Source of the DNA: a virus | Lineage: Duplodnaviria; Caudoviricetes | Length of the DNA: 45,629 nucleotides | Strand: one strand, 5' to 3' | IMG/VR virus record: IMGVR_UViG_3300017716_002065 | Coordinates: 1 to 45,629 of that record | The notes under the pieces: model-generated | Databases searched by the model: none | The model's input: the letters and a program-made list of their open reading frames with translations, nothing else | Told to the model about the DNA's origin: nothing | Made by a program: the position numbers and the translations under genes | In this document: piece after piece, positions 1 to 45,629 of the stretch | How the letters are laid out: every line of letters starts with the position of its first letter | Position numbering within the stretch: the stretch's first letter is position 1

Positions 1-123
1 GACAGCATTTACGAGAAGATGGGCTGATCATGGCAATTCTTTCCCTGTGGGAGACCGGCATTTATATGCAGCGCCCGCTTCATGCACACTCAACTTGGGC
101 CAGAACACAGGCCAGCATTGAAC
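1..123. repeat. Terminal direct repeat (copy 1), identical to 45507-45629; circular assembly overlap
   Basis: Exact match read base by base; it cuts through the end of the ERF gene, as expected for an assembly overlap. Confidence 0.95.
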
Positions 124-176
124 TTTCTGTTTTGAAAGAAACGGTTACACAGGGCTGGACGGCCTATGACTGTTGA
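30..176 (+). CDS. 48-aa Trp-rich microprotein (MAILSLWETGIYMQRPLHAHSTW...GWTAYDC)
   Basis: ATG 2 nt after the ERF stop across the circular junction; below the ORF-track cutoff. Confidence 0.5.
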   Translation: MAILSLWETGIYMQRPLHAHSTWARTQASIELSVLKETVTQGWTAYDC

Positions 177-180
177 TATT

Positions 181-229
181 CCAGGCGGTTTGGGTAGTAA
201 TATTTATCCGATCCGCCTGGGGTTTCTTT
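181..229 (+). terminator. Putative intrinsic terminator hairpin
   Basis: CCAGGCGG...CCGCCTGG stem extended by G-U pairs, followed by GGTTTCTTT. Confidence 0.5.
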
Positions 230-230
230 T

Positions 231-461
231 ATGGAAAACGACAAAATTGGGAACGTCACTGACGCAGCCGCAGCTATTACTGTCGCCGCTGTTTGGATGG
301 CGTGGTTACCAGTCGCCGCTGCTGTAATTACCATAGTCTACACCCTATGGAGACTTATTTCCTCGCTTGATTACCGACGCCAGAGGAAGCAATTCCCCTT
401 CGCTCCGTTCGGTTCTCAGGGTATAGACGCTAAACACCCCCACAAAGACGGGGAGAGTTAG
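231..461 (+). CDS. Small membrane protein, holin-like
   Basis: Hydrophobic segment AAAAITVAAVWMAWLPVAAAVITIVYTLW followed by a basic tail; typical of phage holins. Confidence 0.55.
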   Translation: MENDKIGNVTDAAAAITVAAVWMAWLPVAAAVITIVYTLWRLISSLDYRRQRKQFPFAPFGSQGIDAKHPHKDGES

Positions 462-472
462 AGGGGCTTGTC

Positions 473-2299
473 TTGCCAAACCCAGGTCACTCCAACGAGG
501 CCCTAGAGGCCACTGCAAAAGCCTACAATGATTTTAAGGGCGATGCCAAAGCGGCGGCAGCTTCCCTCGGCGTACTGCCCGCGACATTCCACACGCGCCT
601 TCACCGCATACGCGCCACCCACCCACAACTGCTGAAATCATGGGACAAGCCGACCGGAGGCCAGCCCCCGCTTGCTGTCGAACTGTTGCGCGATGCGTCC
701 GCCGCGTTCGATAAATGCGGGTCCATCAGCAAGGCCGCTGAGTATCTGGGAATTCCCCGTGGCACCATGGAAAACAGGCTGCGTGAAGCCCGCAGGCGTT
801 CCGATGAAATACCCCCTACAGGCAGGGTCGAAAGCCTCAAGCCAATCAAGCTTCCACGTCCTAAAAAGGGCAAGGTGAAGCGGTATTTACTTTCCTGCGC
901 CCAAAATTGCACCCACGTCGAACCAGCCACCTGGGCCGCTGGACTTGCGCTGGCCAAAGCCTACGATGCAGAAATTAAAATCAGCCGCTTCCGATATATC
1001 CATAAAATGGTCGGCGCTGCGAAATCTGATACTGAGCAAGATACTTCAGGGGATTGGTATGACCCACGGATCGAGCCTTATGTTAGTGATCGGTGCGAGG
1101 AACTTGGAAAGTCTCTCGTGTGGAATGGGCATTTCCAGATATCGCCAACCGCAGTTACCCCGCTCACTGGCCTGGAGAGCTACAACGGGCGGTCTTCAGG
1201 TATTTTCCCTCACCCTGCTTTCGCCATGGAGAGCGTTGCGTCGATCAATCATGGGCAGGCGAAATTCAATTACACGACTGGGTGCATCACGCTCCGAAAC
1301 TACATACAGCGCAAGGCCGGTCTAAAAGCGGAGTTTCACCATGTGTATGGCTTTCTACTTGTCGAGGTTGACGACACGGGCCAGTGGTTCGCCCGCGAGG
1401 TACACGGAAGCGATAACGGGATCATCTGCGATCTGGATGTGGTGGCGAGAAGCGACGGGCGCGTGGAGCGGATGGATGTTGCCAACAAAACCAACCCCGC
1501 CGCGATAACCTGGGGCGATATTCACGAATCAAATATGAACCCAGAGGTGCGTAAGCTGGGCTGGGGTCCAGGCGGCAAGAGCGTAATTGATGTGCTTAAG
1601 CCTGCGAGGCAATATTTCCATGATATTCTTGATTTCGAGCGGCGTTCTCATCACAACCGCAAAGACCCGTTCGCGCTTTTCCACCATCACGTCACTGGAC
1701 AAGAGAGCATTGCGGATGAGTGCAAAGGCGTCGGGTTATTTCTTGATTATTCCTCTCGCCCGTTCTGTAAATCATTTGTGGTGTCGTCAAATCACGACAG
1801 ACATCTGGACCGCTACATAAAAGAGGCAGACTGGCGCAATGATCTGGTTAACGCGGAGTTTTATGCCTCGGCGCTTTCGGCCATTCTTAAGTCAATACGA
1901 TCCGGCACTGGCCTCAACACGCTACAATGGGCAGTTGGATGGCTGCACCCTGTTTCGGGCGTTAAGTGGCTCAAGCAGGGGGAGTCTAGTCTCGTTCTGG
2001 GGATAGAGTGCGGCCTGCACGGGGATCAAGGCCCAAACGGGGCCAGGGGCTCTGCTCAAAATCTTGCGAGGATGGGGCGTAAAGCGAACATTGGCCATTC
2101 CCATTCGGCACGGGCTGTGCAAGGAGTGAGGCAAGCGGGGACTTCCGGCAACCTCTCGCCAGAGTATGTCAAGGGCTCCCCTAGTTCGTGGTCAGCTATG
2201 CACATCATTACGCATCACACCGGCAAGCGCCAATTCCTGCACATGCGGAATGGCAAGTGGTGCGCTGATCGCAGGGAGATTTACCGGAGGCTGGCGTGA
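473..2299 (+). CDS. T5 A1-like metallophosphoesterase/nuclease with two N-terminal HTH motifs
   Basis: Calcineurin-like motifs WGDIH, HDILD, SNHD, HGDxGPNGARGS, GHSHS; AQNxT and FHHVYGFLLVEV motifs; two HTHs (AAASLGVLPATFHTRL, AAEYLGIPRGTMENRL); TTG start with GAGGGG RBS. Confidence 0.75.
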   Translation: MPNPGHSNEALEATAKAYNDFKGDAKAAAASLGVLPATFHTRLHRIRATHPQLLKSWDKPTGGQPPLAVELLRDASAAFDKCGSISKAAEYLGIPRGTMENRLREARRRSDEIPPTGRVESLKPIKLPRPKKGKVKRYLLSCAQNCTHVEPATWAAGLALAKAYDAEIKISRFRYIHKMVGAAKSDTEQDTSGDWYDPRIEPYVSDRCEELGKSLVWNGHFQISPTAVTPLTGLESYNGRSSGIFPHPAFAMESVASINHGQAKFNYTTGCITLRNYIQRKAGLKAEFHHVYGFLLVEVDDTGQWFAREVHGSDNGIICDLDVVARSDGRVERMDVANKTNPAAITWGDIHESNMNPEVRKLGWGPGGKSVIDVLKPARQYFHDILDFERRSHHNRKDPFALFHHHVTGQESIADECKGVGLFLDYSSRPFCKSFVVSSNHDRHLDRYIKEADWRNDLVNAEFYASALSAILKSIRSGTGLNTLQWAVGWLHPVSGVKWLKQGESSLVLGIECGLHGDQGPNGARGSAQNLARMGRKANIGHSHSARAVQGVRQAGTSGNLSPEYVKGSPSSWSAMHIITHHTGKRQFLHMRNGKWCADRREIYRRLA

Positions 2300-2433
2300 T
2301 TACCCTTGCGTGCTGGTATTTCGGTGGCCCTATGCGGCGTCACTCAAGTAGCTGGCAGTATATGAGCCTTTGGGAATCCAATGGCGTTTGTTGTTTTGAA
2401 CCAGGAGACAAGCATGTCCACACCGCTAGATAA
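2296..2433 (+). CDS. 45-aa Trp/Cys-rich microprotein (MITLACWYFGGPMRRHSSSWQYMSLWES...)
   Basis: GTGA overlap with the upstream stop, GGAGG RBS at 2286-2290. Confidence 0.5.
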   Translation: MITLACWYFGGPMRRHSSSWQYMSLWESNGVCCFEPGDKHVHTAR

Positions 2434-3244
2434 ATTCCTGATGCCTGCCGCGCAGAAAGCAAAGCGCCGCAACTCCATTGGTGGCTCCGATGCCAACGCA
2501 ATCATGTCTGGCGATCCTGAGCGCATCCTCGCCCTGTGGGAAGAAAAGATGGGCCACGGCAAGGAACAGGAACTCACCCTGAACATGCTCATGGGGACCG
2601 TGACGGAGGACCTCAACGCTGCATGGTACGCCCACAATACCGGCGACGCTGTGAGCGAGCGCGGCACCACTGAGTACAACAATGAGTTTACATTCACCAT
2701 GCACGCCACGCTCGATGGTCGATGCAAGGAGAACAAGTCTATTTGGGAAGCCAAGCACACTTCTGGATTTGATTTCCAGACAAAATCCAAACGCTCCGCC
2801 GAGTCCATGGCGCAATATTACATGCCGCAGCTTCAGCACAACATGCGGGTGTGCCGTCTGGACCGCGCTGTACTTAGCGTGTTTTTCGACAATAATCGTT
2901 GGGAGTCGGTCGAGATAGAAGCCGATCCGTTCTACCAGGATTTGCTGGTGGAGCGCGAAGCGGAATTCTGGAAATCAGTCGTGGACAAAAAAGCTCCATT
3001 TATTCGCGACAAGGTCGATGTTGCCCCCAAGGTCGTCGGCACCAAGGTAGTTGACATGGACAACAATGAAGACTGGGCCATGTTCGCCGCTCAGTGGCTC
3101 GGCACTAAGCTGGCCAGTGAGAACCACGCCGCAGCCGCATCGTCCATCAAGTCTCTGCTGGAGGCTGACGTGGCGACTGCCAAGAGTCACGGCATCATGG
3201 CCAAGAAAGACAAGCGGGGCGCTGTCAAGATCAGCGTGCTTTAA
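2414..3244 (+). CDS. YqaJ-like (lambda exonuclease family) recombination exonuclease
   Basis: RRNSIGGSDANAI, ATLDG, WEAKHT, YMPQLQHNM motifs; GGAG RBS before ATG 2414. Confidence 0.9.
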   Translation: MSTPLDKFLMPAAQKAKRRNSIGGSDANAIMSGDPERILALWEEKMGHGKEQELTLNMLMGTVTEDLNAAWYAHNTGDAVSERGTTEYNNEFTFTMHATLDGRCKENKSIWEAKHTSGFDFQTKSKRSAESMAQYYMPQLQHNMRVCRLDRAVLSVFFDNNRWESVEIEADPFYQDLLVEREAEFWKSVVDKKAPFIRDKVDVAPKVVGTKVVDMDNNEDWAMFAAQWLGTKLASENHAAAASSIKSLLEADVATAKSHGIMAKKDKRGAVKISVL

Positions 3245-4206
3245 TGCCAGCTAGGGCTCTCACCAAACAGTTAGGCGGGGCTTGGTATCACAACTACGGC
3301 CAAGCCGCATGCCCGGTATGCCAGCCTGAGCGCAGGAAGGACCAGCATGCCCTGACGATATCATGGCAGAACGGCAAGCTCCTGTTGCGCTGCAAGAAGG
3401 GTGACTGCAAGTATCAGGATATCCTGGATAAATGCGGTGGATTTAATGTTTCTCCCGACCCGGCGCTGATCAAGGCGTCACAGGCCAGGAAACTTGAGCT
3501 TGGGAAGCTCAGGATCGAGACTGCTATACTGGCGGGTGAAGTCGTGGAAAAGTGTGAATACCGGCCTCATCCCTACCTATCCTCAAAGGGCTTCCCAAAC
3601 CTGAAGCTGCTGACGATCAGCTATTACGAATTGTGCAAGCTGATGAAGCCGCCTTTGGTTATTTCCGGGTCCGACCAGAAAGAGGAATTCCTGTGCATCC
3701 CACTCACTACGCCGGTAGGCAATTTGTCTTCTATTCAGCTTATCTCCAGACAGGGAGTGAAATGCTTCCTGCCGGGTGGTCGAATTGGTGGGGCTGGCTG
3801 GTTCCCATGCGAATCTGGGGCTCGCCCCCTAGTGCTCTGCGAGGGTGCCGCTACGTTACTTAGCGTACTGAGAACGTCAAAACGCATTGGGAGCCCCGTC
3901 AGTGCGGTTGCGTGCATGTCGGCAGGCGGTATCGTAGCCATGGGCCGAATCCCTATGGGTGACGCTGTAATGGCTGATAATGACGTTTCGCTTACCGGGA
4001 TGCGCGCGGCCCAGGAAACCGGCCTGCTCTGGAAGATGCCAGCCACAGTTGGCGAGGACTTTAATGACGTTGAGCAACGGTCGCACGCGGAAGCAGACGA
4101 GCTACTAAGGTCGCTTACTTTGGGGATGGCTTGGACCGTCGAGAAGCGGGCTTCGCCTCCCGCTCGGGCCAAAGCTTTATCTCAACTCCGTGGCACGCCA
4201 GCATAA
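3244..4206 (+). CDS. Zn-finger + Toprim primase-like protein
   Basis: CPVC...H...CKKGDC zinc-binding domain; HPYL; LCEGAAT, ADND and GEDFND Toprim motifs. Confidence 0.8.
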   Translation: MPARALTKQLGGAWYHNYGQAACPVCQPERRKDQHALTISWQNGKLLLRCKKGDCKYQDILDKCGGFNVSPDPALIKASQARKLELGKLRIETAILAGEVVEKCEYRPHPYLSSKGFPNLKLLTISYYELCKLMKPPLVISGSDQKEEFLCIPLTTPVGNLSSIQLISRQGVKCFLPGGRIGGAGWFPCESGARPLVLCEGAATLLSVLRTSKRIGSPVSAVACMSAGGIVAMGRIPMGDAVMADNDVSLTGMRAAQETGLLWKMPATVGEDFNDVEQRSHAEADELLRSLTLGMAWTVEKRASPPARAKALSQLRGTPA

Positions 4207-4489
4207 GCTTGCGCTTGAGGGGAAATGCCTTGTCCCGCTTCTCCACGAACTCAGATTTCGCATCTTCCACGATCCGACTCCCCCCCATATCGTAAACGAA
4301 ATCTGCAATATACCGGCAAATCTTCTGGCCGTTAACAACGAGATCATACGGCACCTGTCGCTGTAGGTTTTTAATTTTACCGGCCTTTTCGAGCATTAAA
4401 AGCTCAGACCCACGCCTGCTCTCCAGGACTGAGTCGTATTTAATTCCGCCTACAGTGACCTTGATATTCTTGTATTTCGAGTAAGCCAT
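4115..4489 (-). CDS. DUF1064-family PD-(D/E)XK nuclease
   Basis: SKYKNIKVTVGGIKYDSVLE, RQVPYDL, YIADFVY...VEDAKS, LKRKLM. Confidence 0.85.
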   Translation of the reverse strand: MAYSKYKNIKVTVGGIKYDSVLESRRGSELLMLEKAGKIKNLQRQVPYDLVVNGQKICRYIADFVYDMGGSRIVEDAKSEFVEKRDKAFPLKRKLMLACHGVEIKLWPEREAKPASRRSKPSPK

Positions 4490-7400
4490 TACTCTTCACT
4501 GTTGGTCATGGACTGCATGGCGGCGCGAATGGCAGATGCAATTTGTTTTTGCTGCGCCCCCGTCCTGGCAACAGATGAAATAATCTGCCTCATGGCCTTG
4601 GCGTCACGGCGCGTCACAGCCACGGCAAGGTCAGTCGCGGCTGCGCTAGTCATGCCGAGTTTGCGCGTAAATCCGAGGAAGCCCTTGGACAGCTTGGCGA
4701 TGTAACCGGGGCCGGGGCGACCTGCGAGGCCAGCGGCAACGTCGAGTGCGGCGCTAATCTCACCGGAGACGGCCTTGGTGCCGAAACCTTCCTGCGGCGT
4801 CACACTGGACATATTCGCAATCGCCTTTTGCTGCGTGCGTCCAATGGCTTGTAGCCTGTCTGCATTTGCTTCGCCGTCGATCATGGCGAGGCGGTCACGG
4901 GTAGCTGGCTCAGAGAGTGACTTTGTGGTTTTCGCGGCGCTGGAAGCTGACTTGCTGGCGGCGTCGGAAATAGAGCCACGGGCAACCGCACCCAGCGGGA
5001 GGCTCTTGGAAGCGCCTTCGATTGACGCGGCAAATTCACCCGTGCCACGGCTAAGAACGTTGCCAGATGCTTCCACAGCTTGTCTTGCGATCCTGTAGCG
5101 ATCTTTGATCGAGGCTGCGAGGGCCTTTGCGCGCCCTTTAACTGCCGCAACATCGGCGTCACGCTTTTTGGTGATTGACTCAATTTTCTCGCTTGCGTCT
5201 CGACGGGCGGATGCGATTTCCTTCTTGGACTTCGACCCGATGGCGTCTGCCTCGGAGCGTGTCTCGCGCCTGATCTGCCTGCCTTGAACGCGGGCGGTGC
5301 TGCTCACAACGGCAGCGTCCTTACCAGCTTCAGCGGTGACAGCGCGGGCATCGTCACGGCCTGCGGTTTTTACCTCTTTCGAGGCGTCCTGTGCGTTGCG
5401 CTTGACGGCTTTAATCTGGTTTGCGGCGGCGCGCTCAATATCCTCAACTTGCTTGGTCATGGCGTCGAGGTTGTCCATGGACTGGTCGATTGACTTCAGG
5501 AGGTTGTCACCATCCTTGCCCATGATTTCTTTAATCGCGGCGCGGGTTTCCCTGTCAAGCATCACGTCGCGGAGCAGGGGAACGTCAGCCTTGGAGCCCA
5601 GTACGGAATTGATTTTCCGCATTTGTTCGGCAGCGGTCCTGAGCTTGGCGTAGTCGGAAACGAATTTATTGTATTCGCCGTGCTGCTTGCCAACCAGTTG
5701 TTCCAGCTTGTCGGCAGCTTCGTTGAGCTTGAAATACTTGGGGTCTTCAGCAGCGTTGCGGAAAGCGCGGCGGAGGATATCCGCGTCACCAACCGTGAGG
5801 ACGACTTGCTTGCCTTCCTTGAGGGCCACAAGGGCAGTACCAAGAGGAGTCCTGAAATTCTCCGGGACGGCATCCTTCATTGCACCAAGAATATCCTCCA
5901 CCCGCTCCTTGGGGAAAAGGTCTTTAATTTCAGAAGCTTCGATTTGTACGGTACGATCAGCCAGACCGCTTTCGCGCATGGCTTTATTGCCCCACTCAGT
6001 GACGGGGCTTCGTTCGCTGTAGAAGGAATTCTTTTTGTCAATCGCGGCGGCGTCGGTAACGTCCGCGCGGGCGATGCGCTGCACACCCTCGGCGCGAGCG
6101 AGTGCCGGAGCCACCCGATCCTGGATGCTAACTACGTCTTCCTCAGCCTTGCGGGTTAGGTTGGTGGCTTGGTCGGCTGCTTCATCGCGGAGGTTCAGCG
6201 CCTCATCAGAAGCGCGAGCGCGAATATTTGCGGCGTCGTCACCAGCGCGGCCCATAAGCTCAAAGGCTTCATCGTCGCCTGCGTCCCTGACTACACGGGC
6301 GTCTGCGCGAGCCTGCTCAGAAATATCATCCACCAGCGCGTCTTTATCCAGGTTTGTCCTGGCAACAGCCTCGTCAGCCTGGGTGGTGATAACACCCTGC
6401 CTGCCATCCGAAGCTTCATCAATACGGTTCAGCTTGGAAGTCTCGGAGGCATCAAGAGCGCGGTTTGTACGTACAGCAGACTGCACCGGCCCGGAGGCGC
6501 GCACGGCGTCGTCAAGCTCCTGCGGAAGCCCCCTAAGCTGGGCCTCCTGAGCATCGCGCATGACAGCGCCCATGGACTTGCGCTCGTAGGCAAGCATGGC
6601 GAATTTGCGCATGGTCTCGGGGTCTGCGACTTCAATAAGGTTCGGCTCGCGTTGATTAACGAGGCGGAATTCGTCAACGGCGTCCTGAAGCACCTTGTCG
6701 TCAACGGCGTGACGGCCAGCGATCATCCGGAGGCTTTTTGGGGTGACAGGACCGTCCTTGTCCAGCTTCAGGGAGTCAAGCATCTTCCCGGCAGAGGACT
6801 GGCCTTTAGTGCCTGTGAGCTTCCGGGCGGCGACTTCAAACGGCTGAGCGACGCGGGCGGATATATTGCCCAGCGTGTTGACTACTGGCTGGGCAGCTTT
6901 TGCAACAATGGGGGCGACCTTCTCACCTACGCCGCCGATAATACCGCCTAGCGCAGCATCGCTGGCAATATCCTGAATATCCAGTTTGCCTTGGGCGAGG
7001 TCGTCTCCGGCGCTGTTAGCTGCACCGAAAATAGCACCCTGCTTGATAAGGCTTTTGATGCCAGCTTCAGTGAGCTTTTTGGAAATGGCGCTACCGGAGA
7101 TTACTTCCCCGACAAATTTAGCACCGCCCTGCTCTTTCTCCAGGCGGTCGCCTTGCTTACGAGCCTCTGAGAAGCTCCTGGAAATATCTGCATTTTTGCC
7201 ACTGAGGGCATCACCAACGGTGTCAATTGCAGCGATAGGGGCGTTAATTAGTGCGTCTTCAGTGATCTGCCCGCCGATGCTCGCAACGCCGCGTCCGGTC
7301 GCCTGTAGCGCATTGCCAGCGCCTTTAGCGAATTGGCCGCGAGCCTCTCCACCTTTTTCCCCGAGGTCGAATAGCTCAGGGATGCGACCAACGCCACGCA

Positions 7401-7533
7401 TGAAATTATCAATGCCGAGAAAACCCGGGTCATTTCCCTTGGGTTGCTCAGCGGGTTGCTTTTGGGCTTTGGCAATTTTGGCCTTGAGTTCAAGAAACTC
7501 AAGCTCCTCAGCTTCCTCAATTGTCAGCGGCAT
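4489..7533 (-). CDS. Large internal virion/DNA ejection protein (1014 aa, helical)
   Basis: Position at the end of the P22-like late operon; Ala-rich and coiled-coil; translationally coupled. Confidence 0.65.
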   Translation of the reverse strand: MPLTIEEAEELEFLELKAKIAKAQKQPAEQPKGNDPGFLGIDNFMRGVGRIPELFDLGEKGGEARGQFAKGAGNALQATGRGVASIGGQITEDALINAPIAAIDTVGDALSGKNADISRSFSEARKQGDRLEKEQGGAKFVGEVISGSAISKKLTEAGIKSLIKQGAIFGAANSAGDDLAQGKLDIQDIASDAALGGIIGGVGEKVAPIVAKAAQPVVNTLGNISARVAQPFEVAARKLTGTKGQSSAGKMLDSLKLDKDGPVTPKSLRMIAGRHAVDDKVLQDAVDEFRLVNQREPNLIEVADPETMRKFAMLAYERKSMGAVMRDAQEAQLRGLPQELDDAVRASGPVQSAVRTNRALDASETSKLNRIDEASDGRQGVITTQADEAVARTNLDKDALVDDISEQARADARVVRDAGDDEAFELMGRAGDDAANIRARASDEALNLRDEAADQATNLTRKAEEDVVSIQDRVAPALARAEGVQRIARADVTDAAAIDKKNSFYSERSPVTEWGNKAMRESGLADRTVQIEASEIKDLFPKERVEDILGAMKDAVPENFRTPLGTALVALKEGKQVVLTVGDADILRRAFRNAAEDPKYFKLNEAADKLEQLVGKQHGEYNKFVSDYAKLRTAAEQMRKINSVLGSKADVPLLRDVMLDRETRAAIKEIMGKDGDNLLKSIDQSMDNLDAMTKQVEDIERAAANQIKAVKRNAQDASKEVKTAGRDDARAVTAEAGKDAAVVSSTARVQGRQIRRETRSEADAIGSKSKKEIASARRDASEKIESITKKRDADVAAVKGRAKALAASIKDRYRIARQAVEASGNVLSRGTGEFAASIEGASKSLPLGAVARGSISDAASKSASSAAKTTKSLSEPATRDRLAMIDGEANADRLQAIGRTQQKAIANMSSVTPQEGFGTKAVSGEISAALDVAAGLAGRPGPGYIAKLSKGFLGFTRKLGMTSAAATDLAVAVTRRDAKAMRQIISSVARTGAQQKQIASAIRAAMQSMTNSEE

Positions 7534-9053
7534 TACTGGCCCCGTTTTGCGAGCAGTTCTCTATAGCGCGCCGACTCTGCATCATCCAGCCCCGGGAGGC
7601 GAACACCACTTCCAGCAGCTTGGGCGCTGTTGACGTTGCGTTGCATGGAATTTGTACCACGATATTTCTGCGGGATCAATTTCTGCGGGAATGTATTGTT
7701 GAGTTGGGCGATGGCCATCTGCCTCTCACCCGTCTCAACAGGGGAGAACAGCTCCACGTTCCTGTAAAGGGCCGAAATCTTCGACTCAAGCGTCCTGCCG
7801 CCCATCACCGAGTCAATAATGCCCTGACGTTCGACGTTGGAGTTGGCAATCTGCGCGCTCATGCCGGGTAGGGACATAACGCCGATAACCACGCCCTTGA
7901 CGGCGGAGTTGAGGTCTTCACGCTTCTTTTCCGCAGCCGGGGCAAAGATTGCTTGAGCAGCGCCGCTGATAATGGGAATTTCGGTAGCGAGAACAGCGCC
8001 AGCGTTACCCGGAATACCACCCGTAGCGGTCGCATAAAGCTGCTTATCGTCGGCGGCGATCTCGCCCAGGATGCCACCCATAGCGGCCAGCGAACCTTGG
8101 AACAGGCTACCGTCCCCGCCGTTTTCCGCCTTGGCGTCTGCATAGTTTTTCGCAATTTGCGAACGGAGATAGTCGCCCTGGAGAGCCTCGTTGGGATCAA
8201 CGCGAGCACCTACGCCGTAATTAATCTGCTCACCCGTGTCGGTCAGGCCGGTGTACTGGTTGTTTTCGTCCGCAACGATCTGCTGAACTTTCGGGACGCC
8301 AGAGAGCATACGGGATTGGGCCGCAAAGCCTTGTCCAGCGTTCTCCATATCCTGCGGCGTCACCAAGCCTGGAGGAGCATTGGCCGCCATCATGCCAAAC
8401 GCCTCCTGGTAAGGAATTCCACGTTCCTGTGCGAGCGCATTTGCAGCTTGGGACAAATTGCTCACGGCGGCTGTGCGTGCCGTTTCGCGGTCGGCCTTGG
8501 CCTTGTCCATTTCGTCGGCAACCTTGGGGTCAACCATACGAACGGCATTAATGTCGCCAGTAGCCACAGCTTCCCTGAGGGCTTCGGCCTTGTTGTATTT
8601 CTGAGTTCCCTCGCGGGCGGTATTATATTGCTGGTTATATTCCGGGTCCAGGAGGGCCTGACGGTCATCAAACTCCATGCCATCGGCCTTTTGAAGCCGT
8701 TCGCCAGACGCCTGGAGCTTGCCCTGTGAATTATTATTCGCGGTGATTTTGTCGTTACGGTATGCGTCAAGCTCTGAAGCATCGGAGCCGCCGATCATTA
8801 CCTTGCGGAGACCGTCAGCAAAAGACTGGACGCCGTTATTCTGGAAGCCGTTAGCGGGCTTGCCACCCATCAGGGTGGTCATGAATTCACCAAACGGATC
8901 AGCCGGTGCAGTTGGCTTGGCTTTCGGGCCGCGCACGGTAATGCTATCCGGGGGGACCGTTCCGCCCATCATCGTCGCCAAAGCGTTCGCACCCTGCCTG
9001 CTCTTGTCAGCCTGGGATACCATGGGTTGGAGAAACTTGGCGAAGTCGATCAT
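7533..9053 (-). CDS. Internal virion/ejection protein (gp20-like position, 506 aa)
   Basis: Synteny after the gp7-like gene; Ala/Gln/Gly-rich. Confidence 0.6.
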   Translation of the reverse strand: MIDFAKFLQPMVSQADKSRQGANALATMMGGTVPPDSITVRGPKAKPTAPADPFGEFMTTLMGGKPANGFQNNGVQSFADGLRKVMIGGSDASELDAYRNDKITANNNSQGKLQASGERLQKADGMEFDDRQALLDPEYNQQYNTAREGTQKYNKAEALREAVATGDINAVRMVDPKVADEMDKAKADRETARTAAVSNLSQAANALAQERGIPYQEAFGMMAANAPPGLVTPQDMENAGQGFAAQSRMLSGVPKVQQIVADENNQYTGLTDTGEQINYGVGARVDPNEALQGDYLRSQIAKNYADAKAENGGDGSLFQGSLAAMGGILGEIAADDKQLYATATGGIPGNAGAVLATEIPIISGAAQAIFAPAAEKKREDLNSAVKGVVIGVMSLPGMSAQIANSNVERQGIIDSVMGGRTLESKISALYRNVELFSPVETGERQMAIAQLNNTFPQKLIPQKYRGTNSMQRNVNSAQAAGSGVRLPGLDDAESARYRELLAKRGQ

Positions 9054-9391
9054 TACTGCTTGCCCTTTTGCCTCATGGCGTCACCAATCAGGCTGTAGGG
9101 GTTGGTGAGGACGCGAGGAAGGCTACCCCTCTCCTGAATATGGGTGGGGATGGGCGCTGTTGGTTTAGGTGCAGTTTTAGGCGTGGAGTTTTTCGGTACG
9201 GGTGCCGTGCGTGGCTGTCCCTGAGGCTGAACACCGTGGCGCTTTTGCATGAGGCTCGAAAGGCGGTAGGCTTCGTCGTCAACCAGCCCCTTTCCCGAGC
9301 GAACGTTGCCCATGAGGCGCTGGTACTCTGCCTCGTCTTTGGCCGTTTGCTCAGCCGAGCCCGACATAAGCTGCATAATAAGGTTTTTCAT
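9053..9391 (-). CDS. Hypothetical protein in the ejection module (112 aa)
   Basis: TAATG coupling on both sides. Confidence 0.6.
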   Translation of the reverse strand: MKNLIMQLMSGSAEQTAKDEAEYQRLMGNVRSGKGLVDDEAYRLSSLMQKRHGVQPQGQPRTAPVPKNSTPKTAPKPTAPIPTHIQERGSLPRVLTNPYSLIGDAMRQKGKQ

Positions 9392-9933
9392 TAGCCACCT
9401 GCCCCAGCGGTAAATGCCTTGGTAATATTCGAGAGCAGGCTTTGGCCGAGGCCAGCCGTCATGCCCTTGGTTCCTGCGTATGCTTCCGCCTGCGGGACAC
9501 CAACTCTGACGCCGATATTCGCCTGATTTCCGGCTGCATCCATGCCGACGCCCTGTTGACCCATGAGGTTTTGCAGGAAGCTGCCGAAGGAGCCCTGTGC
9601 AAGCTGTGCGGCGTTATTCTGGAATACTTTACCCGTGCCGCTGGACCCAAGCAGACCGCGCGCCGCAGCATTCGAGGTCACGCCGTTCATGGCAGCGTTC
9701 ATGGTGTCTTGGTAGCCGGTAGCGTTCCTGAATTGGTCAAGCCCCTCAGCCCCAGCGGTACTTCCGTTGAGGCCAAGGAGCGAGCCAATCATGTTATTGG
9801 ATTGAACGCCCTGAGCAGCATAGGGTGCGAAACGAGCCTGCTCGTTTTTCATTACGTTATTCAGGCCAGTAGCAAGCGTCTTTTGCTGCTTGTTTTTGGC
9901 TGATGCACCAAAGAGGTCGCCCAGGAAGCTCAT
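9391..9933 (-). CDS. P22 gp7-like DNA transfer/ejection protein
   Basis: APYAAQG...LLGL, GYQ...SNAAARGLLGSSGTGK, Gly/Ala/Gln-rich; typical of gp7-like pilot proteins. Confidence 0.75.
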   Translation of the reverse strand: MSFLGDLFGASAKNKQQKTLATGLNNVMKNEQARFAPYAAQGVQSNNMIGSLLGLNGSTAGAEGLDQFRNATGYQDTMNAAMNGVTSNAAARGLLGSSGTGKVFQNNAAQLAQGSFGSFLQNLMGQQGVGMDAAGNQANIGVRVGVPQAEAYAGTKGMTAGLGQSLLSNITKAFTAGAGG

Positions 9934-9940
9934 GTTAAAC

Positions 9941-10195
9941 CTACTTGGTCCCGACCGGACCCTTGGTGAAGAAACGGAGGTAGGTGTTGATCATGGCGAT
10001 GAGGGCCATTACGCCCGCGATAGCGCCATCAACAGCACCGGCAACTTGGTCGAATTGCGCGCCGACAACTTCCGGCGTGACACCGGCCATTTCAGCGGCG
10101 GGCAGCGCGCCAACAGCGATCAGAGCAGCGATAGCGAGAGCCACACCGTTCGCGATAAGCGTGCGATAACCCTTGATAGTGTTCAGGAATTCCAT
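9941..10195 (-). CDS. 84-aa two-TM membrane protein, holin-like (MEFLNTIKGYRTLIANG...LRFFTKGPVGTK)
   Basis: KGYRT...LRFFTxGPVG pattern of phage holin-like proteins; AAGGG RBS; the longer ORF-track start (10525) overlaps the upstream gene. Confidence 0.65.
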   Translation of the reverse strand: MEFLNTIKGYRTLIANGVALAIAALIAVGALPAAEMAGVTPEVVGAQFDQVAGAVDGAIAGVMALIAMINTYLRFFTKGPVGTK

Positions 10196-10217
10196 AAACG
10201 TACCCTTTTTGCTGCTT

Positions 10218-10255
10218 GTCCTGAATTTGTAGCCATTGCCAAAAGCGGACGCAAG
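10218..10255 (-). promoter_or_regulatory. Putative internal sigma70-type promoter
   Basis: TTGCGT-N17-TACAAA on the minus strand; its CAATGG pre -10 segment resembles the terL promoter. Confidence 0.35.
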
Positions 10256-10256
10256 C

Positions 10257-11105
10257 TTAGAAAATCTCCGTAATAACCACGATTCCGTCGCCACCCTTGC
10301 CGCCAGCGCCACCAGTTGTACCGCCGCCGCCACCCCCGCCGCCAGAGCCGATACCGCCAGGGCCACCAGCGCCGCCGACACCAGCGTTGCTAGAGCCACC
10401 ACCAGAGCCACCACAGGAAACGAGCGGCTTCCACAGCGTAATTCCGCCTGCGCCGGGGTTTGAACCCGCAGCACCGCCCGCAATCTGAGGAACGAAGCCG
10501 GTTGCAGTGATAGCGCCACCAGCAAAGTCAGCAGCAGTCACACCGCCACCGCCAGCGCCACCCGAGTTAAGTCTGGTTGTGGCCACGGCACCGCCAGCCG
10601 CCCCCGTTTGCGCGCCGCCAGCCGAGCCAGCAAGGCCAGCAATGGACAGGAAGGTCCCATAAGCGGAGAAGAAACCGTCCGTACCGATAGCGCCAGCAGT
10701 GCCGCCAGTACCCGCAGCCGCACCCGTTCCGTTACCACCAGGACCGCCGCCGTTGACCCGGTAAACAGCAACGTTTGCGGTAAATGAAATAGGCCGGAAA
10801 CTCATGAATGTGTCGCCACCAGCGGCAGATAGGCCACCCTGCCCCACGCTGAAATAAATCGTGTCAGGCATCAGCAGCGTGGGAATCATAAAGCGCGCCA
10901 GACCACCGCAGCCACCGCCACCGCCGCCACCACGAGCCGCAGCAGCAGCAGCCGAGAAGCCAGAACCCCCGCCACCGCCAGCGCCAATCATCAGAATTTG
11001 CAGCGCCACAGTGTTAGGTGGCACGGCATAGGAGTGGAAATCACCCTTGGAGGTAAGGATGGTTGTCCGCTTATCTACCCTGATATTTGGGACTTCAGCG
11101 AACAT
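10257..11105 (-). CDS. Glycine-rich tail fibre-associated protein
   Basis: IGAGGGGGSG...GGKGGDGIVVI glycine-rich domain. Confidence 0.75.
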   Translation of the reverse strand: MFAEVPNIRVDKRTTILTSKGDFHSYAVPPNTVALQILMIGAGGGGGSGFSAAAAAARGGGGGGGCGGLARFMIPTLLMPDTIYFSVGQGGLSAAGGDTFMSFRPISFTANVAVYRVNGGGPGGNGTGAAAGTGGTAGAIGTDGFFSAYGTFLSIAGLAGSAGGAQTGAAGGAVATTRLNSGGAGGGGVTAADFAGGAITATGFVPQIAGGAAGSNPGAGGITLWKPLVSCGGSGGGSSNAGVGGAGGPGGIGSGGGGGGGGTTGGAGGKGGDGIVVITEIF

Positions 11106-11524
11106 TAGTAGTTGCCCGCAACAGTCGTGACCGCGAAGCCACCAGCAACGATGGTGCCGAACGTGACATAAATTCGCCAGCCGGGAGGAAGCGCAATGTT
11201 CATGGGAACGTCATAGCCCAGGAGAGCCGCGACTTCCGAGTTGGTTGTGGCCGGAAGCGTAATCTCGTCATAGAGCATGTTGTTCGCGAGCGTGGCCGTA
11301 GTCAGGCCGTTGTTCAGGAACACGCGCATAACCGTTGCAACGTTGGTCCCCTTGGGCCTTACCCGGAGCTTTTGCACGAACGAGCCGTCCGTAACGTCGG
11401 CGGTATACACAAGGTAAATCGTGCCAGCCGTCAGGTCTTTCGTGGTGTTGGCGACGATACCCGCAGCCGAGTCGTTCGCAATGCTGGGGACGTTCGTGAA
11501 AATCGGAATTGTATTGGCAACCAT
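11105..11524 (-). CDS. Small beta-rich tail-associated protein (139 aa)
   Basis: Position; ANTxPIF...LYDEITLPAT...LPPGWRIYV pattern often paired with glycine-rich proteins. Confidence 0.6.
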   Translation of the reverse strand: MVANTIPIFTNVPSIANDSAAGIVANTTKDLTAGTIYLVYTADVTDGSFVQKLRVRPKGTNVATVMRVFLNNGLTTATLANNMLYDEITLPATTNSEVAALLGYDVPMNIALPPGWRIYVTFGTIVAGGFAVTTVAGNY

Positions 11525-11536
11525 AATTAATACCTC

Positions 11537-13882
11537 TTAAAAGAAAGTAGACGCGCGAAGTGCGAAGTACATACCGTAGTCGTATGTTGAAGCGCCACCG
11601 CCTGGGATGGTGATTGTAGCCACGCCACCGCCACCGTTTGTAGCCGTAACTCCAGCGCCAACAAAGTTAAGAGTTGTGGCCGGGGTGAGGATGGCAATAC
11701 CTTCGTCCTGCACGTTGACGCCGGAGCCAGCCGTGGGAGCCGCCCAGACGACATCGGTGCCGTTATAAGTGAGGACGTGGCCGGAAGTAGTAGCCGCAAT
11801 ATCCGCAATCGGTCCGACAGTGTTACCGGCGCGACCCAGGACAGAGTTCGCAGCGTGGCCAGCAATGGATGAATAAATCGTGTTTATGTTAACGCCGTTG
11901 TCGAAGTAGTCGTTGGCATTAACCGTTCCGAAGCCGGTGTTTCCAAGCCCCTCGGCCCGCAAAGTTCCGTCTTGCTCCATGTTCCACTTGGTGGACGCTA
12001 TGGCTGCGCCGTTGGTGATGTTCTGGAACACATGCCGCGTGCCACGCGCCGTGCCGCTCCACGTCTCCGTTGCCACAATCTGTACGTTGCCGCCGCCTGC
12101 GTAGGCGGAGGTGTCCCAGCCAAACGCTGTCATGGCTACGAGGATGTCAGCGTTAACAACTCCCGTCTTGGCGGCGTTGGTGCCGTTAGCTCGCCTGCCT
12201 GTGAAGGAGGTGTTGGTTCCAAAGGCGTCGAGCGTGATGCGCGCGACTTGGCCGTCCAGCGCGCCGATTTGAAGGGCGTTACCAGCAGACGGGGCAGGCA
12301 GCGCCGAGGTGTTGAGATTGATCGTCTGCACTTGCGTGAAGACGTTGGCCGCAGCAAGACCAGCATAAATCGTGTTGATGTTCACGCCATCATCGAAGTA
12401 GTTAATAGCGTTGACTGTACCGTTGCCGGTTACTCCAAGCGAATCGGCCCGGAAAGTCCCGTCGTTATCGACGCTCCATCTTGAGCCGACGCCAGCAGCG
12501 CCGTTGGTGGTTGTCGCGAAGTTTATTCGCGTACCCTGTGCGGTGTCGGTCCAGGCTTCGGTCGTAACATAAGTAATGGTCGCGCGTGCCGCTGCGCTGT
12601 ACCCTGTCGCACCGTAGCCAAACCCGCCCAACACAAACAGCGTCTCTGAGCTGAGCACGGCGGTTGGAGCGGCTGCGGTTCCGTTGGACCTTCTGCTAGT
12701 GATGTTGGGGATGCCCCCAAAAGCATCCAGCGTGAGTCGCGAGTTGGCCGCATCAACCCCGCCGATATGAAGCGCAGTGTTCGCTGGAGGCGCAGGAAGA
12801 GCCGCTGCGTTGAGATCGATAGTCTGGATAGCAGTGAAGACGTTGGCGGAAGCAAGCCCAGCGTAGATAGTATTGATATTTACGCCATCGTCAAAGTAGT
12901 TGATAGCGTTGACGGTGCCGTTGCCAGTGAGTGCGCCGGAAGCGTGGATCAGCGACCCATCGTTTTCCACAAACCATCGGGCAGACTGCGACGCTGCCCC
13001 GTTTGGCGTAGTTGCGAGAACAAGGCGCGTGCCTTGGGCGGCATCGCTCCAGTTTTCGGACGCAATGACCGTAACCGAGCCCCTGTGAGACGTAGAGTAT
13101 AGCGTTGAGCCGTAGCCGTAGCCGCGCATGGCGACGAGGGTATTTCCACTCTGCACGGCAGTTGGAGTGCCTGGAACGCCTTGAGCGCGCCTGCCACCAA
13201 AAACGGGAGGCCCAGCGAAACTGTCGGACCAGATAAGCGCATCCGCTCCGGTTGAGCCCACAATCCTGAGTTCATCGGCACCGAATGCGGTGGGTACGGC
13301 AGCGCCGCTTTTGTTGACGATCAGGTTGCCGGTCATCGTGTCGCCAGCCTTAGCGACCTTCTCCGTGTCAAGCTCGTTAACAGCCGCCTGAACATCGGTA
13401 GCGACGATATTGCCAGCAGCAACGTTGGTTACTTGCGAGGCCGTGTAGTCGCCAGCGACAGCGACAACGTTGCCCGTGCGCCCGAACACATCCGTGACAG
13501 CGCCACCACCACCGCCGCCACCGCCAGAAGTATTCGAGGAAATTGCCCAGCCGGATTCGTCCGTCCAGGTGAGGGATTTCCCGACCGGGACAGTATCGCG
13601 CCAAACGATTGTTTCTACACCAGAAACATCAATAACGATGGTCAGCGTCAGGACCGATGCGCCAGCGTTGTAGATATTAATGTTTTTTATTTGCCGCTGC
13701 GTGGAAGCTGCCGGAGCCGCCAGGATCGTGACGTTGGTCGTGCTGTTGGTGACAGAAAGCTGCTGCCCGCCCGTGAGGGTGGTTGCCGTAAGGTCACCAT
13801 ACGAAACCTGAATAGGCCATTGGACGCTGGGAACACCAGACAGCCGAGCAATTACCGTATTCGTGGTGGCGACAAGAATCAT
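11537..13882 (-). CDS. Tail fibre protein with three ~165-aa tandem repeats
   Basis: VTDVFGRTGNV, DVQAAVNEL, KAGDTMTGNL fibre motifs; YFD(D/N)GVNINTIY three times. Confidence 0.8.
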   Translation of the reverse strand: MILVATTNTVIARLSGVPSVQWPIQVSYGDLTATTLTGGQQLSVTNSTTNVTILAAPAASTQRQIKNINIYNAGASVLTLTIVIDVSGVETIVWRDTVPVGKSLTWTDESGWAISSNTSGGGGGGGGAVTDVFGRTGNVVAVAGDYTASQVTNVAAGNIVATDVQAAVNELDTEKVAKAGDTMTGNLIVNKSGAAVPTAFGADELRIVGSTGADALIWSDSFAGPPVFGGRRAQGVPGTPTAVQSGNTLVAMRGYGYGSTLYSTSHRGSVTVIASENWSDAAQGTRLVLATTPNGAASQSARWFVENDGSLIHASGALTGNGTVNAINYFDDGVNINTIYAGLASANVFTAIQTIDLNAAALPAPPANTALHIGGVDAANSRLTLDAFGGIPNITSRRSNGTAAAPTAVLSSETLFVLGGFGYGATGYSAAARATITYVTTEAWTDTAQGTRINFATTTNGAAGVGSRWSVDNDGTFRADSLGVTGNGTVNAINYFDDGVNINTIYAGLAAANVFTQVQTINLNTSALPAPSAGNALQIGALDGQVARITLDAFGTNTSFTGRRANGTNAAKTGVVNADILVAMTAFGWDTSAYAGGGNVQIVATETWSGTARGTRHVFQNITNGAAIASTKWNMEQDGTLRAEGLGNTGFGTVNANDYFDNGVNINTIYSSIAGHAANSVLGRAGNTVGPIADIAATTSGHVLTYNGTDVVWAAPTAGSGVNVQDEGIAILTPATTLNFVGAGVTATNGGGGVATITIPGGGASTYDYGMYFALRASTFF

Positions 13883-13883
13883 G

Positions 13884-14891
13884 CTAAAATCCTAGCGAAA
13901 CCCTAACCATTACATCGCCGTGGGCCAAGCCCCCACCGCCGCCGCCCGAGGTAAATTCGGCTTCCAGCCACAGGCCGTGCTGCACCGTGCTTGACGAGGC
14001 CGATGGAGCCTGGAGTGCAGAGAGCGTGAGCGTGTTATAATCGTGAACCTGCACTTCCGAGTCGCCTGGGGCGTTCATTTCCCAGAAAGCCGAGGCAGAC
14101 GTGGCGCTTTGGGCAATATCCGTAACCCGGCAGACCGTGGTGCCGATGCCCGAGGCGTTGGTGAGGCAGACTACGTAGGGTATGTTGGCCAGCATGGTTA
14201 CTGGTGTGGCGAAATCGAAGCGCACAGCCCTGACGTTGGTATCAATCGCGTTGTAGGCGTTCGTGGTCCCCAGGACAGACTGAATTACGCCGCCCGCCAC
14301 GGTATTAATATCCGCAATTACGCAGCGGTGAGACTGGCCAGCGCCAGCACTGTCGTAGACCGCCCAGACAGCGTAAATCGTGATATCTTCACGGGGGACG
14401 AATACCGTACCCTTGGTAGCCTGAGCGGTAGTAGAGACGCCAGTAGGGACGCCAGAGGCTCCATTGAAGTAACCGCCGCCACCGCCACCTCCAGTGGGTG
14501 GGACAATCCACGAAGGATCAGCACCAGCGCCGTTTGTGGAGAGTAGGTATCCCAGCGTTCCAGGAGCCAGGGCCTGCCATGCGGCTGCACCTCTATAGAC
14601 AACAGAACCGTGGACTGTAGTAATTTGGTCCAGGATTTCCTGCACGTCTGCCGTCAGGGTGATCGGCGCATCCTTGAGCAAGCCACCGCCATCCAGGCCG
14701 GAGCCAGCGATAATTTCCGCATTTTCCAGCGAGGCAATATCCCGCTCAATACCGGCGAGCGAGTAGACGTAATCAACCAGCCTGTTCCATTGCGTCGCGA
14801 AAAAGCCGGTAGCCTGACGGTTCTCCTCCACGATGGGAGCGAAGCCGATAGGGTCAACACGCCGCTCTCTGACGGTCTTAGGAGTCGCCAT
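13884..14891 (-). CDS. Tail protein (needle/fibre-like; MATPKTVRERR...)
   Basis: AGSGLDGGG, WQALAPGTLGYLLSTNGAGADPSW fibre motifs; immediately follows the gp10-C gene. Confidence 0.65.
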   Translation of the reverse strand: MATPKTVRERRVDPIGFAPIVEENRQATGFFATQWNRLVDYVYSLAGIERDIASLENAEIIAGSGLDGGGLLKDAPITLTADVQEILDQITTVHGSVVYRGAAAWQALAPGTLGYLLSTNGAGADPSWIVPPTGGGGGGGYFNGASGVPTGVSTTAQATKGTVFVPREDITIYAVWAVYDSAGAGQSHRCVIADINTVAGGVIQSVLGTTNAYNAIDTNVRAVRFDFATPVTMLANIPYVVCLTNASGIGTTVCRVTDIAQSATSASAFWEMNAPGDSEVQVHDYNTLTLSALQAPSASSSTVQHGLWLEAEFTSGGGGGGLAHGDVMVRVSLGF

Positions 14892-15684
14892 CACCATCCC
14901 CCAAAAGTACCTTGAGAGACTGAATACGCCTGAGGGTGCCTTCATCGCTGATCTTGTAGATGCGACCGGGAGCCCTGACGCTGCCGAGGTCATAGAACAT
15001 CACGTTGGCGTCCCTAACTCCGGGCGCTACTGATACTGTTCTCGTCGGTGAGAAGCTGTTGCCCTCGTCGTCAGAGAAGCTGAGGTTGATATTTCCGCCT
15101 CGTAGGCCCACGGACCCAAAGAGTTGCGCCTCCGGGTTTTTGACATAGCGCCGACTTTGGCTCTCCACCCGGCCCGATGCAACAAATTCATTCGATCTAA
15201 ATGAGTCATCCAGGACTGCGTCGGGGTCAATTTCAACCAGTGTGCTATCAAGCAGGCTGGACGCATAGAATTTATCCCCCCATTTTTCGTGGTAGCGCGC
15301 GTTCCAGAGTTCAAGGTCGCCAGACGCATACTGCGCCCACTGACCCGTGGTGCGGTCTAGTACATAGGTTCCGTAGCCCTCGACATGAATGCCGTAGTTG
15401 TAGTGGCCATCCAGGTTGTAGGCAAATGAGCTAACCGTATCCGGCAAAGGCGGGATTATGCCGGTAGCGCACACCGCGATGACGTTTTGATGTTGAACCC
15501 GTGCCGCCACCGTGTTTATTCCAGCCGTTGTTAGAACTACGTTTGCGTATTGGACTCGGAGTCGGCTTGCGACTTCACCGCCTGTGACGATGATTTGCTC
15601 ACTTTGAACCCGCGCAACGCCGCTTGAGCCACCGCTAACAGCGATAGCATCCTGCTTAGGTACGCGAAGACTCGAATCAGCCAC
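14878..15684 (-). CDS. C-terminal part of a P22 gp10-like tail hub, preceded by a ~80-aa repeated beta segment
   Basis: YNLDGHYNY...TYVLDRTTGQW, LSFSDDEGNSFS, YDLGSVRAPGRIYKISD match the gp10-family C-terminal third. Confidence 0.7.
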   Translation of the reverse strand: MADSSLRVPKQDAIAVSGGSSGVARVQSEQIIVTGGEVASRLRVQYANVVLTTAGINTVAARVQHQNVIAVCATGIIPPLPDTVSSFAYNLDGHYNYGIHVEGYGTYVLDRTTGQWAQYASGDLELWNARYHEKWGDKFYASSLLDSTLVEIDPDAVLDDSFRSNEFVASGRVESQSRRYVKNPEAQLFGSVGLRGGNINLSFSDDEGNSFSPTRTVSVAPGVRDANVMFYDLGSVRAPGRIYKISDEGTLRRIQSLKVLLGDGDGDS

Positions 15685-15685
15685 A

Positions 15686-16150
15686 CTATGCGGTCCTTAC
15701 ATATTCTGCCAATCGAAGGAACACTTCTGGGTCCGTGCAGTCAGACTTCATGGCGTTTGCCTTGTGGCTAATTACACGGACGTTTCCGCGAACATGGCCT
15801 TTTTCTGGGAAAATCCTATCAATGCTTGGGCTGCTTGCCTTGCTTTTGTTAGTTGAAATCTCAAGCCTGATGCCGAGAATCGGGCAAAACTCCGGGATGA
15901 TGATATCCTCTGGCGTCAGGTCAAACGGGATGCCCCGCGACTTGCATACACACCTTTTTTGGTTGACCGCGAGGATGGCCCAATTGCCGATGTTTCGCCT
16001 TGGTTTTTGGGCTCTGTAATATTCCCTTTTCTGGGCCTTCCTGCGCTCGTGAAGCTCCGGGTTGGAATAAACGCGGTCCTTCCGGCGCTGCTCACTAGCA
16101 CGCTTTCCAGCCGCCTTTTCCTCTGCGGTGTTGTAAATTTTCTTTGGCAT
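15686..16150 (-). CDS. Free-standing HNH-type homing endonuclease
   Basis: IPFDLTPEDI, CPILG, SPSIDRIFPEKGHVRGNVRVISHKANAMKSD. Confidence 0.85.
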   Translation of the reverse strand: MPKKIYNTAEEKAAGKRASEQRRKDRVYSNPELHERRKAQKREYYRAQKPRRNIGNWAILAVNQKRCVCKSRGIPFDLTPEDIIIPEFCPILGIRLEISTNKSKASSPSIDRIFPEKGHVRGNVRVISHKANAMKSDCTDPEVFLRLAEYVRTA

Positions 16151-18273
16151 TATGCCGTTCTCGAAACCTGAATTTTTGCCCCGACAAACGCCGCGACCGT
16201 CCAGGCCGCGCCGCCGTTGGAACTGAAATAGTCGATCTGAGTAGCCGGGTTGGCTGGGGCCGCAGCGTTGAGACCCGTGGAGAGCGCCAGCGAGCTATCA
16301 ATAAACGATGGCGTGAGCGATGCTGAGCCCGCACCGAACACGGAACGTCTCGTGAACAGCGTCATGCTCTCCACAGCCGTAACGCCAGCCGGGAGGCGAT
16401 CCAGGCGATAAATGCCCGGTGCCGGAATATTCAGGCCACCCAGGAGCGTGCCAGCGCCGGAGATAATCGCACCAGCAACCGACGTGGTAAACACGATGGA
16501 GTTACCAGCCGTTCCGGGGACCAGCGCCGTGAACCGCAAGATGGCCCCAGGAAGCTGCTCAGCAGCCACGTTGGCGTTAATTACTGTGGCAGAGCCGTAG
16601 AGGGTGCCGCCACCAGATAGACCGTTGACAGCAGAGTAGAGGTTAAACAGCGTGGCTTCAGCATCCACACCGATAAGCACCTCGTTGGCCGTAACGCCGA
16701 CCGCAGCCCGGAAGGTGTAGGTGGTGCCGCCGACAGCAAGCGTAGTAGCCGCAACAGCGTTTGAAATGAATTCCACGGTTCCTGTGGCAGCAATTAGCGC
16801 GGCCTGGACAAAGGTGTCGTCGCGGGCGGTCTTGTCAATTGATTGATAGCCAAAAAGGCCGTCGTCGGTAATGAGCTGCGTTGCTACGCCGTTCTGCGTT
16901 ACCGTGCGAGCCGCGCCAGATTCGTCCACTGAGGCGGTGTCCCAGCCCATGAGGAGCTGAACCGAAGCGAAGCTTGGATCGGTGCCGACGTTGCGCCCGA
17001 AAGCCGCTACAGCAGGTGTATAGTCCGCAGCATAACGTCCCACGCCAACCGTGAAGCGGAATTCATCCACCCAGCCGTTAAAGCTATCTGCAAGGACAGT
17101 GGCGGTAGACTGACGGGCTCCAACGGTAAGGAGCGATGCGTTGTCATGGTAGGTAGCGGCGTCTGCGACTGCTGGTCCCTGGCGCTGCCCATCAATGAAC
17201 AGACGGTTGTTTCCGCCCGTGCGGCAGACTGCGATTTGGTAAGGCTCGTACAGGACGGGCGTGAATGGGAAGTCATGGATAACAACCTGCGTTCCGGAGG
17301 TGCCGCCCGTGGTGTAGGCGAATTCAAGGCGATACACACCCGCGCTTTCATACAGGCGCAGGCCCCACGACATGGCAGAGCCGGGGAACCATTTTGCGGC
17401 CAGATATTGCGACTGGCCAGCCCCAGGAAGCGCGTTCCAGCGGTAGGTGCCTTCAATGGTATACGCACCAGAGCCAACCTCAAGAGAGGCGGCATCAGCC
17501 ACGCGCCAGCCCTTGTCAGCCGTGGTCCCGAGCATTTGGCCAACGCCGGGTCCATACATGCGCCGACCAACGAAAGACCAAGCCGTAGCCGGGTCATCAG
17601 CGACCGCGTTAATTACGTAATTTCTGCGCTCAGCACCGTAGAAGCCGTTCTGGAAAGCCCCGACGCTGTCTTTAACGTTAATGCTGTCGATGTGGTAATT
17701 TGTGGAGAGGTCTACGCCTCCAGAGTCAACCTGGAGCCTGAGAATTCCAAGGGTCTGAGGAATGCTGGTAATGCTGGCGTTAAGGATTTGTGTCCCCTGC
17801 GCGTTGCGAACCTGGATAATACCGGCAGTCGGGGCGATGCGGAATTCAAACCACGTCCACTGGGCCGCAGCAATACAGACGGGGGTTTCCGCAAGCAGGG
17901 TGCCAGCGTCATTGTAGAAGCCGATAGTGCCGGAAGGGGTAAAAGCAGCGTAAATAACCCGCGCGTTTCCGGAAGTCGCGAATTCGACGCGGTGCCAGCT
18001 AACGCCACCCGGCAGGTTGGGGAGGTAGAAGCCCGCCGAGAAATAAACCTCTGTGGCAACCGTATTGGCAAACGTGGCGCGGAGATTGTTCCCCGCAACG
18101 TTGATAATCTGAAGCGATTTTGTGCCGGTACGGGCTCCGAAAGAAGGCTCAACAATCTGGAATTCGTCCGCAAAGCCGCCAGTCGGAACGTTGGACCAGA
18201 CGCCCACCATTTCCGTCGTGTCGCAGTTACCTACCGCGTACCTGTTCGGGCTGTCGTTAAATACCAGAGCCAT
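16150..18273 (-). CDS. 707-aa virion protein with concanavalin/LamG-like domain(s); putative adhesin
   Basis: YTIEGTY...IAVCRTGGNNRLFIDG...LTVGA...FNGWVDEFRFTVGVGRY LamG-like motif. Confidence 0.75.
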   Translation of the reverse strand: MALVFNDSPNRYAVGNCDTTEMVGVWSNVPTGGFADEFQIVEPSFGARTGTKSLQIINVAGNNLRATFANTVATEVYFSAGFYLPNLPGGVSWHRVEFATSGNARVIYAAFTPSGTIGFYNDAGTLLAETPVCIAAAQWTWFEFRIAPTAGIIQVRNAQGTQILNASITSIPQTLGILRLQVDSGGVDLSTNYHIDSINVKDSVGAFQNGFYGAERRNYVINAVADDPATAWSFVGRRMYGPGVGQMLGTTADKGWRVADAASLEVGSGAYTIEGTYRWNALPGAGQSQYLAAKWFPGSAMSWGLRLYESAGVYRLEFAYTTGGTSGTQVVIHDFPFTPVLYEPYQIAVCRTGGNNRLFIDGQRQGPAVADAATYHDNASLLTVGARQSTATVLADSFNGWVDEFRFTVGVGRYAADYTPAVAAFGRNVGTDPSFASVQLLMGWDTASVDESGAARTVTQNGVATQLITDDGLFGYQSIDKTARDDTFVQAALIAATGTVEFISNAVAATTLAVGGTTYTFRAAVGVTANEVLIGVDAEATLFNLYSAVNGLSGGGTLYGSATVINANVAAEQLPGAILRFTALVPGTAGNSIVFTTSVAGAIISGAGTLLGGLNIPAPGIYRLDRLPAGVTAVESMTLFTRRSVFGAGSASLTPSFIDSSLALSTGLNAAAPANPATQIDYFSSNGGAAWTVAAFVGAKIQVSRTA

Positions 18274-19490
18274 TATGCACCAAGCCTCAGAAGTTCTTCC
18301 ACGGCGTGGGTTGAAACCCGCTGTCCTGAGGTGTCCCTGACAACGAAATCCGAGTCCACGTAAACTATGTCGTCGTTTATTACCCTAGCTGTTCCAGGAA
18401 TGATACCATAACGCATGGCCCTGCCAATAATAGGCGCAAAAGGAATATCCGCGTCACCAGTGGGGGACCAGGGCTCGATGGTGGTAGCCCCGCACGCCCA
18501 GAAATTGGAGCCCACGGCAAGCACTTGGTAAACCCGGTCGGGCTCGCTTTCTGCCTCCGCGAATATTTCTACCCAGAATTCGCCGGGGCGGATGAAATAC
18601 ATGCGCTGGCTGGCATTAACCGCGACGATGACAAAGGCCGACAGGGTAGTGACCGAAATTGGCGCTTCAGCGCCTCCTTCTGGCACGGGAACCGGGATTA
18701 GCGTGTGAGTTCCCCCGTTCTGGAGCGTTGCGGAGCCCCAGGACATGGTTGCAGAGGTTTCTGTGGTCGGGAAGGTGTTGCCTGCTGCACCGGCAATCTT
18801 GGCCTCCACGATGAGCCTAGTGGCCTCTGCGCGACGCTGCTGGATATCCGGGTTGGCCGTCAGGGCGCTGGAATAGGTTCCACCGGGGGTGCCTGAGGCG
18901 TTAACTGCTTGGCCGAGGTTCTCAATGGAATCTGCTAGCGTAGTGCCGATAAGGACAAGCCATGGAAAAGCTAGTGTGCCTGCTGGCGTTCCAGTGTTCA
19001 CTCCTGACGTAACGAACTGATAGTAAACCGTGTTCATCCGAACAACGTCGCCGTTGGTGGGCTGGCCGGTAAATGTCAGGGTGCCGATGGCCTTGGACAG
19101 ACCTTCGTAATACCAGAGATTAACTCCGTCAGCGATCCACAGGCGCTCAACACCGGGGCTTGCCTGATAGGTCATCGAGACTTCGTTGGAGTTGGCCGAC
19201 AGTGTCCCCACAAGGGTTGTCTGGGTGGTGCCGTCCCAGCGGTAGAGCGTCTGGTTGGCGCACACAAACAGGTCGCCGCCGAAAAATCCGGGCTGCGAGA
19301 AATTACCACGGTGCGGAAAGCTGCCGAAATTCCGGTAATTAGTCGTCCCAGGCCGCGCAAGCAGGGCCGTATCATCAATGGTTGATGTGGGGTCGGCTTC
19401 AAAGAACCTGTTGAGAATTGGCAGCGTAACCGAGCCAGCGTAATCACGCCGCCAGAAGCTCCTCCCCAAAGGGACTTTAGTGGAGCCCAT
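18273..19490 (-). CDS. N-terminal part of a P22 gp10-like tail hub (packaged DNA stabilisation) with an inserted domain
   Basis: NRFFEADP..LLARPG, AESEPD, TIEPW.PTGDADIPF, ends at RVSTHAVEE; start ATG 19490 coupled to the gp4-like stop. Confidence 0.75.
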   Translation of the reverse strand: MGSTKVPLGRSFWRRDYAGSVTLPILNRFFEADPTSTIDDTALLARPGTTNYRNFGSFPHRGNFSQPGFFGGDLFVCANQTLYRWDGTTQTTLVGTLSANSNEVSMTYQASPGVERLWIADGVNLWYYEGLSKAIGTLTFTGQPTNGDVVRMNTVYYQFVTSGVNTGTPAGTLAFPWLVLIGTTLADSIENLGQAVNASGTPGGTYSSALTANPDIQQRRAEATRLIVEAKIAGAAGNTFPTTETSATMSWGSATLQNGGTHTLIPVPVPEGGAEAPISVTTLSAFVIVAVNASQRMYFIRPGEFWVEIFAEAESEPDRVYQVLAVGSNFWACGATTIEPWSPTGDADIPFAPIIGRAMRYGIIPGTARVINDDIVYVDSDFVVRDTSGQRVSTHAVEELLRLGA

Positions 19491-20224
19491 TAATAGACCC
19501 CCGTGAAGCCGGTACTCCAACCACCGAAGCCAGTCATGGTGTCAAACAGCACATCAGGGCTCGTGGACGAGTTGGTCATCATGTAGCGGCCCGTGAACAT
19601 GGATTTCACCATCTTGTAGATTTCCATGGTGATGGCGGGCATTTCCTTGCCGTAGCGGGGCTCAAGGCGCATCGCCAACTCGATAATAAACAGGTCGTCG
19701 TATAGGGTCGGGTAGGGCAGGTTATTGCTCAGGCCAACGGCGTCTGGAACGATAATCCACTGCGCCAATTCACGCCGGTAGAGCAGGCTAACACCTACGC
19801 CGGAAGCGTTGAGAACAAGGGAAGCGCCGCCGTCCACAAGGTTGCCGTTTCCCTCAATGGTGAGGAAATTGGTGCCGAAGGTGCCGCCTACGTCAAGAAC
19901 CACTATGCGGGCTCCGTCTCCAGGGGACGGTGGGATCTTGATTGTCTTGGCCGAGTCAAGCAGGCAGTTGAGGTAGATATCCTGCGGGATGGCCACCTTG
20001 TCTGCGTAGGGCGTAAAATCACGGAATACAGAGCCGCGCTGTTGGCGGATGTCGGAGACTTGGCCCAGCCAGAGCGTAACAATGGGCGCACGGACGTAGC
20101 GGTCGATAATCCCCTGTAGGAGAGGAAGCGCCTCCGTAACCTGGGCATCAGTAGGCGCAACGTCGCTAGGGACGATTTGCGTCTCTCGGAAAGCCCGGTT
20201 GATGATTACGGAAGCGGTTGTCAC
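19490..20224 (-). CDS. P22 gp4-like head completion/adaptor protein
   Basis: MTTASVIINRAFRE...EALPLL, LPYPxxYDDLFIIELAMRLEPRYG. Confidence 0.75.
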   Translation of the reverse strand: MTTASVIINRAFRETQIVPSDVAPTDAQVTEALPLLQGIIDRYVRAPIVTLWLGQVSDIRQQRGSVFRDFTPYADKVAIPQDIYLNCLLDSAKTIKIPPSPGDGARIVVLDVGGTFGTNFLTIEGNGNLVDGGASLVLNASGVGVSLLYRRELAQWIIVPDAVGLSNNLPYPTLYDDLFIIELAMRLEPRYGKEMPAITMEIYKMVKSMFTGRYMMTNSSTSPDVLFDTMTGFGGWSTGFTGVY

Positions 20225-20511
20225 TAGGTGGCCTCAAAATATCCAAGAGCAGTCAGTTTCTCGTGCATCTTGCGGGGCGATTCGTTTGCGTGGACCTTCT
20301 GTTCCAGCTTACGGAGCGCCGCAATCAGGTCGGCCTTGTGAATGCCGCCGTGAGCATCCGGGCCGTCTTCCGGGGGTGCGGAGCCGGGTTCGATAATCAG
20401 GTGCATGTCTTCCGGGGGATGCCAGCCAACAGGCACGTCTTCCTGTTTTTCAAAAATAGCCGATTGACCCTCAGGTCCGAACCGCCAGCTAGGCCACGCA
20501 ACAAAACTCAT
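20224..20511 (-). CDS. Hypothetical protein (95 aa)
   Basis: WPSWRFGPEGQSAIF..VPVGW motif; GAGGG RBS; coupled to the next gene. Confidence 0.65.
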   Translation of the reverse strand: MSFVAWPSWRFGPEGQSAIFEKQEDVPVGWHPPEDMHLIIEPGSAPPEDGPDAHGGIHKADLIAALRKLEQKVHANESPRKMHEKLTALGYFEAT

Positions 20512-20519
20512 TTTACCCT

Positions 20520-20642
20520 CTATGCCGCTAACTTCCCCTCATGGGGGAACCACTCTGTTTCGTCGTCTTCCTCATCCTCCCAATCGGGAGTTTCATCGAA
20601 CGGGTCGATAATATCCCCAGGCAGGATGAGTTGGACGATCAT
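20520..20642 (-). CDS. 40-aa highly acidic peptide (MIVQLILPGDIIDPFDETPDWEDEEDDETEWFPHEGKLAA)
   Basis: Fills the gap between two late genes; GGTGG before the ATG. Confidence 0.5.
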   Translation of the reverse strand: MIVQLILPGDIIDPFDETPDWEDEEDDETEWFPHEGKLAA

Positions 20643-20651
20643 GTGCCACCA

Positions 20652-20963
20652 TTATTGGTCGCGAAGCACGCCGAAAATCGGGGTGTCTTGCAGGCCCTTT
20701 TGTTGGGGAGCGCGAATATAGAACAGGGCCGCTGTCGCTGCGGGCCAAAGCTGCTCGAAAGTGCTTTCGTGCTCTTTGTTGCTGGGGTCAAACATGAGGA
20801 AGCCGGTGGTTTCCAGCGGTACGCCAGCAGTCGTAACGGCAAGCTGCCATTTGCATCCGCACCTGTTCTGGATTTTCAGGTAAACCGGGTTGGTTGCGAC
20901 AAGCACCCAATCGGCAACAGCATCGCCAGCAGGGACCGCAATATTTACGCTCGAATAAGCCAT
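20652..20963 (-). CDS. Hypothetical virion-associated protein (103 aa)
   Basis: Directly after the coat gene terminator; AAAGGG RBS; beta-rich. Confidence 0.6.
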   Translation of the reverse strand: MAYSSVNIAVPAGDAVADWVLVATNPVYLKIQNRCGCKWQLAVTTAGVPLETTGFLMFDPSNKEHESTFEQLWPAATAALFYIRAPQQKGLQDTPIFGVLRDQ

Positions 20964-21014
20964 TTTGAGCCCTTTAATTCGTTATGGGTACGTTACCCAT
21001 CCACCACTTAGGAA

Positions 21015-21048
21015 GCAATACGCCCCCGCCTTTTTAGGTGCAGGGGCG
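21015..21048 (-). terminator. Hairpin after the coat gene, putative terminator
   Basis: CGCCCCUGC/GCGGGGGCG stem followed by UAUUGCUU. Confidence 0.55.
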
Positions 21049-21072
21049 CTTGCGAGTTCTAACTCATCAGGG

Positions 21073-22395
21073 TTAGCCGTTGATGCGGACAACCTTGAAC
21101 CGTCCGAACGCTTCCGTATTGAACTGGTACGGAGTGTCGAAGCGGGTGATTGAGACGCCCGTGTTGCCGTTGGAGAAGCGGTGCGCGCGGAGGGTGAGCG
21201 GCACAGACTTCATCTTGCGGGAGGCGTTCTCGCCCGAGGGGAGGTCTTCCAGCGTGGCAGAGATAACCCGGCCAACACCGCGACCAACCACAGCACGCTG
21301 CACGAAGCTCGTGGAAGCCGCGCCAACCCAGGTGATAACAGCGTTATCCGCAGGAGCAGCCGAGACGGTGGCGTTAGCGTTGTTCACGCCGAGGTCGCCC
21401 GTCAGGGTGCCGTTCTGCACGATGATCGCCGGGAAGATGCGGAGAGCCGCAACCGCGCCGCCAGCGTCAGCAACCGTAGCGCCGATCACTCGGAACTGTT
21501 GCAGACGACCGAGGGACGCGCCTTTGCGGTTATCCCAAGCGAACACACCAGCGATGGTGAAGATTTCGCCGTCAGCAATCGTCGCGTTGGCACCGAAGCC
21601 GTCAGCAGCAATCGTCTGCGTCAGGAAGCGGCCATTGGTCGTGGTGGACTGAGCAACCGCCGTGTAGTTCACGTTCTGGGTCGCGCCGTTAACCGCGCCG
21701 TTGGTGCGGGTGCCGGTCGTGAAGGTCGGAACCTGCTGCGTGAACATGACTTTCATGCCAGCAAGCTCACGGACCTTGGAGTTGTTTCCGAAGGTGTTGA
21801 GGATTGCAGCCTGCGAGTCAGCGGCAGGGCGGATGGTTTCCGCCATGTACTTGCCGAGGATCGACATATCGCTGTAGGGCAGGACAGCGAACATTTCACC
21901 GTCCGGAACGCCCTCTTCCTTCAGGCGCACGTAGCCGTCCAGAATTGCGTCGATGTCGTTAACAGCCGTGCCGGGGGTGCCGGTCCAGTTGTTACCAGCG
22001 AGCATGGTGCTGGAGAGAAGCTGAGCGTCAACCTTTTCACCGGCGTTTTGGCCGATGGCGCGGAGACGGTCATCACGGAGAGCGGTGTCTTCGTCACGGA
22101 TGTGTGCGAAGTCTTCAAACACGTAGTCAAGCGTGACACCGGAGTTCAGCGCGTAGATTTCTGCGCCGAGTGCCGTATCCTGCTGAGCCGCCGAAATGTC
22201 GGAAATCGCGCCGGTCCACGTCCGCATGTTGAAGCGGGGCGGGACACGCTCGATAACCTGGAAGCGGTTGGTCGGGCTGATTTTCGCTGCGGACTTGTCC
22301 ATCCAGCGAAGCATTTTGGATGCGAAGAGGTTGTTCTCCATCGCGGCGCAAATGGCGTCCGTGACAAGAGCAAGCTGCGGTTGACTGTTAGGCAT
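21073..22395 (-). CDS. Major capsid protein, P22 coat (gp5) family
   Basis: 440 aa after the scaffold; GEIFTIAGV...LQQFRV...IFPAII...APADNAVITW insertion domain typical of P22-like coats. Confidence 0.9.
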   Translation of the reverse strand: MPNSQPQLALVTDAICAAMENNLFASKMLRWMDKSAAKISPTNRFQVIERVPPRFNMRTWTGAISDISAAQQDTALGAEIYALNSGVTLDYVFEDFAHIRDEDTALRDDRLRAIGQNAGEKVDAQLLSSTMLAGNNWTGTPGTAVNDIDAILDGYVRLKEEGVPDGEMFAVLPYSDMSILGKYMAETIRPAADSQAAILNTFGNNSKVRELAGMKVMFTQQVPTFTTGTRTNGAVNGATQNVNYTAVAQSTTTNGRFLTQTIAADGFGANATIADGEIFTIAGVFAWDNRKGASLGRLQQFRVIGATVADAGGAVAALRIFPAIIVQNGTLTGDLGVNNANATVSAAPADNAVITWVGAASTSFVQRAVVGRGVGRVISATLEDLPSGENASRKMKSVPLTLRAHRFSNGNTGVSITRFDTPYQFNTEAFGRFKVVRING

Positions 22396-23297
22396 TTATT
22401 TTCTCTTTTTTGCCATGTGTTGCGGGAAGCCTTCAACATCCGCTCGTAGCTGGCATCGCTGTCCTTAGCGAACTGGCCGTTTGTGCCACGGGGTGTTGTC
22501 GGCATGGGTTTGGCAGTGGTTGTCTTTGCTGCCACCTTTGCCGAACCGGCGAGACGGGCAGAAATCTTTCCAAACTCAAGGGTTTGGTCCATCGGCTCCA
22601 TGGCCGTGATTTTTTCCAGCAAATCCGGGTGCTGTCCCAGGTGGTAGAACACGTCTTCCGCGTTCTCCAACTTCACCAGCCTTTGTAAAGCCTGCGGTGA
22701 TGGAGGCATCGCCATAAGGGCGTCTTGAACAACTTCCTCGAAATCGGAATACTTGTCAACACCCCGTTTACCGACAGCGTCAGCCGTGGCGGCGAGAGAA
22801 GCGTTTTCTGTCGTCTCTTGCGCCCTTTGGAGGTTGCTTTCCGTAGCGGTCCTGGCGGCGTGAATTGCCTTTTCCGCTACATATTCCTCGAATTTGTCCT
22901 GATAATCAGCAACCGCCTCCTCATATTTCGGATCCCAGCGACCAAGGTCGTAATTGGCCGGATTAGGGCGGGCGGGGGCTTTCGGTGCATCGAATGCGTC
23001 GTTTTGACGCGGCTGCGTGCGGAGAGTTTCGACTTCACGCTTAAGCTCAGCTACCTCAGCGATTGCATCGTCAGCAGCCTTTTTCGCGCGACGGGCGTAG
23101 AAAGCTTCACGGGCGGCAGCTTTTTGCTCCGGCGTATGCTCTGCGGCCTCGTCTGCTTTGGCCTCAGGCTTTGCCTCTTCAGCTTTGGCTTCCGGTTTGG
23201 CGGCAGCTGCTAGCTCAAGCAGGGCCGGAACCACAAACTCAGATTGAACGGGAGCCGCGTTGTCTTGAACGGACTGCTCGAAAGTTTCGTTTTCCAT
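22146..23297 (-). CDS. Scaffolding protein (ORF runs 250 nt into the coat gene; expected end near 22400)
   Basis: Ala/Glu/Lys-rich, KYSDFEEVV, VFYHLGQHP...EFGKISARL motifs; between portal and coat. Confidence 0.8.
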   Translation of the reverse strand: MENETFEQSVQDNAAPVQSEFVVPALLELAAAAKPEAKAEEAKPEAKADEAAEHTPEQKAAAREAFYARRAKKAADDAIAEVAELKREVETLRTQPRQNDAFDAPKAPARPNPANYDLGRWDPKYEEAVADYQDKFEEYVAEKAIHAARTATESNLQRAQETTENASLAATADAVGKRGVDKYSDFEEVVQDALMAMPPSPQALQRLVKLENAEDVFYHLGQHPDLLEKITAMEPMDQTLEFGKISARLAGSAKVAAKTTTAKPMPTTPRGTNGQFAKDSDASYERMLKASRNTWQKRENKCLTVNRSLLLSRTPFAPRWRTTSSHPKCFAGWTSPQRKSARPTASRLSSVSRPASTCGRGPARFPTFRRLSRIRHSAQKSTR

Positions 23298-25432
23298 TAG
23301 TCTTTGCCTCCACTGGCGTTCGGTTTAGGGATAGGGGTCTTCTCGATTTTCTCGATTTCCGCGAGAACCTTGGCGGTCTGGGCAAGCAGCAGGTCCATGC
23401 GCTTGTCCATTTCCCGGATTTTTGCAGTCGTGATCCGGGCGTCATCTTCAGCCTTGAGCGCCCGCTCGTAAGCCTGGGATTTTTCAGACTGGGCCATTGA
23501 AAGTGCGGCCTCGGCTGCGGCGCGGGATTTCTCTGCGTCGGCAACCTTCTTGTCGATCTCCGCAGTAATACCCTGAAGCTCAAGCTCTTTCATCTTCTGG
23601 GCTTCAGCGGCCTGTGCCTCGGCAGCTTTCACAGCTTCCGGGTCATCCTTGTCCAGCACGCCGGAACGCTCACGGAGCGCCTTGGTAAGCTTATCGGTTC
23701 CAGGAATATTCAGGAGTTCGATAAGTTCCGGGGCTACCAGACCCATGAGTTCGGGGTTGGAGTTGAACATGGTTTCGTAGAAGGCAATTGCTTGTGCGCG
23801 CTGGGTGTCGGCTGAAGGGCCTGTGCTAACATCAACGGCGTAACGACCGATAGTAATATCTTCGGACTCAGGGTTATCTGGATCATTGAGAATTGCCTCT
23901 TTGGCTTTTCCGTCGTCACCGATGATTTTTTGAATCCGGGGTCCGTCGTAAACCTTCGGAATAATCTGATTGATGACGCTATAAAGCTCTTTTTTCGCGG
24001 CTTCGACCATCTGGTCATAGATCATGCCGCCGTTGTCAGCGATGTTCTGCTGTTGTTCCAGCGCGATACCGGAGTGGGGGGTCGATCCCTCAAGCCCCAC
24101 GAGGCCCGGTTTCAGGCCGAAAATGTCGTAGATGGACTGCTGAGCCGCTTGCGTCTCAATAATCGCGGCTTGGTCAACTACGGGCGGGGCAACCTGCTCC
24201 GGCTTGGGTCCACGGTACTTCAGGACGCCGCCACGGAGGCGGTGAGCGTTGCGGTAGCCAGCTTCCTGCTCCGCCGACAGGGCGTCTTCCTGGGCTTCGT
24301 ACTGGGCGCGGTTGCGGAACACGATGCGCTCGATACGGTCGGACTTGACGTAGTTATAGAAGCTCAGCGCGTCTTTCGCGAACGAAATCATGCCGTAGCG
24401 TTCCATACGCTCGCCAACCATCAGCATCCAGCCGGGGACACGGATGATGGGTACACGGTCGCAGTCGAGGATGTACGGCTCCCCAAGAATTTGAACGCCG
24501 TTGGTGACGACACCACGAGCATATTTAACCTGGGAGTCGCGGATAATCGGGGTTCCGTCTTTGCGGACGACTACCGTGTGAACACCGCCATCGGGAGCGG
24601 GTCTGGAATAATCGACCGGATCAATTCCGGTAATATCTACCGTCTCGCCGTTGGTCAGGAGCGCCAGGGTGCGTGTCTTTTCGTGCATGGTCCAGACAGT
24701 GGCGACACGAACTGTATCTTCCATAATCCAATCGCTGTACCCAACGGTGCGCTCGGGGCCGATGCCGACAGGAAGAGTAATGCTGGTAGCCGGATTATCG
24801 CCAACGCTGCCAATAGTCGCCTTGGGGTAGAGCTTCTCAAAATCCTTGCGGCTTAGCACGGTCTCCTTCATGACGCGGCGGGCGTCACGTCCCGTGGGCT
24901 CAACCGACAGGCCGTCCCAGATCACTGACCAGGGGTTGGGGTCTGTTTTAATGAAGATATCTGTTTCGAATACGTCTGCGTTGGCGTACTCGATGCATAC
25001 TTCGTAGTTCGCGACCCCCGCAATAAGTTGGTTCTGGGACACAATACCATCCACGGTAGGGATGTTGCTGTTCCGCTCGATATTTCGAGTAAGTCCCTCA
25101 CGGATGAACGCGATGCTGTCATATTGTTTGCCAGTGCTGATGGGAAGGATACGGGGTCCAATGCGACGGCGCGCACGGGCTCCCAGGCGATCCCGCAGCA
25201 GGCTGGGGACCATGTTAAAGGTCATCGCAGGAATATCGTTGGAAGTGCGCCACTTGTAGTCGGCGGCGGGCCACTGGTAACCGGCTGCATAGCGGGTGTC
25301 GTCAATGCCACGGTCGCGGTTGCGCTGGTCTGAGTCCAGGTCTTCCTGACGCCAGCCACGGATAGCCTCACAGAGAGCCTCCTCTGTCGGGAAATCCTCA
25401 AGCTGGAGGGTATTCGTGGTTTTCAAAGGCAT
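23297..25432 (-). CDS. Portal protein, P22-like
   Basis: DxRYAAGYQW, MTFNMV, IPIIRVPG-like, GMISFAKD, SGIAL, GRYAVDVSTGPS; C-terminal coiled-coil barrel. Confidence 0.9.
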   Translation of the reverse strand: MPLKTTNTLQLEDFPTEEALCEAIRGWRQEDLDSDQRNRDRGIDDTRYAAGYQWPAADYKWRTSNDIPAMTFNMVPSLLRDRLGARARRRIGPRILPISTGKQYDSIAFIREGLTRNIERNSNIPTVDGIVSQNQLIAGVANYEVCIEYANADVFETDIFIKTDPNPWSVIWDGLSVEPTGRDARRVMKETVLSRKDFEKLYPKATIGSVGDNPATSITLPVGIGPERTVGYSDWIMEDTVRVATVWTMHEKTRTLALLTNGETVDITGIDPVDYSRPAPDGGVHTVVVRKDGTPIIRDSQVKYARGVVTNGVQILGEPYILDCDRVPIIRVPGWMLMVGERMERYGMISFAKDALSFYNYVKSDRIERIVFRNRAQYEAQEDALSAEQEAGYRNAHRLRGGVLKYRGPKPEQVAPPVVDQAAIIETQAAQQSIYDIFGLKPGLVGLEGSTPHSGIALEQQQNIADNGGMIYDQMVEAAKKELYSVINQIIPKVYDGPRIQKIIGDDGKAKEAILNDPDNPESEDITIGRYAVDVSTGPSADTQRAQAIAFYETMFNSNPELMGLVAPELIELLNIPGTDKLTKALRERSGVLDKDDPEAVKAAEAQAAEAQKMKELELQGITAEIDKKVADAEKSRAAAEAALSMAQSEKSQAYERALKAEDDARITTAKIREMDKRMDLLLAQTAKVLAEIEKIEKTPIPKPNASGGKD

Positions 25433-27046
25433 TTAACTCATCCATCCTGATCCGACTGGCGGAAGCCCTGGAATACGCGGCAGGTTATTAAAAGGTTCTC
25501 CGCTTGTACCCATTACCGAAGGCTGGTTCAATGGCTGGACGTATTCGTCTGCAAAGGTGAGCCCGACCGCATCAAACAAGTCATGGGAGCGGCCCTTTAG
25601 CTGGGCTTTGGGGACAAGATGGAAGTCGCCCTCTTGATTGATAAACTTGATTTGCGGGGCGCAGAAGTCAGCCGTGATTTCTTCCTCATCGGGAAGGTCC
25701 AAGCCTTCAACCGACTGAAGGGCTTCCTTGACCCGCCACGCCATTTCAGCCTTCCGGTTCTTCGGCCCAGGCTTGTCCGGTCGCCTCAGTTTCGCTTGGC
25801 TCGTCGACCCAAAATTCACGGGCCGAATCAGGGTAGAATACTTGGGGTCGTCTCTCAGGGCGGATGAAAGGGCGTCCCCGTTCCCGCCCCCGCCCGCGTC
25901 GATGAAAACTCGGTCTGGCTTTTGGTCCTCGATAACCGCTTTTAGCCATTCCAAGCCTTCATTGAATTTAACTTTGGTGCGGTATTTTACGGATTTAACC
26001 TTCCTACCCTGCCTAACCGCGATAGTGAAGCGGTCCCCGCCCATCGAAGCCGGGTCAACGCCAATGACCACGGCACCGTGGGGCAGAATGTCGGCGTTAC
26101 GCGCCCGCTGAACATCCACAGGGGAGATAAAGGCGTCTTCTTCGACTGCGTTAAAAGCATCCGCCACTGATAGCGGGAACTCGCGGCTCCAGCGAATAAT
26201 GTTGCGTGGGCCATTCATCTTCCTCCGACGCCAGTAAATTTGCCCAAGCGTCAGGCCGTTAATCTCGTGAAGCTCGGCCTCGGACGGGAAAGCCTCGTTA
26301 TCGCGCTCCTGCTGAAGCTCGAAATCTGCTGGCGGCTCGCTGTAGCAGCCTGGGTCTTTGTTCCACGGGACGAAAATCAGTTTGTATTCGGACGCGCCCT
26401 TGAGGCAATCCATGCAGCGTTCAAAGAAAGGGCCAAAGGGCTGTTTAGCCGTTCCTTCCAGCCAAATCTCAGTACCCGGCATGTCGGAGACGCAGTTTCC
26501 GATGCCTGACATTTGCTCTTCAAGGTTGTCGATTACCCCCGCTTCGGAAAGGTGTAGAAAGTTGATCTCGTCACCTCGGCCAGCATCTTCGGTTTCTGAT
26601 GAATAAATGGCGTAGCGCGAGTCCATGCCGTCAAACTCAAGTCCCTTAATGTTAGCTGTCCCCAGGGGTGGGGCAAAGGGATTGTTGTCCTGAAAACGGC
26701 GCACGATGCGGTACAGTGCATTAACCGATGATCCCAAGTGCGCCATGATTGCCACGGAGACGCCGTGATTCATTGATGCGCGGTGATAGCCACGTCCCAG
26801 GATGTAGGTGGAAGCGCCTGCGCGGCGGTATTTCAAGGTGATCGCGCGCACAACGCCGGTTTCAGCCTTTTGCTTCTCGGCGGCGTTATGGATGATATGC
26901 TGGGTCGGCGTAAACGTAAGGGGAGCTAGCTTGCCACCCTTGTCGCGGAGTTTCAACGCCTGATCGCCAAACTGCGGATAATTCTGCCGCAGGAACGCCA
27001 AGCGCCTAAGTGCGGAATCTTCTCCGGAGTGCGGGGTAATCAGCAA
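25433..27046 (-). CDS. terL: Terminase large subunit
   Basis: LKYRRAGAST Walker A, LHLSEA Walker B, EGTA, REFP...AF, IGVDPA..GGD, DAGGGG, SHDLFDAVGLTF; TTG start with AAGAGGG RBS. Confidence 0.92.
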   Translation of the reverse strand: MLITPHSGEDSALRRLAFLRQNYPQFGDQALKLRDKGGKLAPLTFTPTQHIIHNAAEKQKAETGVVRAITLKYRRAGASTYILGRGYHRASMNHGVSVAIMAHLGSSVNALYRIVRRFQDNNPFAPPLGTANIKGLEFDGMDSRYAIYSSETEDAGRGDEINFLHLSEAGVIDNLEEQMSGIGNCVSDMPGTEIWLEGTAKQPFGPFFERCMDCLKGASEYKLIFVPWNKDPGCYSEPPADFELQQERDNEAFPSEAELHEINGLTLGQIYWRRRKMNGPRNIIRWSREFPLSVADAFNAVEEDAFISPVDVQRARNADILPHGAVVIGVDPASMGGDRFTIAVRQGRKVKSVKYRTKVKFNEGLEWLKAVIEDQKPDRVFIDAGGGGNGDALSSALRDDPKYSTLIRPVNFGSTSQAKLRRPDKPGPKNRKAEMAWRVKEALQSVEGLDLPDEEEITADFCAPQIKFINQEGDFHLVPKAQLKGRSHDLFDAVGLTFADEYVQPLNQPSVMGTSGEPFNNLPRIPGLPPVGSGWMS

Positions 27047-27063
27047 TAGTAGTCCCTCTTGGC

Positions 27064-27132
27064 AGAGGCGCGGTCTCGCAAGCGGTGGTCAAAGCCGCAA
27101 CCGGGGGAGGGAACCGGGGAAACCGCGCCTCT
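27064..27132 (-). promoter_or_regulatory. Structured 5' leader of the terL/late operon
   Basis: 11-bp perfect inverted repeat AGAGGCGCGGT (27064-74 / 27122-32), extendable with G-U on the minus strand; ends next to the RBS. Confidence 0.5.
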
Positions 27133-27134
27133 TG

Positions 27135-27201
27135 TATTTTTCTGACCATTGTTGATTCTGTCGTCAATGGGGCTTGCGAAAGTTTTTTTTGGGTCTATGT
27201 T
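27135..27201. promoter_or_regulatory. Back-to-back putative sigma70 promoters
   Basis: Minus: TTGACG-N17-CAGAAA toward terL; plus: TTGCGA-N16-TATGTT toward the structured RNA. Confidence 0.45.
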
Positions 27202-27206
27202 CACTC

Positions 27207-27487
27207 GCTCACGCTGGTCGGGATAGGGGTAGTACCTGAAGCCAGCAGCGGCGTGAGGTCTAACGTGTCACTGTGGGATTCCTGCCGACACAACCCCGGT
27301 ACTGAACACCCGAGGGGAAGCACAGGGTGGAGACGCACCAGTCTCCATAAAGTTGGGGTGGACCTACAGGCCGGTGCGGTACTGTAGGGTCTTATGGTCA
27401 TACGGCGGCTCCGTTTAGGGCATGACACGACCTGAAGACATGGTGACTAACCCGGTTTCGGCTGGGATTAGTCGTACTATGTCTTCA
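27207..27487 (+). ncRNA. Candidate ~280-nt structured non-coding RNA of unknown class
   Basis: Seven nested helices, several G-U pairs valid only on the plus strand, UUCG-capped 3' hairpin, promoter immediately upstream, no credible ORF. Confidence 0.6.
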
Positions 27488-27607
27488 ATCACCGACTCAC
27501 CATTTAGAACATTTACGAAGTAAGGTAGTATAGAATCTACAGCTTAAGTTGGAATACAACATAGAGCTTTATGTTTCGCGGAATTCGTTTTGTAAGTAAC
27601 ACAGGCA

Positions 27608-27636
27608 TTTACACCTTCCACGTCTTTCTGTATAAG
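27608..27636 (+). promoter_or_regulatory. Putative sigma70 promoter for a leaderless terS-like mRNA
   Basis: TTTACA-N17-TATAAG, with the ATG 5 nt downstream. Confidence 0.5.
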
Positions 27637-27641
27637 GACGC

Positions 27642-27974
27642 ATGGAGGCTTTTTTGCTGACGAAACCGCCCAAACCACCCGTTATTGTTGCTGGCGATCC
27701 GCTAGCCATGTCGCGCATCAACAAGAAGCATATTAACGATGCTTTTGAGCGCATTGGTGGCCTGGATCGTCTGGCTGACGAAGCCGATAAAGACCCGAAG
27801 TGGTTTATCGAAAAAGTCTGGGTAAAGACCATCCAGCCCGAGAAAATCGAGATTGCACGAGAGAAAACCGTCGCAGAGCTTCTGGCTGAGCTAGACGCCG
27901 CGATGGAGAACAAAACACCACAAATCGAGGGACAAGTGGTTTATGACACTGACTTTGAAGAAAACAAAGACTGA
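27642..27974 (+). CDS. Putative terminase small subunit-like protein
   Basis: DAFERIGGLDRLA...DPKWF...KTIQP motif of a small-terminase-like family; lies next to terL. Confidence 0.55.
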   Translation: MEAFLLTKPPKPPVIVAGDPLAMSRINKKHINDAFERIGGLDRLADEADKDPKWFIEKVWVKTIQPEKIEIAREKTVAELLAELDAAMENKTPQIEGQVVYDTDFEENKD

Positions 27975-28260
27975 GCTTCTCACCAAGGACGTGGAGCGCA
28001 GGGTTGCCTATGCTATTTCTGTGTTCATGGGCGACACCGAGCCTAATTCTCGTGATTGGCTCCCTGAGGCCAAAACTGTCGTTTCCGCCTACGTCATCGG
28101 TCAAAAGCCCGTTGTAGCCGCTCAAAGGCTGCTTACGTGGCACTGCGTCGATATGGGCATGCCAGAGGAAGACCTGTGCGAGCTTTCCAAGGAAGACGCT
28201 GAGCCTTTCCTGCGGCACGCAATTGCTGGGTATTTCTTCCTGGTTGGGGTGGACAAATGA
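27943..28260 (+). CDS. Hypothetical protein (105 aa)
   Basis: Overlapping and coupled ORF in the plus-strand operon. Confidence 0.55.
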   Translation: MTLTLKKTKTELLTKDVERRVAYAISVFMGDTEPNSRDWLPEAKTVVSAYVIGQKPVVAAQRLLTWHCVDMGMPEEDLCELSKEDAEPFLRHAIAGYFFLVGVDK

Positions 28261-28418
28261 TCATCCTCTGGCGTGCTCGCGGCATCAGATTCAACAACCA
28301 TATGGATGCCTGCCACACGAGTCTTGACGATCTTTATAGTATTGGCGTCTGGCATGATTGCAGCGGCTATGGTCGCGGCAAAATAATCGGAATGCATTGG
28401 GAAAAGGGTAGACTATGA
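28257..28418 (+). CDS. 53-aa Trp/His/Cys-rich microprotein (MIILWRARGIRFNNHMDACH...MHWEKGRL)
   Basis: ATGA overlaps with both neighbours. Confidence 0.55.
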   Translation: MIILWRARGIRFNNHMDACHTSLDDLYSIGVWHDCSGYGRGKIIGMHWEKGRL

Positions 28419-29845
28419 CTAACTTCAACGAAATGTGCGAAGCGTGGCGCGGTCGCCTGATCTACATGGCCAAGAGCCGCCGTTTCATCGACATGCAGAC
28501 GAAAATGCACCGTCACGGCGTTGGTGCTGCGGTGCCTATCCTGGTCGGCATGTTCCCGGATGCAGATAACGTTGAGCGTCTGGCTCGTGGCTTCCTGGCT
28601 GACAGGCTTTTCCACAGCGTTGAGACTGAGGACTATTTTCCCGGCGAAGGCCAGATCGTGGAACGTGACGGCGCGCTGTTTGCGAACACATGGGCTGGCT
28701 GGCACGCAGAGGATGGCGACGTTGAACCCTTCACAGATTTCCTTAATGCACTCTTTCGCCGCTCCAAAGTGGACGGAGAGCGGCTACTCTCGATGGTGGC
28801 GTTTCGGGCTAGAAACCCTACTACTCATGTGCCTTTTGCAGCCGTACTCAGTGGGCCTGAGGGTGACAACACACTGGCTCTCAACGCGCTAGAATCTGCC
28901 TTCTCCCCTTACGCAGCGTATGTCAGCCCCAACCACGTCAGGAACGCCTATCGCTCCTGGATTCGGGACGCAAGCCTAGTTGTGGTCCAGACTGGCGACG
29001 AAATGTTCCAGAACTGGGCGGCGCGCGATGCGTTTACCCAGATCGTAACGTCGCCTACGGACGTAAAGTCTTCCAATTTTGCCGCGACAAGCCAGCGTCA
29101 CGACCGCAACCAGTTTTTTGCGATCATGAACACGTCCCCCGGCGCTGACGCCCAGGTTCCCAGCCGCTCGTGCTATTATCTCGTGTCAACCGAGGCTGTG
29201 CCGGAAGCTGTAGCCGATAAGCTACGAAAATTCATTTCTGAGGGCGGTGGCCGTAAAATCATGGCGTGGCTTCTCAAGCGCGACCTAACCGGCTTCAAGA
29301 TGCCCAACGAGGCACCTGAAACCGGCGCGTCGTCCATTATCAGGCAGGAGCAGTTGCTTCCGTTTGAGCGCCTTGCGGAAGACATGCTGGAGTCGCCGGT
29401 CAACCGGGTCGCCGTATGGGTCAGTGAGTCCCTGGCCTGGGCCAACGCAATGCTGGAGAAGCAGGAGCGCGGCCAGATCGTCGGAAAGCAGGACGTGTGG
29501 CGCGCTGAACAGGTAATTGCTACGCTGCCCGAGATCACAATCCGCCCGTGGTATACGGCTGAAGAAATCTCGCTGATGTTCCCGCACGTACAGACCGCTC
29601 GTGTCGAAAAGCACCTGCGGCCAGCCTGTGTGAGCAAGGAACTGCGCTCAGGAGGGCTCCCCTATCTGTCACCCACAGATAGTCCAAAAGGCTTTGTGCG
29701 AAACGGCGTCCACAAGCACTATTTTATCGTCTCTGAACACGAACGCTGGCTTGACCCGCTCACGCAAGAGCAGTTTGATGCCGAGTGGGCAAAATTCCCG
29801 AATTACCGCGAATATGCCGAACAAATCAATTCCAGAGGCACCTAA
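28415..29845 (+). CDS. SF3/DUF5906-type helicase-like protein with degenerate Walker motifs
   Basis: Y.PG..., NTWAGW...GDVEPFxDFL..LF, RARNP, AAVLSGPEG, LLKRDLTGF...AP.T layout of phage primase-helicase C-terminal domains. Confidence 0.6.
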   Translation: MTNFNEMCEAWRGRLIYMAKSRRFIDMQTKMHRHGVGAAVPILVGMFPDADNVERLARGFLADRLFHSVETEDYFPGEGQIVERDGALFANTWAGWHAEDGDVEPFTDFLNALFRRSKVDGERLLSMVAFRARNPTTHVPFAAVLSGPEGDNTLALNALESAFSPYAAYVSPNHVRNAYRSWIRDASLVVVQTGDEMFQNWAARDAFTQIVTSPTDVKSSNFAATSQRHDRNQFFAIMNTSPGADAQVPSRSCYYLVSTEAVPEAVADKLRKFISEGGGRKIMAWLLKRDLTGFKMPNEAPETGASSIIRQEQLLPFERLAEDMLESPVNRVAVWVSESLAWANAMLEKQERGQIVGKQDVWRAEQVIATLPEITIRPWYTAEEISLMFPHVQTARVEKHLRPACVSKELRSGGLPYLSPTDSPKGFVRNGVHKHYFIVSEHERWLDPLTQEQFDAEWAKFPNYREYAEQINSRGT

Positions 29846-30317
29846 GCGTGTCGCGTGGCCCGCTGCGGTAAAGCGAGCAGTCCAGGAGCGTTCCGGTGGC
29901 AAATGTGAGTATCCTGACTGCGCTAAACCGGGTGCGGAAATGGACCACACCGTACCCGTGGCCATTGGAGGGCAATCTACACTGTCGAACTGCGTATTAC
30001 TCTGCCGGGACCATCATGTTCAGAAAACACGACTGGACATCAAGCTCATCGCGAAGGGCAGACGCATACGAGCCAAGCACTTTCAGTCAGATGACAACCG
30101 CGATGCTAAGCAGAAGAGCCGTATAAAATCACGCGGTTTCGATAAGAATTTTCGGAAAAAAATGAATGGCAAAGTCGTCAGAGTCGAAAAAAGCAATCTG
30201 GATGAAGCGGGAGGGGAACTCACTCGTTCCAGCAGATCGCGAGTCCATGAACCGGATGGACGAAATAAAGCGCGACCACCTTGTGATGGTGACCCTACGC
30301 CAGCCGAGAAATCCTAG
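29814..30317 (+). CDS. HNH endonuclease
   Basis: RSGGKCEYPDC, EMDHTVPVAIGGQSTLSNCVLLCRDHHVQKT..DI..IAK..R. Confidence 0.85.
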   Translation: MPNKSIPEAPKRVAWPAAVKRAVQERSGGKCEYPDCAKPGAEMDHTVPVAIGGQSTLSNCVLLCRDHHVQKTRLDIKLIAKGRRIRAKHFQSDDNRDAKQKSRIKSRGFDKNFRKKMNGKVVRVEKSNLDEAGGELTRSSRSRVHEPDGRNKARPPCDGDPTPAEKS

Positions 30318-30609
30318 ACAGCACAGGATGGCTTGGGGCCTTGTTCGCGTTGCTCACGACAACCTGGCCAATTTCGACAGCGTGGAACACCTGATGGATA
30401 CCATCAAGGTCAACATAGGTTACTGCGACCGTGTCATATACCGCATGAAAGACATTGGAGACGTGGAACAGCTCATGCCCAGGTCGATGGCATATGAATC
30501 CATGGACCAGCTAGAATTTGAGGAATTCTTTGAGCGTATGCTGGATTACATCTGCGTGGTGCTGATGCCGGGGGTGGACCCTATGGAGCTTCGCTCTCGG
30601 ATCGGATAA
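30166..30609 (+). CDS. DUF1367/NinB-like recombination-associated protein
   Basis: SLVPAD, QPRNPRQHRMAW, PRSMAYESMDQLEFEEFF. Confidence 0.75.
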   Translation: MAKSSESKKAIWMKREGNSLVPADRESMNRMDEIKRDHLVMVTLRQPRNPRQHRMAWGLVRVAHDNLANFDSVEHLMDTIKVNIGYCDRVIYRMKDIGDVEQLMPRSMAYESMDQLEFEEFFERMLDYICVVLMPGVDPMELRSRIG

Positions 30610-30895
30610 TCAGCGGCCCGCACAGTTCGTGCCATTGCTTGAAGCGACCGAATATCCACGCCTTGGCCCAGGCTGGCGAGAAATTGTACTGGCCCGGAGA
30701 AACACCCGTGTAGGTGTCAACCGAGTCGCTCCACATGAAGCTCCCGAGCGCCGGTGGCTCAAGACCCTCGCAGTAAATCCTAGCTATTGCTATGAGGTCT
30801 TTTGTATCCGAAGACGAACTCGAATTCGGCGTCTGACATGCCGCCAGAATCGACAACGTCACCGACAGCGCCGTTAGCTTTAGCAACTTTAGCAC
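30581..30895 (-). CDS. o-spanin (Rz1-like lipoprotein)
   Basis: Signal peptide with lipobox LAAC; overlaps the 3' end of the i-spanin in another frame; GTG start. Confidence 0.7.
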   Translation of the reverse strand: MLKLLKLTALSVTLSILAACQTPNSSSSSDTKDLIAIARIYCEGLEPPALGSFMWSDSVDTYTGVSPGQYNFSPAWAKAWIFGRFKQWHELCGPLIIRSESEAP

Positions 30896-31064
30896 GCTCT
30901 GCTTCCTTTTCGATGTGGGCGCGGCGCAACTCTGCCTGTGCAGCATCCTTGCGTTCCTGCTTGAGCGCAACCTGGGTTTCAGCGGTCTTCTTACCGTGCA
31001 GGAAGATACCAGCCAGTACGCCAATGACGGCGACGATACCCGCGATGATGGATTCGATGCTCAT
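30780..31064 (-). CDS. i-spanin (Rz-like)
   Basis: N-terminal TM (IIAGIVAVIGVLAGIFL), then HGKK and a coiled coil. Confidence 0.75.
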   Translation of the reverse strand: MSIESIIAGIVAVIGVLAGIFLHGKKTAETQVALKQERKDAAQAELRRAHIEKEAERAKVAKANGAVGDVVDSGGMSDAEFEFVFGYKRPHSNS

Positions 31065-31148
31065 ATGGTTATTCTCGCCTTTTTGAAAAAGATTGCAAGT
31101 TTGCTCTTGCAGAAAAGTTCTAGCGGTGCCATATAACTCTTATCAGCA

Positions 31149-31550
31149 ATGGAGGAACTTTTGCTCAATCAAGTGAATGTCAGCGGTCGTCTTGCCCGTG
31201 ATCCGGAAACCCGCCAAGTGGGTGACACCAGCGTCACGAACTTTACTCTCGGCGTGTCCGAGAAGTTCAAGGACAAGAAGTCCGGTGAAATGAAAGAAAA
31301 GACTGCGTGGGTTCGCTGCCAAGCCTGGGGCAAGATCGGTGAGATCGCCGCAGAAGGCCGCAAGGGCGATGAGGTTGTCATTTCCGGCAAGCTCGAAACC
31401 CGCACATGGGAAGACAAGGACGGCGGTAAGCGCGAGTCCATGGAAGTCAACGCCTGGGGCGTGTTCGTGGTCGGCAAGCGCGCAGACAAAGCGGCTGGCA
31501 AGTCCACCGGCAAGGCCGAACGTCCCTTTGACGACGAAATCCCGTTCTAA
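31149..31550 (+). CDS. ssb: Single-stranded DNA-binding protein
   Basis: LNQVNVSGRLARDPETR, GKLETRTWEDKDG, C-terminal FDDEIPF. Confidence 0.95.
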   Translation: MEELLLNQVNVSGRLARDPETRQVGDTSVTNFTLGVSEKFKDKKSGEMKEKTAWVRCQAWGKIGEIAAEGRKGDEVVISGKLETRTWEDKDGGKRESMEVNAWGVFVVGKRADKAAGKSTGKAERPFDDEIPF

Positions 31551-31700
31551 AGATAGGGGCGCGGCTCCTTTCAACGCAAGCGTGCCGGTCAGCGCGCGTA
31601 TCAGGTATGGCTGAGATATTACGATCTGTAGTCCGTTTCGCGTTCCCTTCATGGTAGTGCGGACAAGCCATACAAGACCGGACATTATTCAAGGGGCCAC

Positions 31701-31982
31701 ATGGAAATAAAGAAGCGCACGGCTGGGGGTAAAACCACAGTCAGCAGCATGAAGGGCCTGAAATTCCACGGCAAGCACAGGCTGGAGCCCCTAGAGCCCG
31801 AGGCTGGAACACCCCTGGAGCTTCTAAGCCCGGATCAATGCAGATACCCGGTTACCACTGATCGTCCCCATGGATTTTGCGGGGAGACAAAAAAACAAGG
31901 AAGCCCATATTGTGACAAGCACCATAGTATTGCCCGAGAACCTGCCACCGGATTTAAGATCAGCCATTTCCCTCGTAGCTGA
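31701..31982 (+). CDS. gcrA: GcrA-like protein, C-terminal domain only
   Basis: LELLSPDQCRYPV...GFCG.....GSPYCDKHHSIA; no N-terminal HTH. Confidence 0.8.
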   Translation: MEIKKRTAGGKTTVSSMKGLKFHGKHRLEPLEPEAGTPLELLSPDQCRYPVTTDRPHGFCGETKKQGSPYCDKHHSIAREPATGFKISHFPRS

Positions 31983-32490
31983 AGACGGCCTGAGCCGCAA
32001 AGCCGCGTCAAACATCACCGGCGTGCGCGTTGAGCGTATCGGTCGCGCCATGACCAAGCTGGGCCTCGGCAGGTCGCCCACCAAGGCTGTTCAACTCGCC
32101 ATGGAAATGATCGCTGGCAAGGGCATCCCCCCGACCCAGGCTCGCCTTGCTACCGGCTGCGATGACGAGCAACTGAAATACTGGCTGGCTCGCCGCAAGA
32201 TGACGCCCCGGCAGATTTCCAGGAAGGAGATCGTTCAGGCGGCGGCACTGGAAAACAAGACGGCCCGTGAGATCGCAACAGAGAACGGCTGGTCATACGA
32301 AGGGGTGCTTAACCTCGCTCGCATGATGGGAATCAAGCTTCCGAAGCGCAGCCGCGTTAACTCTGAACGGGAAGCGACAATCATGCAACGCTACGTGGAA
32401 CTCGGCTGCATGGTCAAGACGGGCAGAGAGTTTGGCTTGACGAGATCAAGAATTCATCAGATCGTAAAACGCAACAGGGATGGAAAATAA
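31870..32490 (+). CDS. Multi-HTH DNA-binding protein with a C-terminal sigma70-r4-like HTH (start uncertain)
   Basis: GLSRKAASNITGV, TAREIATENGWS, TGREFGLTRSRIHQIV. Confidence 0.65.
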   Translation: MDFAGRQKNKEAHIVTSTIVLPENLPPDLRSAISLVAEDGLSRKAASNITGVRVERIGRAMTKLGLGRSPTKAVQLAMEMIAGKGIPPTQARLATGCDDEQLKYWLARRKMTPRQISRKEIVQAAALENKTAREIATENGWSYEGVLNLARMMGIKLPKRSRVNSEREATIMQRYVELGCMVKTGREFGLTRSRIHQIVKRNRDGK

Positions 32491-32771
32491 TGTCAAACGT
32501 AAAGAAGTTTCCAGGCAAGCCGCTGCTTACCAAGTGGCAGCAGGTCATGAACGAGAACATGCCTCAGGACGGCGCGCCCATGGACCCCGTGATGATGGCG
32601 GCGCTGCACTCCGTCTTCATGTTCGGCGCTCTCGCTGTGGCAACCGAATTCTCGAATATGGAAGAGGGCAACGTTGAGCAGGGCGTCAAGGAATTGACGG
32701 AAGAACTCAATACCTGGGCCGACACGATGCGCCTCGCCCAGATGCCCCTGGCTACGGCGGCGAAAAACTAA
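32490..32771 (+). CDS. Hypothetical protein (93 aa)
   Basis: TAATG coupling. Confidence 0.6.
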   Translation: MSNVKKFPGKPLLTKWQQVMNENMPQDGAPMDPVMMAALHSVFMFGALAVATEFSNMEEGNVEQGVKELTEELNTWADTMRLAQMPLATAAKN

Positions 32772-33025
32772 TGCACTACGCAGTCGCCTTTGCATGCGCC
32801 TTTGCCGCTATTTTGCTGAAAGTATTCCAGCAGAAGAACGTCATTGGAAATCACTACAAAGCGGCTTTTGCTACCAGCCTTCTGCTTACTTCCTGTGAGG
32901 CGGCTATTGTCCTCGTGGTCGTGAGCGGAGGCTGGGATGTAATTATTTCCACGGCTTTTGGTGCTGCATTTGGCGGCACTACGGGAATGTGGCTGCACAA
33001 TAAATGGAGATCACGAGTTGACTAA
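32771..33025 (+). CDS. Small three-TM membrane protein
   Basis: LKVFQQKNV...Y..A..TS; GAAFGGTTGMWLH. Confidence 0.65.
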   Translation: MHYAVAFACAFAAILLKVFQQKNVIGNHYKAAFATSLLLTSCEAAIVLVVVSGGWDVIISTAFGAAFGGTTGMWLHNKWRSRVD

Positions 33026-33434
33026 TGATTATATCCCTCAGGACAGCAAGCGCCGCAAGATGGCCCCAATGGCTACGGGGCTACTCGACTATTTCCCCGC
33101 CGCGCTCTTTGCAGTCGCAGAGCACAGCCACTCGTCCAACGACAAGCACAATCCGGGGAAACCTGTTCACTGGGCGCGCGACAAGAGTAGCGACCATGCG
33201 GATTGCATCGCACGGCACTTGGTAGAACGTGGAGGGTTTGATGCTGAGGGTCGCCGTCATTCCGCCGCGCTGGCTTGGAGGGCGTTGGCGCTGCTCCAGG
33301 ACGAGTTGGAGCGTGAGGGAGCAATGCCTGGGCGGGCCTCTGTATTTGGAAATGCAGAAGGACCACATAATACGCCCGAAAGTGTGCTGGACCTGGAAGG
33401 CGGATACATAGGAATAATGAGGGACGCGCTGTGA
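33018..33434 (+). CDS. dATP/dGTP diphosphohydrolase-domain protein (DUF5664-like)
   Basis: RK.APMATGLLDYFPAAL.AVA, NDKHNPG..VHWAR.KS.DHADCIARHL, HSAALAWRALALLQ; TTG start with GGAG. Confidence 0.75.
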   Translation: MTNDYIPQDSKRRKMAPMATGLLDYFPAALFAVAEHSHSSNDKHNPGKPVHWARDKSSDHADCIARHLVERGGFDAEGRRHSAALAWRALALLQDELEREGAMPGRASVFGNAEGPHNTPESVLDLEGGYIGIMRDAL

Positions 33435-33502
33435 AAAACGTCCTCAGCACTATCGTGACTATAGCCCTGGTTTCTTTCGTTATGTGGATCGTGACAAAAT
33501 GA
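33431..33502 (+). CDS. 23-aa single-TM peptide (MKNVLSTIVTIALVSFVMWIVTK)
   Basis: GTGA/ATGA coupled on both sides; hydrophobic. Confidence 0.45.
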   Translation: MKNVLSTIVTIALVSFVMWIVTK

Positions 33503-33642
33503 AAATCCTTATTTCCGCTGCCCTGCTTTTCGCAATCAGCACATGCGCGGCAGTTATTGTTGGCATGAACGCAGCCGGTAGAACGGCCGCCATCTGGGAA
33601 GACGTGGGCAAAAAGCTCATTGACGCCATGGAGAGCGTGTGA
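33499..33642 (+). CDS. 47-aa membrane peptide upstream of the endolysin
   Basis: MKILISAALLFAISTCAAVIVG...; coupled to the endolysin ATG. Confidence 0.5.
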   Translation: MKILISAALLFAISTCAAVIVGMNAAGRTAAIWEDVGKKLIDAMESV

Positions 33643-34031
33643 TGAATACCGGCGATCCAAAGAAAGACGAGCGCAGTCGCAAGCGCCTAGTCGGCGTCCA
33701 CCCCAAGCTGGTCAGGCTGATTAATGATTTTGCTGCGAGTGTATCAGCCCCCGTATTCATTGTTACCGAGGGTCTACGAACCGTGGATCGCCAAAGGGAG
33801 CTTGTTCAAGCTGGGGCCAGTCGCACCATGGCGAGCAAACACCTTGTGGGGCGGGCTGTGGATTTGGCAGTCGTGGTAGGCGGCGAGGTTCGCTGGGACT
33901 GGCCGCTCTACGCTACTCTTGGCGCTGCGCTCAAGGCCCATGCGAAAGACGTGGAAATTAGTATCATCTGGGGCGGCGACTGGAAGACTTTTCGTGACGG
34001 GCCGCACTTTGAGCTAGCATCGCATGAATAG
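33642..34031 (+). CDS. Endolysin, M15 L-alanyl-D-glutamate peptidase
   Basis: RLVGVHPKL, TEGLRTVDRQ, SKHLVGRAVD, WGGDWKTFRDGPHFEL. Confidence 0.92.
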   Translation: MNTGDPKKDERSRKRLVGVHPKLVRLINDFAASVSAPVFIVTEGLRTVDRQRELVQAGASRTMASKHLVGRAVDLAVVVGGEVRWDWPLYATLGAALKAHAKDVEISIIWGGDWKTFRDGPHFELASHE

Positions 34032-34257
34032 GTGCGTTGACTGCAAGTGCATGAAGCCGGTCAGCGAATTCCCCTGGGATAAAGGCGCATTAAATCCCAG
34101 GAAATCGTGCAAGGCTTGCCGGTATGCCTTCCGGAATAAGGAAAAAGAGGCTATACGCCGTAGAGAATACAAGAGGGAACAGCGTGCGATACTTCAGCGA
34201 GCGAGAGAGGCGGATAAAAATCTGCCGGAAAATAGCCCACCAGGGCGGGTCTGTTGA
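34024..34257 (+). CDS. Small Zn-finger protein
   Basis: CVDC..MKPVSEF...SCKAC. Confidence 0.6.
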   Translation: MNRCVDCKCMKPVSEFPWDKGALNPRKSCKACRYAFRNKEKEAIRRREYKREQRAILQRAREADKNLPENSPPGRVC

Positions 34258-34756
34258 GGATTGCTTGGTGCAACTCGGCAACGTCCAGCGTGAGGCTTTA
34301 CGATCCTGGCTTGGCATTCATGATCCCATGACCCTTCAAATGCTGGGGGTGAAAAAACAGGGGGGTCCAACGATAAGCGCCGCAAGGGCAAAAGCAAGGA
34401 TAGCTGTCTGTGAACGTATCGCTTCTGAGGGTGGCACACTTAGGGATGCCGCTGGCGCTTTGGATACCATTACTCCAAATGGGCTATACTCCTGGCTACG
34501 AACCTTCGCTCCAGAAACATTCAGGCGCATCTGCGGAAGGAAGGGCGACAAAGGCAGCAATCTACAACTGCGAGGGCCACGCGCCGCCTACCGCATCAAG
34601 CTTATTCAGGAACTTGGCTACACCCTAGCCGCCCGCCGCCTGGGGATGCACCCAACGGCTGGCCGGAATGCGCTCTATCACTGGCTCCGCTACCGGAAAA
34701 AAATAGGCGTGACACCGGAGCATGTCGGGCCACCTCAGCACCTCAGGAGGAAGTAA
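34124..34756 (+). CDS. Protein with three tandem HTH-like repeats (start uncertain, possibly GTG ~34184)
   Basis: RI.IC.KIA..GG....L......L.SWL repeated three times. Confidence 0.6.
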   Translation: MPSGIRKKRLYAVENTRGNSVRYFSERERRIKICRKIAHQGGSVEDCLVQLGNVQREALRSWLGIHDPMTLQMLGVKKQGGPTISAARAKARIAVCERIASEGGTLRDAAGALDTITPNGLYSWLRTFAPETFRRICGRKGDKGSNLQLRGPRAAYRIKLIQELGYTLAARRLGMHPTAGRNALYHWLRYRKKIGVTPEHVGPPQHLRRK

Positions 34757-34893
34757 TGATCCTGCTTCTGGCAAATAAGATTTCCTGGCTCGGCTTCGCG
34801 ATAAATGGCAGGGCTGGTACTCGCCACCGCTGGATGAGCGGGACGACCACGGCGTTCTCGATATGCGCCACGCCCTGGAGGAAGCAGTGGTAA
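34756..34893 (+). CDS. 45-aa Trp-rich microprotein (MILLLANKISWLGF...PWRKQW)
   Basis: AGGAGG RBS, TAATG coupling. Confidence 0.5.
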   Translation: MILLLANKISWLGFAINGRAGTRHRWMSGTTTAFSICATPWRKQW

Positions 34894-34942
34894 TTCTCCG
34901 GTTAAAAATTCAGGCGGTGTCGAACTCCCAAGGGAGAAACAC

Positions 34943-35083
34943 ATGAAGGTACTAACACCCTACAAGTATCCCGTAGCGACCCTGTATGGGGGTGACGGCA
35001 CATGGACTTGCATAGACATATGGTGGTCTGGAACGCACTCCGCTACTGGCAGGTCTGCGACGGCTAGTGCCAGATTTCACTAG
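34943..35083 (+). CDS. 46-aa Trp-rich microprotein (MKVLTPYKYPV...WTCIDIWWSG...)
   Basis: GGGAG RBS. Confidence 0.45.
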   Translation: MKVLTPYKYPVATLYGGDGTWTCIDIWWSGTHSATGRSATASARFH

Positions 35084-35162
35084 ACGAGTTTTTGAAATTT
35101 GGGGTATCTGGTCACAGTCGTTACACGCCCAGCCCGCCCCAAGAAATTTCCCTCCCCCCCGT

Positions 35163-35357
35163 ATGGTTACCAAACCCCTAATGCCACCGGAACGAACCGT
35201 GAACAGGCGCAGCGTGGTTAACGTGCTAACCATGCCCAACCACGTGCGATGTATGGTTTATGATCAATTAATATGATGCATTAAATTCCACGCAAATTAA
35301 TGAGGGCCAGTAACCATGCTCTGGGTGGGGGCATGGCGTGGTTACTGAGTCATTAAT
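35163..35357. promoter_or_regulatory. Cluster of CtrA-like sites (TTAA-N7-TTAAC-like and TAACCA(T/C) half sites)
   Basis: TTTA-N7-TTAA 35257-71 and TTAC-N7-TTAA 35342-56; RTGGTTA / TAACCAY at 35163, 35214, 35226, 35310, 35338. Confidence 0.5.
35190..35204 (+). promoter_or_regulatory. Alphaproteobacterial LexA box GAAC-N7-GAAC
   Basis: GAAC GAACCGT GAAC. Confidence 0.5.
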
Positions 35358-35493
35358 CCGATCCATTTAATTCGCAGGAAATACGCTGAACATTTCATTT
35401 AATATTCAGTGAAATAATGCCCTTGCTCTGGGCAGGGGGATATGACCATGCGCCGTGCATGGGTTACGTGCGCGTCATACTGTGCGCCACCCA

Positions 35494-35536
35494 GTGTGTA
35501 AGATGTGGGGTGTGTACTGTGTGTAAGGTGTGTAAG
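35494..35536 (+). repeat. GTGTGTAAG iteron-like repeats
   Basis: GTGTGTAAG at 35494, 35519 and 35528; GTGTGTACT at 35510. Confidence 0.7.
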
Positions 35537-35625
35537 TTTCGCGCGTTAGGCGAGCAATGGAGGGGCTAGGCGAGACGCAGCGTACCTGTTCCAAAAGTGT
35601 GCCAATTACATACGCAACGAAACGG

Positions 35626-35684
35626 GAACATGGCGGGAACAAAAGGGGAACAAAAGCGGGTGAAAACAGGAACATAACGTGAAC
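35626..35684 (+). promoter_or_regulatory. 11-bp phased array of alphaproteobacterial LexA boxes
   Basis: GAAC at 35626, 35637, 35648, 35670, 35681: three perfect GAAC-N7-GAAC pairs. Confidence 0.65.
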
Positions 35685-35826
35685 TCTCACCCATGCGATT
35701 ACACATCCCAGTCCATAGCTCTGTGGCCCAGACTTTTGGCACAACGCAGCGGGCTCCTAATGGCCATTTAGGGCTATCCCAGAAAAGCCCCGGAATTTCA
35801 CGCAATATTGCTGCGAATAAATCTTA

Positions 35827-35855
35827 TTGCTTTGTTAAGGTGTTTCTGGCACCTT
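35827..35855 (+). promoter_or_regulatory. Putative early promoter
   Basis: TTGCTT-N17-CACCTT after an AT-rich stretch, ~50 nt before the first early gene. Confidence 0.3.
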
Positions 35856-35904
35856 ACGCGCATGGGCAGGCGCACGACGCGCGTGCATTAAGGAGTAGGA
35901 AACC

Positions 35905-36177
35905 ATGGCAACGCTGAAGCAGATGAAACAAGCCGCCGCAAACCTCAGGGCATGGCGCGAGCATGATAAGGTCCATGGCCTTGTGATGGTCTGGATTGCT
36001 TACAAGGACGGTACTCACACCACGCTGAATTCCCACACATACGAAGCAGACGCGACAAAGCAGCTTGAAGACTGGGAAGGCCGTTACCCCCACCTAGACA
36101 TCCGTTGCGCGCGTATCCCCTTGGAAACCGTCCACAAAATGGTTGCCGACTCAGTCTCAATGCGTTTGGAGGCATAA
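35905..36177 (+). CDS. Early hypothetical protein (90 aa)
   Basis: AGGAG/AGGA RBS; first ORF after the non-coding hub. Confidence 0.7.
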   Translation: MATLKQMKQAAANLRAWREHDKVHGLVMVWIAYKDGTHTTLNSHTYEADATKQLEDWEGRYPHLDIRCARIPLETVHKMVADSVSMRLEA

Positions 36178-36181
36178 CCCC

Positions 36182-36355
36182 ATGTCACCCATTTCATACG
36201 ATCCCCGCGCCATGGAACAGAAGCGTCTGAACGCTGAACGAATTGAAAACCGTTCATTGTGCAAGCCAGACAAACCCCAGCTTCCCGGAATATTGTCGCT
36301 TGTTGGCTTCATTGGCTTTGTGAACCTCTTGGCCTCCCTCTTGCTTCCCTACTAG
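36182..36355 (+). CDS. 57-aa protein with a C-terminal TM helix
   Basis: GGAGG RBS; hydrophobic C-terminus. Confidence 0.55.
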   Translation: MSPISYDPRAMEQKRLNAERIENRSLCKPDKPQLPGILSLVGFIGFVNLLASLLLPY

Positions 36356-36409
36356 TTCTGACACCGCCTGAATTTTTATCCGATTAATCCCAAGGTTAGG
36401 AAAACCCAA

Positions 36410-37696
36410 ATGACCGCTCTTCACCTCTCCGAACAAGTCATCCACGGACGCCCGCCGCTGGTTCTTACCGGCTCCATGACGTTTGATCACCGCCACAAGC
36501 TCCCGGCGCTGGGCGGGCGCTATAACCCCGACACGAACCCGAAACAGTGGGAAATGCCCGACACGCAAGAGGTCCGCGATTACTGGCAATTCATGCTGGA
36601 ATGCGAGCGCAACGCGCCTCCGAAGCGTGGTCGTGGTCGCCCCCGGAAATACAACGCTGACGGCACCCCCATTGAGCCCCAGCAGGAAGCCCCGGGAGGC
36701 GGCATGCTCATTGGCGACAAGGACGGATATATCCTGCCCAACCCGGGCGAATATCACCGCGTGCCTCAAGAGCCCGACGGCGAGGACAAGGCGCAGCAGA
36801 TCGCTCGCCTGCTGCGTGAGTTGTCAGGCGGCAAGGCGCAGGTTGATGAGTCCGAAGTGCGGGCAATCGTTGAGTCGTATATGGAGGCTCTTGGGGCTCA
36901 AATAGACGACATTAAAACGGCGCTCGAAGGCAAGAAAACCGAACGCCTTGAGATCATGCAAGGCGGGCAGAATATCCGGGTCCTTGAAGGTCTCACGCAT
37001 GCCAAGCTTTCGACGCTGATTCGCTGCCTCTCAGTGGGTCTCAACGTTTGGCTGTCTGGCCCCATGGGCGCGGGCAAGACTCGCGGTGCAGAACAGGCGG
37101 CAGAGGCGCTGGGGCTCTCGTTCGGCATGCATGGCGCAATGACGATGGCGTATGAGTTGACGGGCTTTGTGGACGCCTCCGGGCGCTACCATGACACGCC
37201 ATTCGTGCGGGCTTTCCGGGATGGCGGACTCGTCCTTCTCGATGAGATCGACGCGGGCTCTAACGAGGCGCTCCTCGCTCTCAATGGCGCTCTGGCAAAT
37301 GGCGTGATGTGCCTCCCCAATGGCCAGAACATCCGCAAGCATGCTGACTTCCGTTGCATCGGCGCGGGCAATACGTTCGGCGGGGGCGCGACCCACGAAT
37401 ATATTGGCCGCACGAAAATTGATGCCGCTTTCTTGGATCGCTTTGGAGCCAAGATTGCATGGGGCTATGACGCCGCTCTGGAACTGGCCATCGCCTCCAA
37501 CAACGCATGGACGGCGCGCGTACAGGAAGCCCGCACGAAAGCAGCAGTGGCGGGGCTCAAGGTCGCGATAACCCCGCGCGCCTCTCAGGCTGGCGCTCTC
37601 CTCATTGATGGCGCGGGCTTCACCCCTCAGGAAGCGGCGGAACTGACCTACCTCGCCACGCTCTCCGCAGACCAGCGCAAGCTCATCGGAGCCTAA
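36410..37696 (+). CDS. MoxR/CbbQ/CobS-like AAA+ ATPase with an N-terminal AT-hook
   Basis: GPMGAGKT, LLDEID, AGNTFG.G....YIGR..IDAAFLDRF; KRGRGRPRK. Confidence 0.85.
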   Translation: MTALHLSEQVIHGRPPLVLTGSMTFDHRHKLPALGGRYNPDTNPKQWEMPDTQEVRDYWQFMLECERNAPPKRGRGRPRKYNADGTPIEPQQEAPGGGMLIGDKDGYILPNPGEYHRVPQEPDGEDKAQQIARLLRELSGGKAQVDESEVRAIVESYMEALGAQIDDIKTALEGKKTERLEIMQGGQNIRVLEGLTHAKLSTLIRCLSVGLNVWLSGPMGAGKTRGAEQAAEALGLSFGMHGAMTMAYELTGFVDASGRYHDTPFVRAFRDGGLVLLDEIDAGSNEALLALNGALANGVMCLPNGQNIRKHADFRCIGAGNTFGGGATHEYIGRTKIDAAFLDRFGAKIAWGYDAALELAIASNNAWTARVQEARTKAAVAGLKVAITPRASQAGALLIDGAGFTPQEAAELTYLATLSADQRKLIGA

Positions 37697-37700
37697 GCCA

Positions 37701-38564
37701 ATGACCTACCAAATCAGAACCGGCATGCCTCCAGAGCGCACTAAGGGCTACACAGCCCTTATCTGCGAGAGCCTTTCCGACCTCGCCCAGTATCTCGACG
37801 ACAACGAAAAGGCAGGCTCCCTCATTCATTCCGACTGGGGCTTGCGTGACGTTGCCCGGGCATCCCTCCACACTGGCGACTCTGCCCTTGTGCAGCGGGC
37901 GGAGAAGCTCCTAACGAAGATGGAAGCCCCTGAGATCATGGGCCAGTCTAATCGCTCCGAGCTAGTCTCCAGCGTCTCAGGATGCTTTGCCGATGTTCCG
38001 GCGTACCTGTCGGGCGCTCCTAATTCGATGCGCCTTAAGCGTCGGCGCATTGAGCTAAAGCCCCTCAGGATCGTTGTGGACGTGACCAGCAGTGCGAACG
38101 TCAACGATGACACGCTGGAACGGCGCGGCATTGCCACGCTGGCCCTTCTCCGCCGCTTGGAGACAGCGGGCTACAGCGTCGAGCTATGGCTTGTCGAGGC
38201 TCCTAACAGCGCCCCGGGCTTTACGTTCGTCCGCATGGAGACCGGCCCCATGGACCTTGCCCGCTCATGCTGGGCGCTCGCATCGCAGCAGTTTGCCCGG
38301 GAGTGCGCTTTCTCCGCATGCGCTACTGTGGCCAAGGGCAGGGACGGCGCGTGGCCATGGTTCAACTCACGCTGGCATGGCTTCCCCAAGGCTCAGCAGC
38401 AGACGTTCGCCATGGCGCTGGAGTGCGAGCCAGAGTCCATCCTGCACATCCCGGCGCTGTATAACTCAGTCGAGGCTCAGCCCTTCACGACGGACGCCGG
38501 GGCGGTCAAATGGCTGAACGATCAATACGCGGCGGCAATCGCCCGAACAGAGGAGTCGAACTAA
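37701..38564 (+). CDS. VWA-like partner protein of the AAA ATPase
   Basis: G...DVPAYLSG.P.SM; IVVDVTSSANV degenerate MIDAS; RG..LAL...LE.AGY.VELW. Confidence 0.7.
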   Translation: MTYQIRTGMPPERTKGYTALICESLSDLAQYLDDNEKAGSLIHSDWGLRDVARASLHTGDSALVQRAEKLLTKMEAPEIMGQSNRSELVSSVSGCFADVPAYLSGAPNSMRLKRRRIELKPLRIVVDVTSSANVNDDTLERRGIATLALLRRLETAGYSVELWLVEAPNSAPGFTFVRMETGPMDLARSCWALASQQFARECAFSACATVAKGRDGAWPWFNSRWHGFPKAQQQTFAMALECEPESILHIPALYNSVEAQPFTTDAGAVKWLNDQYAAAIARTEESN

Positions 38565-38794
38565 TGGCCAAGCAATACACAGTCACGGAAGCCCCGGTCC
38601 CCGCCGCACTGGCGGGGGCTAGGGAAGCCTTCGAAACAGCCCGGGCGGAGAATTATGCCGCCTACACTAAGGCGCTCTCAGGGGCCAAGCCTTCGCAGCA
38701 CCGCGCTATATATGCGGCATGGCGCGGGCGCTCTCACTCATACATCGACGCCTATGAGGCGGCTAAGAAAGCAGCGGGCTGGAACCCCAAGTAA
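38564..38794 (+). CDS. Early hypothetical protein (76 aa)
   Basis: GAGGAG RBS, TAATG coupling. Confidence 0.6.
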   Translation: MAKQYTVTEAPVPAALAGAREAFETARAENYAAYTKALSGAKPSQHRAIYAAWRGRSHSYIDAYEAAKKAAGWNPK

Positions 38795-38903
38795 CACGAA
38801 TCGCGCGCCTGTGGGGACAAGCTTGGACCTAACCCCTGAAGCCCCGGCCATGGGCGCGCGACCTACCCCCATTCATGCCCAACCGTAAATAAGGAATTAT
38901 TCC

Positions 38904-39314
38904 ATGTCTGAATTTATCCGAGTTATTATTATCGACCCATTCCGCGAGACCGTCACAGAGGCTCAGCTAGAGGCTGGCGATTATCGGGCGATTTATCCGC
39001 TCATCGACTGCGACACCTTCGATATTGCCCGCACCATGGGCGAGGATTGGATACCCGCTCACTATTCCATGCACTGGGATATCAAGGCCGTCGAGGCCAT
39101 GCGCCGCGCCTCGATTGACGTTTACTGCGATGATGAGGGCCTGTTTAAGCTCGCGCCGCTGTACGCCACCATGCTCCCCACTGGCCAGCCCCTAGCCGGT
39201 AAGCTCATGCTCGCGTCGAGCAACGATGAGGGCGAGACTGTCGGCCTGCCCGACTTCATGACCGTCGAGGTAGTCGCACGCGCCATCTCGTTCGGAACCA
39301 TGTCGCCCGTCTGA
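38904..39314 (+). CDS. DUF3846-like hypothetical protein
   Basis: IIIDP, IY.LIDC, VYCDDEGLF, PLAGK.....NDEGET. Confidence 0.65.
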   Translation: MSEFIRVIIIDPFRETVTEAQLEAGDYRAIYPLIDCDTFDIARTMGEDWIPAHYSMHWDIKAVEAMRRASIDVYCDDEGLFKLAPLYATMLPTGQPLAGKLMLASSNDEGETVGLPDFMTVEVVARAISFGTMSPV

Positions 39315-39372
39315 TCTGTCAGCATTCCCCCAGGCATCGACCACCGCCTGGGGGATTTATTCGGAGGATATT

Positions 39373-39540
39373 ATGCGATTAAATTATCAGCAAAAGTCCG
39401 AAGCTTCGCAGGAAGAGCCCGCCGAGCACCGACCACACACGCCAGTCTCGGCATCCATCGGCCTGATTGGCGAGCGTCGGCGTAAGGGGTGGATTGTCCC
39501 CGGTCCGCGTCGTTCCCCGCCTCGCCCTCTTTTCGACTAA
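39373..39540 (+). CDS. 55-aa hypothetical protein
   Basis: GGAGG RBS after a hairpin. Confidence 0.5.
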   Translation: MRLNYQQKSEASQEEPAEHRPHTPVSASIGLIGERRRKGWIVPGPRRSPPRPLFD

Positions 39541-39623
39541 GCGTTATTGATTCGTCAATCCTTTAATGCCACAGTCTGACATCGGCCCCCGTACCCAACC
39601 CAAACACGAAGGAAAATAAACCC

Positions 39624-39806
39624 ATGTCTAAGCCCGCCACATATGAGCGCATCTCGGTCCTTGATCGGTCCTATACTTAGCCTGAGAGCATCGCCTCGGT
39701 GCTTCGTGACATCTTCGCACCCGTGGACCGCGCCTTGCACGATGAGTTGTTCCTGATCGCCGCTGAGCTTCAGAACATTCGCAATGAAATCAAAGGAGGA
39801 TTCTAA
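39624..39806 (+). pseudogene. 60-codon gene-like frame interrupted by an in-frame TAG at 39678
   Basis: AAGGA RBS; MSKPATYERISVLDRSYT*PESIASVLRDIFAPVDRALHDELF...GGF ends just before the next gene. Confidence 0.4.
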
Positions 39807-39808
39807 TC

Positions 39809-40009
39809 ATGACCAAATACTACAAGGGCGTCCGCTATGAGAGCGGCAACATATCGCTCGTTGACGGCAAGGCATATGACTCCATCGGCGCGGCAGCTTG
39901 GACCGCAGAGGAAATCAAGGCGCACGCATATCAGGACACTGATCACGCCGTGATCCTGACTGTGGTGAAAGCCTATCAGACTGAAACCCTAGTCGTGGAG
40001 GTTCAATAA
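39809..40009 (+). CDS. Early hypothetical protein (66 aa)
   Basis: AGGAGG RBS. Confidence 0.65.
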   Translation: MTKYYKGVRYESGNISLVDGKAYDSIGAAAWTAEEIKAHAYQDTDHAVILTVVKAYQTETLVVEVQ

Positions 40010-40296
40010 TGATCACCGTATTCTGGACCATGGATTACAAGGACGGCCAACCTTCTGTCGATCATTACGCTGTCTATGAGACGCAGGCTGAGGCCGATGC
40101 TCAGGTTGAAACCCTCAAGGGCTGGCAGTCCTGCTATTGCTGGGGCATGGGCGAGGTGCAGAAGGCGTCACAGCCCCACTGGACGCTCACTGAGGCGCAA
40201 ATAGACGCCATTATCGAGAGCGCCGTGAAGCAGCGCGCCGCCGATATGTGGGCCGCTACCGTCATGCGCGCCAAAGCAGCCGAGAGGGGCGAATAA
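40009..40296 (+). CDS. Early hypothetical protein (95 aa)
   Basis: GGAGG RBS, TAATG coupling. Confidence 0.65.
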   Translation: MITVFWTMDYKDGQPSVDHYAVYETQAEADAQVETLKGWQSCYCWGMGEVQKASQPHWTLTEAQIDAIIESAVKQRAADMWAATVMRAKAAERGE

Positions 40297-40586
40297 TGGG
40301 ACCGTCAATGAAGGACCTTGTGCTGGGCAATTACGATGGGCTGGAGGTATCGGCCTGCATCGAGACGCCCGAATATACGGAGCGCCTTGAGCCCGGAGAC
40401 GATCACTCTGAGGCGAGCTTCTGGACGGTCTACGGTCACTGCCCTCAGGGTGGCGTTGAAGCCCTGTGGGATTTCCCTAGCTTCAAGTCAGCCAAGGCGT
40501 GGAGCATGGAAATAATGGCGAAAAATCCCTGCCTGTTGAAGCACGGCGTTTTTTATTACAACAAGGAGGACGGCTACTGTGACTGA
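40296..40586 (+). CDS. Early hypothetical protein (96 aa)
   Basis: TAATG coupling; FWTVYGH...GG.E...DF motif. Confidence 0.6.
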   Translation: MGPSMKDLVLGNYDGLEVSACIETPEYTERLEPGDDHSEASFWTVYGHCPQGGVEALWDFPSFKSAKAWSMEIMAKNPCLLKHGVFYYNKEDGYCD

Positions 40587-41631
40587 AATGAATTGGGAAC
40601 GCAGCACCACGGATATTTGCCTTTATTCCCCATTCATGGCGCGGGCGCTCTTGTCCCTGCCCATGGTGGAGGACAACTCGGAGCGCAATCCGACCATGGC
40701 GACCGATGGCAAGCGGATATTATTCAATCGAGCATTTACGGAGAAGCTGACGCCTGCCGAGCGTGACGGCGTGCGCGTGCATGAGGTGCTGCATGTCCTG
40801 CTAGGGCATCACGTCAGGATGGGCGCGCGTGATCCTACCCGCTGGAACGTCGCGTGTGACGGGGAAATCAACGCCTACGTCGATGACTCGGGATATACGC
40901 TCCCGGCTGGCGCAATTCGCTTCCCACAGTGGGCGGGGAAATGCGCGGAAGAAATTTACGACCTTCTCCCGAATAATCAGAAAATGCCAGCGTGGGGGAC
41001 GGTATCACAGGCTGCTGAACCCGGCACGCCAGAACACGCGCAAGCCATGGACGACTGGCGCAAGCAGATGGCTGGCACGTCATGGAGCAACATGCCTGAG
41101 TCAATTGGTCGGGCGATGAATAATCAACTGAAGCCCAAGCCTGATCTGGCTGCACACGTTGCTGCATGGCTTCGGTCCTCGCTCCCCGGCGATGATGAGA
41201 CATGGGCTCCGCCTTCCCGGCGCTGCTCCCTGCTCCCATCGGACGATAATAAACCCTCGGGGCATGTGGTGGCGTGCGTGGACTCGTCTGGCTCTATCGA
41301 CGACCAGGTATTAATTCGATTTCTTTCCAGCGTCGCAGGCATGGCTGACGTGGGTCGCCTCGATATTATTATTGGCGGCTGCGCTGTGGACAGTTTTTGG
41401 GAGGACGTTGATTTGGATAAAATTAAATCAATCGCATCGGAAGCCCATAACGGCGGCGGCACCGACTTCAAGCCCCTCTTGGATTATGCCGCGCGCCTCG
41501 GCCCTGACGCCATCGTCTACGTCACGGACGGCGAGGGTGACTTCGGCCCCCCGGTCCACGTTCCCACACTATGGGCCATGTCGGGAGACATTGTTGCGCC
41601 TTGGGGCGATACGATGAGGCTCAAGGAGTAA
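40579..41631 (+). CDS. DUF2201-type metallopeptidase + VWA protein
   Basis: TMATDG, HEVLH zincin motif, WNVACD..IN; MIDAS CVDSSGS, GGGTDF, YVTDG. Confidence 0.85.
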   Translation: MTEMNWERSTTDICLYSPFMARALLSLPMVEDNSERNPTMATDGKRILFNRAFTEKLTPAERDGVRVHEVLHVLLGHHVRMGARDPTRWNVACDGEINAYVDDSGYTLPAGAIRFPQWAGKCAEEIYDLLPNNQKMPAWGTVSQAAEPGTPEHAQAMDDWRKQMAGTSWSNMPESIGRAMNNQLKPKPDLAAHVAAWLRSSLPGDDETWAPPSRRCSLLPSDDNKPSGHVVACVDSSGSIDDQVLIRFLSSVAGMADVGRLDIIIGGCAVDSFWEDVDLDKIKSIASEAHNGGGTDFKPLLDYAARLGPDAIVYVTDGEGDFGPPVHVPTLWAMSGDIVAPWGDTMRLKE

Positions 41632-41687
41632 GATACGGCTTGACCATCCGGCACAATCCGTGCATCGCTCTTGACAGGAGGTATACC

Positions 41688-42665
41688 ATGGACAATCTCG
41701 ACACCGCGCTGCAATGCGCCAGCCCCGCTAACCCGGTCCTCCTGATCGGTCCCCCAGGTGTTGGTAAATCGGCCCGCATCGAAGCATGGGCCAACGAAAT
41801 GGGATATAAGCTCCTCATCGAGCATCCCGTTATCGCGCAATCGGTTGACTATCGCGGCCTTCCCGCAGTCGTGGATGGGGAGGCTCACTGGCTCCCGCTG
41901 GGTGGCCTCAAGGAAATCTGCAAGCCCAAAGGCCCGTCTACCGTTGTCCTCTTGGATGACGTGGGACAAGCTTCACCCGCTGTTCAGGCGGCGCTCATGC
42001 AACTGCTGCTGGCGCGCAAGCTGGGCGACATGCATATCCGTGACAACGTGATTTTCGTGCTCGCCTCTAATCGCGCAAGCGATAGGGCAGGCGTTCGTCC
42101 GCTGCTTTCGGCGCTGGTCAATCGCTGCATGATCGTCAACGTGAAGGGCGATCCGCTTGAATGGGCAAATTGGGCAATTAAACAGCCTGATATTCATCCC
42201 ACCATGCCAGCCTATGCACGCTTTCGTGGCTCTGACTGCTTCGTGGACACTGTGCCTGACGAGCCCATGACTCCTTACTGCACGCCTCGCTCGCTTCACT
42301 TCGCTGGCAGGCTGGTCAATCAAGGCGTTACGAATATCGAAATGCTGGGCGGCTGGATCGGGCAGGCAGTGGCGGCTGACTATCGAGCCTTTGCTGACGC
42401 TATCGACAAGCTGCCAGGAATAGATGCTATTCTTGCCAATCCTGATCAGGTCAAGAAAATCAAGGATCACGGGTTGCTCCACGCCATTGCGGCGCTGGCT
42501 TCACGTTATGCCGAGAAGAAGCCCGATGCCGTTGTCAACCTTGCCGAGACAATGGGCGGAGGCTGGGGCTTGGTCACTATTTCGAGTGCTGCGGGATATT
42601 ACCCGGAGTTCAAGAAATCGAAAGCCTTCACCAAGTGGGCAATCGCTCACAAAGACCTTCTTTAA
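41688..42665 (+). CDS. MoxR-like AAA+ ATPase (second)
   Basis: GPPGVGKS, DYRGLP, LLDDVGQA.P.VQAALMQL, ASNRASDRAG, ALVNR, TPRS; AGGAGG RBS before ATG 41688. Confidence 0.85.
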   Translation: MDNLDTALQCASPANPVLLIGPPGVGKSARIEAWANEMGYKLLIEHPVIAQSVDYRGLPAVVDGEAHWLPLGGLKEICKPKGPSTVVLLDDVGQASPAVQAALMQLLLARKLGDMHIRDNVIFVLASNRASDRAGVRPLLSALVNRCMIVNVKGDPLEWANWAIKQPDIHPTMPAYARFRGSDCFVDTVPDEPMTPYCTPRSLHFAGRLVNQGVTNIEMLGGWIGQAVAADYRAFADAIDKLPGIDAILANPDQVKKIKDHGLLHAIAALASRYAEKKPDAVVNLAETMGGGWGLVTISSAAGYYPEFKKSKAFTKWAIAHKDLL

Positions 42666-42690
42666 TAACCATTAACGCGGAGAATTAATT

Positions 42691-43059
42691 ATGTCCGTCA
42701 AAAAAGGCGACATCGCAGAAGCCATCGCCGCCAATTCAGGTGGCGAACAATTCCAAGGCCCGAAGCCTACAGGCGGCATGCAGGGAACACGGGACACGCT
42801 GACTATCGGCGCTAACTACGTGGTCCGCACGGTCACCATCGCCTGCATCGGGAAGCTCGTCGGGATTTCCCATCTCGGCGCGAATACTTTCCTTCACTTC
42901 GACCACTATACGTGGGTTGCCGATTTCGGTGATTTCAAGCAATCGCTGAAGACCGGCAAGCTCCAGAAGGCCGACACGCTCCCCGGCGTCATCCTCGTCG
43001 CCGTGGCCCCCATCGTTGACATTCACGCTTGGGATCACCCGCTGAAAGCCTACGCTTAA
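42691..43059 (+). CDS. Hypothetical protein (122 aa)
   Basis: IG.NYVVRTVT....GKLV...WVAD.G motif; GGAG RBS. Confidence 0.65.
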   Translation: MSVKKGDIAEAIAANSGGEQFQGPKPTGGMQGTRDTLTIGANYVVRTVTIACIGKLVGISHLGANTFLHFDHYTWVADFGDFKQSLKTGKLQKADTLPGVILVAVAPIVDIHAWDHPLKAYA

Positions 43060-43120
43060 CCCCCCGAAGACTAACCCCGCGCTCGGACCAGGGGCGCGGG
43101 GTATTTTTCAGGAGGATAAA

Positions 43121-43270
43121 ATGATTACCACCCTATACCGCCACGACTATCACAATCGTCGCTCGGCTCACCGCGCATACGGGCGGCTGGAGCATGTCGC
43201 TGGCGACACTTGGTGTTCCGTGTGGATGACACCCTCCGTAATTGCTTGGTATATGTGGAAACATGCTTGA
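43121..43270 (+). CDS. 49-aa Trp/His-rich microprotein (MITTLYRHDYHNRRSAH...WYMWKHA)
   Basis: AGGAGG RBS; overlaps the helicase start. Confidence 0.55.
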   Translation: MITTLYRHDYHNRRSAHRAYGRLEHVAGDTWCSVWMTPSVIAWYMWKHA

Positions 43271-44765
43271 ATTAAGACCGCACCAAACACGGGCTGAGCA
43301 GCGCGTAGAGTTCGCCATTGCAAAGGGCGAGACGCGCATAGCCCTGCAAGCCCCTATCGCATTCGGGAAGACCGCCCTAGCAGCCGTGCTAATGAAGCGC
43401 CGCGCTGAGCGTGGAGAGCGCACCATATTCGTTGCCCCGGCCCTGTCACTGATAGACCAGACCGTGGAAAGGTTCTACCAGTACGGCCTCAGTGACATTG
43501 GTGTTATGCAGGCCCAGCACGTCATGACGGACTCCCGCCGCATCGTGCAGATCGCATCGGCCCAGACATTAATGCGCCGGAAAATCCCGCAAGCTTCCCT
43601 GGTAATTATTGATGAGTGCCATTTACGTTTCGGTTTTATTTCAAAGTGGATGGCGGAACCCGACTGGAAATCCGCTCCGTTCGTGGGACTATCCGCGACT
43701 CCGTGGAGTGTCGGACTCGGAAAAGACTACAAGAAACTTATTGTGGCGTCCACTATGCGAGAGATGGCTGAAACCGGCTGGCTGAAGCGCCTCAGGTATT
43801 TCTGCCCTATCAAAATTAATGCCGATAATATCAAATTAATTGCTGGCGACTACCACGAAGGCGAGCTGTCGAAGGTTTCCAGTACACGGACGATCTTGTC
43901 GGACACAGTGAAGCAGTGGAAGGAAAAAGCCGATGGGCGCCCCACTATTAGTTTCTGCGTGGATCGCGCTCACGCACAGGCCATGCAGTCAAGATTTGTG
44001 GAATCCGGTGTACCGTGCGGCTACATCGACGGGAATACGGACGCGATGGAGAGAAAGCGGATCGGGCTTCAGCTTCAGTCTGGCGAGATTAAAGTGGTTA
44101 CGTCCGTGGGATGCCTCATCGCAGGGCTAGACTGGACGTTCGTAAATTGCGTCCTGTTTGCGGTGAAAACAAAATCCCGGATTAAATGGGTCCAGGGGAT
44201 CGGGCGCGGGATGCGGCTTCACACAGGCCAGGAAGATTGCCTCCTGCTCGACTGCGCCGGTAATTCATCGCTCGGTCACCCCTACGATATCAAGCAGGAG
44301 TGGCTGGACATGGGGGACAAGGACTCCAAGGAGCGCAAGAAGAAAGAAAAGGACGAGCAGAAAGAGCCCCGCAAGTGCTCAGAGTGCGGCGCTATGTGCC
44401 AGCAAGGAGTGCTAGCCTGTCCTGAATGCGGACACGAACCAAAACGCCAGAGCGAGGTTGTGGAGCTTAACGCCGGGATGCGCGAGCTTGGACCGGGCGG
44501 AAAAGTGATCGGAAAGCCCGACAAGATTGCATACTTGGACAAGCAAGTGTGGTATTCTACCCTCAAGGGCATAGGTATTGCACGTAAATACAAGCCGGGA
44601 TGGGCTGCTAACCAGTTCAAGGAAAAGTTCGGGGAGTGGCCCGACATGACTGTTCTTCATGACGTGGTTCTGGAGTCCGGAGCGCCAGAGGTGACATCAT
44701 GGGTCCATTCTCGAATGATTAGATATCAGAAGGGCAAGCAGAAAGCTGCTCGCTCATTTAGCTAG
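43263..44765 (+). CDS. SF2 DEAD/DEAH (RadD-like) helicase with a C-terminal Zn finger
   Basis: LRPHQ, APIAFGKT, IIDECH, GLSATP, QGIGRGMR, CSEC...CPEC, YKPGWA...FKEKFG.WP. Confidence 0.9.
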   Translation: MLELRPHQTRAEQRVEFAIAKGETRIALQAPIAFGKTALAAVLMKRRAERGERTIFVAPALSLIDQTVERFYQYGLSDIGVMQAQHVMTDSRRIVQIASAQTLMRRKIPQASLVIIDECHLRFGFISKWMAEPDWKSAPFVGLSATPWSVGLGKDYKKLIVASTMREMAETGWLKRLRYFCPIKINADNIKLIAGDYHEGELSKVSSTRTILSDTVKQWKEKADGRPTISFCVDRAHAQAMQSRFVESGVPCGYIDGNTDAMERKRIGLQLQSGEIKVVTSVGCLIAGLDWTFVNCVLFAVKTKSRIKWVQGIGRGMRLHTGQEDCLLLDCAGNSSLGHPYDIKQEWLDMGDKDSKERKKKEKDEQKEPRKCSECGAMCQQGVLACPECGHEPKRQSEVVELNAGMRELGPGGKVIGKPDKIAYLDKQVWYSTLKGIGIARKYKPGWAANQFKEKFGEWPDMTVLHDVVLESGAPEVTSWVHSRMIRYQKGKQKAARSFS

Positions 44766-44774
44766 GAGAAGCAA

Positions 44775-45533
44775 ATGTCCGACAAGATCAAAGACCCCTA
44801 CACCAACACGCCGTTCGGCGCTCAGGGCGGCAAGCTGGTTGGCGAGCCCCTTGGGAGGGGTGCCATCATGGCTAACACGTTCGCAATCGACAAGCTCATG
44901 GCGGCTCACGTCACTGTGCTGGCGGCTGTGGAGCGTGTGAAAAAACGCGGGCGGAATAAATTCCACAATTACGATTACGCCACTGAGGCTGATCTGGTCG
45001 CTGAGCTTCGTCCCGCTCTCGCTGCCAACGGTCTGGCGCTGTTCCCGTCGCAAACCGCCGTCACTGATACCGATATGTCGGGCAACGTGCGCGTCACGGT
45101 CGAATACACCTACGCTCACGTCTCTGGGCAAATCTGGCCGTGGCCCCTGATCGCTTACGGCGTCGGCAATGATCGCTCCAGCAAGGGCGTGGATGGCGAC
45201 AAGGCCGTCTACAAGGCTCTGACTGGCGCGAACAAATACCTGCTGTTCAAACTCTTCCAGGTTGACACGGGTGATGAGCCCGAGGCTGAGACCACCAGCA
45301 AGGAAGACCTTCCCACGCAGAAGGAGGCCAAGTCAGCCGTCCTCACTCAAGTCGAGGCGTTCGCTGCACAGGTCGCCAAGCTCTTGAACGACGGCGCTAC
45401 CCCTGCCGAAATCTACAAATTCGAGCAGGCGAACAAGTCACGCTTCGACCGCATGCGGAAAGAGTTTGGCGAGGTTCCGTCTGTCAAGGTCGTCTGCGAG
45501 CGAGTTGACAGCATTTACGAGAAGATGGGCTGA
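44775..45533 (+). CDS. ERF-family ssDNA annealing protein
   Basis: VKKRGRNKFHNYDYA, L.P.L..NGL, HVSG, DKAVYKALTGANKYLL.KLF.V.TGD. Confidence 0.85.
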   Translation: MSDKIKDPYTNTPFGAQGGKLVGEPLGRGAIMANTFAIDKLMAAHVTVLAAVERVKKRGRNKFHNYDYATEADLVAELRPALAANGLALFPSQTAVTDTDMSGNVRVTVEYTYAHVSGQIWPWPLIAYGVGNDRSSKGVDGDKAVYKALTGANKYLLFKLFQVDTGDEPEAETTSKEDLPTQKEAKSAVLTQVEAFAAQVAKLLNDGATPAEIYKFEQANKSRFDRMRKEFGEVPSVKVVCERVDSIYEKMG

Positions 45534-45629
45534 TCATGGCAATTCTTTCCCTGTGGGAGACCGGCATTTATATGCAGCGCCCGCTTCATGCACACTCAAC
45601 TTGGGCCAGAACACAGGCCAGCATTGAAC
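45507..45629. repeat. Terminal direct repeat (copy 2)
   Basis: Identical to 1-123. Confidence 0.95.

What the first reader, a model, noticed from the sequence alone, without database searches (positions are those of the whole stretch)
27207..27487. ~280-nt highly structured RNA candidate between divergent terminase genes
Seen in sequence: P1 CTCAC-GCTGGT-CGGG / CCTG-GCCAGC-GTGAG (27208-27257). A long-range P2, AGGTC..GTGTCA (27256-70) / TGACAC-GACCT (27423-33), closes a multiloop. The multiloop holds CTGTG/CACAG (27271/27321), TGGAGAC/GTCTCCA (27328-47), GACCTACAG/CTGTAGG-GTC (27361-91) and ACGG/CCGT. A 3' hairpin of about 24 bp (27433-27487) is capped by UUCG. The loop GCACC (27335-39) is complementary to the loop GGTGC (27373-77), suggesting a kissing-loop pseudoknot. 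At least six G-U pairs work only on the plus strand, and a TTGCGA-N16-TATGTT promoter would start transcription almost exactly at P1. It matches no tRNA, tmRNA, intron or ribozyme core I recognise. Inference: a new phage ncRNA, possibly packaging-associated (phi29 pRNA also uses loop-loop kissing) or a protein-sponge/anti-defence RNA.
Basis: partly seen in the sequence, partly recalled or inferred. Interest (0 to 1): 0.8.

Follow-up and report, generated by a model that had tools for sequence, protein, structure and literature searches.

The report
Knotted phage RNA with twin tags
This phage encodes a predicted 300-base, heavily knotted RNA, a distant and much longer relative of a catalogued RNA family with no known job, and it carries one 8-base tag twice, which likely lets the new RNA grab its own DNA during transcription and would open a start site for DNA copying.

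Summary
Real, but not a new family and not shown to be a packaging RNA. The element (about 27207-27510, + strand) is a diverged, 3'-extended relative of Rfam RF02932 'Betaproteobacteria-1' (20.3 bits, below the 49.4 cut-off). A profile of 28 homologues built without the window hits it end to end (E 1e-17). Homologues occur in phages, prophages and a plasmid, in three bacterial phyla. The RNA runs 23 nt past the reported end. Two conserved sites flank the 3' hairpin; each is followed by the same lineage-specific 8-mer, which co-changes in both copies, has no partner in the RNA, and mismatches as G-first/A-second (23 v 2). That fits pairing of the first copy with the template DNA strand of the second. 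Best guess (0.3): a ColE1-RNA-II-like R-loop starter; pausing control, ribozyme and decoy remain open. No expression data. The scan noted this family before on at least 8 other genomes.

The parts
27174..27201 (+). Predicted sigma70-type promoter (-35 at 27174-79, -10 at 27196-201, 16-nt spacer); start predicted near 27207
   Evidence: Sequence; same position relative to P1 in L138, L143, L126; below the consensus-scan threshold
27207..27510 (+). Predicted non-coding RNA, long form of the Betaproteobacteria-1 family; single copy in this genome
   Evidence: Profile built without the window hits 27209-27506, 58.7 bits, E 9.7e-18; RF02932 27207-27328, 20.3 bits
27208..27257 (+). P1: P1a 27208-16/27249-57, P1b 27217-20/27243-46, small inserted hairpin 27226-28/27235-37
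   Evidence: 95% of cells paired, 4 of 8 pairs with two-sided changes
27246..27273 (+). Pseudoknot 1: 27246-48 with 27271-73 (27246 is shared with P1b, a possible base triple)
   Evidence: Invariant in 38 of 38 aligned for two of the pairs; compensatory variants in L126, phage Shpa and plasmid pC
27265..27291 (+). P2 (27265-69/27287-91); its loop carries three back-to-back pairing segments
   Evidence: 86.8% and 89.3% paired, 4-5 of 5 pairs with two-sided changes
27280..27327 (+). Pseudoknot 2: 27280-84 with 27323-27, around P3 (27294-97/27314-17)
   Evidence: 41 of 42 members reach 4 bp or more, mean 5.36 v 3.15 shuffled, 0 of 5000
27328..27391 (+). P4 (27328-34/27341-47), conserved AAGU linker (27350-55), P5 (27361-69/27382-91); kissing loop 27335-39 with 27373-77
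27397..27426 (+). P7 (27397-401/27422-26) displaying site 1 (27407-13) and tag copy X1 (27414-21); GG:CC pair 27404-05/27411-12; predicted pseudoknot 27298-300 with 27408-10
   Evidence: P7 88% paired, GG:CC 28 of 28, pseudoknot 91.7% with one-sided changes only
27433..27487 (+). P6, long 3' hairpin (24 bp, -31.3 kcal/mol)
27496..27510 (+). Site 2 (27496-502; 27496-99 predicted to pair with 27274-77, leaving CCA) and tag copy X2 (27503-10)
   Evidence: the pairing columns were fixed by my search pattern, so their invariance is not independent evidence
25433..27046 (-). Terminase large subunit gene (flank)
   Evidence: phrog_2, E 1e-24
27642..27974 (+). 110-aa helical phage protein, possible terminase small subunit (unverified flank)
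   Evidence: 21 homologues; no family match; unnamed viral clusters, DUF5681 as a weak lead; low-confidence all-helix model, pLDDT 64
28415..29845 (+). Likely SF3 helicase (DUF5906), 0.9 kb downstream, kept beside the element in this clade
   Evidence: Atlas score 0.98, 10 of 10 best hits share the family

Best explanation
It is a predicted 300-nt RNA of the extended Betaproteobacteria-1 family that likely acts on its own gene while being transcribed: the folded core would hold tag copy X1 beside RNA polymerase so that X1 pairs with the template DNA strand of copy X2, starting an R-loop that would open or prime a phage replication origin, as ColE1 RNA II does. SHOWN: the fold (covariation), the two sites, the exact 8-nt repeat, its co-change, its one-way G/A bias and the lack of a partner inside the RNA. 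INFERRED, step by step: (1) transcription from the upstream box to beyond 27510; (2) the 4-bp helix 27274-77/27496-99 forms when the polymerase reaches the end of X2, which leaves CCA plus 8 nt = 11 nt, the spacing of a pause hairpin in the RNA exit channel; (3) as X2 leaves the 8-9-bp RNA-DNA hybrid, the spare copy X1, already outside the enzyme, captures the freed template bases before the DNA re-closes (rG-dT wobble allowed); (4) RNA made afterwards re-anneals to the purine-rich, A+T-rich DNA behind X2; (5) RNase H/Pol I or the phage helicase-primase uses the R-loop. I put steps 2-3 at about 0.5 and a replication output, given them, at about 0.6.
For: Repeat is 8 nt with a sharp edge: identity by position 18,20,20,20,20,21,19,19 then 8,7,8,2 of 21 clusters, mean 7.5 of 8 v 3.0 shuffled, 0 of 5000, from a scan whose pattern held neither tag nor P1; 31-36 of 37 then 15 or fewer. 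It is kept by selection: 55 co-changes v 20 one-copy differences over 18 nearest-neighbour pairs. Mismatches are G in X1/A in X2 23 times, the reverse twice (52 clusters, binomial p 2e-5), as expected if the partner is the exact complement of X2. No such complement in the RNA (best of 1000 anchor/offset tests: 2.7 of 8 pairs, over X2 itself), none enriched in 188 kb of flank, and the tag is not palindromic. The hybrid holds 8-9 nt and re-annealing of nascent RNA is a recognised route to R-loops (PMC3977913, passages); a pause hairpin forms 11 nt from the 3' end (10.1101/2021.01.27.428476, passage); ColE1 opens its origin by a persistent hybrid of a structured non-coding RNA (PMC5043065, section 10). 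The 20 nt after X2 are 63% purine and 62% A+T (40 members). The RNA sits directly behind helicase-primase genes in both cultured carriers and in L176, L192, L194, L201, L208, L226, L403, and beside initiator genes in L367, L378, L390, L395. In L134 the slot holds three 29-nt repeats instead. Either orientation occurs between the same genes, which suits an origin better than an operon leader.
Against: No transcript, R-loop or origin activity was observed; nothing here tests steps 1-5. Many members lie before packaging genes (L184, L190, L273, L306, L359, L360, L364, L365, L366, L409) or after integrases (L236, L245, L285, L307). No partner protein is shared: the commonest family is in 8 of 63 loci; the primase family is in 8 of 25 carriers v 2 of 24 controls, the helicase in 9 of 25 v 4 of 24, so most carriers lack both, and carriers are not independent. 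Plasmid pC has its own RepA 16 kb away. The GC-skew origin proposed for Shpa is at 0/38 kb, not at the RNA (33 kb) (PMC5135824, passage). The other wobble the model allows (U in X1/C in X2) is rare (2 cases). The 4-bp helix to site 2 has no two-sided change to support it beyond my reading of two variants. The promoter is not family-wide. The ColE1 detail that an upstream G tract pairs with the template strand near the origin is recalled, not seen in any call.
Confidence: 0.3

Rival explanations
1. Same molecular step, transcriptional output: the nascent RNA engages RNA polymerase at X2 (pause, release, or put-like antitermination) and sets read-through into the genes behind it.
For: The 11-nt spacing and 8-nt tag fit polymerase geometry. 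Many members are followed within tens of bases by a co-oriented gene and lie at junctions of replication and packaging modules. Nascent RNAs such as HK022 put can suppress pausing (PMC9974457, passage). No intrinsic terminator follows in the window.
Against: It faces terL in five relatives but the other operon in the window, and is absent from L134; downstream genes share no function; put is not known to me to use a duplicated tag (recalled).
Confidence: 0.2
2. A ribozyme with two interchangeable docking sites (CC-purine-tag) that cuts, joins or circularises the 89-nt unit between them, or makes a CCA 3' end.
For: Compact core with five crossing helices and many invariant bases across three phyla, the profile that PMC5737381 (passage) links with demanding biochemical tasks; both sites end CC-purine; an invariant GG could take either CC; a circle junction would recreate site 2.
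Against: No guide for the tag in the RNA; site 1 ends in A in several members and the tag is one base out of register in three; no match to any Rfam ribozyme or intron; it is intergenic, so nothing needs splicing.
Confidence: 0.2
3. A trans-acting RNA that shows two identical handles to a dimeric protein or a partner RNA (decoy, antitoxin or anti-defence RNA).
For: Own promoter in this clade; patchy presence and either orientation; a weak consensus inside the tag (C at 6 in 24 of 37, A at 7 in 29 of 37).
Against: Tags change freely but always together, with a sharp 8-nt edge and a one-way G/A bias, which suits base pairing with the complement of X2; X2 would lie at the unprotected end; no linked protein; no third copy or complement above chance in the window (7 v 5.0 expected).
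Confidence: 0.2
4. Template for a reverse transcriptase that jumps between the two tags (rolling-circle cDNA, DRT2- or telomerase-like).
For: Scaffold plus a region bounded by a direct repeat is that layout (recalled).
Against: No reverse transcriptase among 97 and 90 neighbouring proteins or 40 window proteins scanned; a jump from X1 back to X2 would tolerate A/G, the opposite of the observed bias.
Confidence: 0.04
5. Prohead/packaging RNA like phi29 pRNA.
For: Lies beside terL here and before packaging genes in about ten other loci; has a covarying loop-loop pair.
Against: Absent from the closest relative; present in integrative elements and a plasmid without capsid genes in its annotation; behind primase in cultured phages; no Rfam pRNA match; does not explain the tags.
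Confidence: 0.03

Closest known systems
Rfam RF02932, Betaproteobacteria-1 RNA (Gene; sRNA; 120 positions; function unknown)
   Same: P1 with GUCGG..ACGGCAG, P2 loop CUGUGGG, P3 region; whole-model match to the window; 7 of 20 loci from my scans pass its cut-off and share the same core and the two 3' sites.
   Different: Window scores 20.3 v cut-off 49.4; the long form adds P4, P5, their kiss, P7 and a longer 3' hairpin; the Rfam model stops before both sites and tags; the family is not confined to Betaproteobacteria.
ColE1 RNA II primer (works-like analogy)
   Same: Structured non-coding RNA from its own promoter whose fold drives a persistent hybrid with its template (PMC5043065, section 10); an upstream tract repeating the sequence near the origin (recalled).
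   Different: No sequence or Rfam similarity; about 300 v 550 nt; free-sequence 8-mer rather than a G tract; no antisense RNA I identified; hybrid formation untested.
HK022 put RNA and pause hairpins
   Same: Nascent RNA acting on the polymerase that made it; 11-nt spacing.
   Different: Far larger and pseudoknotted; duplicated tag; no activity shown.
phi29 pRNA
   Same: Loop-loop pairing; near packaging genes in this phage.
   Different: No Rfam match; dispensable in a close relative; found away from packaging genes.
Large ornate phage RNAs (ROOL, GOLLD, raiA)
   Same: Multi-junction, multi-pseudoknot RNAs of unknown function (PMC5737381, passages).
   Different: No Rfam match; no tRNA in this genome; different size and motifs.

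Membership tests
RF02932 Betaproteobacteria-1 | Score at or above the gathering cut-off (49.4 bits) | tested here: not met
   20.3 bits, E 0.2; none at cut-off in the window. It is therefore reported as a relative, not a catalogued member.
RF02932 Betaproteobacteria-1 | Conserved core motifs in order, with stems P1 and P2 | tested here: met
   Model positions 1-120 aligned; same motifs in loci that pass the cut-off; covariation.
RF02932 Betaproteobacteria-1 | Third stem and short 3' part of the Rfam model | tested here: not met
   That part is skipped in the window's alignment; the long form has P3-P4-P5 there.
Extended (long-form) family defined here | Full-length match, five crossing helices, two sites with a repeated 8-mer | tested here: met
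   E 9.7e-18 with a profile lacking the window; 0 of 120 loci from a looser pattern hit; helices; tags match at 6 of 8, both differences G/A.
ColE1-type primer RNA | Homology to RNA II or RNA I | tested here: not met
   No Rfam match at E up to 10 other than RF02932.
ColE1-type primer RNA | Persistent RNA-DNA hybrid cut by RNase H to prime DNA synthesis | not testable with these tools
   Needs in vitro transcription and replication assays.
Group I/II intron, RNase P, small self-cleaving ribozymes | Catalytic-core match | tested here: not met
   No Rfam match.
tRNA/tmRNA | Cloverleaf or tRNA-like domain | tested here: not met
   ARAGORN 0 genes; only a CCA after a short predicted helix.
phi29-type pRNA | Required and linked with packaging genes | tested here: not met
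   Absent in L134; unlinked in Shpa, AP1 and pC.
RT-associated ncRNA (retron, DRT, DGR) | Adjacent reverse transcriptase gene | tested here: not met
   None among the neighbours scanned; I scanned the nearest long ORFs, not every ORF.

The most novel reading that the evidence does not exclude
A widespread class of phage and mobile-element RNAs that nucleate an R-loop on their own gene with a freely programmable 8-nt internal guide, held in place by a five-knot core docked at the polymerase exit channel: a protein-free origin opener (or DNA-guided ribozyme) unrelated to ColE1.
Probability: 0.3. Interest if true: 0.85.

Novelty: new variant of a known kind. Interest (0 to 1): 0.6.

Why it matters
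The catalogued motif covers only the first 120 nt of one short subtype, and my searches found no paper on its function (the supplement of PMC5737381 could not be read and may hold more). The full-length fold, the twin tags and their one-way mismatch bias turn 'function unknown' into three cheap tests, and a cultured phage on an environmental host (Paracoccus phage Shpa) carries the long form under two small ORFs annotated as hypothetical. If the R-loop reading holds, it would show how an RNA fold triggers a persistent hybrid, a step that PMC5043065 calls still speculative even for ColE1, and how phages with helicase-primase but no annotated initiator open their origin.

Tried and rejected
blastn of the window element and of L138's against cultured phages: no match. 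Single-sequence nhmmer missed all relatives; they were seen by eye on the opposite strand. Strict and loose window-derived patterns gave nothing or noise. Rfam E-value scans of relatives gave only chance-level hits. A 5' leader pairing with the tag looked plausible in the window and L138 but is not consistent across members. Tag self-pairing rejected. A one-off target-site duplication rejected because both copies keep changing together. Group I intron, RNase P, tmRNA and P1 C4/P4 CI-type antisense readings were considered from memory and dropped for lack of a core match or a same-strand complement. GC skew of the window is uninformative. A covariance model of the full length was not built (too long to calibrate); a sequence-only profile was used instead. 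Sequencing runs: no RNA holder listed. The fold of the 110-aa protein was low-confidence and no fold comparison was obtained, so its identity stays open. A tile scan of folding z-scores with 10-12 shuffles was too noisy to use: two low values did not recur.

Full report
SETTING. The window is a complete 45.5-kb phage genome with terminal repeats, podovirus-like by its portal, head-closure and ejection genes. terL (25433-27046) starts the minus-strand structural arm; a 110-aa gene (27642-27974) starts the plus-strand arm, followed by a likely SF3 helicase. There is no tRNA, and no reverse transcriptase among 40 proteins scanned.

OBSERVATION. The quoted sequences are present. The stretch folds better than shuffles on the plus strand (z -3.0, 1 of 200) and less so on the minus strand (z -2.2, 6 of 200), which alone is modest. 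Rfam gives nothing at cut-off, but in E-value mode the only hit is RF02932 Betaproteobacteria-1 over its whole model at 27207-27328 (20.3 bits, cut-off 49.4, E 0.2).

HOMOLOGUES. Relatives found through the 110-aa protein (10 and 17 loci) keep the divergent layout. L123, L126, L138, L142, L143 and their near-copies carry a similar element in the same gap but on the opposite strand; L134, the closest (TerL 84.5%), has unrelated DNA there with three 29-nt repeats. Pattern scans on the core gave 67 viral and 120 genome loci, of which, with the earlier loci, 55 distinct cores passed a stem filter. Of 20 tested, 7 pass the RF02932 cut-off; these are a short subtype. A second scan, with neither P1 nor the tags in its pattern, gave 83 loci in 48 clusters; 21 have a strict P1 motif and 30 a relaxed one, the rest look like chance. 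A profile of 28 members, window excluded, hits the window once, 27209-27506, E 9.7e-18; it hits 140 of 438 stored loci (training sequences and near-copies included), none of the 120 loci from my first loose pattern, and not L134 or L144. Named hosts fall in Pseudomonadota, Acidobacteriota and Bacteroidota. Paracoccus phage Shpa and plasmid pC carry the long form, Acidovorax phage AP1 the short form.

STRUCTURE. On 28 members without the window, my 72-pair structure has 82.3% of cells paired v 69.0% shuffled and 39-48% when slid, and 50 pairs with two-sided changes v 37.7 (0 of 500); on 38 with the window, 75.8% v 64.5%. Caveats: the structure was read off members, relatedness inflates the shuffle test, MAFFT misaligns some helices, and columns fixed by my patterns are invariant by construction. 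Alignment-free tests support the kiss (29 of 42), pseudoknot 2 (41 of 42) and, more weakly, P7 (3.88 v 3.39). Pseudoknot 1 has three compensatory forms; the Shpa and pC variants suggest it is 3 bp, which shortens the helix to site 2 to 4 bp and leaves CCA free (my inference).

THE TWIN TAGS. Site 1 (27407-13) and site 2 (27496-502) flank the 3' hairpin; each is followed by the same 8-mer, which differs between lineages. Identity is 7.5 of 8 v 3.0 shuffled with a sharp fall after position 8 (21 clusters); the same holds for 37 members (6 of 43 left out because a site could not be placed or was out of register). Both copies change together (55 v 20). Over 52 clusters, with three mis-parsed and three out-of-register rows left in, mismatches are G/A 23, A/G 2, C/U 4, U/C 2; the window has two G/A. 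No complement exists in the RNA or is enriched within about 3 kb, and the tag is not palindromic. The one exact complement of X2 that is always on hand is its own template strand.

MECHANISM. The polymerase hybrid is 8-9 nt (PMC3977913, passages) and a pause hairpin forms 11 nt from the 3' end (10.1101/2021.01.27.428476, passage). CCA plus X2 is 11 nt. I infer that the core locks onto site 2 as X2 fills the hybrid, and that X1 then captures the template strand as it is released, nucleating an R-loop by re-annealing. ColE1 RNA II opens an origin by a persistent hybrid (PMC5043065, section 10 and passages); that it uses an upstream tract matching the sequence near the origin is recalled only. 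Context leans to replication but is mixed: directly behind helicase-primase in both cultured phages and seven other loci, beside initiators in four, but before packaging genes in about ten and after integrases in four. Genome-wide linkage is weak (8 of 25 v 2 of 24; 9 of 25 v 4 of 24), pC has its own RepA, and the published skew-based origin of Shpa lies elsewhere (PMC5135824, passages). Nothing was measured, so the commitment is 0.3, with pausing/antitermination, ribozyme and decoy at 0.2 each.

KNOWN OR NEW. It is a relative of RF02932 that fails the family's score cut-off and extends it by about 180 nt. Literature searches for the family name, accession and description found nothing on function (listings only). 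The main text of PMC5737381 does not name the motif (passages); its attribution to that survey is recalled and echoed by earlier notes, and the supplement was unreadable. Earlier agents of this scan reported the family on at least 8 other genomes, one noting a sequence carried twice; I had the repeat before that call. Look-ups for a mechanism in earlier notes returned nothing. What this report adds is the measured tag length, the mismatch bias, the exit-channel spacing, a cultured carrier and a direct test.

VERDICT.

Noticed in passing
window 27064-27132, minus strand (leader of terL): A separate hairpin element directly before terL (z -2.3, 4 of 200) with a pyrimidine loop complementary to the ribosome-binding site just behind it; the outer stem and this pairing change in step in L134, L123, L126, L138, L142. 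Possible translational brake on terL.
   Followed up: partly
window 27093-27105 and 27451-27463: A 13-nt inverted match between the terL-leader region and the 5' arm of P6; relatives L123 and L126 show other partial complementarity between the RNA core and their terL leader. Not consistent; may be chance.
   Followed up: no
L134 1012-1164: Three 29-nt repeats with a palindromic core, and C/G runs further on, fill the slot that the RNA occupies in the window; looks like a protein-bound origin or operator module.
   Followed up: partly
L439 4997-5392 (Paracoccus phage Shpa gp47, gp48): Two annotated hypothetical ORFs overlap the RNA; gp47 lies wholly inside it and is probably not a gene.
   Followed up: partly
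L126, L157, L233, L404, L258: 10-100 nt after X2: Short tandem or low-complexity repeats follow the second tag in several members; in L123 the run is pyrimidine-rich instead.
   Followed up: no
L248 and L326: Two copies of the core in one assembled Alphaproteobacterial genome, on different contigs.
   Followed up: no
window 36410-38564: AAA ATPase (CobS-like PHROG) next to a DUF7192 gene, and two helicases of different superfamilies in one small genome (43242-44765 and 28415-29845).
   Followed up: no
window 27571-27586: A short near-perfect palindrome in the A+T-rich stretch between the RNA and the 110-aa gene.
   Followed up: no
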